64,000 nt of DNA, taken from positions 17,980,001 to 18,044,000 of the forward strand of contig OY740787.1 of NCBI GenBank assembly GCA_963514005.1, written 5' to 3'. The position numbers and the translations under genes were made by a program. The notes beneath the pieces were generated by a model. The model saw nothing but the letters and a program-made list of their open reading frames with translations. It searched no databases and was not told where the DNA came from. The DNA is from Raja brachyura (lineage: Eukaryota). Positions 1-64,000 of the stretch are shown piece after piece; positions within the stretch are counted from its first letter, which is position 1; every line of letters begins with the position of its first letter.

Positions 1-19
1 ATCTTGAGAAAATGTTCAC

Positions 20-330
20 ACGTTCATGAGTGGATTAGCTTGTGGGTCACAAAACTGTCAAAACCTTCTCTTGAGACATTCCGGGACATCCGGCGACTCA
101 GCCGGGGTTTCACCATCGACAGGTTGATGAGTTATTTCCCCAGCCTACACAAGCTGTTGTGCTCATTTATAAGCTTCATCTCCTGCAAGTAGAAGGGCAT
201 ATTTGCTCGGACCACTGCAGACTTGTCATGAGAAGTTGCAGCAATGAACAAATCATACTGTCGCTCAAAGGAGTGGGTCAGGATTTCTGAAACCTTCAGC
301 CATGTCTGAGACGATGAAAAGCCTTGTAAA
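20..330 (-). pseudogene. Ancient non-LTR (CR1/L2-group) reverse transcriptase fossil
   Basis: Minus frame MPFYLQEMKLINEHNSLCRLGK*LINL...VSREGFDSFVTHKLIH resembles the RT motifs 'HLE.NNLI...QHGFRKGRSCLTNL' and 'DFSKAFD.V.H..LI'; contains stops. Confidence 0.5.
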
Positions 331-608
331 TAACAGCCAAAGCCAAACCGATATCCCAACTCCAACACCATGTGCAAAGTACTTATGACAGAGAGTCATT
401 ATATATCATAACAAGTACTTTAGTTTGCATACATACAGAGACCATCAAGATGTACTGTAGGCTCCGAATTGTAAGTTAAAACTAAAACACAACATGGCTG
501 CCCACATACACGAGGTGGCAATGATGTGGGAAACCTGACATGGATTATGGATCAGGTCATCAGCAGCAAACCAGGCACGGATCAAATCAGCAATACTGTT
601 TGATCTAT

Positions 609-930
609 AGGCGGCGTGGTAGCACAGCAGTAGAGTTGCTGCCTTACAGTGCTTGCAGCGGTGGAGACCCGGGTTCAATCCTGATTACGGCTGCTGTCTG
701 TTTATATGGAGTTTATACGTTCTTCTCATGACCTGTGTGGATTTTCTCTGAAATCTTCAGTTTCCTCCCACACTTCAAAGACGTACAGGTATGTAGATAA
801 ATTGGCTTGATAAATGTAAAACAACTCCCTAGTGTGTGTAGAATAGTGTTAATATGCGGGGATCGCTAGTCGGCGTGGACCCGGTGGGCCGAAGGGCCTG
901 TTTCCCTGCCGTATATCTAAAGTAAACTAA
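609..930 (+). mobile_element. HE1-type tRNA-derived V-SINE
   Basis: tRNA-like head with B box GGGTTCAATCC; V-domain (gtttcctcccacacttcaaagacgtacagg); CR1-like tail gggccgaagggcctgtttcc; (actaa)n end. Confidence 0.85.
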
Positions 931-1039
931 GTTCTGGCAGAAACAAAGGCACTGTGTGGCTGGTAGAGCTGCTGCCTCACATCAAAGATTTCTGTGGGGT
1001 GTTTGCAAATTGTACACTTCATCCAGTATGAGTTTGGAC

Positions 1040-1950
1040 ATTACAACACTGGTACAAGCCCTTTAGGCCCACAATGTCCGTCCAGAACAAGATGCCAAGA
1101 CTAAAGCTTATTTGTCCGTATAGAATTCATATCCCTGTATATTCATGTGCCTATCCAAACGTCTCTTAAATGCCACTATCACAAAAGAAACAAAATTAAG
1201 GTTTAATCATGGAGGCATTTTTTTGTAAATTTAGTTCTTGTATATGTGTGTTAGAAGTAATTCCAACAAACCCCGGTGTAAAAAAAAAACTTGCCCCACA
1301 CATGTGCTTTAAACTTTGCTGCTTTCACCTTAAACATATGCCTTCTACTATTTGATATCTCCATCCGAGGGAATACATTCTGACTGTCTCCCCTATCTGT
1401 GCCCCTCATAATTTTATATATTTCTATTCGGCCTCCCCGCAACCTCCGGCATTCCAGAAAAAACAATCAGCTAACACCCCCTAATCCAGACATTATTCTG
1501 CTCAATGTCCTCTGCACCCTTTCCAAAGCCTCCACATCATTCCTGTAATGGAACAACAAGAACTGCTTGTGCTCCAAATGTGGCCTAACCAAAGTCCTAT
1601 AACACTGCATCATGACTTCCTGACTCTTATATGCAATGCCTCAACCAATAAAGGCAAGCATAACCACATGATTTCTTTACCACTCAATCTGGTTGTGTTA
1701 CCATTTTCCGAGAGTTATTGACTTGGACCTCAGAATGCCTCTGTACATCGATGCTGTTAAGGGTCATGTCATTAATTGTATATCTCCCCCTTACATTCAA
1801 CCTCCCAAAGTGCAACACTTCACATTTCCATTCACTGGCCATTTCAATAGCTGATCTATATTCCACTGGATACATAGACAGCATTCCTCGTATTCCACGG
1901 CCCCAACAATCTTGGTGGCATCTGCAAACTTACTAACCAGCCCATCTACA
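1040..1950 (-). mobile_element. Degraded CR1 LINE 3' portion
   Basis: ORFs 1251-1466 (LECRRLRGGRIEIYKIMRG) and 1684-1884 (KCEVLHFGR) match the CR1 ORF2 C-terminus. Confidence 0.8.
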
Positions 1951-2384
1951 TTTTGATAGGTTAATTGCTGCCATAAATCTCCCTTTGTGTGTGGGAGAGT
2001 GGTAGAATCTGACAGTGGGTGGGAGAGGTGGAATTGATGGGACTGTGAGGCGAATAGTTTGCAGTCAAAATTAATGAAGAGTGGAATAGCTCAGTGAGCA
2101 GACAGAGACTTAATGGGCCAAAAGACATGGTGTCATAATGATTTATGGTTTGGTAAATCTGGAAGACCTCATCTTCAAAGCTCTCGGAGGCTGTGCATAA
2201 CACCAACATGTACACGTCCACATTAAAAGTTATGGGATATTTTTAATTAATATTCAAACTAATATTTTAATCTCATTTCTCTCCATTGTAAATGCATTAT
2301 CAAATAATGGAGTCCACGATTTTCCTCTGCTGCCTTTCCCACATTGCCTTGCACGTACGCCATGTATAATTGGCTGTCAGACCA

Positions 2385-2980
2385 TAAGTCAGTTTAAGAA
2401 TAAAGTGTTGGCCATTTAGGACTGAGAAGAGGAAAAACTTTTTCACCGAGGGAGTTGTGAATCTGTGGAATTCTCTGCCACATATGGCAGTGGAAGCCAA
2501 TTGATTGGATGTTTTCAAGACATAGTTAGATATAGCCCTTAGAGCTCACAGAATCAAGGGATATGAGGAAGCAGGAACGGGTTACTGATTTTGGATCATC
2601 AGCCATGATCATATTGAATGGCGATGCTGGCTCGAAGGGCCGAATGGCTTACTCCCGCACATATTTTCTATGTTTCTATGACATAGGAGCAGAATTAGGC
2701 CATTCAGTCCATTGAGTCTGTTCTGCCATCATGACTGATCTATTATTTCCCTCTCAACCCCATTCCCCTTCCTTCTCCCCGTAACCTTTGACGCCCTTAC
2801 TAATCAAGAACCTATAAATCTCCACTTTAAAAATGCCCAATGACTTGGCCTCCATATCCATCTGTGGTAATGAATTCCACAGATGCACCACCATCTGGCT
2901 GAAGAAATTCCTCCTCATCTCCATTCAAAAGGTACATCCTTTTATTGCGTAAGCTGAGGCTGTGACCTCAGATTCTCATA
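2385..2980. mobile_element. Two CR1 3' ends tail-to-tail (+ ~2385-2680, - ~2680-2980)
   Basis: RIKCWPFRTEKRKNFFTEGVVNLWNSLP, CR1 3'UTR ctcgaagggccgaatggc and ctatgttt tail, followed by an opposite-strand copy. Confidence 0.8.
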
Positions 2981-3167
2981 GAGTCAGCAGGTCATTTCAC
3001 TCTGGAAGAAATCATAGGCAAATCGTATTATATGCTCACCTGAAGCCATGCATTCTCTAACGCAAGTCATTAGGTAACAATTAAGAACTGAAGTGCTGGT
3101 AAATTTATTCCATTCGTGGCCCTGACAGACCCAGACCAGCTGGAGTCCCCTGACTGCTCTTGCTAAT

Positions 3168-3473
3168 TTTAGTTTAGAGATACAGCGCGGAAACAGACTC
3201 TTCGGCCCACCAAGTCCACGCCAACCAGCGATCCCCAAACTCTAACACTATCCTACACACACTAGGGACAATTTATAATTTTATCAAAGGCAATTAACCT
3301 CCAAACCTGTACATCTTTGGAATGTGGGAGGAAACCGATGATCCCGGAGAAAACCCAAGCATGGGGGTCATGGGGAGAACGTACAAATTCCGTACAGACA
3401 AGTACCTGTAGTCAGGATCAAATCTGGGTTCTCTGGCGCTGTAAGGCAGCATCTCTACAGCTGTGCCACCGTG
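3168..3473 (-). mobile_element. HE1-type V-SINE
   Basis: Reverse complement of the head, V-domain and tail seen at 609-930. Confidence 0.85.
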
Positions 3474-4416
3474 ACTGCTCTTGCTAATATTTCCAAATGA
3501 TTGTTATATGCCCTGACCGAATGCGAGAGGGGTGCAGTTAATTTTCTACCAACCAGTCCCAGATATGCTGAGTTGAGAAGCATTCCAGACAGATAGAGTG
3601 CATCAAAGTGCGAGGAATTAAGACTGTAACACCCACATCCTGCCCCCTCTGCACATGATTAAGGGCCTGCTGTTAATGTTTTGCATTTACAATCGTGGAC
3701 TGTGAGGTCCCAGCCTTATAAATAGAAGTAAATCTGCATTTTTATTACCCGGCTAGGATTTAAATCAATGCCTTGGGATTTGAGGAGATTATGTAGCAAA
3801 AACATGTTCCTTTTGTTTGCTTTAACTCCATCAGGGCAAATGTTTAAAGTGTGATATACATTGGAATAGACTTGTTTATTAGAATTGTCAGAAGAATCTA
3901 GGGCCCCTTCCTTCAGCTATGTTTCTGCAATCTAAACAGCTGTGTCAGAAGGATATTTAAGAATCCAACATTAAGCATGGGAGGTAGAAAGCCATTCTCA
4001 GGAAATTCTACTTCTTTCCAAAATCGATGTAAAAATGTTTAAATTGTTCTGTATTTTTTGTACTGTCAAAGCAAAATAACAGAAATCAACTGTCTCTTAT
4101 TGCTAATTTCAAAATAACAGATAATACTCATGAAATTGTAGTTATCCCAAAGAGTTTAATTTAGCTGTGTCTCTAGCCCTGTGGGGACTCGGATGCAACA
4201 TTGAGTGGTGTAATGAAGGCTGCTGTTGACAACAGTAGTTCCCCAGCTATTCTGTTTGTAGGATGTAATTTTTTTTTTCTTTTTCAAGTGGATTTCACTA
4301 ACAATAATAATATTCAGTTTATGTTCCCCTCTGATACACCTCTTTGTGGAACCCTAACACGTTGAATGTTGGTCACCAATACAAGGGCAGAGAGGAATGT
4401 AAATCCCACATCCACA

Positions 4417-4750
4417 GGGTGGCACGGTGGTGCAGCAGTAGAGTTGCTGCCTTACAGCGCCGGAGACCCGGTTCGATCCTGACTACGGTTGCAGTCTGTA
4501 CGGAGTTTGTACGTTCTCCCCGTGATCTGCGTGGGTTTCACTGAGATTTTCACTTTCCTCCCACACTCCAAAGACCTACAGTTTTGTAGGTTAGTTGACG
4601 TGGTATAAATGTAAATTGTCCCTGGTATGTGTAAGATAGTGTAGGGAGCGGTTGAGGAAGTGGAGTAACATAGGACCAGTCAGTGTGGACTCAGTGGGCC
4701 GAAGGGCCTGTTCCCGCGCTGTTTCTCTAAACAAAACTGAACCAAACTAG
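4417..4750 (+). mobile_element. HE1-type V-SINE
   Basis: gggtggcacggtggtgcagcagtagag...ggttcgatcc...V-domain...gggccgaagggcctg. Confidence 0.85.
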
Positions 4751-4949
4751 AACTTGCACGTTTAAACCTAAGCTAAGATAAATAAGAGTCCTATGAACAT
4801 ATAGTCTTACAATGGAAGCTCAATTCAATGTCATTGAGGGACATGGAATAATGTTAGCAAAATGGAGGTTGGCTAGAAATCATTTCAGCTCAAATTGAAT
4901 AGGTTGAATGGGCTTCTCCTGGTACCATGCTCCTATTTAGTGGCATGTT

Positions 4950-5262
4950 TAATTTAGAGATACAGCATGGAAACAGGTCCTTCAACATTCTGAGTCCATA
5001 CGAACCATCAATCAATCATTTTCACAGATCCTATGTTCCCCACTTCCTCAACCCCTCCCTACATGGTAGGTGTTTACAGAGGCCAATTAACCAACAAACC
5101 CACACGTTTTGGGAGTGGGATGAATCTGGAGCATCCGGAGGAAACCCACAAGGTCACAGGAAGAACGTGCAAACTCCACACAGACACCACCCGAGGTCAG
5201 TATCGAAGCCGGGTCTCTGGCACTGTGAGGCAGCAGCTCTACCATCTGCAGCACTGGGTGCT
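4950..5262 (-). mobile_element. HE1-type V-SINE (diverged)
   Basis: Similarity to other copies in the window. Confidence 0.75.
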
Positions 5263-5289
5263 GACCTGTGCCAACCTGAATAACTAGAC

Positions 5290-5455
5290 ATGTCTGAACA
5301 AGGGTCTTGACCCGAAATGTGTCTGAAGAAGTGTCTAGACCCAAAATGTCACCCATTCTTTCTCTCCAGAGATGCTGCCTGTCGCGCAGAGTTACTCCAG
5401 CTTTTTGTGTCTATCTTCGGTTTGAACCAGAATCTGCAGTTCCTTACTACACAAC
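5290..5455 (+). mobile_element. Penelope-like pseudo-LTR with two tandem degenerate hammerhead motifs
   Basis: ctgaacaagggtcttgacccgaaatgt, then ctgaagaagtgtctagacccaaaatgtc, then the recurrent agatgctgcc...gagttactccagc block. Confidence 0.65.
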
Positions 5456-5654
5456 CAGATATGGGAATTTGAATCCCACCATAGCAACTAGGACATATCA
5501 ATGTGATTGAATAATGTGTGAAATATAATTCATGGTGAACATTAATGCTGTTAAATGCATCTGCTTCATTGACACCTCTTCAGGGAAGAGAATCATGCAA
5601 CCAGTTGGGATTATTTAACTTCAGATTGCCAAAGAGGTTCACTTTTGCCCTCTG

Positions 5655-5950
5655 GGTGGCCAAGTTGGTTGAACTGCTACCTCGCCATGGCAGAGGCCCG
5701 GATTCAATTCTGACACCGGGTGCTGTCTGTGTGGAGTGAGCACGTTCTCCCTGTGACCACGTGGTTTCCCCCTGCTTCCTCCCACATGCAGGTTTGTAGG
5801 CTCGTGGGCCTCTGTGAATTGCCCCGAGTGTGGATGCAGATGTATGATAGAATAGATCTAGTATGAATGGGTTATCGCTGATCAGCATGCACTTGGTGGG
5901 CCGAAGGGCCTGTTCCCATGCTGCATCTTTCATACAATCACTCATGTCTA
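5655..5950 (+). mobile_element. HE1-type V-SINE (diverged)
   Basis: Head and tail similarity to other copies. Confidence 0.7.
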
Positions 5951-6161
5951 AACAATAATTGTTGGATTTGCCAGTAACACCCACATTCAAGAACTAAATT
6001 CACAAAAAATGCCTCTGTGATTAAACAATAATTTTGTTTCTTTTGCGATCGATGCTGCCTGACCTGTTGAGTTTTGTTCTTTTGCTATAAACACTTACAG
6101 CATTTTTTATTTTTGCGTTAGGAAATTTACCAAATGGGCTGAATAAGAAAATCTACCATTA

Positions 6162-6770
6162 TAGCACCCCCTCTATGGCAAGAATGTCTTTCCTCAGATT
6201 TGGAGACCAAAACTGTACGCAATACTCCAGGTGTGGTCTCACCAAAACCCTGTACAACTGCAGCAGAACCTCCCTGCTCCTATACTCAAATCCTTTTGCT
6301 ATGAATGCTAACATACCATTCGCTTTCTTCGCAGCAGGCAGTGCGAATGTCAGGACTTTCATATGAGGAAAGACTGGATAGACTCGGCTTGTACTCGCTA
6401 GAATTTAGAAGATTGAGGGGGGGTCTTGTAGAAACTTACAAGATTCTTAAGGGGTTGGACAGGCTAGATGCAGGAAGATTGTTCCCGATGTTGGGGAGGT
6501 CCAGAACAAGAGGTCACAGTTTAAGGTTAAGGGGGAATTCCTTTAGGACCGAACTTCATTCCCAGAACTAGAGCGGCTCTGAACCGGCCCTGCTGAGTAC
6601 CCCCCCCCCCCCCCCCCCCACCCCCATGGACTCTCCCCCGGCCTCGCACTTTAGTCTGTGTTGATGTTACTGGTCAAATGTTCGTTTTTACAAACCTTGT
6701 TCTCGGGGGTTGCTAACCGAAATCTCGAAGTTGCAAAGCAAATCTCGTTGCACTTATGTGTAATAAAAGA

Positions 6771-6803
<33 letters not shown>

Positions 6804-7062
6804 GAGGAAAACATTTTTCACACAGAGAGGGGCGAGTCTCTGGAATTCACTGCCACAGAAGGTAGTTGAGGCCTGTTAATTGGCTATATTTAAGATGGAG
6901 TTAGATGTGGCCCTTGTGGCTAAAGGGATCGGGGGTGTGGAGAGAAGGCAGGTACAGGATACTGAGATGAATGATCAGCCATGATCATATTGAATGGCGG
7001 TGAAGGCTCAAAGGGCCGAATGGCTTACTCCTGCACCTATTTTCTATGTTTCCATGTTTCTA
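6162..7062 (+). mobile_element. Young CR1 3' fragment with an inverted 5' segment (6162-6330), interrupted by another LINE tail
   Basis: Minus ORF KKANGMLAFIAKG...LAIEGV abuts plus ORF MSGLSYEERLDRLG; these are near-contiguous parts of one ORF2. Ends in (tatgtttc)n. Confidence 0.9.
6553..6801 (+). mobile_element. Rex1/L2-group LINE 3' end inserted in CR1
   Basis: Splits CR1 FRTE|MRKTFF; encodes an ORF end (FIPRTRAALNRPC*), poly-C, aataaa and an (att)n tail. Confidence 0.6.
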
Positions 7063-7754
7063 TATAAACTCTATTTTGAGTGGTACAGTGTGAAAACAGG
7101 CCCTTTTACCCAACTTGACCACACCGGCCAACACAGCTAAACTAGTCCCACCTGCCTGTGTTTGGTCCATATCCCTTCAAACCTGTCCTATCCATCTATC
7201 CTATTAATTTGTCATTCTATTTAATACTTCATAAACATAAACACTGGATTAGTGGCCAGTATCTATTTGTAACAGCTGAAGCAAGTTGTAGATGGCACAA
7301 ATTAGCTTCTTGTGCCGAAAGAAAATCATTTCATAGCTGTGCATAGCCATTATGGTGAAATGATAATCCATTATAAGCAACTGCGCTTGTTTTCCTCTAA
7401 TGTGTACAGTATATAGTGGGCAAGGATATTCCCTGTTGCACAAATATTTAATAATGTGGTAAATTTCTTCAGTGGCTATGGGAAAATTGCTCATGTATAA
7501 TTAAACCAGAGCTCATCAGAAGAAAAATGTAAAATGGTTCATATTATAATTAGTAGTGTTGCAATGGAAGTACAGTACATGGGTGCCATTGATCCTCTTA
7601 ATAGTACCTCTTCAAGTGAGTGTTATGGGAGAGAGGGAAGAAATATTCCAGTGTTAACTGTCCATATTTTCAGCAGAAAATATCCAGGTCTGGTCTGTCT
7701 GAATAAATTTCTCCTAAGTACTGTCTGTATCTCTCATTGCTTTCCCACTTACTC

Positions 7755-9695
7755 TCAGTCTGAAGAACCCTCTTCGAAGTCAGCTAGTGCCTGACTTCTG
7801 GCGCTCCCTATTGAGGAGGGAAAGATGTTGGACAGCCCTGTCATGGGCCCTGCCATGTTTCTTCGGGATCCTAGGAACGCACGCTCCTGATGGAGTAAGT
7901 CCCTTTCGAGCAGCTGCTCGACCATGCGCTCTATTCGAACAATGCTACCGCCGCCGCTATCTGCGGACGGCAAGTCATCTTCCCCAAGTTCAGATGAACA
8001 AATGGGGCCTCTACCGACAGTCCGCACCTCGTCGAGGTGATGTCTATGGGACTGAGGTAGGTAGTTGGTGCCAGCCGCTCCTACGGGGCTACACGACTCC
8101 CGCATGGATTTGCCGCTTGTCCTTGGTCTTCCGGACTGAAGCGGTGGAGAGCTGGTGCCAGCCGCTCCAGCGGGGCTACACGACATCCGCGCGGGCTTGC
8201 CGCCAGTTCCGTGTCTTCGGGACTGATGTGATGCAAAGTCGGTGCCAGCCGCTCCAATGGAGCTACACGACTTTTGTGTGGTTTTGCCACCGGCCCGCAG
8301 TCTAGCGGACTGAAGCGGTGGAGAGTCGGTGCCAGCCGCTCCAACGGGGCTACACGACTTTTGTGTGGTTTTGCCACTGGTCCGCCCTCTTGCGAACTGA
8401 TGTGGTGGTGAGTCGGGGTGTCCCTTAACCGGGCCCCGTATTCCGCACTTTTTTGCCGCTGGCCTGTTTTCGTACAGACTGAAGCGGTGGGGAGTCGGGG
8501 TCTTAGCTACCCTGATCCCGCGCAGTCCTACCGCCAGTATGCAGCTCCCTGGACTGCTGCGGTGGAGTCGGGTCCCGACTGAGCGGGGCTCCCCGACTTC
8601 TGCGCTGTCTTCCCGGCCCAAGGTACCGGTGCTGCCGGAAATCAACGGTCAACTCCGGGAATGTTGGCCGCCGACCTCGCTCCGAAATCCCGCGGTCTTC
8701 AATGGCATGCTTGAAGCAGCCTTCTTTTTGCTCCTTTTCTGCATTACGAAGTTTCTGTAAGGGTTTAAACAATACAAAAACCCAACCAACTTAAGGTTAG
8801 TACAACTTACCTGTTGGTCATATTTCCGTCAGGTTTGGCCTTTGGTGGAGCAGCGCTTCCCCCCCAGCCAGACGTTGCGTAATGCGATTCCCTCCTACAG
8901 AGTCAGCCTAGACCTGACTCCTTATGCTCCCCTGCGAAGAGGGTGAGCATTTGGCAGCCCTGTAAAGGGAACTGCCATGGGTCTACTCGGAGACCCATGG
9001 TGACCAGACTCCTGCTGGAGTGTGTCACGTTGGAGGTAGTGCTCCCCACCTGCTCATGCGGGAATAAAGACTGCCCCAAACGGCAAGTCTGTGAGCCCGA
9101 ACCCCGCCGGGTCAATGGTATGCTGCATCCAGGCGTTGTGCCGCCTGTGTTTGAGTCGGGGCCCCGGCTCTGTCTCGGAGCTCCCGACTTCCAGGTAGCG
9201 TTACCATCAGTCCACGTGATCCTGCGGGCTGCGGTGCTTAAGTCGGGCTGCCGCTCTGCCGTCACTACCCGCGAACGGCGAGTCTGTGAGCCCAGACCCT
9301 GCCAGGTCGAAGGGCTGCCCGACTTCCCGGTATATAGTGATACCGCCAGTCCGCGGTGTTCCTGGGGCTGCGGTGTTAAGTCGGGGCTGCCGCTCTGCCG
9401 TTGCTGCCTGCGAACGGCGAGTCTGTGAGCCCGGACCCTGCTGGGTCAACGGGCTGCCCGACTTCTGTGGCGAGTTCTGCCGCCGCTGATTGCCCGCGGT
9501 CCGCACTCAGTCTCTTGAGGCGGCCCGTTGGTGGGGTACTCTGTCCCACAGAGTCCCTGAAAGAAAAAAACCTTACCTGCAGGTCCGTTCCAGTGGGGGA
9601 GCGATCCTCCACCCTGCCTGTCGTTTCGCATGCGGTCGATGAGGCATGCTGGCGGGGTCTTCACGAAGTCACTCACGTGACTCTGAAGTAAAATA
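7755..9695 (-). mobile_element. DIRS-type tyrosine-recombinase retrotransposon: left terminus and ORF1 (gag-like) remnant
   Basis: Terminus TTTTACTTCAGAGTCACGTGAGTGACTTCGTGAAGA (9693 downward) matches the ICR of the DIRS end at 63842-63878; GC-rich 296-aa ORF at 7755-8645. Confidence 0.75.
8067..8420 (-). repeat. 87-bp (29-aa) coding tandem repeat, about 4 units
   Basis: ggtgccagccgctcc recurs at 8067, 8154, 8241 and 8328. Confidence 0.9.
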
Positions 9696-11174
9696 TTGTA
9701 TTGTATTGTATAATGGGCTGAAGGGGCTGTTTCTGTGCTGCTTGACTGAGATGAACATGTTTAACATGTCCCTCTTTTGTGTAAAAACTTGTCTATTTTC
9801 CTATTGTCATCCTGTTACCAGAGGGGAGTTGATAAATATGCAACCACTTCTCTTAAAATCTGGTCTCTTGAAGAAGAACGACCAGAGCTTTGCAAACCTG
9901 AATTTTGCTGATTGATAGAGCTCAGCTATTCAACGCGGTAATCAACTGTACCTACAAGGCACTTTGAAAGAGACACAAAGCGCTGGAGTAATGCAGCGGG
10001 TCAGGCAGCATCTGTGGACGACATTTCAGGTTGGGACCCTTTATTAGGATATTTACATTGAGCCAGTTAAGGAGGTAATGGAGCAAATAACTAGATGCTT
10101 TGGTACAGAGAGAAATTGCAAAGAGGTTTTGAAAGGAGGAAAGAATAAACGAGGCAAGGTTGTTTCAGGTGAAATGCTTACATTACATTCCAACACTATT
10201 TAAATGTATTCACTATTTGAATGACTCATTTGCAATAAATAAATTAACACCCACTATGGAATTGTGCAGGGATAAGTTAAGGCAACATGTTCATAAGTGC
10301 GCTAAAATAACGCAAGGAAAAAACGAACCCCTCTAATAGCTTCAAAATCACCAATTGCAACTCCCACTTCGCATTTGATAACTTTCATCAGAATATGTAT
10401 TCCCAAGTTTTGTTCTCCATCACAATCTGCATAGTTGGCTGCGTTTGATAATTGGAGAGAATGTGTTGCCATGAACGCTGGGTCTGCAATGCAGTTTGCA
10501 TGCTTTCAGTGTATTTCTTAACCTTTTAATAATGGATAATCATCAGACCATGAAGGCCCGTTGGTGCCCTGCAGTGGACTGGGAGGAAATGGCCGAGCCT
10601 TGCCTGATAACAAATCATTTTCTTCCTACAAATGTCATCTGAATGATAAGTCTTTGAAACTGATGATACGTTTATTTGAAATACCTCTGGGGTAAAAGGA
10701 AAGGTGACAGCAACTGGGAGTGAACCATACTTCAGTCGGGCTTAAACCCAGGTGTCTGTCTGATTCACCGACAAGGTCCATTAAACGACTTTACATTTAC
10801 GGCTTTGTTGACAGATGCCAAGGATCTCGGTTTGAACTTGCGGATCAAAATATTCACGTACATTCTGGATGTCATTCTCTGGGTTTGAATTTGCTATTGC
10901 ACAGATGTAATGTACAGCAGGGGTGCAATCTACTGTGTAAGGGGTCATATGTGAAGGGAGCAAGCAAAGCTGCAGCACCTCCTAGCATTTCTCCACACAG
11001 AACATTACATCACTTTGAAGGCATTTCTATATGTCATTCCAAAACTAGCAAATTTAAATTGCTTCATATGCCCTTGGCTGTGAAACTATGTATGTTCGTT
11101 CCCCTAGTTGAGTGTGCTTTGCCACAAGGAATTGGCCTGATGGTAATGGTGCATTGAAATTAAATACAAACCTT

Positions 11175-11390
11175 TCTCCCAGAGTGGAAATGTCCAACAC
11201 CAGCGGGCATAGCTATAAGGTGAGAGGGGGAAAGTTTAATGGAGATTGCAGGGCAAGTTATTTTTGCGCAGAATGGTGGGGCTCTGGAACACATTGCCAG
11301 GGGGTGATGGCGGAGGCAGATACAATAGTGGCATTTAAAAGGCTTTTTGGTAGCCACATGGAATACCAAGGAATAGAGGAATATGGATCA
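11175..11390 (+). mobile_element. Old CR1 3' end (continues at 13991-14012 and 14757-14835)
   Basis: PRVEMSNTSGHSYKVRGGKF; its 3'UTR resumes after two younger insertions. Confidence 0.75.
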
Positions 11391-13990
11391 TAGAAACATA
11401 GAAACATAGAAACATAGAAACATAGAAATTAGGTGCAGGAATAGGCCATTTGGCCCTTCGAGCCTGCACTGCCATTCAATATGATCATGGCCTGATCATC
11501 CAACTCAGTATCCCGTACCTGCCTTCTCTCCATACCCTCTAATCCCCTTAGCCACAAGGGCCACATCTAACTCCCTCTTAAATATATCCAATGAACTGGC
11601 CTCAACTACTCCCTGTGGCAGAGAGTTCCAGAGACCCACCACTCTCTGTGTGAAAAAATTCCTTCTCATCTCGGTCCTAAAGGATTTCCCCCTTATCCTT
11701 AAGCTGTGACCCCTTGTCCTGGACCTCCCCAACATCGGGAACAATCTTCCTGCATCTAGCCTGTCCAACCCCTTAAGAATCTTGTAAGTTTCTATAAGAT
11801 CCCCTCTCAATCTCCTAAATTCTAGAGAGTATAAACCGAGTCTATGCAGTCTTTGTTCATAAGACAGTCCTGACATCCCAGGAATCAGTCTGGTGAACCT
11901 TCGCTGCACTCCCTCTATGGCAATAATGTCCTTCCTCAGATTTGGAGACCAGAACTGTACGCAATACTCCAGGTGTGGCCTCACCAAGACCCTATACAAC
12001 TGAAGTAGAACCTCCCTGCTCCTATACTCAAATCCTTTTGCTATGAAAGCTAACATACCATTGGCTTTCTTCACTGCCTGCTGTACCTGCATGCCTACTT
12101 TCAATGACTGGTGTACCATGACACCCAGGTCGCACTGCATCTCCCCTTTTCCTAATCGGCCACCATTTAGATAGTAGTCGGTTTTCCTATTTTTGCCACC
12201 AAAGTGGATAACCTCACATTTATCCACATTATACTGCATCTGCCAAACATTTGCCCACTCACCCAGCCTATCCAAGTCACCTTGCATTCTCCTAGCATCC
12301 TCCTCACAGCTAACACTGCCACCCAGCTTAGTGTCATCCGCAAACTTGGAGATATTGCCTTCAATTCCCTCATCCAGATCATTTATGTATATTGTAAATA
12401 GCTGGGGTCCCAGCACTGAGCCTTGCGGTACCCCACTAGTCACTGCCTGCCATTGTGAAAACGACCCGTTAACTCCCACTCTTTGCTTCCTGTTTGCCAG
12501 CCAGTTCTCTATCCACATCAATACTGAACCCCCAATGCCATATGCTTTAAGTTTATATACTAATCGCTTATGTGGGACCTTGTCGAAAGCCTTCTGGAAG
12601 TCCAGATACAGCACATCCACTGGTTCTCCCCCATCCACGCTACTAGTTACATCCTCGAAAAATTCCACAAGATTCGTCAGACATGATTTACCTTTCGTAA
12701 ATCCATGCTGACTTTGTCCAATGATTTCACCACTTTCCAAATGTGCTGCTATCCCATCTTTAATAACTGACTCTAGCAGTTTCCCCACTACCGATGTTAG
12801 ACTAACTTGTCTGTAATTCCCCGTTTTCTCTCTCCCCCCCTTCTTAAAAAGAGGGGTTACGTTTGCTACCCGCCAATCCTCAGGAACTACTCCAGAATCT
12901 AAAGAGTTTTGAAAGATTATCACTAGTGCATCCACTATTTCCGGAGCTACTTCCTTAAATACTCTGGGATGCAGCCTATCTGGCCCTGGGGATTTATCGG
13001 CCTTTAATCCATTCAATTTACCCAACACCACTTCCCGACTGACCTGGATTTCACTCAAGTACGCCTTTGACCTGCAGTCCCCTGCTATTTCCGGCAGATT
13101 ATTTATGTCTTCCTTAGTGAAGACGGAACGAAAGTAGTTATTCAATTGGTCCGCCATATCCTTGTTCCCCATGATCAACTCACCTGTTTCTGACTGCAAG
13201 GGACCTACATTTGTTTTAACTAATCTCTTTCTCTTCACATATCTATAAAAACTTTTGCAGTCAGTTTTTATGTTCTCTGCCAGTTTTCTTTCATAATCTA
13301 TTTTTCCTTTCCTAATCAAGCCCTTTGTCCTTCTCTGCTGGTCTCTGAATTTCTCCCAGTCCTCTGGTATGCTGCTTTTTTCTGGCTACTTTGTACGCAT
13401 CATCCTTTGCTTTGATACTATCCCTGATTTCCCTTGTTATCCACGGATGCACTACCTTCCCTGATCTATTCTTTTGCCAAATTGGGATGAACAATTTTGT
13501 AGTTCATCCATGCAGTCTTTAAATGTCTTCCATTGCGTATCCACCGTCAACCCTTTTAGAATTGATTGCCAGTCAATCTTGGCCAATTCACGTCTCATAC
13601 CCTCAAAGTTACCTTTCCTTAAGTTCAGAACCATTGTTTCTGAATTAACAATGTCACTCTCCATCCTAATGAAGAACTCGACCATATTATGGTCACTCTT
13701 GCCCAAGGGGGCACGCACAATAAGACTGCTAACTAACCCTTCCTCATTACTCAATACCCAGTCTAAAATAGCCTGCTCTCTCGTTGGTTCCTCTAGAACC
13801 AACGAGAGAGCAGGCTATTGATTTGTTGATTTAGATAACTATCCCTCATACTTTCCAAAAAATCCTCTTCCTCAGTGCCCCTGCCAATTTGATTCACCCA
13901 ATCTATATGTAGATTGAAGTCACCCATTATAACTGTTTTGCCTTTGTCGCACGCATTTCTAATTTCCTGTTTTATACCATCCCCAACTTC
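11391..13990 (-). mobile_element. Young 5'-truncated CR1 LINE (2.6 kb)
   Basis: (ATGTTTCT)n tail at 11391-11425; C-terminal part of the APE endonuclease (ILDWVL, LGKSDH) plus RT; short atca duplication at the ends. Confidence 0.95.
11505..13319 (-). CDS. CR1 ORF2 reverse transcriptase segment (604 aa open; upstream frameshifts, so likely non-functional)
   Basis: Motifs KSPGPD, QHGFTKGKSCLTNL, YLDFQKAFDKV, GVPQGSVLGP, FADD, RPHLEYCVQFW. Confidence 0.9.
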   Translation of the reverse strand: MIRKGKIDYERKLAENIKTDCKSFYRYVKRKRLVKTNVGPLQSETGELIMGNKDMADQLNNYFRSVFTKEDINNLPEIAGDCRSKAYLSEIQVSREVVLGKLNGLKADKSPGPDRLHPRVFKEVAPEIVDALVIIFQNSLDSGVVPEDWRVANVTPLFKKGGREKTGNYRQVSLTSVVGKLLESVIKDGIAAHLESGEIIGQSQHGFTKGKSCLTNLVEFFEDVTSSVDGGEPVDVLYLDFQKAFDKVPHKRLVYKLKAYGIGGSVLMWIENWLANRKQRVGVNGSFSQWQAVTSGVPQGSVLGPQLFTIYINDLDEGIEGNISKFADDTKLGGSVSCEEDARRMQGDLDRLGEWANVWQMQYNVDKCEVIHFGGKNRKTDYYLNGGRLGKGEMQCDLGVMVHQSLKVGMQVQQAVKKANGMLAFIAKGFEYRSREVLLQLYRVLVRPHLEYCVQFWSPNLRKDIIAIEGVQRRFTRLIPGMSGLSYEQRLHRLGLYSLEFRRLRGDLIETYKILKGLDRLDAGRLFPMLGRSRTRGHSLRIRGKSFRTEMRRNFFTQRVVGLWNSLPQGVVEASSLDIFKRELDVALVAKGIRGYGEKAGTGY

Positions 13991-14012
13991 ATCATGTACA
14001 AGCAGATGAGAC

Positions 14013-14756
14013 CACCAGGGCGCCGGGGCGATGGCTGCCCTTCCGACAATCTGTTCGACTTTTCACTCTTTTTGTTATTTTTTAGTTTGTTAAAAGTTTT
14101 TGTTTTAATGTTCTTCGGTTTGTTTTATGTGGGGGAGGGGATCGGGGAAACTTTTTTTCAGGTTCTTACCTTCCCGGAGGTGTGATCAATTTTCGGATCA
14201 CATTCTCCATGCTCTGCAGCCTACCATCGATGGAGCTGGTAGCCTCCTTGGATTGTCGTGAGCGGACTTAACATCGGAGCCGATCCCTTGCCTGGGATCA
14301 CTCCCAATGCGGCCACCGCGGAATCAACATCAAGGGCTCACAGTCTCGGGTGAGGCTACGTCGGAAGCTCCAACGTCGTGGAAGGTTCGACCAGCCCCGA
14401 CGCGAAGTTCGTTCGTCCAGCATGGGGGAGCTGACATTCGCCCGATGCGGGAGCAGATCGCCTCGCGTGGAGGGCCCGAATGCCGCCGGCTACGGGAGTT
14501 AAGATCATCCCGTCAACGGGGGCTCGAGGCCCACGACCGAGGAAGAACAAAGGGAAGGACTTGAACTTTATTTCGCATTCCATCACAGTGAGGAATGTGT
14601 AGGAGTCACTGTGGTGGATGTTCATGGTAAAATGTGTTTTGAGTGAGTCTGTTACTTTTAATTGTATGACTGACCTGGTCAATGAAATTCCTCGTATGTT
14701 GCAAAACATACATGGCGAATAAAGTGTGATTCTGATTCTGATTCTGATTCTGATTC
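14013..14756 (+). mobile_element. Non-autonomous, internally deleted Rex1/Babar-derived element
   Basis: GC-rich 5' region; ttccatcacagtgaggaatgt (start of the APE motif LPSI..GNV) joined to a 3'UTR with aataaa and (gattct)n. Confidence 0.65.
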
Positions 14757-15574
14757 AATTTAACTTGGCATCATTTTCGGCACAAGCATTGTGGGACGAA
14801 AGGCCTGTTCCTATGCTGTATTGTTCTATGTTCTAAATTAGATTTTTTTTTTAGACAATCATTATTTACTTTCACACATTACTCTCCTGCATCCACATTT
14901 GTTTTGCTCTTAAAATACTTTCATAGTGTCATGCAGGACAGAAGCAGGCCCTTCGGCCCACCTTTTCTCTGCTAACCAAGTTAGCACACTGAACTAATCC
15001 AATTCTCTTGCATTTGGCCCACAGCTATCTGAACTATTCCTGTCCATTTATCTGACCAAATGTTAGTATAAAGTACCTGCCTTTAGAGCTTACTGTGCAC
15101 TGTAAAACATATTGTAATTGGGCGTATACAATGCTTATCAATGGGATAACAGGACTTGCAATCTTTATATAGAAAGAAAGTACATTTTGTTTAGAAATAT
15201 TTCTTCAATATGTTTGCATCCTGATGTGATGCTCAGAGAAGTAAAGGGTTTTCTTGGTATATTACAATTAAATCAATAATCTCAGACATCAAGAGATATC
15301 CTCCAGTGCTTAACAAGAATCATAAATTCTAGGAGCAGAATTAGGCTTTTCGGTCCATCAAGTCTACTCAGCCATTCAATCGTGACTGATCTATCTTTCC
15401 CTCCCAACTCCTTTCTCCTGCCTGCCCAAGACTCTCCCACTGGTGGAAACATCCTCTCCACATTGAATCTATCTTGTCCATTGTTCCCTCTCCACTCAAC
15501 TGAATATCATTGTGATAGGATATGGAATATGATCACTTCATAGATCGATCAATGGGATGCTTGGTCATCCACAG

Positions 15575-16735
15575 TCATAAACACAGAAACATAGAAAATA
15601 GGTGCAGGAGTAGGCCATTCGGCCCTTCGAGTCAGCATTCCCATTCAATATAATCATGCAGATCATCCAAAATCAGTACCCCATTCCCGCTTTTTCCCCA
15701 TATATCCCTTGATTCCGTTAACCCTAAGAGCTAAATCTAACTCTCTCTTGAAAACCAGTGAATTGGCTTCCAATGCCTTCTATGACAGAGAATTCCACAG
15801 ATTCACAACTCTCTGGGTGAAAAAAATTTTCCTCATCTCAGTCCTAAATGGCCTACCCCTTATTCTTAAACTGTGACCCCTGGTTCTGGACTCCCCCGAC
15901 ATCGGGAACATTTTTCCTGCATCTAGCCTGTCCAATCCCTTAAGAATGTTATGTGTTTCTATAAGATCCCCTCTCATCCTTCTAAATGCCAGTGAATGCA
16001 AGCCCAGTCTACCCATTCTTTCATCATATGTCAGTCCTGCCATCACGCGAATTAATCTGGTGAACCTACGCAGCACTCAATAGCAAGAATGTTCTTCCTC
16101 AAATTAGGAGACCAAAACTGCACACAATATTCCATGTGTGGTCTCACCAGGGCCCTGTCCAACTGCACTGGATCCTTCTTGCTTATCAACTCATATCCTC
16201 TTGCAATGAAGGCCAACATGCCATTTGCTTTCTTCACTGCCTGCTGTACCTATATGCTTGCTTTCAGTGACTGATGTACAAGGACACCATGATCTTGTTG
16301 CACATCCCCTTTTCCTAATCTGACACCATTCAGATAATAATATGCCTTCTTGTACTTGCCACCATAGTGGATAACCTCACATTTATGCACATTATACTGC
16401 ATCTGCCATGCATCTGCCCACTCACCCAACCTATCCAAGTGACCCTGCAGCCTCATAGAAACCTCCTCACAGCTAACACTGCCACTCAGCTTTGTGTCAT
16501 CCATAAATGAGATGTCACCACTAGTCACTACCTACCTTTCTGCATAGGTCCCACTAGTCACTACCTGCCATTCTGAAAAGGACCCGTTAATTTAAACTAA
16601 TTTAAACTAATTTACTATACCTACTATTTGCTTCCTGTCTGCCAACCAGTTCTCTATCCATGTCATACCCTACCCTCAATACCATGTGCTCTAATTTTGC
16701 ACACTAATCTCTTGTGTGGTACCTTCTCAAATGGG
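15575..16735 (-). mobile_element. CR1 LINE 3' fragment with frameshifts
   Basis: ORFs 15780-16528 match CR1 RT and C-terminus. Confidence 0.9.
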
Positions 16736-17940
16736 AACTTTTTAAAGAGGAACTAATAAACTTGTATTCTGCTAAATCTCAGAATCAGTGCAAGAACATA
16801 TTGTATTACAAATATGTACATATTCCTTAGATTGAATGATTTTCTTTGGAATAGCATTCAACCTGCAGACTAAGCGAAGTGTCTATTCTCAGAGGTGAGG
16901 AAAACAATTCAGACCAGCTTCACATAGTGGAGGAGCAATTTAATTTACTGCTGATCACAATATATATTTTGTACAATATAACAAAAGCTTAGTGACTCAG
17001 TGCCAGGTGAGGTGAGGCAATGCAGGGAAACAAACATGAACACATTCATATGTTGGATGACTGATACTCGTGTTGTCTCCATGGCAACAACAATTTTTGT
17101 AAGATAACAGATGAGCCATATCCCAAATTTCCTGAGTAAGTTTGTCTTTTGACACACTGGGCACAAAGTATTTAAATATGCTTTAGCCTGTTGATCACGT
17201 TTTATCAAGAGCATGGATTACTTATTTATTATCAGCTTCTGGATATGACTGAATTATATTAGTAGTGGTATTTGCAGCTGCAACAAAGAAGAAATAAAAG
17301 CTTGTGCATTTTTTGCATTCAAGGCCAAAGACATCTTTTGAAACCCCATAAGGATTTATGGTTTATTGGAAAATATACACTTGGAATATTTAGCCAGAGC
17401 TAACGAATTTCAAGTCAAGGACTCCAGGGCCTCAGGTATATGGAGAGGTTGGGCAAGCTAAGTCTTAATGCCTTGGAGCGCAGGAGGCTGAAGGATGATC
17501 TTACAGAGGTGTATAAAATCATGAGGGGAATTGATGGACCGAATGCCTATCAATTCCCCTCATAAGTCGGCCGAGGGGTCTGTTTCTGTGCTGTATTACT
17601 CCATTACTCTATGACCTGGAAATGGAGTTTCAAAAACAGGCAGAATCTTCAATTTGAGCACAAATTCAGATGCAACACGCAATTTTTTGAGGTGATAATT
17701 TGTTTCAATTTTCCGTCGAAGCATAAAATGGAGAAGTGTAATCAATGGCATAATCAAATGCAATTACTTTTTGCTCACATCAGTCAAAAATCCTAATTTG
17801 CATATTTAAGAAATGTTGGGACATAATAACCTTCTCAAAGAAGGCTATTATGTCCCAAAGAAATAAGCATATTTAATGAGTGTCCAGAGCTCTCTCTGTG
17901 ATTAATCTCATTATAATTTACTGAAGAGATGATAAACAAA

Positions 17941-18068
17941 TAGAAGGGTTTTGGCCTGAAACGTTGCCTATTTCCTTTGCTCCATAGATGCTGCCTCACC
18001 CGCTGAGTTTCTCCAGCACTTTTGTCTACCTTTAATTTTCCAGCATCTGCAGTTCCTTCTTGAACACT
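17941..18068 (+). mobile_element. Penelope pseudo-LTR fragment
   Basis: gaagggttttggcctgaaacgttgcc...agatgctgcc...gctgagtttctccagc. Confidence 0.65.
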
Positions 18069-18212
18069 GTATGTTGAATTGGTTACTACTTTTCATCAAT
18101 GTTAAAGAATCATAGAGTGTGGAAACAGGCCCTATGGCCCAACTTGCCCACGCCAACCAACATGCCCCATCGACACTAGTCTCACCTACCCACATTTGGC
18201 CCATATCCCTCT

Positions 18213-18700
18213 ATGGCCACATGGTCGCCATATGTTTGCTGGTGGTCTCTGGTGAGTCTCCTTCATGGTCGTGAGGAGTTCCCATATTCTGACAACTAGT
18301 CGCGGCCTCAGTACGCTCGCCGTAAATTTTTCAACATGTTGAAAAATGTTCTGCGACCAAATATTTGTTGCCAAAATCGATAATCCTGTAGTCGTCGGTG
18401 CAGTTGTAGTGGGGTCGCCATGCAGTTATGGGTAGTCGAGGTAGTCGTAGGTAGTTTTACTTAATTGCCTTTGCTGACTGGTCATTTTCATTGGCTCATT
18501 GGGGGAAAAATAACATAAAAGCACGAGTTTTCAGAACCAAGGATAAACAACTGGTAATGTTAAATGTCCGCCAAACCTCACAGCTGTGTATCTCTGGCTT
18601 ATTAAAAAGTTGTCTGGCTTCTTAAAAGTGTCTCCACTCCTTCTCCCACCTTCTCCTCCCCTCCCCCTTCTCCCCCCTTCTCCCCTCCCCCCTTCAGCCA
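18213..18700. mobile_element. Harbinger/PIF-like non-autonomous DNA transposon fragment
   Basis: Same family as 47476-47760; shares the palindrome ttttcaacatgttgaaaa and ggtcgcc motifs. Confidence 0.55.
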
Positions 18701-19379
18701 TCTAAATTCCTGGAACTTTCACAGGAATCAATGAGCAGGTAATGCAGTTTTGTGTCGATTGGTGTTCGCCAAGACAATCTTAAACTTGACAAGTACATAG
18801 AATCAATTCTTTTGAGGTTTACCATGAAATCTTTTCCATCCTCCCAACATACCGGTAGGTCTTTTGCCCCACAATATCCATGCCGAACATAATGCCAAGT
18901 TAAACTAATTTCCTCTGCCAGCATGCGGTCCATATCCCTCCATTCTCACCATAAAGCAATACCCTCTGGTTCTTAACATTTCTACCCTGGGGAAAAAGAT
19001 TATGACTGTCTACTCCTTTCTCTGCCTCTCATAATTTTATAAACTTGTGCCGTCTCCTCGGTCTCCCTTCTGGGGTAAATCATGATTTTAAATGATGTTT
19101 AGTTCAAAAATATATTTTCTGAAGCAGTCTAGCTTTTCTTTAGTTCGGTTAAGCCTGGATTGTGTGCTTGAATACCACCACATAGATTACACGTAAAATT
19201 ATTTGCTCTGCCGGCTCTGGTTTTCAAGACCAAATTGTGCTGGTAAAGATGATATGGCCTGTTTCTAAATTATTTTATCTCCTTTCAGAATCATCATTCC
19301 TGGGTGGAATTAATTTATACTTCAGGATCTGACTGCCAATTATGAACAATTCCCAGAAGATTCATCGATTGAATCCTAA

Positions 19380-20280
19380 AGGCGGGATACAGATTGTGAG
19401 AAACTTCCCATAGCTGCGGCTCACCTGCAGTCCGTCCGTCTTTTCTTTTTTTTTTCCTTTTGTCTTGTTGTTTAGTTTATTTTGTTTATTTTAGTTGTGT
19501 AAGTGTGGGGGGGGGGGGGGGGGGGGGTAGGAGAAACTGTTTTTAGTCTCCTCCTTCAGGGAGATGCGCCCTTTTCTTGTCATATCCCCTGTCTTCGTCT
19601 CCGTCTGCGCTGAGGCCTAATCGCGGAGCTGGCGGCCTGGGACTGACCAACTGGGACCGACCTCGAGGCTCCGGAGACAGAGCTAGGACTTTCCAACACG
19701 GAGCTGGTCGACTTTGGGGTTGTGGTGGTGTTGCGGTGGCAGTGACCCAACTTCGGGGCTGTGGTGGCGTTGCGGCGGCGGTGACCCAACTTCTGAGCCT
19801 CGGAGGCTCGGCCGCGGGCCCAGTGGACTCGGCTGCGGGCCCAGTGAACGGCATCGTTGGGAGCTCGCAGGTCCCAGGTTTGTGACCAGTTAACCGGAGC
19901 TCCAGCAACAACAGCTTTGTCCGCTGGACTGGAGGGTGGCAGCTTCGGTAGCTTCGACCGCCCCGGGTCACGGAGTTTGAACCAGCCCGTTTGCGGAACT
20001 TGGATGCGGCCGCTGGACTTACCATCACCCGGCAGGGTCCCAACATCGGAAGCCTGGATCGCCTCAATGCAGAGGGAGAACAAGGAGGGAAGAAAGAGAC
20101 AAGGACTTTAAGACTTTTGCCTTCCATTACAGTGAGGAGGTGCCTGGTAGACTCACTGTGGTGGATGTTAAACTGTGATGAGTGTGTGTTTTGTTATTTT
20201 ATTCTATGCTATGACTGAAAGGTATACAATTTCGCTCAGACTGAAATGTCTGAATGATAATAAAGGATACTTTACTTTAA
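19380..20280 (+). mobile_element. Non-autonomous Rex1/Babar-derived element
   Basis: Same architecture as 14013-14756: T-tract, G-run, GC-rich core, LPSITV motif, 3'UTR with aataaa. Confidence 0.65.
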
Positions 20281-20351
20281 TATAGTTTCAGAAGATTAAA
20301 ATTCTTGCCAATCCCAGGAATCAGCTGATCTCAGGAGCCTGCTCAATTTAC

Positions 20352-20582
20352 ACTTTAGAATTTAGAGATAGAACATGGAAACAGGCCCTTCGACCCACCG
20401 AATCCATGCCAACCAGTGATCACCCCATATACTAGCACTATCCTACACACTAGGGAAAATGTACAATTTTACCAAAGCCAATTAACCTACAAATCTGTAC
20501 ATCTTTGGGATGTGAGGGGAAACTGGAGCACCTAGAGAAAATCCACGCAGACAATAAATCTACCGCTGAGCCACCGTGTCAC
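20352..20582 (-). mobile_element. HE1-type V-SINE, internally deleted
   Basis: Tail, V-domain and head remnants. Confidence 0.75.
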
Positions 20583-21011
20583 CTTAAAAGTTCTACCAGA
20601 TACACCTTTGCTGTTATTCAGCACTGCCTTGCTATGCACAGATTTGGGCACGATAATTTCAGCCACCCTTGTGTCTTAAGGCGATGATAATGATTGATGC
20701 ACCCACTTTCTGTCAGACTGTCACATTTGTCAGCACGGAATAATAAATGGAAGGGGCAGGAGGGGGGAAGCCGGTGATGTTTAAGATGCATCCGTCAGAG
20801 ATAGATCACTCATGACTTTAGGCTTATCTTACAGTCAGTCTCACAGCTCACCACCAGGTGTTTTCTGGGCTGCAGCTGCAACATGTGCAGCCTTGTTGAT
20901 TTTCATCCTCAATCAGTCTCCTATTTTCGCCTGGCATCTCCATTTCCACGTCAAATTTATGGAACACACAATATGTAGTGACGAATGAAATTGACTTTGA
21001 CTTTAGAAAAC

Positions 21012-21118
21012 TACAAGGTAGACACAAAATGCTGGAGTCACTCAGCAGGACAGACAACATCTCTGGAGAGAAGGAATTGTTGACGTTTCAGGTCGAGACC
21101 CTTCTTCAGTCTGAAGAA
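21012..21118 (-). mobile_element. Penelope pseudo-LTR with minimal hammerhead core (21082-21109)
   Basis: Minus strand CTGAAGA-AGGGTCTCGACCT-GAAA-CGTC. Confidence 0.7.
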
Positions 21119-21371
21119 TGGCCTACTCCTGACCCTATTTTTCTATGTTTCTATTCATCTGGCCCATCACCCTTGCTGGGACACAAGACTCAGTAAAAGA
21201 GAGTCAAAATTATAAAGCATTATCATAAAGGAAGTTCTGCATGTAAATTGTTTGAGCATTCTGAAATGGTCACATTTATAAATTGCATTTAGTACTCAAT
21301 GTAATGCCTTAACCACACAAACCATCATTCTAACAATGCTTCTCTGGATTGATGACCATTATTAAGAGGAA

Positions 21372-21911
21372 GGTACACAAAAATGCTGGAGAAACTCAGC
21401 GGGTGAGGCAGCATTTATGGAGCGAAGGAATAGGCGACATTTTGGGTTGAGACCCTTCTTCAGACTGCAGTCGGGAGGGGGGCGGCAGAAAAAGAAAGGA
21501 AGAGGCGGAGACAGTAGGCTGTGGAAGAGCTGAGAAGGGGAGGGGAAGGAGGGAGAAAGCAAAGACTACCTGAAATTGGAGAAGTCAATATTCATACCGC
21601 TGGGGTATAAACTACCCAAGTGAAATATGAGGTGCTGCTCCTCCAATTTGCAGTGGGACTCACTCTGGCCATGGAGGAGTCCCAGGACATAAAATTGGAG
21701 CAGCAGCACCATTCCGAATCCGACCTTTCTGTCCTGGGTCTCCTCCACGTTTCCTCTTTTTTCCGCCCACCCCGACATCAGTCTGAAGAAGGGTCTCGAC
21801 CTGAAACGTCGCCTAGTCCTTCGCTCCATAGATGCAGCCATACCCGCTGCATTTCTCCAGCTTTTTATTGTTTCCCTTCGATTTTTCCAGCATCTGCAAT
21901 TCTTTCTTAAA
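21372..21911 (-). mobile_element. Penelope-like element: GIY-YIG C-terminus with inverted pseudo-LTRs and a 15-bp TSD
   Basis: CKLEEQHLIFHLGSLYPSGMNIDFSNFR; TSD cattattaagaggaa at 21357-21371 and 21912-21926. Confidence 0.8.
21783..21810 (+). ncRNA. Minimal type-I hammerhead ribozyme motif
   Basis: CTGAAGA-AGGGTCTCGACCT-GAAA-CGTC. Confidence 0.6.
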
Positions 21912-22875
21912 CATTATTAAGAGGAACATTTCTTAGGTAGCATTTCACTGCTTTGGTTCCAGGTAACAAGGAGACACATCCCATTCTCGCTTGTGTTCTT
22001 TCTGATTATTACCGATCAGTTTACTTTGGGCATAAGTTTTGGGCATAAACTTGTATAAAGCAAAAATGTAATGTGGAAACTTCAGTGGAACCCATTTTAA
22101 AGTTGACAAAACATAGCTGCAGTTGCTCCAACTACCTCAGTACCCCCTTGAGCTGCATTAATGCCCATTGACATTAGGGACAGGGAGAACGTACAAACTC
22201 CATACAGAGAGCACATGTAGTCGGGATCGAACCGGGATCTATGTAAGGCAGCAACTCTACCATTGTGGCACTGTGCTAACCTGTTGATTATTTTAATGTT
22301 TTTTGCTTGCTTTATCTTGAATATAATAGCCCTTTATCGGTGGCTTTATTTTTGATATTGCAGTCTTCGATGCATGATTGCATACAGAAAGTGATCTAGA
22401 TGAATCCCTCTAAAGAAGGGATGAATTTGTCTGATGAAGGACCCTAAACATCACCTATTTGTTCTCTCCAGCTACGCTGTCTGGCCCGCTGAGTTACTCC
22501 AGCATTTTGTGCCTATTGTAGATGAATTTGCTCTTTGTTTTGTGAACCTAAAGCCCAAACATGGTCAACTTGCACACAATCAAGACACTCTTTAAGTTGC
22601 TGATGAATCAGGCTCAAGGAAAACACTAAATCCATGATGAAAATCAGAGGTTTAACTTGCAAGCTGTCACTGAGCCAAAAGGATGTCAGACACATTCAGC
22701 TGCATCTAGATCAAGAGGCAATTAGATGTGTAGTGGTTGCCATTCCACCCATGAGACTGCCAGAAGGATATTAGAAAATTAAGTGTATACATTGAACTTA
22801 ACCACAAACCAGACAGCAAGGCTAACACATGAATGCAAAACCAAAACATTCACAACACAGGTTATTGAACACAAT

Positions 22876-23160
22876 ATCCTCAGAATTAAAGGACGTTCCT
22901 TTACGAAGGCAATAAGGAGGAATTTCTTGAGTCAGAGGGTGGTGAATCTGTGGAATCCATTGCACTGGGCTGTGGAGGCCGTCAATGGATATTTTAAAGC
23001 AGAGACAGATAGATTCTTGATTAGTGTGGGTGTCAAAGGTTATGGGGATAAGGCAGGAGAATGGGGTTAGGAAGGAGAGATAGATAAGCCATGATTGAAT
23101 GGCAAAGTAGACTTGATAGGCCAAATGGCATAATTCTGCTCCTATCACTTATGACCTTGT
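22876..23160 (+). mobile_element. CR1 3' end
   Basis: LRIKGRSFTKAIRRNFLSQRVVNLWN plus 3'UTR. Confidence 0.85.
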
Positions 23161-23419
23161 GACAATGTAGTGAGATATATTTAAGTAAAGAAAGCACTTT
23201 AAAACTACTTTACCATAGAATCGTGCAAAATGGCCCTTCAGTCCACTGAGTTCTTACTGACTATCAAGCACACATTTACACTAATCCCACACTGATCCCA
23301 TTTTATTCACACTACATTCACAGCAATAACCTCAGATTCTATAATTTACCTGCACACCAAGGGGAATTTTACAGTGTCTAATTAACCGAGGGAAATGGGA
23401 GAAGACTAAAGCACCCGTT

Positions 23420-24450
23420 TGGGATAGCTGAATGGATTGAAAATTGGCTTCATGGAAGGAAGCAGAGGGTGACGGTGAAAGGTTGCTTCTCGGACTGGAG
23501 GGTCTGTGGCTAGTGGTGTGCCTCAGGGTTCAGTGCTGAACCCGTTACTGATTGTCATCTACATCATTGATTTGGATGAGAACATACAGGGCAAAATTAG
23601 CAAGTTTGCTGATGATACCAAAGTGGGGGGTTTTGCAGATAGTGAAGATGGTTGTGAAAAATTGCAGCAGGATCTTGATCAATTTGCCAGGTGGGCTGAG
23701 GAATGGTTGGGCTCTGGGGAGTGTTGTTGGACAAAGGGAACTCGGAGCGCAGGTGCACGGTTCCTTGAAGCCACAGGTAAATAAGATGGTCAAAAAGGCT
23801 TTTGGTACATTGGCCTTCATGAATCTGAACATTAAGTATAGAAGTTGGGAAGTCATGTTGCAGTTGTATAAGACATTGGTAAGACCGCATTTAGAGTATT
23901 GTGTTCAGTTCTGGGCACCATGTTATAGGAAAGATGTTGTCACGCTGGGAAGGGTACAGAGAAGAATTACAAGGATGTTGCCTGAACTAGAGCATCTGAG
24001 CTATAGGGAGAGGTTTAGTCTGGGATTCTATTCATTAGAACGCAGGAGGATGAGGGGTGATCCTTTAGAGGCGTATAAAATCATGAGAGGAATAAATTGG
24101 GTAGATGCAGTCTCTTGCCCAGAGTAAGTGAATCAAGGACCAAGGGACATAGGTTTAAGGTGAAGGGGAAACGATTTAACAGGAATCTGAGGGGTAATTT
24201 TTTCACACAAAGGGTGGTGTGTATGGAACAAGCTGCCATAGGAGGTAGTTGAAGCTGTTACTATCCCAACGTTTAACAGTTAGACAGGTGCATGGATGGG
24301 ACAGGCTTGGAGGGATATGAACCAAACGCAGGCAGGCGGGCCGAGCGTAGCTGGCACATGTTGGCCGGTGTGGGCAAGTTGGGTGTGGCCGTGTTGGCCG
24401 GTGCAGGCCGAAGGATTGTTTCCACGCTGTATCACTCTGTGACTCTATGA
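23420..24450 (+). mobile_element. CR1 LINE RT/C-terminal fragment
   Basis: SGVPQGSVL, FADDTK, RPHLEYCVQFW; 3'UTR. Confidence 0.9.
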
Positions 24451-24499
24451 CCCTCAGAGGAAGTCCATGAAGTCACGGGGAAAACATGCAAACACCATA

Positions 24500-24795
24500 G
24501 ACGCAGTAGATGAGCTGCTGCTTTACAGTGCCAGAGACCTGGATTCGATCCTGACTACAGGTGCTGTCCGTACAGAATTTGTATTTCTGCCCCGTGACCG
24601 CGTGTGTTTTCTCCAGGTGCTCTGGATTCCTCCCACATTCAAAAGACGTGCAGGTTTGTCAATTAATTGGCTTTGGTAAAAACTATATGTCCCTAATGTG
24701 TAGTATAGTGCTAGTATACAGGGATCGCTTGGTGGCGCAGACTTGGTGGGCTGAAGGCCTGTTACAGCGCTGCATCTCTAAACTATACTAAATGA
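24500..24795 (+). mobile_element. HE1-type V-SINE
   Basis: B box ggattcgatcc, V-domain, tail. Confidence 0.8.
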
Positions 24796-25225
24796 AACCA
24801 TACAGACAGCACCACCTTCAAAAACAGTAATTGTATGTTTGAAACCAATCTATTTTTGAGTCCAGGGTTTATTATTCTATCTTTCTTTTGTGATTTCCAG
24901 GAGTATCTTTGTTTATCCTCATCAGATATCTATGGCAGGGCACAAGGCCAGGTTATGAAAATCAAAAACAGATGCTAGAAATCTGAATTCCAAGTGAAAA
25001 AGTTAAATTACTCTGCAAGTTGGTCATCATTTGTGGATAGAAAACGAAAAATGTTACAAATGCAGCGGGACCTGATGATTATTTCCACCCGGTTCTATTT
25101 TACTTTGGGTTTCTAGATTTCCTCTGGGTGCTCCGGTTTCCCCTCACACTCCAAAGCCGTACAGGTTTGTAGGTTAATTAGCTTTGGTAAAATTGTAAAC
25201 TGTCCTTGGTGTGTAGGATAGTACT

Positions 25226-25401
25226 TCTTCTTCTTATCGAGTCCACACTCAATATTAGAAGTTGTTCAGCCAGAAACTGAACACATTTCTCGGCATCTGC
25301 ATACAATGGTGTCTGTCTTGCGCTTCTTGGGCTTCTTGTGCGTGATGATGGAAAGATTAGTGAAAACAGGGCTGCAACGTGAACGCTCTTTCCTTGACCC
25401 C
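25226..25401 (-). mobile_element. 176-bp non-autonomous retroposon (probably Ingi/Vingi-derived) with (GAA)n tail
   Basis: 11-bp TSD aggatagtact at 25215-25225 and 25402-25412; 3' end ...TGGACTCGATAAGAAGAAG. Confidence 0.8.
25350..25401 (-). ncRNA. Minimal HDV-like self-cleaving ribozyme (predicted)
   Basis: GGGGTC-AA-GGAAAGA-GCG-TTCACGT-TGC-AGCCCT-G-TTTTCA-CTAA-TCTTTCC parses as P1/P2/P3/L3/P3'/P1'/P1.1/linker/J4-2/P2'. Confidence 0.75.
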
Positions 25402-26499
25402 AGGATAGTACTAACGTACAGGGTGATCGCTGGTCGGCGTGGACTCGGAGGTCCAAAGGTATTGTTTCCATGCTGCATCCCTGTAGTCTGAATTAAATAT
25501 CGTCGTAAATCTTTTCTGCACTCTTACCAGCTTAATGACAACCTTCCTGTAGCAGAGTGAACAAAACTGAACATAATACTCCAAATACGGCCTCACCATC
25601 CCAAAGGAACGTTCACAGTATTTTCATCCTATTTTAACACAGAGGAAAAATGCCTCCATAAAATCAATGCGTTGTTATTTTATTATTGATGCATATTTTG
25701 AATATAAATTAGAGCAATGTACAAGTAATCAGCTTTCCACCCAGGAGATGTTATTACTGATGGGTATTAATGTTCCAGGTGCCTGCCATTGATCGTCACT
25801 ATATTTATTTTTCCCACACAATTTCTTTTTGTCTTGGCTTCTTCTAGCATGTGTTCATCATTGTGAAATTAGAAAAATATTTTTGCCTCATTTTATCACC
25901 CCCCCCCCACAATAAAATTGACATTATACATTTATGTATGTTGCTGGAGCAATTTACAGTTTGGCAAAGTTTGCTAATTCATTTGAAAATATTTTATGAC
26001 TACGCGCTTGCACAGAAAGGAGTAAAAATTAATTATGACCCATTTACAGACAGAGGAAGCTTGCCCCAGACGCAAGGCCCAAGGCCTGTCAAAACTTGAG
26101 CCAGAGGATTTTATTTTAATATTTTGCACCTGTTGCCTCTCCAGAGACAGCTCAAACTATGTTGATGTCCAATTTTGGGAGAGGTTGGGAAGAGTCAGCT
26201 TAACAGTGTTGTTCGAGAGTGCCACGCCATTAGGGAGGCAAGAGAAACCAGACTTGCTCACCCTCACTGGTTAGAAACAACTTGAAAATAAACCTACTTT
26301 TGCAGGTAGAAATCCTGAGAGGGCACAAAGCAGTCACTTAGTAATTAAGTACAGTATGTCTGAAGTAGGCTGTGATACCTCATTTAATGGTAGCACAATT
26401 AGACCTTTTACTGATCAGACATTATGCAATTTGCTCTCCTTGAGCCAATTTTATGTCCAAATTTTACATTGATATAATTGGTCCTACTGAGCCAATTTT

Positions 26500-27480
26500 A
26501 TGTGCAAATTTACATTAAAGCTGACGTCTATTCCCGGAACATGATGACATTATCAATTCCACAGCGCATTCTCCGGTCCAACCTTGCTGTCAGCCCAGCC
26601 AACCAAGAAGCTGAAAAGGCCATAACTTCATCTGAAAAACAACAAAGCCTTGGATACTGATAGTATCCCTGGTGGATTCTTAAACTTGGCAGAGAGGAAG
26701 TTCAGATGGAAATTCACAACCTCCCCTCTGATAACAGGGAGGAGGAAGGCTTTTTTAGTTTAGAGATACAGAGATAGAGCACAGGCCCTTTGGCCCACCA
26801 AGTCCACACTGACCAGTGATCCCCGCACAATAACACTATCCTACACACTAGGGACAATTTGCAATTTACAATTTTACCAAACCAATTAACCTACAAACCA
26901 GTAGCACTTTGGAGTGTGGGAGGAAACCGAATATTCCAGAGAAAATCCGCACAGGTCATGGGGAGAACATACAATCTCTGTGCGAGACAAGCACCCATAG
27001 TCAGGATGGAACCTGGGTGTCTGGTGCTGTAAGGCAGCAACTCTACTGCTGCACCACGGTGCCACACAAGGCCTCAAAGTTGCCTCCTTCAGGAAATGCG
27101 ATAAATCTAATTGTGAGAATCATGGTAGGGGTCTTCCTTCTGTCGGGCACAAGGAAAATCAATGTCAGGATCCTCCGCATTCACCTCCTCCCAGCACCTT
27201 AAGAGCTGCTCTCCAAATTGCAGTGTGTATTCTACTCATCTAACAACACTGGGCATGATCTTCACATGCAACAGAGAGATGGAGGAAGCAGAGCCAAGCA
27301 CTGTACATGACATTTTATGAAATGCTTTGACTTTGTCAATTGAGTGAGATTGTGAAGATTCCTCCGCAAACTTGGCTGCCCTCCGAAATTCCTCTTAATT
27401 CTACACAATGGGATGTAGGCATGAATCCAATTTATGATCCACAACAAACACCATCTCAGTGCGGGTTGAGGTCATGCAAC
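26500..27480. mobile_element. Old RTE-like LINE fragments flanking an HE1 SINE (26752-27066, minus)
   Basis: EAEKAITSSEKQQ...G.D.IP-like degraded RT linker; the HE1 copy is clear. Confidence 0.5.
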
Positions 27481-27574
27481 GCTGCAATATTGCTCCAACA
27501 ATTTATTCAATCTTTCTTGCCATCATCTTGCAGCTCACCTGCAACAAGCTTCCCACCAAAGCGGCACAAATCAG

Positions 27575-27825
27575 CAAAGATGGCGTCCAAGCCAGGCGAC
27601 TATTTGTGTGCTAGTCCCAGAAGTGGATCTGCAATGTTTCAATACATTCGCTCTACTCTTTTAAACCTATACACCAACAGAAGCATTTCTTCTGTGCACT
27701 GTGGACAACGTGATTATAATCATGTATAGTCTTTCCGTTGACTGGAGAGCATGCAACAAAAAAAGATTTTCACTGTACCTCAGCACACATGACAATATAC
27801 TAAACTAAAACTAAAATAAAAATAA
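27575..27825 (+). mobile_element. Short Rex1-group non-autonomous element
   Basis: Starts aagatggcg; ends with tttcactgtacctc...catgacaata(actaa), a tail shared with 32600-32640, 47400-47472 and 53025-53130. Confidence 0.55.
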
Positions 27826-27984
27826 TGGTAAGCTGTCTTCACTCCAGAACCAATGTTCATTTGACCTCAATTATTGAGCTGCAGTATATCAATATATTTG
27901 TGTATGTGCATCTTTGTAGGCTGTGCCCCAAGTTGTTCACCGAAGCATTGGAAATACTGCACTTTGCAAAACACACATAAAACA

Positions 27985-28920
27985 CACACACAGGTACATA
28001 GTTCCCTGAAAATTGTGTCACGTGCAGATAGTGTGGTCAAGAATACTTTGGTCCATTGGCCTTTATCAGTCAGGTTATTGAGCATAGAAATTGGGACGTT
28101 ATGCTACAATTGCAAAATACGTTGGCGAGGCTACAATTGGACTACTGTGTTCAGTTCTGGTCACCCTGCTATAGGAAGGATGTCATTAAAGTGGAAAGAG
28201 CACAGAGAAGATTTACGAAGATGTTTCCAGGATTTGAGGAGCTGAGCAATAGGGAGAGATTTGGTAGTCTAGGATGCTGAGACTGAGGGGTGATCTTATA
28301 GATGTGTATAAAATCATGAGGTGAATAGATTGGGTGAATTCACAGACTCTTTAGCCCAGGGGTGAGAAACAAAAACAAGAGGACACATGTTTAAGATGAG
28401 AGGGGCAAGATTTAATACGAACCTGAGGGGCAGCCTTTTCCCACTGAGGGTAGTGGGTATATGGAACATGCTGCCAGAGGAGGTAGTTGAGGCAGATACT
28501 ATAACAGCATATAAAACAACTACTTGGACAGGTACATTAATTATTTTTTTGTGTCCATTATCTATTTTTCAAGGCCAGGCTCTTGCTTAGTGGACAGTCT
28601 TCTCGTTTGCCACCGCTAGATGTGCCAGGCAGCATTGTTCACCAAGAAGTGTGCATCTTAGTAGGTGTTGCATGGATTGTACAGATGTTCCACATTCACA
28701 TTCTGTGCCTGCCGCATCTGCATAGCCCCATTTGCTCATATTGGTCTTGCATTGGCCCATCCCTGTACAAAGCCTATTGAGGGACTTCCAGGTCTTCCAG
28801 TCACACCTGTGACCATAAATAGGAAAGGTTTAGATGGATATGGACCGAATGCAGGAAAATGGGACTAGCTTAGATGGTGCATCTTGGTCGGCATGTACAT
28901 GTGGGGCCAAAGGACATGTG
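27985..28920 (+). mobile_element. CR1 3' fragment interrupted by a Vingi-like LINE
   Basis: LDYCVQFWSPCYRKDVIKVERAQRRFT. Confidence 0.85.
28540..28815 (-). mobile_element. Ingi/Vingi-like LINE 3' end (CCHC zinc finger)
   Basis: Manual translation: WKTWKSLNRLCTGMGQCKTNMSKWGY...CECG...QSMQHLLRC; ends TGGACACAAAA. Confidence 0.7.
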
Positions 28921-31179
28921 CAAATGCAAGGCAAATTAATGGCAGAGTCTAAAGGGAATCCATTTTGCTCACCGTGCATCTCCATTTTACAATAGAAAAT
29001 GCTTAACAGTATATTTTGATTGTCATTAAATTGTGTTGTCTATCTGTCAAATTGCTTCCATTATGAAAATATTTCCATGAATCCAGATGTGTCTGTTTGA
29101 TGGTGATCAAAGGAATGTCAGAACATCCTGGGATCAATCCAATGCAATGCAAAGCCAATCTATTTTGGCAGGAAGCCTTGATTCCCAAGTGGGAGTGAGG
29201 GGAAAGCACAGCTCTTAAGATTATATGCTTCCAGCATGATTCTCTCTTCATTAATTTTAACGCAGAGTAAATCATGGGAAGGCGGAGCACTGCACAACCT
29301 CCAGAAGGGGATAAGCAAGTTCATACATCTCATCATTTCCCGGAATTCATCAGTTCTCTGGTGGGTCTGAACTTGCAGTCCACACATTCCCTGTGGAAAC
29401 AGTGTGAGAGAAACAGAAGTGCTCCTAGTTGGAGATGTCACCAGAATGACTTAATTGAAAGACAGATCTAACTCTTGTGTCAATCAGAATGCTTATTAAA
29501 TATTGTAGTTTATATCTTTCTGCTGTAAAGTATGACAAGATGAATCCCTGTGGATTTTCCCTCCCCTGTAACATCAGTTTATTGGCTAGGTATGTGAGAC
29601 ATATAAGCTAAGAAATGTAATGTTACAAACCATTGAAAAATTAACTTTTGGCATTCAGTCCACTCCATTCTATTAAGTAATTAAGATGTTTTTTCTTCTC
29701 TGTTGAGGCACAAGGTGATTCATATCAAGATGTTTAAGTTAATAAGCTCACTTGTGGTCACTCATTGAAGCAAAGCAATGAGGTCTTCTGATCTAACAAT
29801 ATTATAAACTGCACGTATAATTTATGTATAATTTATGTTTTCATGTGTTTCCCAGGTCTATCTGGCTATGATGCTGCTGCAAGCAAGATTTATATTATGT
29901 TTACACCTCACCATACCTGTGCATTTGACAATAAATTTAACTTGAACTTGCTCTGTGGGACTGCTAATCAAGGGTCTATAATGCTTGTTGCCAGAAAACG
30001 TGGATAAACAGATTTTCCAAGCCATCCTTCAGCATTCCTGTCATGTTTGTCTGCACTCGAAACACAAACTTGGAATGAGCATTGAAGCCAAATTTAAAAT
30101 TTACCCTTTCTGTACATTTTTCTGCTCATATGAAGGATATGGTAGAAGCGATTTGTTTTATTGGGGATTATATTCGGCACCACCATTGTGGGCCGAAGGG
30201 CCTTTCCTGTACTGTACAGTTCTATGCACTGCATTCAATGTTCCAAATCTTTATAATTAAGAATCAAAAGTCTGACTGGAATACTTCACATTACAGACAT
30301 GCTTACTTGTTATAAGCAATATGGCAAAGCACACTAAATGAGTTGCCCAATCCATCTCACCAACGTGTGACTCCTCTGTTAATGATGGAAGTGGGCATGT
30401 TGGAGGTGGGTGCGATAGCAATAGCGATTTTTAAAATTGTACCTTCTAGCCCTGACTCAAATCCACCACAAAAGGGGAAGAAGATTTCTTCTCCTCTCGG
30501 CCAAATGTGTCCACTTTTAGAGAGACGTGTTAGACACATATATATTGTTCTCATGCAGTCTTAATGTGTGCAATAATTCTTACAGTGGGGGTTGAGCAAA
30601 TTCCTTCCCAGTCCCTAAACCATCACATCTCGATCCCCACACTGTGATTGTGGTTGAAATTTGCATTTGCAATTTTAATGAAAACCACCACTTAAGAAGC
30701 AAAGGGGTACAATTCAGTTTCAGTGTGAATACAAAACAAACAACACGAGCTCTAATGTAATATTTACAGATGAATGGAATCATTTCCATTGATAAAAGAA
30801 AGAAAAATTCAACAAGGAAAAGAGCAAGGATAAAATTACTGTTTATAACTGCTGCAAGCCATTGCATTACATTTCACTGCATTGCTTTTACATTTTACGT
30901 TTTGTTGGAGAATACTTTGAATTTTTTTTTTGTTCTGCTTCACAGTTTCAAGTTAATGAAAGGTAGAAATAAATGTCAATAAGGCGGTCAAATGAATGCA
31001 CAGTTGCTGGAATTCAAAAATAAAAAATGAAAATATCCAATAGGGCATTGTGATGAAAGAAACAGATGACCTTTCTTCAGAATTGGAAAATTAATAGCAT
31101 CTACATAAATGTTAAGATGTAAAGGATATAATGAAAGAGGAAACCAGAGATAGGGTGGCAAAGTCAATGTGTTTCTCAT

Positions 31180-31420
31180 ATAAAATACATAAAGTACTGG
31201 AGTAGATCTGCTGGTCAGATTGCATCTCTGAAGAACATGGATAGGTGACATTTTGGGTTGGGGCCCTTCTTCAGACTGATCGTGGTGGTTGGGGGAATGG
31301 GGTGGGGGGGTGGGGGGGAAGCTGGAAGAGAGGCAGGTCAGGACAAAGCCTAGTGAGTGAGGTGGATGCAGGTGAGAGGGAAGGTAGGGGGTGGTGGCAG
31401 ATAGATGATTGGGCAAAAGC
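31180..31420 (-). mobile_element. Penelope pseudo-LTR fragment
   Basis: Minus strand cagtctgaagaagggccccaacccaaaatgtcacc. Confidence 0.65.
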
Positions 31421-31489
31421 AATGATGAAAATTCTGGGCTATTACAGGTAAGATATGTAGGCTTTAGAAAGGATGCAGGGATGTTTATC

Positions 31490-31780
31490 AGAGGATGCCT
31501 GTGATATGGGGTATCAGCTAGAGGGAGAGGTTGGACAGATTTTTGATTGTTTTCTTTGCAACACTGGACATTGCAGGGAGCCCTGATAGATGTATATAAA
31601 AATATGGGAGATAGATTAGGTAGACAGTCAGAACCTTTTTTTTTCCCAGGATGGAAAAATCAAATACTAGAGGGGATAGCTTTAAGGTGAGAGGGACAAA
31701 GTTTAAAAGAGATGTGCGGGGCAAGTTTTTTATTCGGAGGATGGTGAGTGCCTGGAACGTGCAGCTGGAGGTGGTGGTTC
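31490..31780 (+). mobile_element. CR1 fragment
   Basis: MEKSNTRGDSFKVRGTKFKRDVRGKFF. Confidence 0.8.
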
Positions 31781-31784
31781 TGGT

Positions 31785-32660
31785 CACCGGGTGGAGCCGT
31801 AAGTGGCAACCTCACCAACAGCCTGTCTCGTCCCTTCCTTCTTTTGTTGTTTTTAGTCTGTCTTAATTGTATGTTTTAGTGTATCTTTAGTTTTTGTATT
31901 ATGTGGGGGGGTGGGAGAGGGGGTTGGGGGAAACGTTTTAAAATCTCTTTTCTCGATGCAGATGCAACTTTTTCCGTATTGTATCTCCGTCTACACTGCA
32001 GCCTTAACATGGCGGTCCCTTTGTTAGGGATTGACTTCCGGAGCTCCAACCGCAGGAACTTCAACTGCCCCGATCGCAGGAGCTTCGATCGCCCCATTGC
32101 AGGGGCTTTGATCGCCAACTGCGGGAGCTACAATCGCCCCGACTGCAGATGTTTCGATCGCCCTGACCGCATGAGAAAAGGAGGAAGAAAGTAAAAATGA
32201 TTTGCCTTCCATCACAGTGGGGAATGTGAGGTCGCTGAAAAACTCGATGAACGTGGTGCCTGTGCTCATGGGGACTCAGAGGGAGAGCCATGAGTGCAGT
32301 GATCTCGGTATTTGCGGGGACTTGGTTCCATGTGGACACCCTGGAGCCCAGTGCGAGTGTGGACAGCTTTCTGACTGTTTCGGGCGGACAGGGACTGCAG
32401 AGAGAGTGACAGTGGTTGGAACAACTCTGGTCACATCACGATGAAGCAGCTTGTGTGTGGCCCGGAGATTGAACTGATGGCTGTGGCTCTCCGCTTGTGC
32501 TGTGTGCCCTAGGGATTCTCACATGCCGCTGTGGTGGCTGTTTATGTTTAATCTGTAGTTTTGTATCTTGTTGCTTTTTTGGTATGACTATGGTAAATCA
32601 AATTTCACTGTACCTCGGTACACATGACAATAAAGGACCATTGAACCATTGAGCCATTGA
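31785..32660 (+). mobile_element. Non-autonomous Rex1/Babar derivative retaining the APE endonuclease N-terminus
   Basis: LPSITVGNVRSLKNSMNV...TQRE resembles the Rex1 APE start; it is fused to the 3'UTR. Confidence 0.7.
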
Positions 32661-32764
32661 GAATCAAGATAGAACATAGAAAGACTACAGCATAGGGACA
32701 TATTGAACCATTGAGCCATTGAGAATCAAGATAGAACATAGAAAGACTACAGCATTGGGACATA
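32641..32764. repeat. 62-bp tandem duplication (one mismatch)
   Basis: 32641-32702 versus 32703-32764. Confidence 0.9.
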
Positions 32765-34054
32765 AGCTTAAGCACATTATGTCTGAGCCATACATGACAC
32801 AAAGTTAAACCAATCTCCTCTGCCTGCTCCTGATCCATTCCCCTCCATTCCCTGTATCTTCATGTGCCTATCTAAAAACGTTTAAACACCACTATCATAT
32901 CTGCCTCCACCATCCCCCTGGCACAGTCACCAACCATTTGCTGTGTAAAAAAATAATTTGCCCAGTACATCTTTAAATTTCCAGCATCTTGGCAATTTGA
33001 CATTTCCAGCCCCTTGACACTCCAGATGTTGTCCAACGTCACCCTATCACAATCCGAAGAAGGGTCTGGACCCTTAACATCACCCTTGCCTTCTCTTTAG
33101 ATGCTGCCTGTCCTGCTGAGTTACTCCGGCATTTTGTGTCTCACTTAATAGCTAGTTCCCTCTAATCTAGACAGCATCCTGGTAAAACTCTTCTGCACCC
33201 TCCATATACAAGTAGTCAAAGAATCATACAGCATAGAAACGGGCTCTTCGGCTCACCACATCCGAGCTGAACCTTTTGGCTAATTTACATCAATCCACAT
33301 TTGCCTTTATTCAGTCCGTATCCTTCTACGCCTTGCTATTAAATTTGCTGTCTAAATGTTTCTTAAACAGGAGTGAATGTATCTTTTTCCAGATGAATAC
33401 CTTCACCAGAAAGGATGAAAAACTATTTATCAAAGTCACACCACATGATACACTGCATAATTAAAGGAATATTTACACTTACAAACACTAGAAAATGTAA
33501 CCTCGTTCTCCTGACTTACGTTGTAATTTAATTATACATGTATCGCAGGATGTACCGTCAGCGATCTGTTCATGTAACCACAACATTTATGTGCTTGATT
33601 CAGTTTGTTTTTTACTAAACGTGACTATCAGGTTACTGCTGTGAAAATGATTCAACAGTGGGAATGCTGCTGAATGGTAAGGATAGGTGATTAGACTCTT
33701 CCTCGGTGGAGGTGGCCATTGCCCAGAAGTCTGTAGTTTTATTGGTCTTGCTGCATGCAGACGTAAAGTCGAATCGGTAGACTATTTCATAAAGGAAGGA
33801 AACATCATCTAAGCACTATATTCATTGCGCCCAATGCCCACATTTGAACTCTTTCCAGCAGTATAAGCAAGTGCAAGAGTTTATTTTCACCAGCCCGAAC
33901 TAGTGAAAACAGCCACCTCGTAAACCCCTCAAAGACCAGCAATCAAACCCAGAGGGCCCTGGTGCATATAAATGACATCTGCACTTTAATAATCATACTA
34001 ACTATTTTGGGTAACTGATTCTACTCAACACAGCTTGTGTTCTTAGGAATTGTA

Positions 34055-34300
34055 AAGTTTAGAGTTTCATTTAGATGTACGGCATGAAAACAGGCCCTTC
34101 GGCCCACCGAGTCCATGCCAATTATCGATCACCTGTTTACACTAGTTCCATGTTATCCCACTTTCTCATTCACCAGGTGCAATTTACAGAGGTCAATTAA
34201 CCTACAAACCCACGGGGATGTGGGAGAAAACCGGAGCACCCGGATAAACCCCATGCGGACACATGGAGAACATGCAACTCTGCCAACTGCACCATGTACC
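34055..34300 (-). mobile_element. HE1-type V-SINE
   Basis: Tail and V-domain. Confidence 0.75.
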
Positions 34301-34602
34301 ACCCGAAAGATTGAAGAACAAATAAAATGATCAAATGAACCTTAAGTGCCTTGAAGAGGAGTAGTTCAGCATCCATAGCAAAACAAAACTGTCGCAACAA
34401 TGCAGTATCTCGAGCAACCTGCTCCTGGTTACCGAGCCAAGGCAGGGATTCTCCATTTAGATTGCATTGAAGCACAACCTTTAATCCTATCATTCAACTG
34501 CTGAATGTAACACAGCCTAAACCGAAATATAAATAATTGTAAAGCTAATTAGCACGTTTTTATCCATCGCCCTGTTGTGGAACAATAACAATACTTTCAT
34601 GG

Positions 34603-34630
34603 CTGAAGAAGGGTCTCGACCCGAAACGTC
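34603..34630 (+). ncRNA. Minimal hammerhead ribozyme motif in a Penelope pseudo-LTR (34601-34692)
   Basis: CTGAAGA-A-GGGT(CTCG)ACCC-GAAA-CGTC; core is intact. Confidence 0.65.
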
Positions 34631-35043
34631 ACCCATTACTTCTCTCCAGAGATGCTGCATGTCCCGCTGAGCTACTCCAGCATTTTGTGTCTGTAATAGT
34701 TTAACGGACGTGACTTTCATTAAGTATTATTGTTACAGAGACTCTGACTCAAGGTCCAACATTTCTCAGTGATTTATGTAAGTCAGCCAAAGCACCCTGA
34801 CAATAAGTGTGTGATTTGATTTTTCTAGTTTTAACTGCTGTTCAAAAGTAGTTGTGGCAGAATATATCCATTAACAATGCAATCTGTCAAAGGATTGAAG
34901 GTGGAATGGGTAGGAAACCTTTAGATACAAACTGCAGTGCAAACCCTGACCTTCACACAATTCTCTCTCCTCTTTAGTGCCATTGCTTTGTGTTGCTGCC
35001 ATGTGGAGCTGAAAGAATTTTAACCAATCTGACTTTCCATTCA

Positions 35044-35183
35044 CTCTTCTTCTTGCGTACGGCGTGCACAGCCTAAAGTTGTAGGACAACTTGGTCTATT
35101 TGATCTTATTTGATTGTGCATGCCGGGTTGATTGAATTCATCGAAACAGGGTGGACCACGTGAAGGTTGCAATCTTCCACCCC
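35044..35183 (-). mobile_element. 140-bp non-autonomous retroposon with (GAA)n tail
   Basis: 10-bp TSD tttc(c/t)attca at 35034-35043 and 35184-35193. Confidence 0.8.
35130..35183 (-). ncRNA. Minimal HDV-like ribozyme (predicted; this copy probably inactivated)
   Basis: GGGGTGG-AA-GATTGCA-ACC-TTCACGT-GGT-CCACCCT-G-TTTCGA-TGAA-TTCAATC; full P1 and P3, P2 6/7, catalytic C position is T. Confidence 0.75.
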
Positions 35184-35864
35184 TTTCTATTCAATAAAGT
35201 CTATTAAAGAAAATATAGAGGGCTCAAAAACTAAATTATGAACTGACCTTTGTCGAACAAAGAGCAACACAAAAAATGGTTGAGACGTAAAACGTTACCC
35301 ATTTCTTCTATTCCGAGATGCTGCCTGGCCCGCTGAGTTACTCCAGCATTTTGTGTCTATCTTTGGTGTAAATCAGCATCTGCAGTTCGTTCCGGCACAA
35401 GGAGTAGCATAATGCACCTCAGACCTCACAGGAGAACACTGGGTCTCTATTATCCTTGATTCCAAATCGTCTGCCTGTGAGATGCAAGTGAATGTGCTTT
35501 GCACCGTACCAACAACAAACAGGGTTCACCTGGGTGTGGTTAGGCACATGATCTTTGCTCCCTAGCTATCTCGCACAAACAGCTGGATGGCAAAGTGTGA
35601 TCGAAATCTTGGGATAAATTAGCAACATTAGGGATGCGTTAGACCCTGTTTTTATCCCCTTAACTAACAAAATTCTACCTTTCAATCTACAACTCATCCC
35701 TGCAATATTCCTTTCAGGATCCCACCAGTCCTTTGGGAGCAATTAAATGGTTATCATTTGTATACACACCAAAGTCCTCACAGTAAAGATTTTCACTGCA
35801 AAATTCTGTCATAACTTGGTAAGCAGGTTGCTTGTTGCAGAGATAAGCTGGAGACAGAAGACTT

Positions 35865-36435
35865 AACATAGAAACATAGAAAATAGGTGCAGGAGGAGGC
35901 CATTCAGCCCTTCGAGCCAGCACCGCCATTCATTGTGATCATGGCTGATTGTCCCCTATCAATAAACCGTGCCTGCCTTCTCCCCATATGCCTTAATTAG
36001 CCCCTAGAGCCCTATCTAACTCTCTCTTAAATCCATCCAGTGATTTGGCCTCCACTGCCCTCTGTGGCAGGGAATTCCATAAATTCACAACTCCCTGGTT
36101 GAAAAAGGTATTTCTCACCTCAGTCTTAAATGACCTCCCCTTTATTCTAAGACTGTGGCCCCTGGTTCTGGACTCGCCCAACATTGGGAACATTTTTCCT
36201 TCATCTAGCTTGTCCAGTCCTTTTATAATTTTATATGTTTCTATAAGATTCCCCCTCACCTTCTAAAGTCCTGTGAATACAAGCCTAGTCTTTTCAATCA
36301 TATGACAGTCCCGCCATCCCAGGGATCAATCTCGTGAATCTATGCTACACAGCCTCAATCACAAGGATGTCCTTCCTCAAATTAGGAGACCAAAACTATA
36401 CACAATACTCCAGATGTGGTCTCACCAGAGCCCTA
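35865..36435 (-). mobile_element. CR1 3' fragment
   Basis: ORF 35993-36259; (atgtttct) tail. Confidence 0.9.
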
Positions 36436-36750
36436 CTTGTCTTATTTTCCAGAGTTGCTGCTTGACCCGCTAAGTTTAGTTTTTAGTTTAGTTTAGAGAT
36501 ACTGCATGGAAACAGGCCCATTCAGCCCACTGAATCCACACTGACCAGCGATCACCCATACACTAGTTCTATCCTACACACTAAGGACACTTCACAGAAC
36601 CCAATTAGCCTACAAACCCGTACGTCTTTGAAAGGTGTGAGGAAAGCAGAGCACCCTGAGGAAACCCATAAAGTCACAGGGAGAATGTATAAATTCCATC
36701 CAGACCGCACCTGTAGTCAGGATTGAACCTGGGTCTCTGCCACTGTAAGG

Positions 36751-37416
36751 TAAAGCAAATGGTATGTTAGCATTCATAGCGAAAGGATTTGAGTATAGGA
36801 GCAGGGAGGTTCTACTGCAGTTGTACAGGGTTTTGGTGAGGCCACACCTGGAGTACTGCGTACAGTTTTGGTCTCCAAATCTGAGGAAAGACATCCTTGC
36901 CATAGAGGGGATACAGAGAAGATTCACCAGACTGATTCCTGGGACTTTGTCAGGACTTTCATATGAGGAAAGATTGGATAGACTCGGTTTGTACTCGATG
37001 GAATTTAGAAGATTGAGGGGGGATCTTATAGAAACCTACAAAATTCTTAAGGGGTTGGACAAGCTAGATGCTGGAAGATTGTTCCCGATGTTGGGGGAGT
37101 CCAGAACAAGGGGTCACAGTCTAAGGATAAGGGGGAATTCCTTTAGGACCGAAATGAGGAAAACATTCTTTACACAGAGAGTGGTGAGTCTCTGGAATTC
37201 TCTGCCACAGAAGGTAGTTGAGGCCAGTTCATTGGCTATATTTAAGAGGGCGTTAGATGTGGCACTTGTGGCTAAAGGGATCAGGGGGTATGGAGAGAAG
37301 GCAGGTACGGGATACTGAGTTGGATGATCAGCCATGATCACATTGAATGGCGGTGCAGGCTCGAAGGGCTGAATGGCCTACTCCTGCACCTATTTTTCTA
37401 TGTTTCTATGTTCTAT
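36751..37416 (+). mobile_element. Young CR1 3' fragment
   Basis: Open 184-aa ORF 36764-37318, nearly identical to the C-terminus of 11505-13319. Confidence 0.95.
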
Positions 37417-38718
37417 GTAACAAATATACTGCTGTGCCTGTAAATAGCTCATTCTAAGCTCCCCCCTTGTCTAGTTTCAGTCAATAAATTACTGAATCAA
37501 GCACTTGAGCAACTAAACTTTATTTTGGATAACACAACACACATTCACCTATACGATACCTAACCCAATGTGGGTTAAATCCTTGTATCTGCTTGGCCAA
37601 GCCCTTCTAGCCTCGTGCAAGCAGTGACACTCCAAAAGGTCACGCAGTCCCAAGCGATCCTCCAGAAGATCGACAAAGGACCTCGTGGGGGCTGCCTTTT
37701 ATAGGTCCCTGAACCTTGAGGGGCTGAACTACATAGAGGTGGTATCTGTACGGTACAATGACACATATCAATTACAACAGTACATGATGGACTGTTCCCC
37801 AACCAAATAACATAGTAATTCATACATTGTATCTGATAAGGCTTCAAGAAGGAAGCTAACATAGATGAATAATGCAACATGTGCCTTGAGATTCAGCCAA
37901 CCCAGACAAAGCTTAACATTTCAACCAATCAACAACTAACAAAGTTAGGCTTAGCAACATTATTTACAATATGTATACCTGGCTTGCATTGATCCAATTA
38001 GCTCTATGTATTTCACACATCATTGTAAGACTTCTGTAGATGTCCCATTCTTTCTCTGCAGCACTTATCTGGGCCATAGACATACTGGCACCATTCAGCA
38101 GCTTGTCTCAGTTCTGCAGAGGCACATTTAACTTGACCAAAATGGACCAGCAGCACATAAGCCCTTAATCAATTTTAATGCCATGGCTGCTCCATTTTAG
38201 CCAGGATTAACATTCCTTCCTTTTATCATATATGATAAACCATCATTTATGATAATCAAATATACATGGGGTGACTATTACATTATCAATCATTTCAACA
38301 ACCACAAGATTATGATGTCTCTTCCCAGAATCTCATCAAGCTTCCCGAGTTTTTGTGGGCGTAGCTTCACAATTTCCGTCTGATGTGTCTTCACCTCCTG
38401 AGTTGTCGTGGGCGTGAATCTCCTCCATCCCCTCCCACTCTTCATTCCACAGCTTGTGTTTGATAACATAATTCCATTCAATTGCTGTGAAATTACCATC
38501 TGTTCAAATGTAATCAATTAATTTATTATAAAGCCAATTAAGAATGCCGAATCTAGAGACAATTTCTTACACCTTGATAATAGGAGCCGCTTTACTATCA
38601 AGGGTTAGACAAATTTAGATTCACCAGTCAAATACATCGACTCTGACACAAGTACCCATTCCCCTAGTACTCCTTCTAATTCAATAAGACTTCTTATTGA
38701 ATTATTCACTTTTAATGC

Positions 38719-40439
38719 GACACCGCAAGTTGGAGGAACAGCACCTCATATTCCGCTTGGGGAGTCTGCATCCTCTGGGCTTAAGCATTGATTTTTTTCA
38801 ATTCTGTTAACCCTTGCTGTCTCCTCCCCTTCCCACCTCTTCCTCAGCCCTCAGGCCATGGCATTCCCTCTCTCTCTATCTCTCCCCCACCCAAGTCGCA
38901 CTAGCTTCTCATTTTCACACTACAAACAGTTTACAATGGCCTGTTTCCTTTATCATCGTTACTTTTTTGCATATCTTTCATTCATTGTTCTTTATCGATC
39001 CACATCATCGTCTATATCTCTCATTTCCCTGATCCCGAACCAGTCTGTAGAAGGGTCTCAACCCGAAACGTCGCCTATCTCCTTCGCTCCTTAGATGCTG
39101 TGCGGCGCAGCTGGCAGACGTCTGGACTGATATCTTCAACCTGTCACTTGCCCAGGCAGTTGTCCCCATGTGCCTTAAAACCACCTCCATCGTGCCAGTG
39201 CTAAAACACTCCACTGCGGCAAGCCTCAACGACTTCCGCCCAGTTGCACTTAGCCCCATCATCACCAAGTGCTTCGAGAGGCTGGTCCTGGCACACCTCA
39301 AAAGCTGCCTACCCCCCACACTGGATCCCTATCAGTTTGCCTACCGCAAGAACAGGAGTACGGAGGATGCCATCTCAACGGCACTTCACTCCGCCCTCTC
39401 CCACCTCGACAACAGAGACACTTACGTAAGAATGCTGTTCATCGATTACAGCTCAGCATTCAACACCATTATACCATCAAAATTGATCGCCAAACTCGGT
39501 AATCTGTGCATCGCTCCTTCCCTCTGCAACTGGATACTGGACTTTCTAACCAACAGACCCCAGTCTGTTAGGTTAGACAAGCACACCTCTTCAATCCTCA
39601 CCCTGAACACCGGCGTTCCACAGGGCTGTGTGCTGAGCCCCCTCCTCTACTCCCTCTTCACCTATGACTGCACACCTGTACATGGTACTAACACCATCAT
39701 CAAGTATGCAGATGATACAACGGTGATTGGCCTCATCAGCAACAACGGAGGTGGAACGTGTTTCTAGCTTCAGGTTCCTGGGAGTCAACCTCTCCGACGA
39801 CCTCTCTTGGACCCACAATACCTCAACTCTGATCAAGAAGGCTCACCAGCGTCTCTTCTTCCTGAGGAGACTGAAGAAGGTCCATCTGTCTCCTCAGATC
39901 CTGGTGAACTTCTACCGCTGCACCATCGAGAGCATCCTTACCAACTGCATCACAGTTTGGTATGGCAACTGCTCTGTCTCCGACCGGAAGGCATTGCAGA
40001 GGGTGGTGAAAATTGCCCAACGCATCACCGGTTCCCCGCTCCCCTCCATTGAGTCTGTCCAAAGCAAGCGTTGTCTGCGGAGGGCGCTCAGCATCGCCAA
40101 GGACCTCTCTCACCCCAACCATGGACTGTTTACCCTCCTACCATCCGGGAGGCGCTACAGGTCTCTCCGTTGCCGAACCAGCAGGTCCAGGAACAGCTTC
40201 TTTCCGGCGGCTGTCACGCTACTCAACAACGTACCTCGGTGACTGCCAATCACCCCCCCCCCAGACACTTATTGTTATTTATTCAAATCATTTGCTGTGT
40301 CGCTCTTCCAGGGAGATGCTAAATGCATTTCGTTGTCTCTGTACTGTATACTGACAATGACAATTAAAATTGAATCTGAATCTGAATCTGAATCTGAATG
40401 CTGCTGCACCCACTGAGTTTCTCCAGCTTTTTGTGTACC
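38719..40439 (+). mobile_element. Penelope-like 3' fragment (GIY-YIG end plus pseudo-LTR) with a 14-bp TSD
   Basis: RKLEEQHLIFRLGSLHPLGLSID; TSD ttcacttttaatgc at 38705-38718 and 40440-40453. Confidence 0.8.
39101..40397 (+). mobile_element. Young Rex1/Babar LINE, 5'-truncated
   Basis: [51 protein letters not shown]; (tctgaa)n tail; TSD atgctg at 39095-39100 and 40398-40403. Confidence 0.92.
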
Positions 40440-41109
40440 TTCACTTTTAATGCCATGGCTGCTCCAATTTAGCCAAGATTAACACGCCAATGTGCCGCCC
40501 AACATTTTGTTACTCCAGCATTTTGTGCCTGTATCAAAGTTTGTTTCTTAAAAAGCAGATAGCAACAAACCTTAAAGGTAGACCATGGCAATCTTTAATT
40601 GATTTGTCAGATGGGAGTGGCAAAGATCTACAATGAGCACAAACATTGCTCAGTGCTTCTCGGGCTCCCACTCACAGAAAAAAGTAACGTTAGCACAATT
40701 ATACATTTTTCTTATCAGTAAAACACTCCTACCAAGTCTGAATATGGCATGACTGAAAGATTCTGTAGGCTTTCACAATATAAGAATGCTGGGTTCAAAT
40801 CAAGCCCATCCAATAACAAGTTATTACTTATCTCTTGAGCGTCAGCTATTTGTTTCAATCTTGGCTTCTTTATGGCCTTAAATGAAGCACATGTTATTAC
40901 TGCAGGCTGCCATCTTAATGTCTTCATGGAAAATACAACCTGTCCTCCATATTGTGTTCCATATAATTTACAAAGTCATTCAGACTTGGCACCGAGCCAT
41001 TCTTTTGTTCTACATACTATTAGCTCCTTCACCTGTCCTATGACACTTGGTTAGCAACCCCACCCGCACTGTCCCATTGCTTTCTGGTGGTCAAAACATG
41101 ACTAAACAT

Positions 41110-41435
41110 AGGGCGACATGGTGGCGTGGTGGTAGAGTTACTGCCTTACAGCGCCAGTGACCCGGGTTCGATCCTGACTATGGGTGCTTGTCTGTACGGA
41201 GTTTGTATGTTTCCCCCCCTCCCCCCCCCCCCATGATCTGGGTGGGTTTTCTCCAAGATCTTTGGTTTCCTCCCACAATCCAAAGACATACAGGTTTATA
41301 ATCGGCTTGATATAAATGTAAAATTGTCCTTGATGTGTGTAGGATAGCGTTAATGTGCGGGGTTCGCTAGCCGGTGTGGTTTCGTTGGGCCGAAGGACCT
41401 GTTTCCGCACTGTATCTTGAAACTAAACCAAAACA
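41110..41435 (+). mobile_element. HE1-type V-SINE
   Basis: Full head, V-domain and tail. Confidence 0.85.
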
Positions 41436-41883
41436 CCCGTCATGGCTGTGGTCTGTATAGGGCACCAATTAATCCCCTGAACACATTCAAGTATAACGAT
41501 ATGCAATGTTTTCAACTGAAGGCCAAGTGGAAAAAAATGACTGCACTTGTGGCTGAGTATGGATCCAATCAGCGCACTGAGAAAATGCAATCAATAACTC
41601 TGTCAGGAGAGAACATCACTGAAGTTGGCCACCAATTCATCATCTCTAAAGATTTTAAAATGTCTTAGTTATTTATGATAATATGCTGTGGTTATCAATA
41701 GAGAGCAATTGATTACAATGTTATGTGTTATATATCTTCTGACCTAGTATTTCTCTGATGGTTCACACTGCCCGTTAGTCCAGCGAGTGCTCTACCTCTA
41801 TGCTTCTCCACAAACCACTATTGCAGAGGAATGAGCCTTCTCTCACTTTCCCTCCATCTCTAAAGGAAGTAATTATGTAATTT

Positions 41884-42175
41884 AGGGCAGTGCAGAGGTA
41901 GAGCTGATGCCTCCCAGCGCCAGAGACTCAGGATCAATCCTGACTACGGGTACTGTCTGTGCAGAGTTTATACGTTCTCCCTGTGACTGCATGGGTTTTC
42001 TCCAGATGCTCCGGTTTCCACATAGCAAAGATGTGCAGGTTTGTAGGTTCATTGGCTTCTGTAAATTGCCGCTGGTGTGTGGGATAATATATAGCTAGTG
42101 TAAGGGTGATCGATGGTCGGCATGGACCTGGTGGGCTGAAGGGCCTATTTCCACTCTATATCTCTAAACATAAGT
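41884..42175 (+). mobile_element. HE1-type V-SINE
   Basis: Head, V-domain and tail. Confidence 0.8.
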
Positions 42176-42339
42176 AGAAACATAATTGGTCTTCTGCCCT
42201 GCTCTTTTTATGCCTGAGATCTGACTAACATCATTGGGGCAGTCCAGACTAATTCCTCCAGTTGAGGAAACTAACGGAAACTAATTCTGCCAGTTGAAGA
42301 GTCCCAACAAGAGAGGGGCAAACTTCAAAATTAATCGTA

Positions 42340-42995
42340 GTAAAGAAAGCAAACTCAATGCAAGCATTTATTTCAAGAGGGCTTGTACACAAAAACAGGG
42401 ATGTAATGTTGAGGCGCTGGTAAGGCCGCATTTGGAATATTGTGACCAATTTTGGGCACCATATCTGGGGAAGGATATGCTGGCTCTGGAGAGGGTCCAG
42501 AGGAGGTTTACAATAATGATACCAGGAATGAGTAGGTTAACCTATGATGAGTGTTTGTCAGCACTGGGCCTGCACTCGCTGGTGTTTAGAAGAATGAAAG
42601 GGGGACCTCATAGAGACACACAGAATAGTGAAAGACTTGGATAGAGTGAATGTGGAGAGGATGTTTCCATTAGTGGGAGAGTCAAGAACGAGAGGTCATA
42701 GCCTCAGAATTAAAGGATGTTCTTTTAGGAAGAGGCTGAGGAGAAATGTCTTTAGTCATGGGGTGGTGAATCCGTGGAATACTTTGCCACAGAAGGCTGT
42801 AGAGACCAACTTAGTGGATATTTTTAAGGCAGAGATAGATAGATTTTTGATTAGTACAGGTGTCAGAGGTTATGGGGAGAAGGAAGGAGAATGGGGTTCA
42901 GAGGGAGAGATAGATTGGCCATGATTGAATGGCGGAGAAGACTTGATGGACCAAATCAACTATTCCTTATGACCATATGACCTTAGGACCTTATG
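42340..42995 (+). mobile_element. CR1 3' fragment
   Basis: ALVRPHLEYCDQFW...RGHSLRIKG. Confidence 0.88.
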
Positions 42996-43750
42996 AGCCA
43001 TGCCACTTAGGGATAATAATCAGAAACACTTATTTACAAAAGGTAAGTAGAAATTTAGAATTACAAATCCCTCTAAAAGCTGTCAAAAATCAACTAAAAA
43101 AATTCCAAAATTAAGAAGGCTAAATGTTTGTGAGGCAAAATATATGAATTTCTGAAGTAATTAAGATTCTAATCAGCCATGATTTAATTGAATGGTGTGA
43201 TGGGTTTGGGGGACTGAATGGCCTACTCCAGATCATTTTAAATTATTTTATTAGTCTACCATATATCATGCAGGGTTTTGATGGAATACAACTGTGTGGC
43301 TCTACACTGCAAACCTTTTAAAACAGGGAAGAGTGACGTAATTTATGAGCTCAGGGCATCGCAAAGCACTTCAGTAACTCAGCCGGTCAGGCAGCATGCC
43401 TGGAGAAATGGAATCGAGACGCTGTAGCAGCACCATACGTGGCGAATAAAGAGGAGACATCAGGTTGGTGCAACTGGTTCTTTATTCTGTTGTCACACAT
43501 ATAGTGGGTGCGCTAACTATATGTAGAGTTGTTGTAGCTGAGCGAGGTTGTGCCCTCGGGCTCAGCTACCGGTAGAAACTCCTGGTGGATCTCGTGGTGA
43601 GAGAGCTTATGTACCAGGACACTCCCTCTGCCCATGACGTTGTGTGCCCGCCCTCTCCTGACGAGGGTTCGAGCTTAAGTGGCTGACGCCACAGGACCCC
43701 CCCCAGAACAGGAGGAAGGAATAGCTTGGTCGAGGGAAGCTCCTGCATGT

Positions 43751-44105
43751 AGGTCTGGGACACCCCGGACGTGGGTCGGGACGGAGGGCTCCACGGGCGC
43801 AGTTGACGCTCTGCGTGGGCGATCCCGATGTACCGAGGGGTGCGAGGAGACCGATGCAGAAGCCGCCGGACAGAAGAGGTCTGGGACACCCCGGGCGTGG
43901 GTCGGGACGGAGGGCTCCACGGGCGCAGTTGACGCTCTGCGTGGGCGATCCCGATGTACCGAGGGGTGCGAGGAGACGGATGTAGAAGCCGCCGGACAGA
44001 AGAGGTCTGGGACACCCCGGGCGTGGGTCGGGACGGTGCTCTACACGGGCGCAGTTGACGCTCTGCGTGTGAGATCCCGATGTACCGAGGGGTGCGACGA
44101 GACTG
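43751..44105. repeat. 126-bp tandem repeat, about 2.8 units
   Basis: aggtctgggacaccccgg at 43751, 43877 and 44003. Confidence 0.92.
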
Positions 44106-44290
44106 AAGAAACACGGTTGCATCTCCTTGACCAGCTAAGGGAGAGTGTCCTGTGACACACGGCCCCCAAAAACGATGGGGGGTAAACCAAATACAATATA
44201 CAAACCAATTGCAGTGCACACAAACATGAACAGTGAAAAAAAAAGAATTAGTGTCCAGTGTCTAAATTTCAAATTGTCCATTGTTCATCG

Positions 44291-44476
44291 TGCAGCCACA
44301 ACATCCAGCTGGAGGGTGGCGCTGTGGACAGTGGTGAGGCTGCAGTGACGGCATCCGGCCGGAAGGTGGCGCTGTGGATGACGATGAGGTTGCAGGGACA
44401 GCAGCCGAACTGACGGTGGCGCTGTTGCTGGCAGTGAAGCTGCAGGGACGGCATCCGGCCAGAAGGTGGCGCTGTA
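44291..44476 (+). promoter_or_regulatory. Array of four CTCF-like sites at exactly 50-bp period
   Basis: tgcag at 44291/44341/44391/44441 and ggtggcgctgt at 44315/44365/44415/44465. Confidence 0.6.
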
Positions 44477-44695
44477 GACGGCGGCCAGGTAAGTTCGTAG
44501 TGCACTTCCGGCCGGCGGCGGCCATGTTTGTAGTCGGAAGCCGCCCGTTTCAAGATGGCGCGGCGGCCATTTTGCTGGCTTGGTGAAGAGGAATCACCTG
44601 GTGACTGGAGGCCGGCGAGGAGCTGAAGGGCGGCTTCGGCGGCCGCCTCAGGTAAGCCCACTTTTACAGGTGCAGCGGTCGGCGGGGCCAGGCGT

Positions 44696-44965
44696 GGTGC
44701 AGGGCCTGGAGACATGGTGAGGCCTGGAGCCGGGTCCGGTGCTGGGCCTGGAGACGCGGTGAGGCCGGGAGCCGGGTCCGGTGCAGGGCCTGGGGACGCG
44801 GTGAGGCCTGGAGCCGGGTCCGGTGCAGGGGCTGGAGCCGCGGTAAGGCCTGGAGCGGTGCTGGGGCCTGTAGACGTGGGGAGGCCTGGCGCGGTGCTGG
44901 GCCTGGAGACCCAGTGAGGCCTGGAGCGGTGCTGGGGCCTGGAGACCCAGTGAGGCCTGGAGCAG
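44696..44965. repeat. 42/36-bp GC-rich minisatellite
   Basis: ggtgc(a/t)gggcctggagac.. units at 44696, 44738, 44780 and 44822. Confidence 0.88.
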
Positions 44966-47475
44966 TGTCCCCGGTCAGTTGCATTCCGGTGCAAGGCCCG
45001 GAGCCGGGGTCCGTTGTCGGGAGCGGGAGAGTGGCAGGTACTCACTCTGCTCCCAGGGCCGTCGGGCGTGTGTCGGGGCTGCCGTGGGCAGGAGGCTGCA
45101 ATGCTCGCAGCTCCTGCAGCAGCTGGTGGGGCAGCGGCGACATACGTCACTGCAGGGCCTGGTTGGCGGCAGCGTAGTTCTGCAGGGCTGGGCAGCCGGC
45201 TGTAGACATCAGGTCTCCCGAGGCTGCGTCTTCAGGTGAGCCCAAATTTAAATTTGGACAGTCGGGGGTCACCAATGTAGCAGCACCATACGTGGCGAAT
45301 AAAGAGGAGACATCAGGTTGGTGCAACTGGTTCTTTATTCTGTTGTCACACATATAGTGGGTGCGCTAACTATATGTAGAGTTGTTGTAGCTGAGCGAGG
45401 TTGTGCCCTCGGGCTCAGCTACCGGTAGAAACTCCTGGTGGATCTCGTGGTGAGAGAGCTTATGTACCAGGACACTCCCTCTGCCCATGACGTCGTGTGC
45501 CCGCCCTCTCCTGACGAGGGTTCGAGCTTAAGTGGCTGACGCCACAACGCTTCTTTAGACTGAGAGTCAGGGGAGAGGGAAACTAATGGTATGAAGAGGT
45601 ACAGAACAAATCAGAGCTGGCACCAATGGTCAAAGAGTCCAGAATGGTCCATTATTGGCAATGAAGGCGATGATCACAAGGGGTTATGAACGGTGAAACT
45701 AGCAGGACGACTAGGGTGGGGGAGGGACTGAATCTGAAGAAGGGTCCCAACCCAAAACGTCATCTAACCATGTTCTCCAGAGATGCTACCTGACCTGCTG
45801 AGTTATTCCAGCACTTTGTGGCTTTCTAGGTTTTGTTGAGTTCACTCGAGAGGGCAGAGCTTAGCATCTCTGTCTAATAGGTAATGACACGATCCAGTTT
45901 TAGTAGATCATCCATTATTATGCACCAAAGAGGCTTTGAAAGTGCAACGTTTTGACCCAGGAGACAAGACTCCAATCCCAAGGACACCACCGACCCCACT
46001 CAAAGGAATAAACAGCTTCAAAGCATTCAGCTTTGCGGAGAAGCATTAATGTGTGAGGCTACTTCAATTCCAACAGAGCAGGACAACTGACAAAAATAAA
46101 CCATATATCATCACATTTTTCACATGAAGGCAAATTGCTCTCCTGCGGAGAAACAAGAAGAAATTGATTAAATTCACACAGAGCAACATTATTTTTATGT
46201 TTAAAAAAAAACTCACGCCTTTACAAATGGACAGAAAGATCAATGGAGCAATATAGGAGCGCTTGCCCCTTTAAAGGGCAAGTCAAAACTAATCAATGTA
46301 GCGCTTGTCATGGCTGGGCAACCTGAAAACCTTAAGGGCTGACTCCAGCCTCAACAGCCATAAATCTAGAGAAATCCATTTTGTCCCATTTCTCTTTTGT
46401 TTCCCAGCCAGGCTGTCGAGGTGGAGCGTTGGCCTTCAATAGTGACAAAGCCACACAAATTGAGATAAAATCACGACTAGTTTTCATATAGCCCTTCAAA
46501 TGTGTCACTGCTCATTATGCAATTTTAGATCCAATTTCAAACACGCCTGTCATCAGAAAAAAAATCGCTGGGAGCAATTATAAATATTCAGCGGCTTGAA
46601 GCAGTTTCATTCCTACAAATCATAACCCTTTACAATAATATATTGACAGGAAAGCCTCTGAATAATTTCTGCCTCTGGAACTAATATTGAGCCATCTGAC
46701 AATGATATTTTTATTAATCTGAACAAATTTTCATATTCATCTCATACTAGCGACTGTAAGCTAAAGTTTATGTTAAGTTAGATATTCATCCAGCATAACC
46801 TTAGCAAAAAGCCTACATACCCAACTCTTAAAAATAATCTTAGAACTAGTAATACCATGAGAAATATGAATATATTTGGTATATTTGGTTTACAGAATGG
46901 TGAAATTGCAGCTTGAAAATTAACTGTAGCATTACGGTATTTTTAACAGATGCTTGCTTGAAATTAAAATTTTCATTTGAACATCTTGTCTTTGAAATGT
47001 AATGAGGTCTTCTGCACATTCTGAAATCAAAGACTTTAATATATTTTAACATCTCTCCAAAACCATTTTTATGAAAACTGATTGTGCCCACACAGCTGGT
47101 TGGGATCTGTGGAATTAAAAAAACAGCTGCCAGAGAGAGATTAGGCCTTCTGAACAATTAAATATTTCATGATTCTAAATGATAAAATTCAAAGAACATT
47201 GAATTGCTATCAAATGCAAATTACTTTGTGATTAAATATTTCTTATTTTGGCATAACCATGTTCTCAGTGGCCTGCGGAAAATAGGCTAAAGTGTGTCTT
47301 CAAATTTTAAAAGTGTTCTAATACATTTTATTAATCCATTATTGCGATCGGGCATCCCTGGTGTTTATTGTCCATCTTTGGTTGCCTTTTTTTATGTATT
47401 TCAGTTTAGTTTAATTGTCACCGAGGTACAGTGAAAAGTTTTTGTTGCGTGCTAAGCAGTCATCAGAAAGACTTA

Positions 47476-47900
47476 AGGGCCTGTCCCACTGAGGCGACTT
47501 CTTTGGCGAGTTTAGGAGACTGCGCGCGCCACAAGATCGCCACATGGTCGCAGGTGGTCTCCTTCATGGACGCGAAGAGCTCCCCCATTCTGGGAACTAG
47601 TCACAGCCTCAGTGTGGTCGCCGGAAATGTTTCAACATGTTGAAAAATTGGTCGCCATGTTATCGTAGGTAATCGTGATAGTTGTAGGTAGTCTTAGTTA
47701 ATCGCCTTTGCTGACCGGTTATTTTGATTGGCTCATTGCGAAAAAAAAGGTATGTAAACAGTACCACGTGATGCGCTGTCATTCCAATGCATGGTCATTG
47801 TGCAATTTTTCTTTCAGTGGATCAGATGGTGTGAGACATGGCTCCGAGGAGAAGGCTTCAGCGCAGGGGCAGGGCACAACCATAAACACCACCCACCTGT
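47476..47900 (+). mobile_element. Harbinger/PIF-like DNA transposon left end
   Basis: TIR-like agggcctgtcccact after tta/taa; internal palindrome tttcaacatgttgaaa. Confidence 0.6.
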
Positions 47901-48199
47901 CTGTTATCAACATTTGTGTTTATAAGACTTTTGTATGTTTCATTAACAATAAAGGAAATCACTGACTTTTTAACCTCAAATTGATGTATGAATATCATTC
48001 TTTTTCATAATAGTCCCTCATGTCATGACTTAAATCTCATATTTCATTTCTCATATATTTAGATCATTGAAACACACACAAACGCAAGGAAGGAATGCAC
48101 TCTTTAAAGTTTGACTTTTCACATTTATTTTGAAAGCACTTCATATGCACTGCATTTAAAAGGATTTTATTTTTAGAGAACATCGGAAAATGATCACTT

Positions 48200-48560
48200 A
48201 TGCATAGGGCCACCTCCTTGAGTACTCTGGGATGCAGACCATCAGGCCCTGTGGACTTATCTGCCTTCAGTCCCAACAGTTTACCGAACACCATTTTCTG
48301 ACTAATGTGGATTCCCTTCAGTTCCTCCCTCCCACTAGATCCCCGGTCCCCTAGTATATCCGGGAGATTGTCTTCCTTAGTGAAGACAGAACCAAAGTAC
48401 TTGTTTAACTGTTCTGCCATTTCCTTGTTTCCCATTATAAATTCACCTGTTTCTGACTGTAAGGGACCTCCATTCGTCTTTTATATTCCCCGCAAGCTTT
48501 CTTTCATGCTCTTTTTTCCCCCTCTTAATTAACCCCTTTGTCCTCCTCTGCTGAGTTCTA
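48200..48560 (-). mobile_element. CR1 internal fragment
   Basis: MAEQLNKYFGSVFTKED...KSTGPDGLHPRVLKE. Confidence 0.85.
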
Positions 48561-49624
48561 ACAGAAGGAGACAGCATGGAGGACTTTCTCCACTACTGCA
48601 GATGGGAGAGAGAGGGGTCCAGGAAACATTCACTTAAGAAAGAGAACATCTCAGATGACCTAGATTGGAGACTTTTCTCAGAGCAGATGCGACAGAGACA
48701 GAGAAACTGCAAGACAGAGTTGGTGTCCTTGTAAGAGACTGGGTAGAAGAAGATGCAGTCACCTTTTTTTCTACTTCCCCTGCCCATTCGCTATCCGCAC
48801 ATATCCTACCCCTCCCGAGTCTTCCGACTATTTTTCTAAGTGTTCTAACGTTGCACTACTAAAGCTAATGATGTTTTAATACATATTATTCTTTAAAAAA
48901 ACTCAATGTGTGGTACTGGTAAATTTTACTTAAAGCGTAAGACAATAGAAAATATTTATTCTTTGTTTTAAGAAATACTGCCATTGAAATAATCTTCTAG
49001 GCTAGTTTGTTTATACCATGTAACCTGATAGTTTAGGGAAATTGTATTTACAGACTTAAATCTATGTTTCATTAAATACCCAACATTCTGAAAAAAGTAA
49101 CAAGATATTAACAAGGAACTCATAGACTTGTAATAAAACTAAATAAAATTCCTGAGCAGCTTGTAAAATATTTTGAAAAACACAGGCAGTAGGAGGTCTG
49201 AACACATGCTGTTCATGAAACAGCCAATGCCTATTAATTGCGTGTTTGTGTCACCCAGGAATAATGGATCTATTCCCCCTCCACTAACTCACACATATTA
49301 GGTGAGATTCTATGTGCATCATGCAGAGAATGTTACCTTGATAATGCTGCACATGAACCAGGCAGGCTCTTGCACTGCTGTGAAAACAAGGACGTTTTGG
49401 CTATCTGCAGAGGCAAATGTGGATCTCAATCCTTTCAAATGCTGCGATAAAGCCAAAAGATTGGAGATTACTTTGCGAATAAACACGCACTCTTTCCCAG
49501 CTGAAAGCCATGCTGGCTATTTAACTCCTGTGAATGGGGTGGACATCAATATATCATTTGGGGAATTCAGAAGAGACAGCTTGCATCAGGGTGTAATGCA
49601 CACCACAGTGAATACTTAAGGGGA

Positions 49625-50255
49625 CTCAAGAGGCTGCAGATGCTGGAATCATGAGCAAGAACCAAGGTGTTGGAGGAACTCAATAGGTCAGGCAGCATCT
49701 GTGGAGGGAAACGAACAGACAATGTTTTAGGTTGGGATCCTTTTTCAGTTGGTGGGGGGGGGAGAGAGCTGGAAGAAGATGGAGTAAGGGGGGAGGGAGA
49801 AAGTTAGCAAAGAAAAGCAATGGTGGGGGAAAGCCTGACAAGGATGGGTGGATAGACATAAAATGCTAGAGTAACTCAGCGGGACAGGCAGCATCTCTGG
49901 AGAGAAGGAATGGGTGATGTTTCGGGTCGAGACCCATCTTCAGACTGATGGGTGGACACAGGTGAGGGGTGGTTGGGGTGATGGGCAGAAGGGTGAGGAT
50001 AATGACAATGGTAGAGATGTAAAGGAGACAAAAAGGTGTCAGATAAGAAAGGCAGAGGAGGAAGGAAATGCAAAGCTGGTGGGAAGGATATGGGTTGAAG
50101 GGGAGGGAAGGGAAGGGGAGGGGAAAAAGGAGTGATAGAAGAGATTTGTAGGAAGGAACTGCAGATGGTGGTTTAAACTGAAAATAGACACAAAAAGCTG
50201 GAGTAACTCAGCGGGACAGGCAGTATCTCTGGAGACAGGGAATGGGTGACATGTC
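49625..50255 (-). mobile_element. Cluster of Penelope pseudo-LTR fragments
   Basis: Three copies of the taactcagcgggacaggcagcatctctgg-type block; hammerhead-like core at 49917-49944. Confidence 0.65.
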
Positions 50256-51585
50256 AAAGGGTCAAATGGAGGACTTAGAGTAGAGATGGGTGGGAGATGA
50301 ACGGAAGGAAAGGGGAAAGGAACAGATGGGTGTTGGATGAATGGGGGAAGGAGGTAGAATAGTTAAGGGATGTACTAGCCAAACGAGCAAATAATTGAAC
50401 TATCATTTAGGGTTCTGATTCTTAAATTCCACCATGGCAAATGGGAGATTTAAATTCAAGTAATTAAATACATGGAAACATTTAGAAAATCAAGGGATTG
50501 CTAATGGGATTATATCATAGGCATCCCAATAGCCAGCGGGAGATAGAAGAACAGATTTGTAGACAAATTACTTATGTAAAAGCATATCTAAAAGTTTCCC
50601 AAACACCACTATTGTATCATCCAGCACCACCACCACTTGAAATGCATTCCAGGTACCCACCACACTCTGTCTAAAAATTGTGCCCCTGCACATCTCCTTT
50701 AAACTTTGCCTCTCTCACCTCAAATCATGCCCTCTTAGTCTTTGACATTACCAACTTGAAAAAAGGGTTCTGACTGTCTGCTTTATCAATGCCTCATGAA
50801 ACCTAAATGTTATGGTGTGAAGTCAGATGAATGGGGTTGAAAGGTAATAATAGATCAGCCATGATCGAATGGCTGAGTCGACTCCATGGGCCGTATGTCC
50901 TAACTCTGCCCCTGAGTCTTACGGTCTTTATAAAATGTACAAATACTGAACAGATTCTACAATAGTCATCAGTCTGGTGAAGATTGTGACAAACGTGTGA
51001 AGTTAAAATATAAGAAGGATTTAATTAAAAACAGAAATCAGATTTTATGCCCCATTGCAAAGCAGCTCTTTTATGGTTCCTGATAGCATCCTTATATTCC
51101 ATGCCTGTTCACTTACAACGGCTTTCATTTATCCAATGCCTTTTTTTAATTCTCATCCTTTTTGACAAACCCCTCCATCAGACTGTGTTATCTTTCAAAA
51201 TTTGCTCCAATCCTTCGAGGTTTCTGTACTTCCAATGCTGGTCCCAAGCTCTGAAAGCCCTTCCATAACCAATTCATCTTCTCTCTCGTTTTTTCTCATT
51301 TCTGAAGAAGGGTCAGTGATGTGACATGTTGACTCTGGTTCTCCATCCACGGATGCTGCCCAACCTGCTGCGAGTTTCCAGTAATTATTGGCCTATTTTT
51401 CACTTAAAATTATCCTTCTTCTGACCAAGCTTCTCGCCTCCTGATCTAATCTTCTTGCTTAGTGTCAGATTCAGTTTGACAATGACCTGATTTGGAGATG
51501 CTCTGTTCTGCCAACCTTGTTCTCCATCTCTTCAGGTTTGATACTGTTCATTATTGGCACTCGAGAGGCTGTGCCATTCTTTGGC

Positions 51586-52410
51586 CTAACAGCCATATAA
51601 AGACCATTACCAAATCTGCCTACTACCATCTAAAAAACATTGCAAGAATCAAGGGATTTCTGTCCAAAGAAGACACTGAAAAACTTGTTCATGCATATAT
51701 CTTCAGTAGGTTAGATTATTGTAATAGTATCTTTACAGGTGTCAGTAAAAAATCAATTAAACAACTGCAGCTTATCCAGAATGCCGCTGCCAGAGTCTTA
51801 ACCAACACCAAGAAAATGGACCACATTACACCTGTCCTTAAATCTTTGCACTGGCTCCCTGTGTGTAAAAGGATAGATTTTAAAATTCTGTTACTGGCAT
51901 ACAAGGCTCTGAATGGTCTGGGTCCAAAATACATCTCTGACTTACTTGTTGTTTATGAGGCACCTAGACTCCTCAGGTCTTCGGGGACAGGTTTACTCCA
52001 TGTTCCCAGGGTCATAACAAAAAGGGCTGAAGCAGCATTCAGTTTCTATGCTCCACACCTGTGAAACAGGCTCCCTGAACACCTGAGGTGTGCACAGACT
52101 GTTAGCACATTTAAGTCAGGCCTAAAGACACTGTTGTTTGATGTAGCTTTTTCATGACCCAACATGCGGGTAATTTTAATCTTCTAGTTTTAACCCTTTT
52201 ATGTGCTTTTAAAATCGCCTTAATGTTTTAGTGATTTTGTTTTACTATTCATGCAATTGGCTTATTGGCTATTCTGTTGTCCTGTGTTGTATTGTGGTTC
52301 TGCAATGTTTTTAAACTATGTTATTCTCTTGTTTCTTTTGTAAAGCACTATCAATTGCAGCTTGTATGAATGGTGCTATATAAATAAACTTGTCTTGCCT
52401 TGCCTTGCCT
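51586..52410 (+). mobile_element. L2-clade LINE 3' fragment
   Basis: KSAYYHLKNIARI..LVHAYIFSRLDYCN..QLIQNAAARVL..HITPVLKSLHWLPV..RIDFKILLL; (cttgc)n tail. Confidence 0.92.
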
Positions 52411-52499
52411 TTCCAAAATTGCTTGGAAATGATTGTGCGTTTTCTTGGTTAGCACATATTCAAATAATTGCAAAATAAATGAAAATGAAAATAGCAGAC

Positions 52500-53025
52500 A
52501 TTAGGTGCAGGAGTAGGCCATTCGACCCTTCAAGCCAGCACCGCCATTTAATGTGATCATGGCTGATTATCCACAATCAGTACCCCATTCCTGCCTTCTC
52601 CCCATATCTCCTGACTCCAAGAGCCGTATCTAGCTCTCTCTTGAAAGTTTCCAGAGAACCGGCCTCCACCACCCTCTTAGGCAGAGAATTGCACAGATTC
52701 ACAACTCTGTGTGAAAAAGTGTTTCCTCATCTCCGTTTTAAATGGCTTACCCCTTATTCTTAAACTGTCGCCCCTGGTTCTCGACTCCCCCAACATCAGG
52801 AACATGTTTCCTGCCTCTAGCGTGTCCAAACCATTAATAATCTTATATGTTTCAATAAGATCCCCGCTCATCCTTCTAAATTCCAGAGTATACAAGCCCA
52901 GCTGCTCCATTCTCTCAGCATATGACAGTCCCGCCATCCCGGGAAATAACCTTGTGAACCTACACTGCACTCCCTCAATAGCAAGAATGTCCTTCCTCAA
53001 ATTTGGAGACCAAAACTGCACGCAA
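52500..53025 (-). mobile_element. CR1 3' fragment
   Basis: ORF 52677-53021. Confidence 0.9.
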
Positions 53026-53173
53026 TTTAGTTTGAGTATAGTTTATTGTCATGTGCACCGAGGTACAGTGAAAAGCTTTTATTGCATGCCAACCAGTCAG
53101 AGGAAAGACAATACATAATTACAATCGAGCCATGTGCATGATAAGGGGAATGGTCTCGATCCAAACAGTCACT

Positions 53174-53215
53174 GATCAGTCTGAAGAAGGATCTCGGCCT
53201 GAAACGTCACTGATC
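53174..53215 (+). ncRNA. Minimal hammerhead motif with a 7-bp helix I
   Basis: GATCAGT-CTGAAGA-AGG(atctcgg)CCT-GAAA-CGTC-ACTGATC. Confidence 0.6.
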
Positions 53216-53921
53216 CATGTTCTCCAGAGATGCTGCCTGACCTGCTGAGATACTTCAGCACTTGGCGTCCTTTTCAAATACTTTTACACTTATTGTGAAA
53301 GGGCATTTTTAAAGACAAGTTCATCTTTTCGCATCGTCTGCCTTAACTTGATAACAAAGTCACATGCACATACACCTACATGTATCCAGATTCACACTCC
53401 TAACTTGCACTATGAATAAGTCTACTGTCCTCTCATGCTATTGGGTTCACTAGGCAATTTATGCAGGTTGAGTTGGATAATGTCACCTTTAGTTAATCGC
53501 ATCTCTGAATGCCTTGTTTCCATTAGACAATCCCTTCAAGTTGCACTGCCAAGAGCTGACAAAACTCATCCGTCTGCCGTAAGTGACTTCAAGTGACAGC
53601 AGCCCCAGGACTCAGAGAGATCTCAACTTCCATGTGGGGAAACAAAGGCAGGTCAGCAGAGGATTCCCTGCCAGCATGCAACCTCTTCTATTTTAACAAC
53701 AATTAACAAAGCAGATGCCACAAATGAAAATCCAACATATTATTAGTCATAACGACAGGTACTGGGTGCTCATTTACTGCTGCCGAGCAATTATGTTGTT
53801 AAATTTATAGTATACTAATGAAATGACAATACACAGCAAGTAAATTCTGGTCTGCCCAATGCTTATAGTATTAGCTTTTACATTGTAAATCGGGCCTGCT
53901 CCTGACACAAAAGCTAACACC

Positions 53922-54205
53922 CAGTGGCACAGCAGTAGAGTTGCTGCATTGGAGGCCCGGTTTCGATCCTGATCTCGGATGCTGCCTGTACGGAGTTTAT
54001 ACCTTATCCCTGTGACCGTATGGGTCTTCTCAGGGTGCTCCGCTTTCCTCCCACATTCCAAAGAAAAACAGGTTTTGTAGGCTAATGGCTTTTGTAAGTT
54101 GTAAAATTTTCCATAGTGTGTAGGATAGTGCTACTGTTCAGGGTGATCACTGGTCAGCGTGGGCTTGGTAGGCCGAAGGGTCTGTTTCTGAGCTGTTTCT
54201 CCAAA
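53922..54205 (+). mobile_element. HE1-type V-SINE
   Basis: Head, V-domain and tail. Confidence 0.8.
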
Positions 54206-54596
54206 TTCTGGTGTCTAAACTGATCAGAATACACAATGTAGGCAATGCTAGCAATATTAATGCTTCTCACATACATGGTAAATTTTTATCATGCACCTCT
54301 TACCCAATATGTCCATATGGCTCAGTGTCATGTTTTGTCAGATAACTCTGCTGTGAAAGGCCATGATTATTTTGTGAAGTGAAAGGCAGTGTATGAATTA
54401 GGGGCAGTACAGCTGTTAGGGGTGCTGCCTCACAGCGCTGGACCCAGGTTTCCACCCTGATCTCGGGTTCTGCCTGTGTGGAGTTTGCACATTCTCCTTA
54501 TGACAGCATGTGTTTCCTCCAGATGCTCCAGTTTCCTCCCAGCTCCCAAAGACGTAAGAATTTGTAGGTTAATTGGCCTCTGCAATTGGCCACTGC

Positions 54597-55158
54597 AAAG
54601 AAGATTACGGAGATTCAGCATGTCGAAGAAGATTCTACTAAATGTCTACAGGTGCACGGTAGAGAGTATTCTGACTGGTTGCATCGTAGCCTGGTTCGGC
54701 AACTTGAACGTCCAGGAGCGGAAAAGACTACAAAAAATTGTGACCACTGCCCAGTCCATCACTGGCTTTGACCTCCCCACCGTTGAAGCGATCTATCGTA
54801 GTCGCTGCCTCAAATTGACCAAAATCATCAAAGACCAACACCATCCTGGCCACACACTCATTTCACCAATGCCATCGGGAAGAAGGTACAGGAGCCTGAA
54901 AACTGCAACGTCCAGGCTCAGGAACAGCTTCTCCCCTGCAGCCATCAGGCTATTAAACACAACAACAAATAAGCTTTGAGCTCTGAACTGCAAAAAACTA
55001 TCATTACTGTACAATATTTGTTATTTATTGAACTTAGTTTCTGATCCCCTGTCATGTACTATATTTACATATTCACATATTCTGTTCTGCTGCAGCAAGT
55101 AAGAATTTCATTGTCCCATCCGGGACATATGACAATAGATCATTCTTGACTCTTGAGT
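54597..55158 (+). mobile_element. Rex1/Babar 3' fragment inserted in an HE1 SINE (54400-55285)
   Basis: RRLRRFSMSKKILLNVYRCTVESILTGCI...PSGRRYRSL...NSFSPAAIRLLN. Confidence 0.88.
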
Positions 55159-55599
55159 CTTGTCCCTCATGTGTAGGGAGTGGGTGAGAAAGTGGGATAA
55201 CATAGAATTAGTGCGAATGGGTTGGTGTAAGCTCAGTGGGCCAAATGACCTGTTTCCATGCTGTCTCACTAAACTCTGAACTAAATAAAAATCGTTATTA
55301 GACAAACTCAAAAGATCAACAACCAGGACTTATTTCCCATCCAAACTAAATTTCTGCAAACAGGCAGTTCGTTTCTGCGATGTATATTGATATTAATTCT
55401 GTCGGCTATCGTTACAGAGCTTCTCTCTGGTTATCCTCACGTAAAATAAATATTTTGTATTAAATCAGCTGATAATGATAGTCAAGAATGGATGCGGGAA
55501 GCCATTTTGGTAAGGGAAAGACTGATGTTCCAGATAGGGTAATAGATTTCACAGCAACAATAGGAAAATACTGCAGATATGGTCTACCTTGTATGAGCC

Positions 55600-56415
55600 T
55601 GTCCTATCCATGTACTATCCTATCTAACTGTTTCTTAAACATTGGGATAGTCCCGGCCTCAACTACCTCCTCGGGCAGTTTGTTCCGTACACCTACAACC
55701 CACGGTGTGAAAAAGTTACCCCTCGATTCCTATTAAATATTTTCCCCTTCACCTTAAAACTATGGCTTCTGATCCTCGATTCATCTACTATGGGCTATCA
55801 CCTACTATAGAAACTCTGTGCATCTACCCGATCTATTCCTCTCATGACTTTACACGTTCTTAAGGCTATGAAAACTTGTACTTTTGAGTAGCTACACACT
55901 ACTGAAAGGGTCTCTGATACAATTCTGCTTCTCCCGAAGACTAAGAACACTGTTTAGGCTGGATAGCGTGCAGAGAGGATTTACAAGGATGTTGTCAAGA
56001 CTCGAGGGTCTGAACTTTTGGGAGATATTTGGCAGGCTAGGGCTTTATTCCTTGGAACGCAAGAAGATAAGGGGTGATCTTATAGAAGGTAATAGATTTG
56101 GTAGATGCAATGTCTTTTAACCAGAGGAATCAAGAACCAGAGGACATAGGTTTAAGGTGAGAGGGGAAAAAATCAATAAGATCCTAACATTTTTTTGTGC
56201 AGAGTGGGGTGGGCACGTGGAACAAGCTGCCAGAGGAGGTAGTTGAAGCAGGTACTATATCAACAGTTAAAATATATTTAAACAGGTACATGGATTGGAA
56301 AGGTTTCGAGGGATATGGGACAAATGCAGGCAGGTGGGACTAATGTAGATGGGCATCTTGATCGACATGGGCAAGTTGGCCGGAGGACTTGTTTCCAAGC
56401 TGTATGACTATGACT
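55600..56415. mobile_element. Two CR1 3' fragments (- 55600-55860; + 55960-56415)
   Basis: VQRGFTRMLSRLEGL..GLYSLERKKIRGDLIE. Confidence 0.8.
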
Positions 56416-56895
56416 TTCTGACGTTCGTATTTACAACTTCAGTATCTCTGAGTAAATACGAGGACACAAATTAAATCTGAAATGGTGAAATGATGAGAAA
56501 AAAGAAAGATAAAAACACGAAAGATAGACACAAAAAGCTGGAGTAACTCAGTGGGACAGGCGGCATCTCTGGAGAGAAGGAATGGGTGACGTTTTGGGTC
56601 GAGACCCTTCTAATTAGAAATGTGAGATGCAAGACTGAAATGACAAATTTTCAGAAATCAGTGCTTCCACGTGAAGTTTATAAAGTTGGGATGCTGTTCC
56701 CTGAATTTGCATTGGGATTGACTTGCGTCAGTCCTTGAACATTATCTCTGTCAATTGTCAGTCCTGTTCCCTTTTGAAGGCACTCAGTCAGTGAATTCCA
56801 GATAATAATTACTCTATGTATAAAAAATCCTTATATTCTGATCTACATTTCCCTGTAAAATAACAACAAGGATGCACTTGAATTTGTATTAACTA

Positions 56896-59069
56896 TCTAT
56901 AAATACTATTACGACAACTCTCATCTTGACCACTTCCAGTCTGCGTTGTTATTAAATTTGCACAAAAACTGTACCCTATATCGCTAGGATTTTTTTCGCC
57001 ACCTTACTCACTGTTCTCCTCTGCTCCAAGTGTACCAAGTTTTGTTCTGATCGGTGGAATATTACAAAAGTTATGAAGGTTTAAAAAAATCATGAGATGT
57101 GCAGAGTGGTCTCCTCGCCTGTTGGTCACCATGAAGGTAATGCCCCTTCTGGCACCCGCTGTCCGGCGGGGAGAATAAAGCTGAAGCAGACTGCGTGCGG
57201 GGGCTGTGTTCTGTGAGCGGGGGCTGTGTTCTGCGAGCGGGGGCTGTGCTCTGTGAGTGGGGCTGTGTTCTGTGAGCGGGTGCTGTGTTCTGTGAGCAGG
57301 GGTGGCGATCACCATGTCGACCCGGGTGCCAATGTGTGCAGCCGTGGACGAGAGCCGGTGAGTCTGAAGCCAGTGAGTGCAGTCGGAGCCGGGGCTGGGA
57401 GCCACTGAGCCTATTCACCCCCCCCTCCCCCACACACCCCCTCCCCCCACACACCCCCCTCCCCCCCACACACCCCTTTCTCCCCCACAACACCCCAGCT
57501 CCCCCCACACACCCCCCTCCCCTGCACCCCCCCTCCCCTGCACCCCCCCTCACCTGCACCCCCCCTCCCCTGCACCCCCCCTCCCCTGCACCCCCCCTCC
57601 CCTGCACCCCCCCTCCCCTGCACCCCCCCTCCCCTGCACTCACCCCTCTCCCACACTCCCCCTACCACACACACACACACACCCCCACACAACCATCCTA
57701 CCCTCACCACCGCCCTACCCCCACCACCCTCTACCTCACCACCCCCGAGCCCAGAGGTCCACGCCGTGAGTGACCGAACTGTGAGTCCGCAAACCATGAG
57801 TGACTGAACTGTGAGTCCGCAAGCCGTGAATGACTGAACTGTGAGTCCACTAGCCGTGAGTGACCGAACTGTGAGTCCGCAAGCCATGAGTGACTGAACT
57901 GTGAGTCCGCAAGCCGTGAGTGACTGAACTGTGAGGCCGCTAGCCGTGAGTGACCGAACTGTGAGTCCCCAAGCCGTGAGTAACTGATCTGTGAATCCGC
58001 AAGCCGTGAGTGACTGAACTGTGAGTCCGCAAGCCGTGAACTGTGAGTCTGCAAGCCGTGGTTGAGTGAACTGTGAGTCCGCAAGCCGTGGCTGTGTGAA
58101 CTGCGAGTCCGCACGCCGTGGCTGAGTGAACTGTGAGTCCGCAAGCCATGGCTGAGTGAACTGTGAGTACGCAAGCCATGGCTGAGTGAACTGTGAGTCC
58201 GCAAGTCATGAGTGAGTGAACTGTGAGTCCAGAAGGCTCACCACCCTCGCCCACACCCCCCCATCCCCATCCCCATCCCCTCGCACACCACCCCCCCCCC
58301 ACCGGCAGGCTACGGCAGCACTTCCCCCCCCCCACCGGCCCTGGCCTTAAGCTGTCCCCCTCCCCCAGCTTTAGAACCTTCCAGCTGGCCCCCACCTGAA
58401 GCCTCCCCATGCCCAGCTGCAGGACTATCCCAATAATCCATTCGGCCCACAATGTCCATACTAGCCCTCTGGAAACCAGTCCCTTCAGCCCTCAACCCCC
58501 ATACTAGCCCTCCAGAAAGCAGGATGCTCCTCCCATCGGCCCCCGACAGCCCCCGCTGAAGCCGACCCCCTCCCTGGCTGCCGATCGCAACAGGAGACGC
58601 AACAAGAAAGAAAGGAGTGAATAAATCTCCTCTTTAACATTTAAATTTCTGTTATATTTTAAGAGTTATTCACATTTTAAGCTTTAATAAATCCCTTTTC
58701 CACTTGCCGTGCCAGTCAGCTGCACCTACGCAGTAATACCTACGTGTTCTACGTCACAATGGGAACCCAATGGGAGGGAATAACTCCGACGCCGGAGAGC
58801 CGCTAAGAGTGGATTGGGGGGGGGGGGGGGGGAAGAGTTTGAGGGAAAGATGGCGTGAGTGCATGGATGGTGGAAGGGCAAGGGGCAGAGTGGGAGGTTG
58901 AGTGTATGAGGTGGGATCAGGGACGTCACAATGGGAACCCCCGCGCCTGCGCACTTAGGGGCTATGCGTCAGTGGTGGAATATTGGAATTGGTAGAGAGG
59001 TGAAATATTGCACTGGGGGACCAGCCCTCCCATGTGAGAATGGGACCCGACGGGTCCCACTTAGTCTAG
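56896..59069 (+). mobile_element. Non-autonomous Helitron (2.17 kb)
   Basis: A|TCTATA 5' end; 3' hairpin tgggacccg-a-cgggtccca (59041-59059) followed by CTAG|T; no TSD. Confidence 0.85.
57197..58230. repeat. Three minisatellites in the Helitron: ~20-bp (57197-57300), ~17-bp C-rich (57415-57750), 30-bp (57765-58230)
   Basis: Units ggggctgtgttctgtgagcg; ccctgcaccccccctcc; gccgtgagtgactgaactgtgagtccgcaa. Confidence 0.92.
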
Positions 59070-59539
59070 TCTACTCTAAGAGTGAGGCAACAAACTGGAT
59101 TCACCATTGTAAAATTAACTAATTCTTTCTGCAGTCTCATAGGATAGGCATGGGCATCTGTGGCAGTGTTGCAGGCTGAGAAATTTTGGCAGGCTGTGCA
59201 GTAACATGTTTATCCTGGTGGATCATTCAGGGAAGTTGTTGGATATGGGCAGAAGCCTGAGAAAATGGCTTCATTGTTGATGACCTGAAATAAATATTGA
59301 CTCCTCCAGGACCTGATATTGAGCAAGCTTTTGAAAAAGGTAGTGACAGCCTTGGCACTGATGAAGGAGATAAAAACATAAGCCACTTACTGTCAACTTC
59401 ACGTGAAAAAGCTGTGGATCACTATACAGTGGTGTAAAATGAGTTCAAGGTGACATAATCATGCATGTGAACTGGTTGAAATCTGAAAGATAGGCCTTTT
59501 CTTGCTTTAGTAAATGTTATAAGGCAGTGTTTTTTTTAA

Positions 59540-59830
59540 ACTTTACTTTAGACTTTAGACATGTAACATGGAAATAGGCCCGTCAGCCCACTGATCACCC
59601 CCTACACCAGCACTATCCTACACACTAGGGACAATTTACAATTTTACCGAAGCCAATTAACCTACAAACCTGTACATCTTTGGTGTGTGGAAGGTAATCG
59701 CAGCATCTGGAGAAAACCCGCAGTCACAGGGAGAATGTGCAAACTCCATACAGACAGCACCGTAGTCAGGAACAAACCCCAGTCTCCGGTGCTGTTGGGG
59801 AACAACTCTTCTGCTGCACCACCCTACCAC
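59540..59830 (-). mobile_element. HE1-type V-SINE
   Basis: Tail, V-domain and head. Confidence 0.8.
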
Positions 59831-60129
59831 CTCTGCATTACTGTGCTGACCCCCACCTATTAATAATAATTCAGAATCAGAAAAGTTCCAGGTTATTTTC
59901 ACAATTGTTAGTGAATTAGTGAAAAGTTTCAGGCTATTTTCAAAATTGTTAGTGAATTAGAGAGTCTTAGCCATGCAGAGTAAAAAGCAACCAACATTCC
60001 TGATTTAATGACCCCTTCTGGAAAATACATGCGAGGGAGGACAGATAGGAAGCCAATTAAACAAAAAAATGTAAGCACTTGAGAAGTTATTATTATCCAT
60101 TAGTTTGTGCAAAGGTGCCATCTTGGCAT

Positions 60130-60860
60130 AGCTTTTCCATGGCAGGTCATGTCTTACTAAAGATAGACACAAAATGCTGGAGTAACTCAGCGGGTCTATG
60201 CTTTTCTTTGTGATATATATAACCGATGTGGCAAAGTGTAAAAGGGTTGGTTAATAAGTTTGTAGATGGCAGCAAAATTGGTGGAGTTGGGGACGTGAAG
60301 AAGGTTATGAAATAATATAGTGGGTTACTGATATAGGGAAAAAAAATGGAAAATGGAGTTTAATCTGACCAAGTGTCAGGTGTTGCACTATGGATGGTCA
60401 AATGTACGGGGTAAGTATATAGTAAATGGTGGGACACTTAAACACATTGATGGAGGGATCTTTGGATCCAAATCTGATATATAGAGTGGCAAAGAAGACA
60501 TATGGTATACTTGCCTTCATCTGTCAAGACATTGATTATAATGGTCAGGAAATCATGTTGCAGCTTTATAAAACCTTGGTAAAGCTGCATTTGGAATAGT
60601 GTGTCCAATAATGCCCACCCCATTACTGGAAGGTTTGGAAAAGGTGCAGAAGAGGTTTAACATAATGCTGAATGGATAAGAGTGTGTTGGAAAAAGAATG
60701 GGTTGGACAAACTTGGATTGTTCCTCTGGAGCGGAAAAGGTTGCAGGGAGACCTGATGTACAATTATGAGAGTTGTAAATCAGCTACACAGATAAAACCT
60801 TTTTCCCAGGATGGATATGCCTAGGACCTGTTCCCGTGATCTACTGTTCAATGTCTCAAA
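60130..60860 (+). mobile_element. Old CR1 RT fragment
   Basis: Degraded F.D..K, KCQVLHYG and LQLYKTLV motifs. Confidence 0.7.
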
Positions 60861-62214
60861 AATTAGCATAGGAACGGAAAATGCTATTCATTAAACCAAA
60901 AAATAACTTTCCTTTAGTAAATTTGATATTTACCGTCAGTGATTCACTGCTAGGAATTTAACATCACCAACCACTGAAAATTAAAGCCCCCCAAATTCCC
61001 CTAGATTTAGAATTAATTGATGTGCTTCCAAAAGACCAATTGTAATCTGTGCATGTCTGGATCTTGGGAAGTTACGTGGGGGGTTTTCCTGATAAATTCC
61101 AGTTATTCCCGACAGAAAGTTTATCAGAAAATAAACAATGCTACCTCATCAGGATTATTTGCAAATGCTGATGTAATTTTGGTTTAAAAAATTATTTTTA
61201 CAAATAAATTTTCAAATGAAGCCTCATATGTTTGATTCATAGCCACTGGTCTCCTGGTACTTTTCGGTAACTTCCATTTAAAGTGCAATCATCTGACATC
61301 TATTAGCCTGCAGCACTGCACCATCTGCTACACGTAAACAGAAAGGATTATTAGAATATATAAATGAGACAAATATGTTTTTTTTTTGTAAGTGTCTCTT
61401 TGTATTCGAATGATTAGTCCAGGAGATGAGCACCTAAACACTGCAGGGCAAATTCACAGGATGGTATCTGTGTGCAGTAAAGTCTCTACAAATTGAAACA
61501 TACCCAACAGATCCCATTGCTCCTTCTGGAGTGAGTTCAACTGAAGTGGTCACAAGGATTCCTGCAAGAGTATCATGAATATGATTGTCATAGAGTCTTA
61601 CAGAATGGAAACAGGCCCTTCGGCCCAACTTGCCCATGCTGACTGACACGTCCCATCTACACTAGTCCCACCTGCCTGCATTCAGCCTATATCCCTCTAA
61701 ACCTGTCCTGTCCATGTACCTGTCTAAATGTTTCTTCATTGTTGCAATGGTGTCATCATGGGCTCCCCTTCCACAACAATATAACGATTCAAAGGTTTCT
61801 CAAGTGAAGTTGACGTCAAATGGTTTACATTTTCACCTCCACCATCAGCTCCAAGGCTGCCACTGCCTTTTTCAAAAGCTTGCTGGGCATCAGGTCTGGA
61901 GGACTCAACACTTCTTTCAGGTTACCAACAATGAAGCCATCTTCTGACCTGGAATAAAGAGTTTTGTTAGACAACGTCAGAGTTGATTCAAATAGCTGCC
62001 ATGGCAGCTGAAAGGAAGAAAAGTGAATTTCAATGGATGAATCAGATTTGCTGCAAAAGATGTGTCAAAAATAGATTCTTCAAGGCAGTTTGAGAGATGT
62101 GGTCAGGTGAAGTGAAGCATGTAAGCATGGAATTGCTAATTGTTAAAAAAAGCATTGTTCACACTTTGCATGGAAAGAGATAGAAAGTATGGTTGCAAAT
62201 AAAACAGAATAAAA

Positions 62215-62576
62215 ATCTCTATCAAGGATTCCAAGCATCCACGCTCTATAATCACTGCTATCATCATGCAAGAGGTACAGAAACCTAAGGTCCCACTCCA
62301 CCAGATTCAAGAACAGCTACTTTCATACAATTGTGAGGTTCGTGAACCAATCTGTGCAATCCAAATCCTAAATGTACAACGGAACACAACAGATAACCTC
62401 TTGACTTTTTGCACAATGGTCTACTTTCTTTTACAATGTCTTACGTGTAATTCATGTATACTTTCTGTTTTTGTGTGTCTGCCTGTGCCTGTGATGCTGC
62501 AGCAAGCAACATTTTCATTGTATCTGTACCTCATCGTATTTTGCACATATCACAATAAATTCGACTTGACTTGACT
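62215..62576 (+). mobile_element. Old Rex1-group 3' end
   Basis: IKD..HP..LL.S.KRYR..RFKNSYF-like; aataaa and (gactt)n tail. Confidence 0.65.
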
Positions 62577-63064
62577 AAAATGTTAAAGGAAACCTTTCTA
62601 CTTCTCCTTAGCTGTCATTCCTTTTTTCCATTATCTGACTAGGACTGCTGTCCATGTGCCAGGCATACTCTGGAACTGGTTCAGCAGGCAGTTTGCAACT
62701 TCCTGGTTTGAAAGCACTGATATTTACAGCACACGGTAAATGCCAGCAGCACAGTGTGGGAGTGATTGTAAGTGCTCTGCAAATCGGGCCGCTTCAATAG
62801 AAAGAGAACATAATTAATATTTCAGGTTGATGACCTTTCAGACAGATGTCTGGATTGTCAACCTGTTTTCCATTACCAGTTGCCAGTTCAGATAAAACTA
62901 CTCCTTGGAGCACATTCAATAAACATCTGTGCTTTCTGCACCACAGACTCATCATAGGCGCTCTCCACAGTTTTCCTTGCTCTTCAGTATTGAGAATCAC
63001 AGTCTCACAGATTGAGCCTATGCCAAACTTACATTTAGATGGACACATTAAAATGCAGGGAATG

Positions 63065-63362
63065 AAGGGCTGTAGATCACGTTTCTGCCTTACAATGCCA
63101 AAGATCTGGGTTCGATCCCGACAACGGGTGCTGTCTGTACGGAGTTTGTACGTTTTCCCTCTGATCACATGGATTTACCCCAGCTGCTCCGGTTTCCTCC
63201 ATAGACATACAGGTTTGTAGGTTAATTGGCTTCGGTAAAAATTGTGAATTAACCCTAGCATGTGTGTGGTTAGTGTATAACGATCGCTGGTCGGCGCAGA
63301 CCCAGTGGGAAGAAGGGCTTGTTTTCGTGCTGTATCTCTAAACTAAACGAGGAACTAAACTA
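63065..63362 (+). mobile_element. HE1-type V-SINE
   Basis: B box gggttcgatccc, V-domain, tail. Confidence 0.82.
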
Positions 63363-63558
63363 ATGTGCAGGCAGAGATTAGTTTGTCTTTGTATCCTATT
63401 TGACACACATATTGTGGGCCAACGGGCCTGCTCCTGTGCTGTTCTATGATCTATGTAAAACAATCATTTATTATGTTATCCCATATACTAGCAAGGAAAA
63501 TATCATGCCAATGCTTTTAATAGTACCTTAGACATCTGAGGCACCGACTAGACAGTAT

Positions 63559-64000
63559 TAGTAAGATTAAATGAGAACTTACCAGTTTGAAGTTTGATCC
63601 TTATTTTATGAGGAGTTACGTTGAGGGATTACGTGAAGAAGTCCCGCCAGGCGCATGCGCGTCATACTTCAAAGCAGCTGCGTGGAAACACAGAAAACAC
63701 ATATAGCCGAAGTAACATAGTAAGGCTTTAAGAAGACTGGAACTACCAGATGATCTCTTAGATTATGAGGGTGGGAGCGGAGGGCACATAATCCCTCAAG
63801 GATCAAACTTCGAACTGGTAAGTTCTCGTTTAATCTTACTATTTTACTTCGGAGTCACGCGAGTGACTACGTGAAGATTTCAAAGCTCTGTGTTTACATG
63901 CCGTAGATGCACTCCATACGACAACTGCTTCGGTTGACATAGTTGTAACAAATAATATATTGAACATTGCTTCAAATTATTCAATAACTATTTTTAATAA
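63559..64000 (-). mobile_element. DIRS element right terminus with internal complementary region (continues beyond the window)
   Basis: 63559-63600 is the reverse complement of 63800-63841 (2 mismatches), which is joined directly to a copy of the left terminus TTTTACTTCGGAGTCAC. Confidence 0.8.

What the first reader, a model, noticed from the sequence alone, without database searches (positions are those of the whole stretch)
25226..25401. 176-bp retroposon that begins exactly with a minimal HDV-like ribozyme, catalytic C intact
Seen (minus strand, from the first base after the TSD): P1 GGGGTC/AGCCCT (G1.U wobble; one C-A mismatch explicable by CpG decay); P2 GGAAAGA/TCTTTCC (7/7); P3 GCG/TGC; L3 TTCACGT; a single G for P1.1; a 6-nt linker replacing P4; J4/2 CTAA. 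The fold is 52 nt, followed by a short body and (GAA)n. There are no Pol III A/B boxes. Known: HDV-like ribozymes cut 5' of G1 and head R2, RTE and L1Tc/ingi elements; P4-less minimal forms are known mainly from microbial and phage sequences. Inference: a ribozyme-headed SINE-like element that excises its own 5' end from host read-through transcripts. I cannot confirm novelty without a search.
Basis: partly seen in the sequence, partly recalled or inferred. Interest (0 to 1): 0.85.

Follow-up and report, generated by a model that had tools for sequence, protein, structure and literature searches.

The report
Minimal ribozyme-headed Vingi mini-retroposon
This is one decayed copy of a 176-base jumping element, present in well over a thousand copies in this vertebrate genome, that likely arose from a Vingi-type retrotransposon by loss of its middle and whose first 52 bases are predicted to fold into a stripped-down self-cutting RNA of a size so far reported almost only from bacterial viruses.

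Summary
Observation confirmed. Window 25401-25226 (minus strand) is a retroposon with an 11-bp target-site duplication; its first 52 nt fit an HDV-like double pseudoknot without P4. A head 15-mer occurs 1,454 times in the genome (control 0), and 26 of 29 copies picked by their 3' end still reach G1-G3. It is not a Pol III SINE but a two-part non-autonomous Vingi-type element: its 3' half matches the C-terminus of Vingi-like proteins. Seven Vingi-like families here also start with HDV-like folds whose helices covary. One of them has the same P4-less head and a sister mini-element (11,159 exact 19-mers) shown to be its 5' plus 3' ends. The direct parent was not found and cleavage is untested. 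Copies decay neutrally; this one has two CpG changes in P1/P3. Ribozyme-headed deleted LINEs are known (R2 SIDE, NARTc); Vingi ribozymes and P4-less forms in a vertebrate were not found in print, but four key papers and Repbase were unavailable. Side result: a related Vingi-like element begins with a near copy of the mammalian CPEB3 ribozyme (63 bits, cut-off 35). The scan's earlier notes held nothing similar.

The parts
25226..25401 (-). Whole 176-bp non-autonomous Vingi-type retroposon (this copy)
   Evidence: 40 of 40 scored genomic matches at 90-100% identity over nearly the full length, unrelated flanks
25350..25401 (-). 52-nt P4-less HDV-like fold; predicted cleavage 5' of G1 (25401). 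P1 25401-25396 with 25373-25368; P2 25393-25387 with 25356-25350; P3 25386-25384 with 25376-25374; L3 25383-25377; P1.1 C at 25381 with G at 25367
   Evidence: fold predicted, activity untested
25357..25360 (-). J4/2; 25360 is the predicted catalytic cytosine (equivalent of HDV C75 / CPEB3 C57)
   Evidence: alignment to the Rfam CPEB3 model; C in 54 of 55 aligned copies; C at this place in all 8 head types
25307..25349 (-). Middle part: likely remnant of the parent's 5' UTR plus the deletion junction (exact junction unknown); variable in length between copies
   Evidence: length variants; first bases after P2 are shared with family H and L271/L281; inferred
25255..25306 (-). Remnant of the last ~16 codons and stop of a Vingi-like ORF (this copy has a 1-nt insertion relative to the other 29 aligned copies)
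   Evidence: peptide read from copy L019 matches the C-terminus of P0090 (8 of 9 residues in the core), score 46, reached by 0 of 200 shuffles
25226..25254 (-). Short 3' UTR and (GAA)n tail; the GGACTCG motif before the tail is shared with autonomous family D
25402..25412 (-). Upstream copy of the 11-bp target-site duplication
25215..25225 (-). Downstream copy of the 11-bp target-site duplication
25116..25482 (+). Older, abundant dispersed repeat into which the element inserted in opposite orientation (resembles a chondrichthyan V-SINE body; name recalled, not tested)
   Evidence: more than 10 other copies in the window; empty sites
35045..35183 (-). Copy of the sister 139-bp element (SINE-C) with a P4-less HDV-like head and its own flanking duplication; its catalytic position reads T

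Best explanation
The element is a decayed copy of a multi-copy retroposon family that likely arose by internal deletion of a Vingi-type LINE, keeping a 5' head predicted to be a P4-less HDV-like self-cleaving ribozyme and the 3' end that the LINE protein would recognise. Shown: the family, its duplications, its start at G1, the pairing pattern and its covariation, the Vingi-like 3' end, and the same architecture in a sister element whose autonomous parent is in the genome. Inferred: a source copy was transcribed from an upstream host promoter; the RNA cut itself 5' of G1 with C42 as general acid; the released ~175-nt RNA was bound at its 3' end by a Vingi protein in trans and inserted by target-primed reverse transcription, which is why full-length copies start at G1 and carry no shared upstream sequence. 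After insertion the copies, this one included, decay neutrally and most are probably inactive.
For: Family and ends: 1,454 exact head 15-mers, reversed control 0; flanking direct repeat ends within 3 nt of G1 in 24 of 30 full-length-selected copies, exactly at G1 in 12; 26 of 29 copies chosen by the 3' 80 nt reach G1-G3 and none share upstream sequence. Fold: descriptor 0 hits in 12.8 Mb of shuffles; against the sister family 5 of 7 P2 pairs and 1 scored P3 pair change on both sides, 97.6% of 248 cells pair, slid controls 33-51% (two lineages only); across 8 head types own-family strands pair 46/48 (P1), 47/48 (P2), 24/24 (P3) against 60%, 49% and 79% when swapped; P1.1 changes C-G to U-A in family B. 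Vingi link: 3' peptide matches C-termini of EN+RT proteins without RNase H; tail motif shared with family D; sister SINE-C equals the first 72 and last 40 nt of autonomous family C. Precedent: R2 SIDEs and NARTc keep active HDV-like heads (PMC6765202, PMC4035085, passages); 6-bp P1 is normal (PMC4908430, passage).
Against: No cleavage assay. The direct parent was not found: two exclusion-pattern searches (100 of 120 hits listed and 30 loci read; 23 of 23 read) and the loci fetched from three endonuclease searches gave none, so the 5' half is assigned to Vingi by analogy. Only 5 of 29 copies chosen by the 3' end keep a complete in-register fold. This copy's P1+P3 is weaker than an intact copy's, -4.9 against -9.5 kcal/mol. 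In three RNA runs of other, coded organisms (about 5-6% of each run read) reads cross G1 into mixed flanks and no pile-up of starts is seen; fragmented libraries and decayed or antisense copies would give the same picture. PMC4035085 reports SIDER heads with adequate predicted folds that did not cleave. An internal promoter could also give precise 5' ends.
Confidence: 0.78

Rival explanations
1. The 5' end is set by an internal RNA polymerase II promoter in the head (as Pr77 in L1Tc/NARTc, which is both promoter and ribozyme); cleavage is secondary or dispensable.
For: L1Tc's first 77 nt act as both (PMC3383444, start of abstract); Kojima 2018 says bipartite LINEs are probably Pol II transcribed from 5' regions; precise starts fit either route.
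Against: Eight head types keep the pairing and the catalytic C while sharing little sequence in P1 and P2, which a DNA promoter would not need; the start coincides with G1 of P1, the cleavage site of this ribozyme class (PMC4908430 passage).
Confidence: 0.1
2. The fold is real but in its P4-less form cuts poorly or not at all; it is kept as a stable 5' module that protects the RNA or is bound by the Vingi protein.
For: A review notes cap-like protection by an R2 HDV-like fold (PMC13708176 passage) and R2 protein binding to the 5' region independent of cleavage (PMC6765202 passage); pseudoknot-free folding gives other structures for the head; only one P1.1 pair plus a U.U.
Against: The catalytic C and C-N-R-A J4/2 are kept in all 8 head types; P4-less natural ribozymes cleave in vitro (PMC10879173 passages); CPEB3 works with the same single pair plus U.U (PMC9901934 passage).
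Confidence: 0.1
3. An ordinary Pol III SINE, or a chance resemblance to an HDV-like fold.
For: Rfam score of this copy is below the family cut-off; short, high-copy, TSD-flanked like a SINE.
Against: No A/B box or tRNA; 0 descriptor hits in shuffles; compensatory changes across families; Vingi-derived 3' end and bipartite sister.
Confidence: 0.02

Closest known systems
Bipartite non-autonomous Vingi/Ingi/RTE/R2 elements (Vingi-1_EE derivatives, RIME, NARTc, R2 SIDEs; PMC5786205 section 23, PMC4035085 and PMC6765202 passages)
   Same: Short, ORF-less, made of the 5' and 3' ends of a LINE, no Pol III head, TSDs; NARTc and R2 SIDEs keep an HDV-like ribozyme at the 5' end
   Different: Vingi is not among the six clades that Kojima 2018 lists as ribozyme-bearing (R1, R2, R4, RTE, Ingi, LOA); the head here lacks P4; host is a vertebrate; direct parent not found
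Minimal HDV-like and theta ribozymes (PMC10879173, passages and section 7; Riccitelli 2014 not held)
   Same: P4 absent, about 50 nt, catalytic C first in J4/2, G1 at the cut site
   Different: That paper finds nearly 99% of them in tailed phages and reports no hits in the eukaryotic genomes it added (human, mouse, protists); here they head retroposons in more than 12,000 exact-motif copies (two families) and are not beside tRNA genes
Mammalian CPEB3 ribozyme (Rfam RF00622; PMC8233481 passages)
   Same: P3, L3, most of P1 and the single-pair P1.1 match the model letter for letter in intact copies (26.9-28.1 bits); the C-A mismatch at the inner end of P1 lies where the mammalian G30A variant is (position inferred from the alignment)
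   Different: P1 is 6 bp, P2 differs in sequence, no P4, below the family cut-off; CPEB3 is single-copy and conserved, these copies decay neutrally

Membership tests
HDV-like ribozyme | Nested double pseudoknot P1, P1.1, P2, P3 with covarying pairs | tested here: met
HDV-like ribozyme | G1 pair at the cut site, L3 consensus, catalytic C first in J4/2 (C-N-R-A) | tested here: met
HDV-like ribozyme | Mg2+-dependent self-cleavage 5' of G1, lost in a C-to-U control | not testable with these tools
   needs an in vitro assay; RNA reads cannot map such ends
Minimal (P4-less) HDV-like ribozyme | P4 replaced by a short loop | tested here: met
   7 nt between P1 and J4/2; no variant with a longer linker (7-30 nt after the core motif) beyond 2 hits, both the short element
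Theta ribozyme | Phage origin, cut site next to a tRNA 3' end | tested here: not met
   no tRNA in the window; vertebrate retroposon context
Rfam CPEB3_ribozyme RF00622 | Score at or above the gathering cut-off of 35 bits | tested here: not met
   24 bits for this copy, 26.9-28.1 for intact copies; met only by L271, L281, L293, L312 (55.6-63.2 bits)
Bipartite non-autonomous Vingi element | 3' part equals the 3' end of a Vingi LINE | tested here: met
   C-terminal peptide match to P0090, P0102, P0030; tail motif shared with family D; homologous, not identical, parent
Bipartite non-autonomous Vingi element | 5' part equals the 5' end of the same autonomous LINE | tested here: inconclusive
   parent not found; shown only for the sister SINE-C
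Bipartite non-autonomous Vingi element | TSDs, short repeat tail, no ORF, no Pol III head | tested here: met
Vingi clade (the autonomous partners) | Single ORF with APE endonuclease and RT, no RNase H (PMC13708176 passage) | tested here: met
   Pfam on 10 ORF pieces gives endonuclease and RT, no RNase H; none of the 120 listed homologues has an RNase H domain in the Pfam column, though one carries a source name mentioning ribonuclease H; an Anolis EN+RT protein of 939 aa is among the relatives
Vingi clade (the autonomous partners) | Placement with named Vingi references in an RT tree | not tested
   no named Vingi sequence was at hand; the endonuclease tree has only unnamed relatives; the name rests on architecture, host range and recalled motifs
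tRNA/5S/7SL-derived SINE | Small-RNA-derived head with Pol III A and B boxes | tested here: not met

The most novel reading that the evidence does not exclude
Vingi retrotransposons are a previously unlisted, ribozyme-headed LINE clade, and one branch of them is the source of the mammalian CPEB3 ribozyme: the head of a Vingi-like element (L281/L293/L312, L271/L279; two independent insertions, head at G1 about 190 nt before the ORF) differs from the Rfam CPEB3 consensus at about 3 positions outside P4, family H of this genome has the identical P2, and the 176-bp family has the near-identical P1/P3/L3. CPEB3 would be an exapted Vingi 5' end, and the same branch has repeatedly shed P4 to give thousands of minimal ribozymes in a vertebrate genome.
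Probability: 0.35. Interest if true: 0.82.

Novelty: new variant of a known kind. Interest (0 to 1): 0.66.

Why it matters
[quoted passage not shown] This single copy has no sign of a function of its own.

Tried and rejected
Pseudoknot-free folding: does not recover the fold, uninformative. Search for the parent: Pfam endonuclease search returned mostly Nimb/I-like and CR1-like elements but led to Vingi-like L093; endonuclease searches from families A, D and H (one search was meant for the C-terminus and hit the endonuclease through my coordinate slip); C-terminal search saturated by family D, 150 scored of 2,388 candidates; long-linker pattern; 3' and 5' exclusion patterns. None gave the parent; three hits that seemed to share new upstream sequence proved, for the one read (L208), to be a short element interrupted by another insertion. 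Selection on catalytic or paired positions after insertion: rejected, 3.8-4.1% change in head and body, about 20% at head CpGs. Sequencing runs: no RNA holder listed; the strand excess in one run may come from a few loci and is not used. Alignment A1 had one wrong row and was redone as A2; in A2 one P3 pair is out of register for the 176-bp family and only 5 P1 pairs were scored. Sigma-70 scan is irrelevant to a vertebrate. Metagenome motif scan: 80 of at least 120 loci read; most are chance hits in GC-rich DNA, 13 showed HDV-like folds. Earlier scan notes: one unrelated hit, none by words. Literature: 10 searches found no paper on a Vingi ribozyme, a eukaryotic P4-less HDV-like ribozyme or a Vingi origin of CPEB3; Ruminski 2011, Webb 2009, Webb and Luptak 2011 and Riccitelli 2014 were not held, and Kojima 2011, Repbase, Dfam and patents were not seen, so prior description is not excluded.

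Full report
OBSERVATION. On the minus strand the element runs from 25401 to 25226 between two copies of an 11-mer. It interrupts an older dispersed repeat; six uninterrupted copies of that repeat elsewhere in the window carry one equivalent 11-mer, so the duplication was made at insertion. The first 52 nt fit an HDV-like nested double pseudoknot: P1 6 bp (G1.U34, one wobble, one C-A mismatch), P2 7 bp, P3 3 bp, a 7-nt L3, one P1.1 pair, 7 nt instead of P4, and J4/2 beginning with C42. Rfam's CPEB3 model scores it 24 bits, E 0.0014, under the cut-off of 35. A descriptor that I wrote after seeing the heads finds only this site in the window and nothing in 100 shuffled windows. There are no Pol III boxes on the sense strand and no tRNA.

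THE FAMILY. The genome is a 2.7-Gb assembly; its repeat content suggests a cartilaginous fish (recalled resemblance, not tested). A DNA search gave 1,891 candidates, 40 scored, all 90-100% identical over nearly the full length. A 15-mer of the head occurs 1,454 times against 0 for the reversed control; with the decay rates below the family likely has several thousand copies. In the 30 best copies a flanking direct repeat ends within 3 nt of G1 in 24 and exactly at G1 in 12. Because those were chosen for full length I took a second sample by the 3' 80 nt: leaving out the query, 26 of 29 reach G1-G3, 3 are truncated or ambiguous, and none share upstream sequence. Non-CpG change is 3.8% in paired head positions, 4.1% in L3/P1.1/J4/2 and 4.1% in the body; head CpGs change 19.6%. 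So nothing is selected after insertion. Only 5 of those 29 copies keep a complete in-register fold. The window copy has C26T and G29A, both CpG decay, which lower P1+P3 from -9.5 to -4.9 kcal/mol.

WHAT IT DERIVES FROM. The 3' half reads as the end of an ORF, a short UTR and (GAA)n. An endonuclease search led to L093 and from there to at least eight families of single-ORF endonuclease+RT elements without RNase H, whose database relatives come from teleosts, lancelet, sea urchin, crustaceans, insects and Anolis. That architecture is Vingi's (PMC13708176, passages); no named Vingi reference was available for a tree. The peptide from copy L019 matches the C-terminus of P0090 at 8 of 9 core residues; none of 200 shuffles reached the score, and 3 of 200 reached the mean over 120 proteins. 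The motif before the tail is shared with family D. P0090 groups with families D, E, G, H in an endonuclease tree, support 85/93, not starred. The direct parent was not found in the genome; it may be rare, diverged, or replaced by a cross-mobilising relative.

THE FOLD IS SHARED AND COVARIES. Seven of the eight autonomous families (A, B, C, D, E, F, H; the family G copies read are 5'-truncated) begin with an HDV-like fold at their 5' boundary. One natural copy each of eight head types pairs 46/48 in P1, 47/48 in P2 and 24/24 in P3 with its own partner strand, and 203/336, 164/336 and 132/168 with strands of other families; all keep C-N-R-A. Family C has the same 7-nt P4-less linker as our element, and it has its own mini-element, SINE-C (139 bp), whose first 72 and last 40 nt match the two ends of family C. 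A SINE-C 19-mer occurs 11,159 times, control 0; one copy lies in this window at 35183-35045. Between the two P4-less lineages 5 of 7 P2 pairs change on both sides, 97.6% of cells pair, and slid controls give 33-51% (this counts two lineages, not 16 events). Family H has a 6-bp P1 like ours, and PMC4908430 (passage) or 7 bp normal.

MECHANISM. Shown: structure of the element, start at G1, conserved and covarying pairing, Vingi-like 3' end, bipartite sister. Inferred: read-through transcription of a source copy, self-cleavage 5' of G1 with C42 as general acid, mobilisation in trans by a Vingi protein through target-primed reverse transcription (0.78). Rivals: an internal Pol II promoter sets the start, as Pr77 does in L1Tc (0.10); the fold is a protective or protein-binding module that cuts poorly (0.10); chance or a Pol III SINE (0.02). 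RNA reads from three runs of other, coded organisms (267, 1,101 and 677 reads laid at 82% likeness or more, 5-6% of each run read) cover the family, cross G1 into mixed flanks, and show no pile-up of starts. That fits decayed or antisense copies inside host transcripts and does not test cleavage.

COMPARISON WITH WHAT IS KNOWN. [quoted passage not shown] NARTc/SIDER (PMC4035085, passages) and R2 SIDEs (PMC6765202, passages; PMC3414825, listing only) are ribozyme-headed non-autonomous elements, so the kind is known; some SIDER heads with good predicted folds did not cleave. Kienbeck 2024 (PMC10879173, passages and section 7) places nearly 99% of P4-less ribozymes in tailed phages. Ten searches found no report of a Vingi ribozyme or of a P4-less one in a eukaryotic retroposon. 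The four Luptak-laboratory papers most likely to bear on this were not held; since they report HDV-like ribozymes from sea urchin and lancelet (recalled), where Vingi-like proteins occur, some of their examples may be Vingi heads under another name. Supplements were not read.

CPEB3 LEAD. Family H's head aligns to the CPEB3 model with identical P2 and equal P4 length (L220, 28.1 bits). A 20-letter motif common to our family, H and the CPEB3 consensus was scanned over metagenome contigs (80 of at least 120 loci read). Five loci, two distinct insertions, have the motif in a head about 190 nt upstream of a Vingi-like ORF; the four scanned score 55.6-63.2 bits, above the cut-off. About 20 positions were fixed by my pattern, but P2, J1/2 and the P1 end were free. 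Against descent: eight further loci that look microbial have the same P3/L3 core, most with a 6-bp P1 and a similar P2, three of them P4-less, so this sequence may be a strong optimum reached or spread more than once. [quoted passage not shown] I put a Vingi origin at 0.35.

VERDICT. A real element and a well-supported fold; a new variant of a known kind (ribozyme-headed bipartite LINE derivative), with three points not found in print: ribozyme heads on Vingi-like elements, P4-less heads in thousands of vertebrate copies, and a Vingi-borne near copy of the CPEB3 ribozyme. Activity is untested and this copy is a fossil. Interest 0.66.

Noticed in passing
window 35045-35183 (-): Second ribozyme-headed mini-element (SINE-C), 86% identical to L147, with its own flanking duplication; catalytic position reads T. 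Family has 11,159 exact 19-mer hits.
   Followed up: yes
L281:754-837, L293, L312, L271:2623-2706, L279: Vingi-like elements in metagenome contigs whose 5' head scores 55.6-63.2 bits on the mammalian CPEB3 ribozyme model, above its cut-off.
   Followed up: partly
L298, L299, L326, L268, L284, L292, L294, L296: Microbial-looking contigs with HDV-like folds sharing family H's P3/L3 core, most with its 6-bp P1; L298, L299, L326 are P4-less. No tRNA next to them. L326 also has a twister-P1-like hit and L299 a RAGATH-36-like hit, both below cut-off.
   Followed up: partly
L153, L155, L159 and P0002, P0010: Family D of this genome is 85-88% identical in protein to elements of two teleosts, which suggests horizontal transfer.
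   Followed up: no
L183-L212 (for example L186, L189, L193, L201): A second subfamily of the 176-bp element with a 4-nt shorter middle and three diagnostic changes in the 3' half; its head is the same.
   Followed up: partly
L112:1515-1712; L147:702-840: A 176-bp-family copy and a SINE-C copy lie head to head a few bases apart in L112; a SINE-C copy sits inside its own parent family in L147.
   Followed up: no
L001-L030, base before G1: The base before G1 is T in about 19 of 30 copies, possibly a target-site preference or a non-templated base.
   Followed up: no
window 11505-13385 (-), 39051-40242 (+): Reverse transcriptase frames of other LINEs (Pfam RVT_1; PF09004 at 39727-40242); no host-gene domain among 33 of 47 long frames scanned.
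   Followed up: no
L061-L090: Abundant two-ORF Nimb/I-like LINE family with long open frames; name from recalled features.
   Followed up: no
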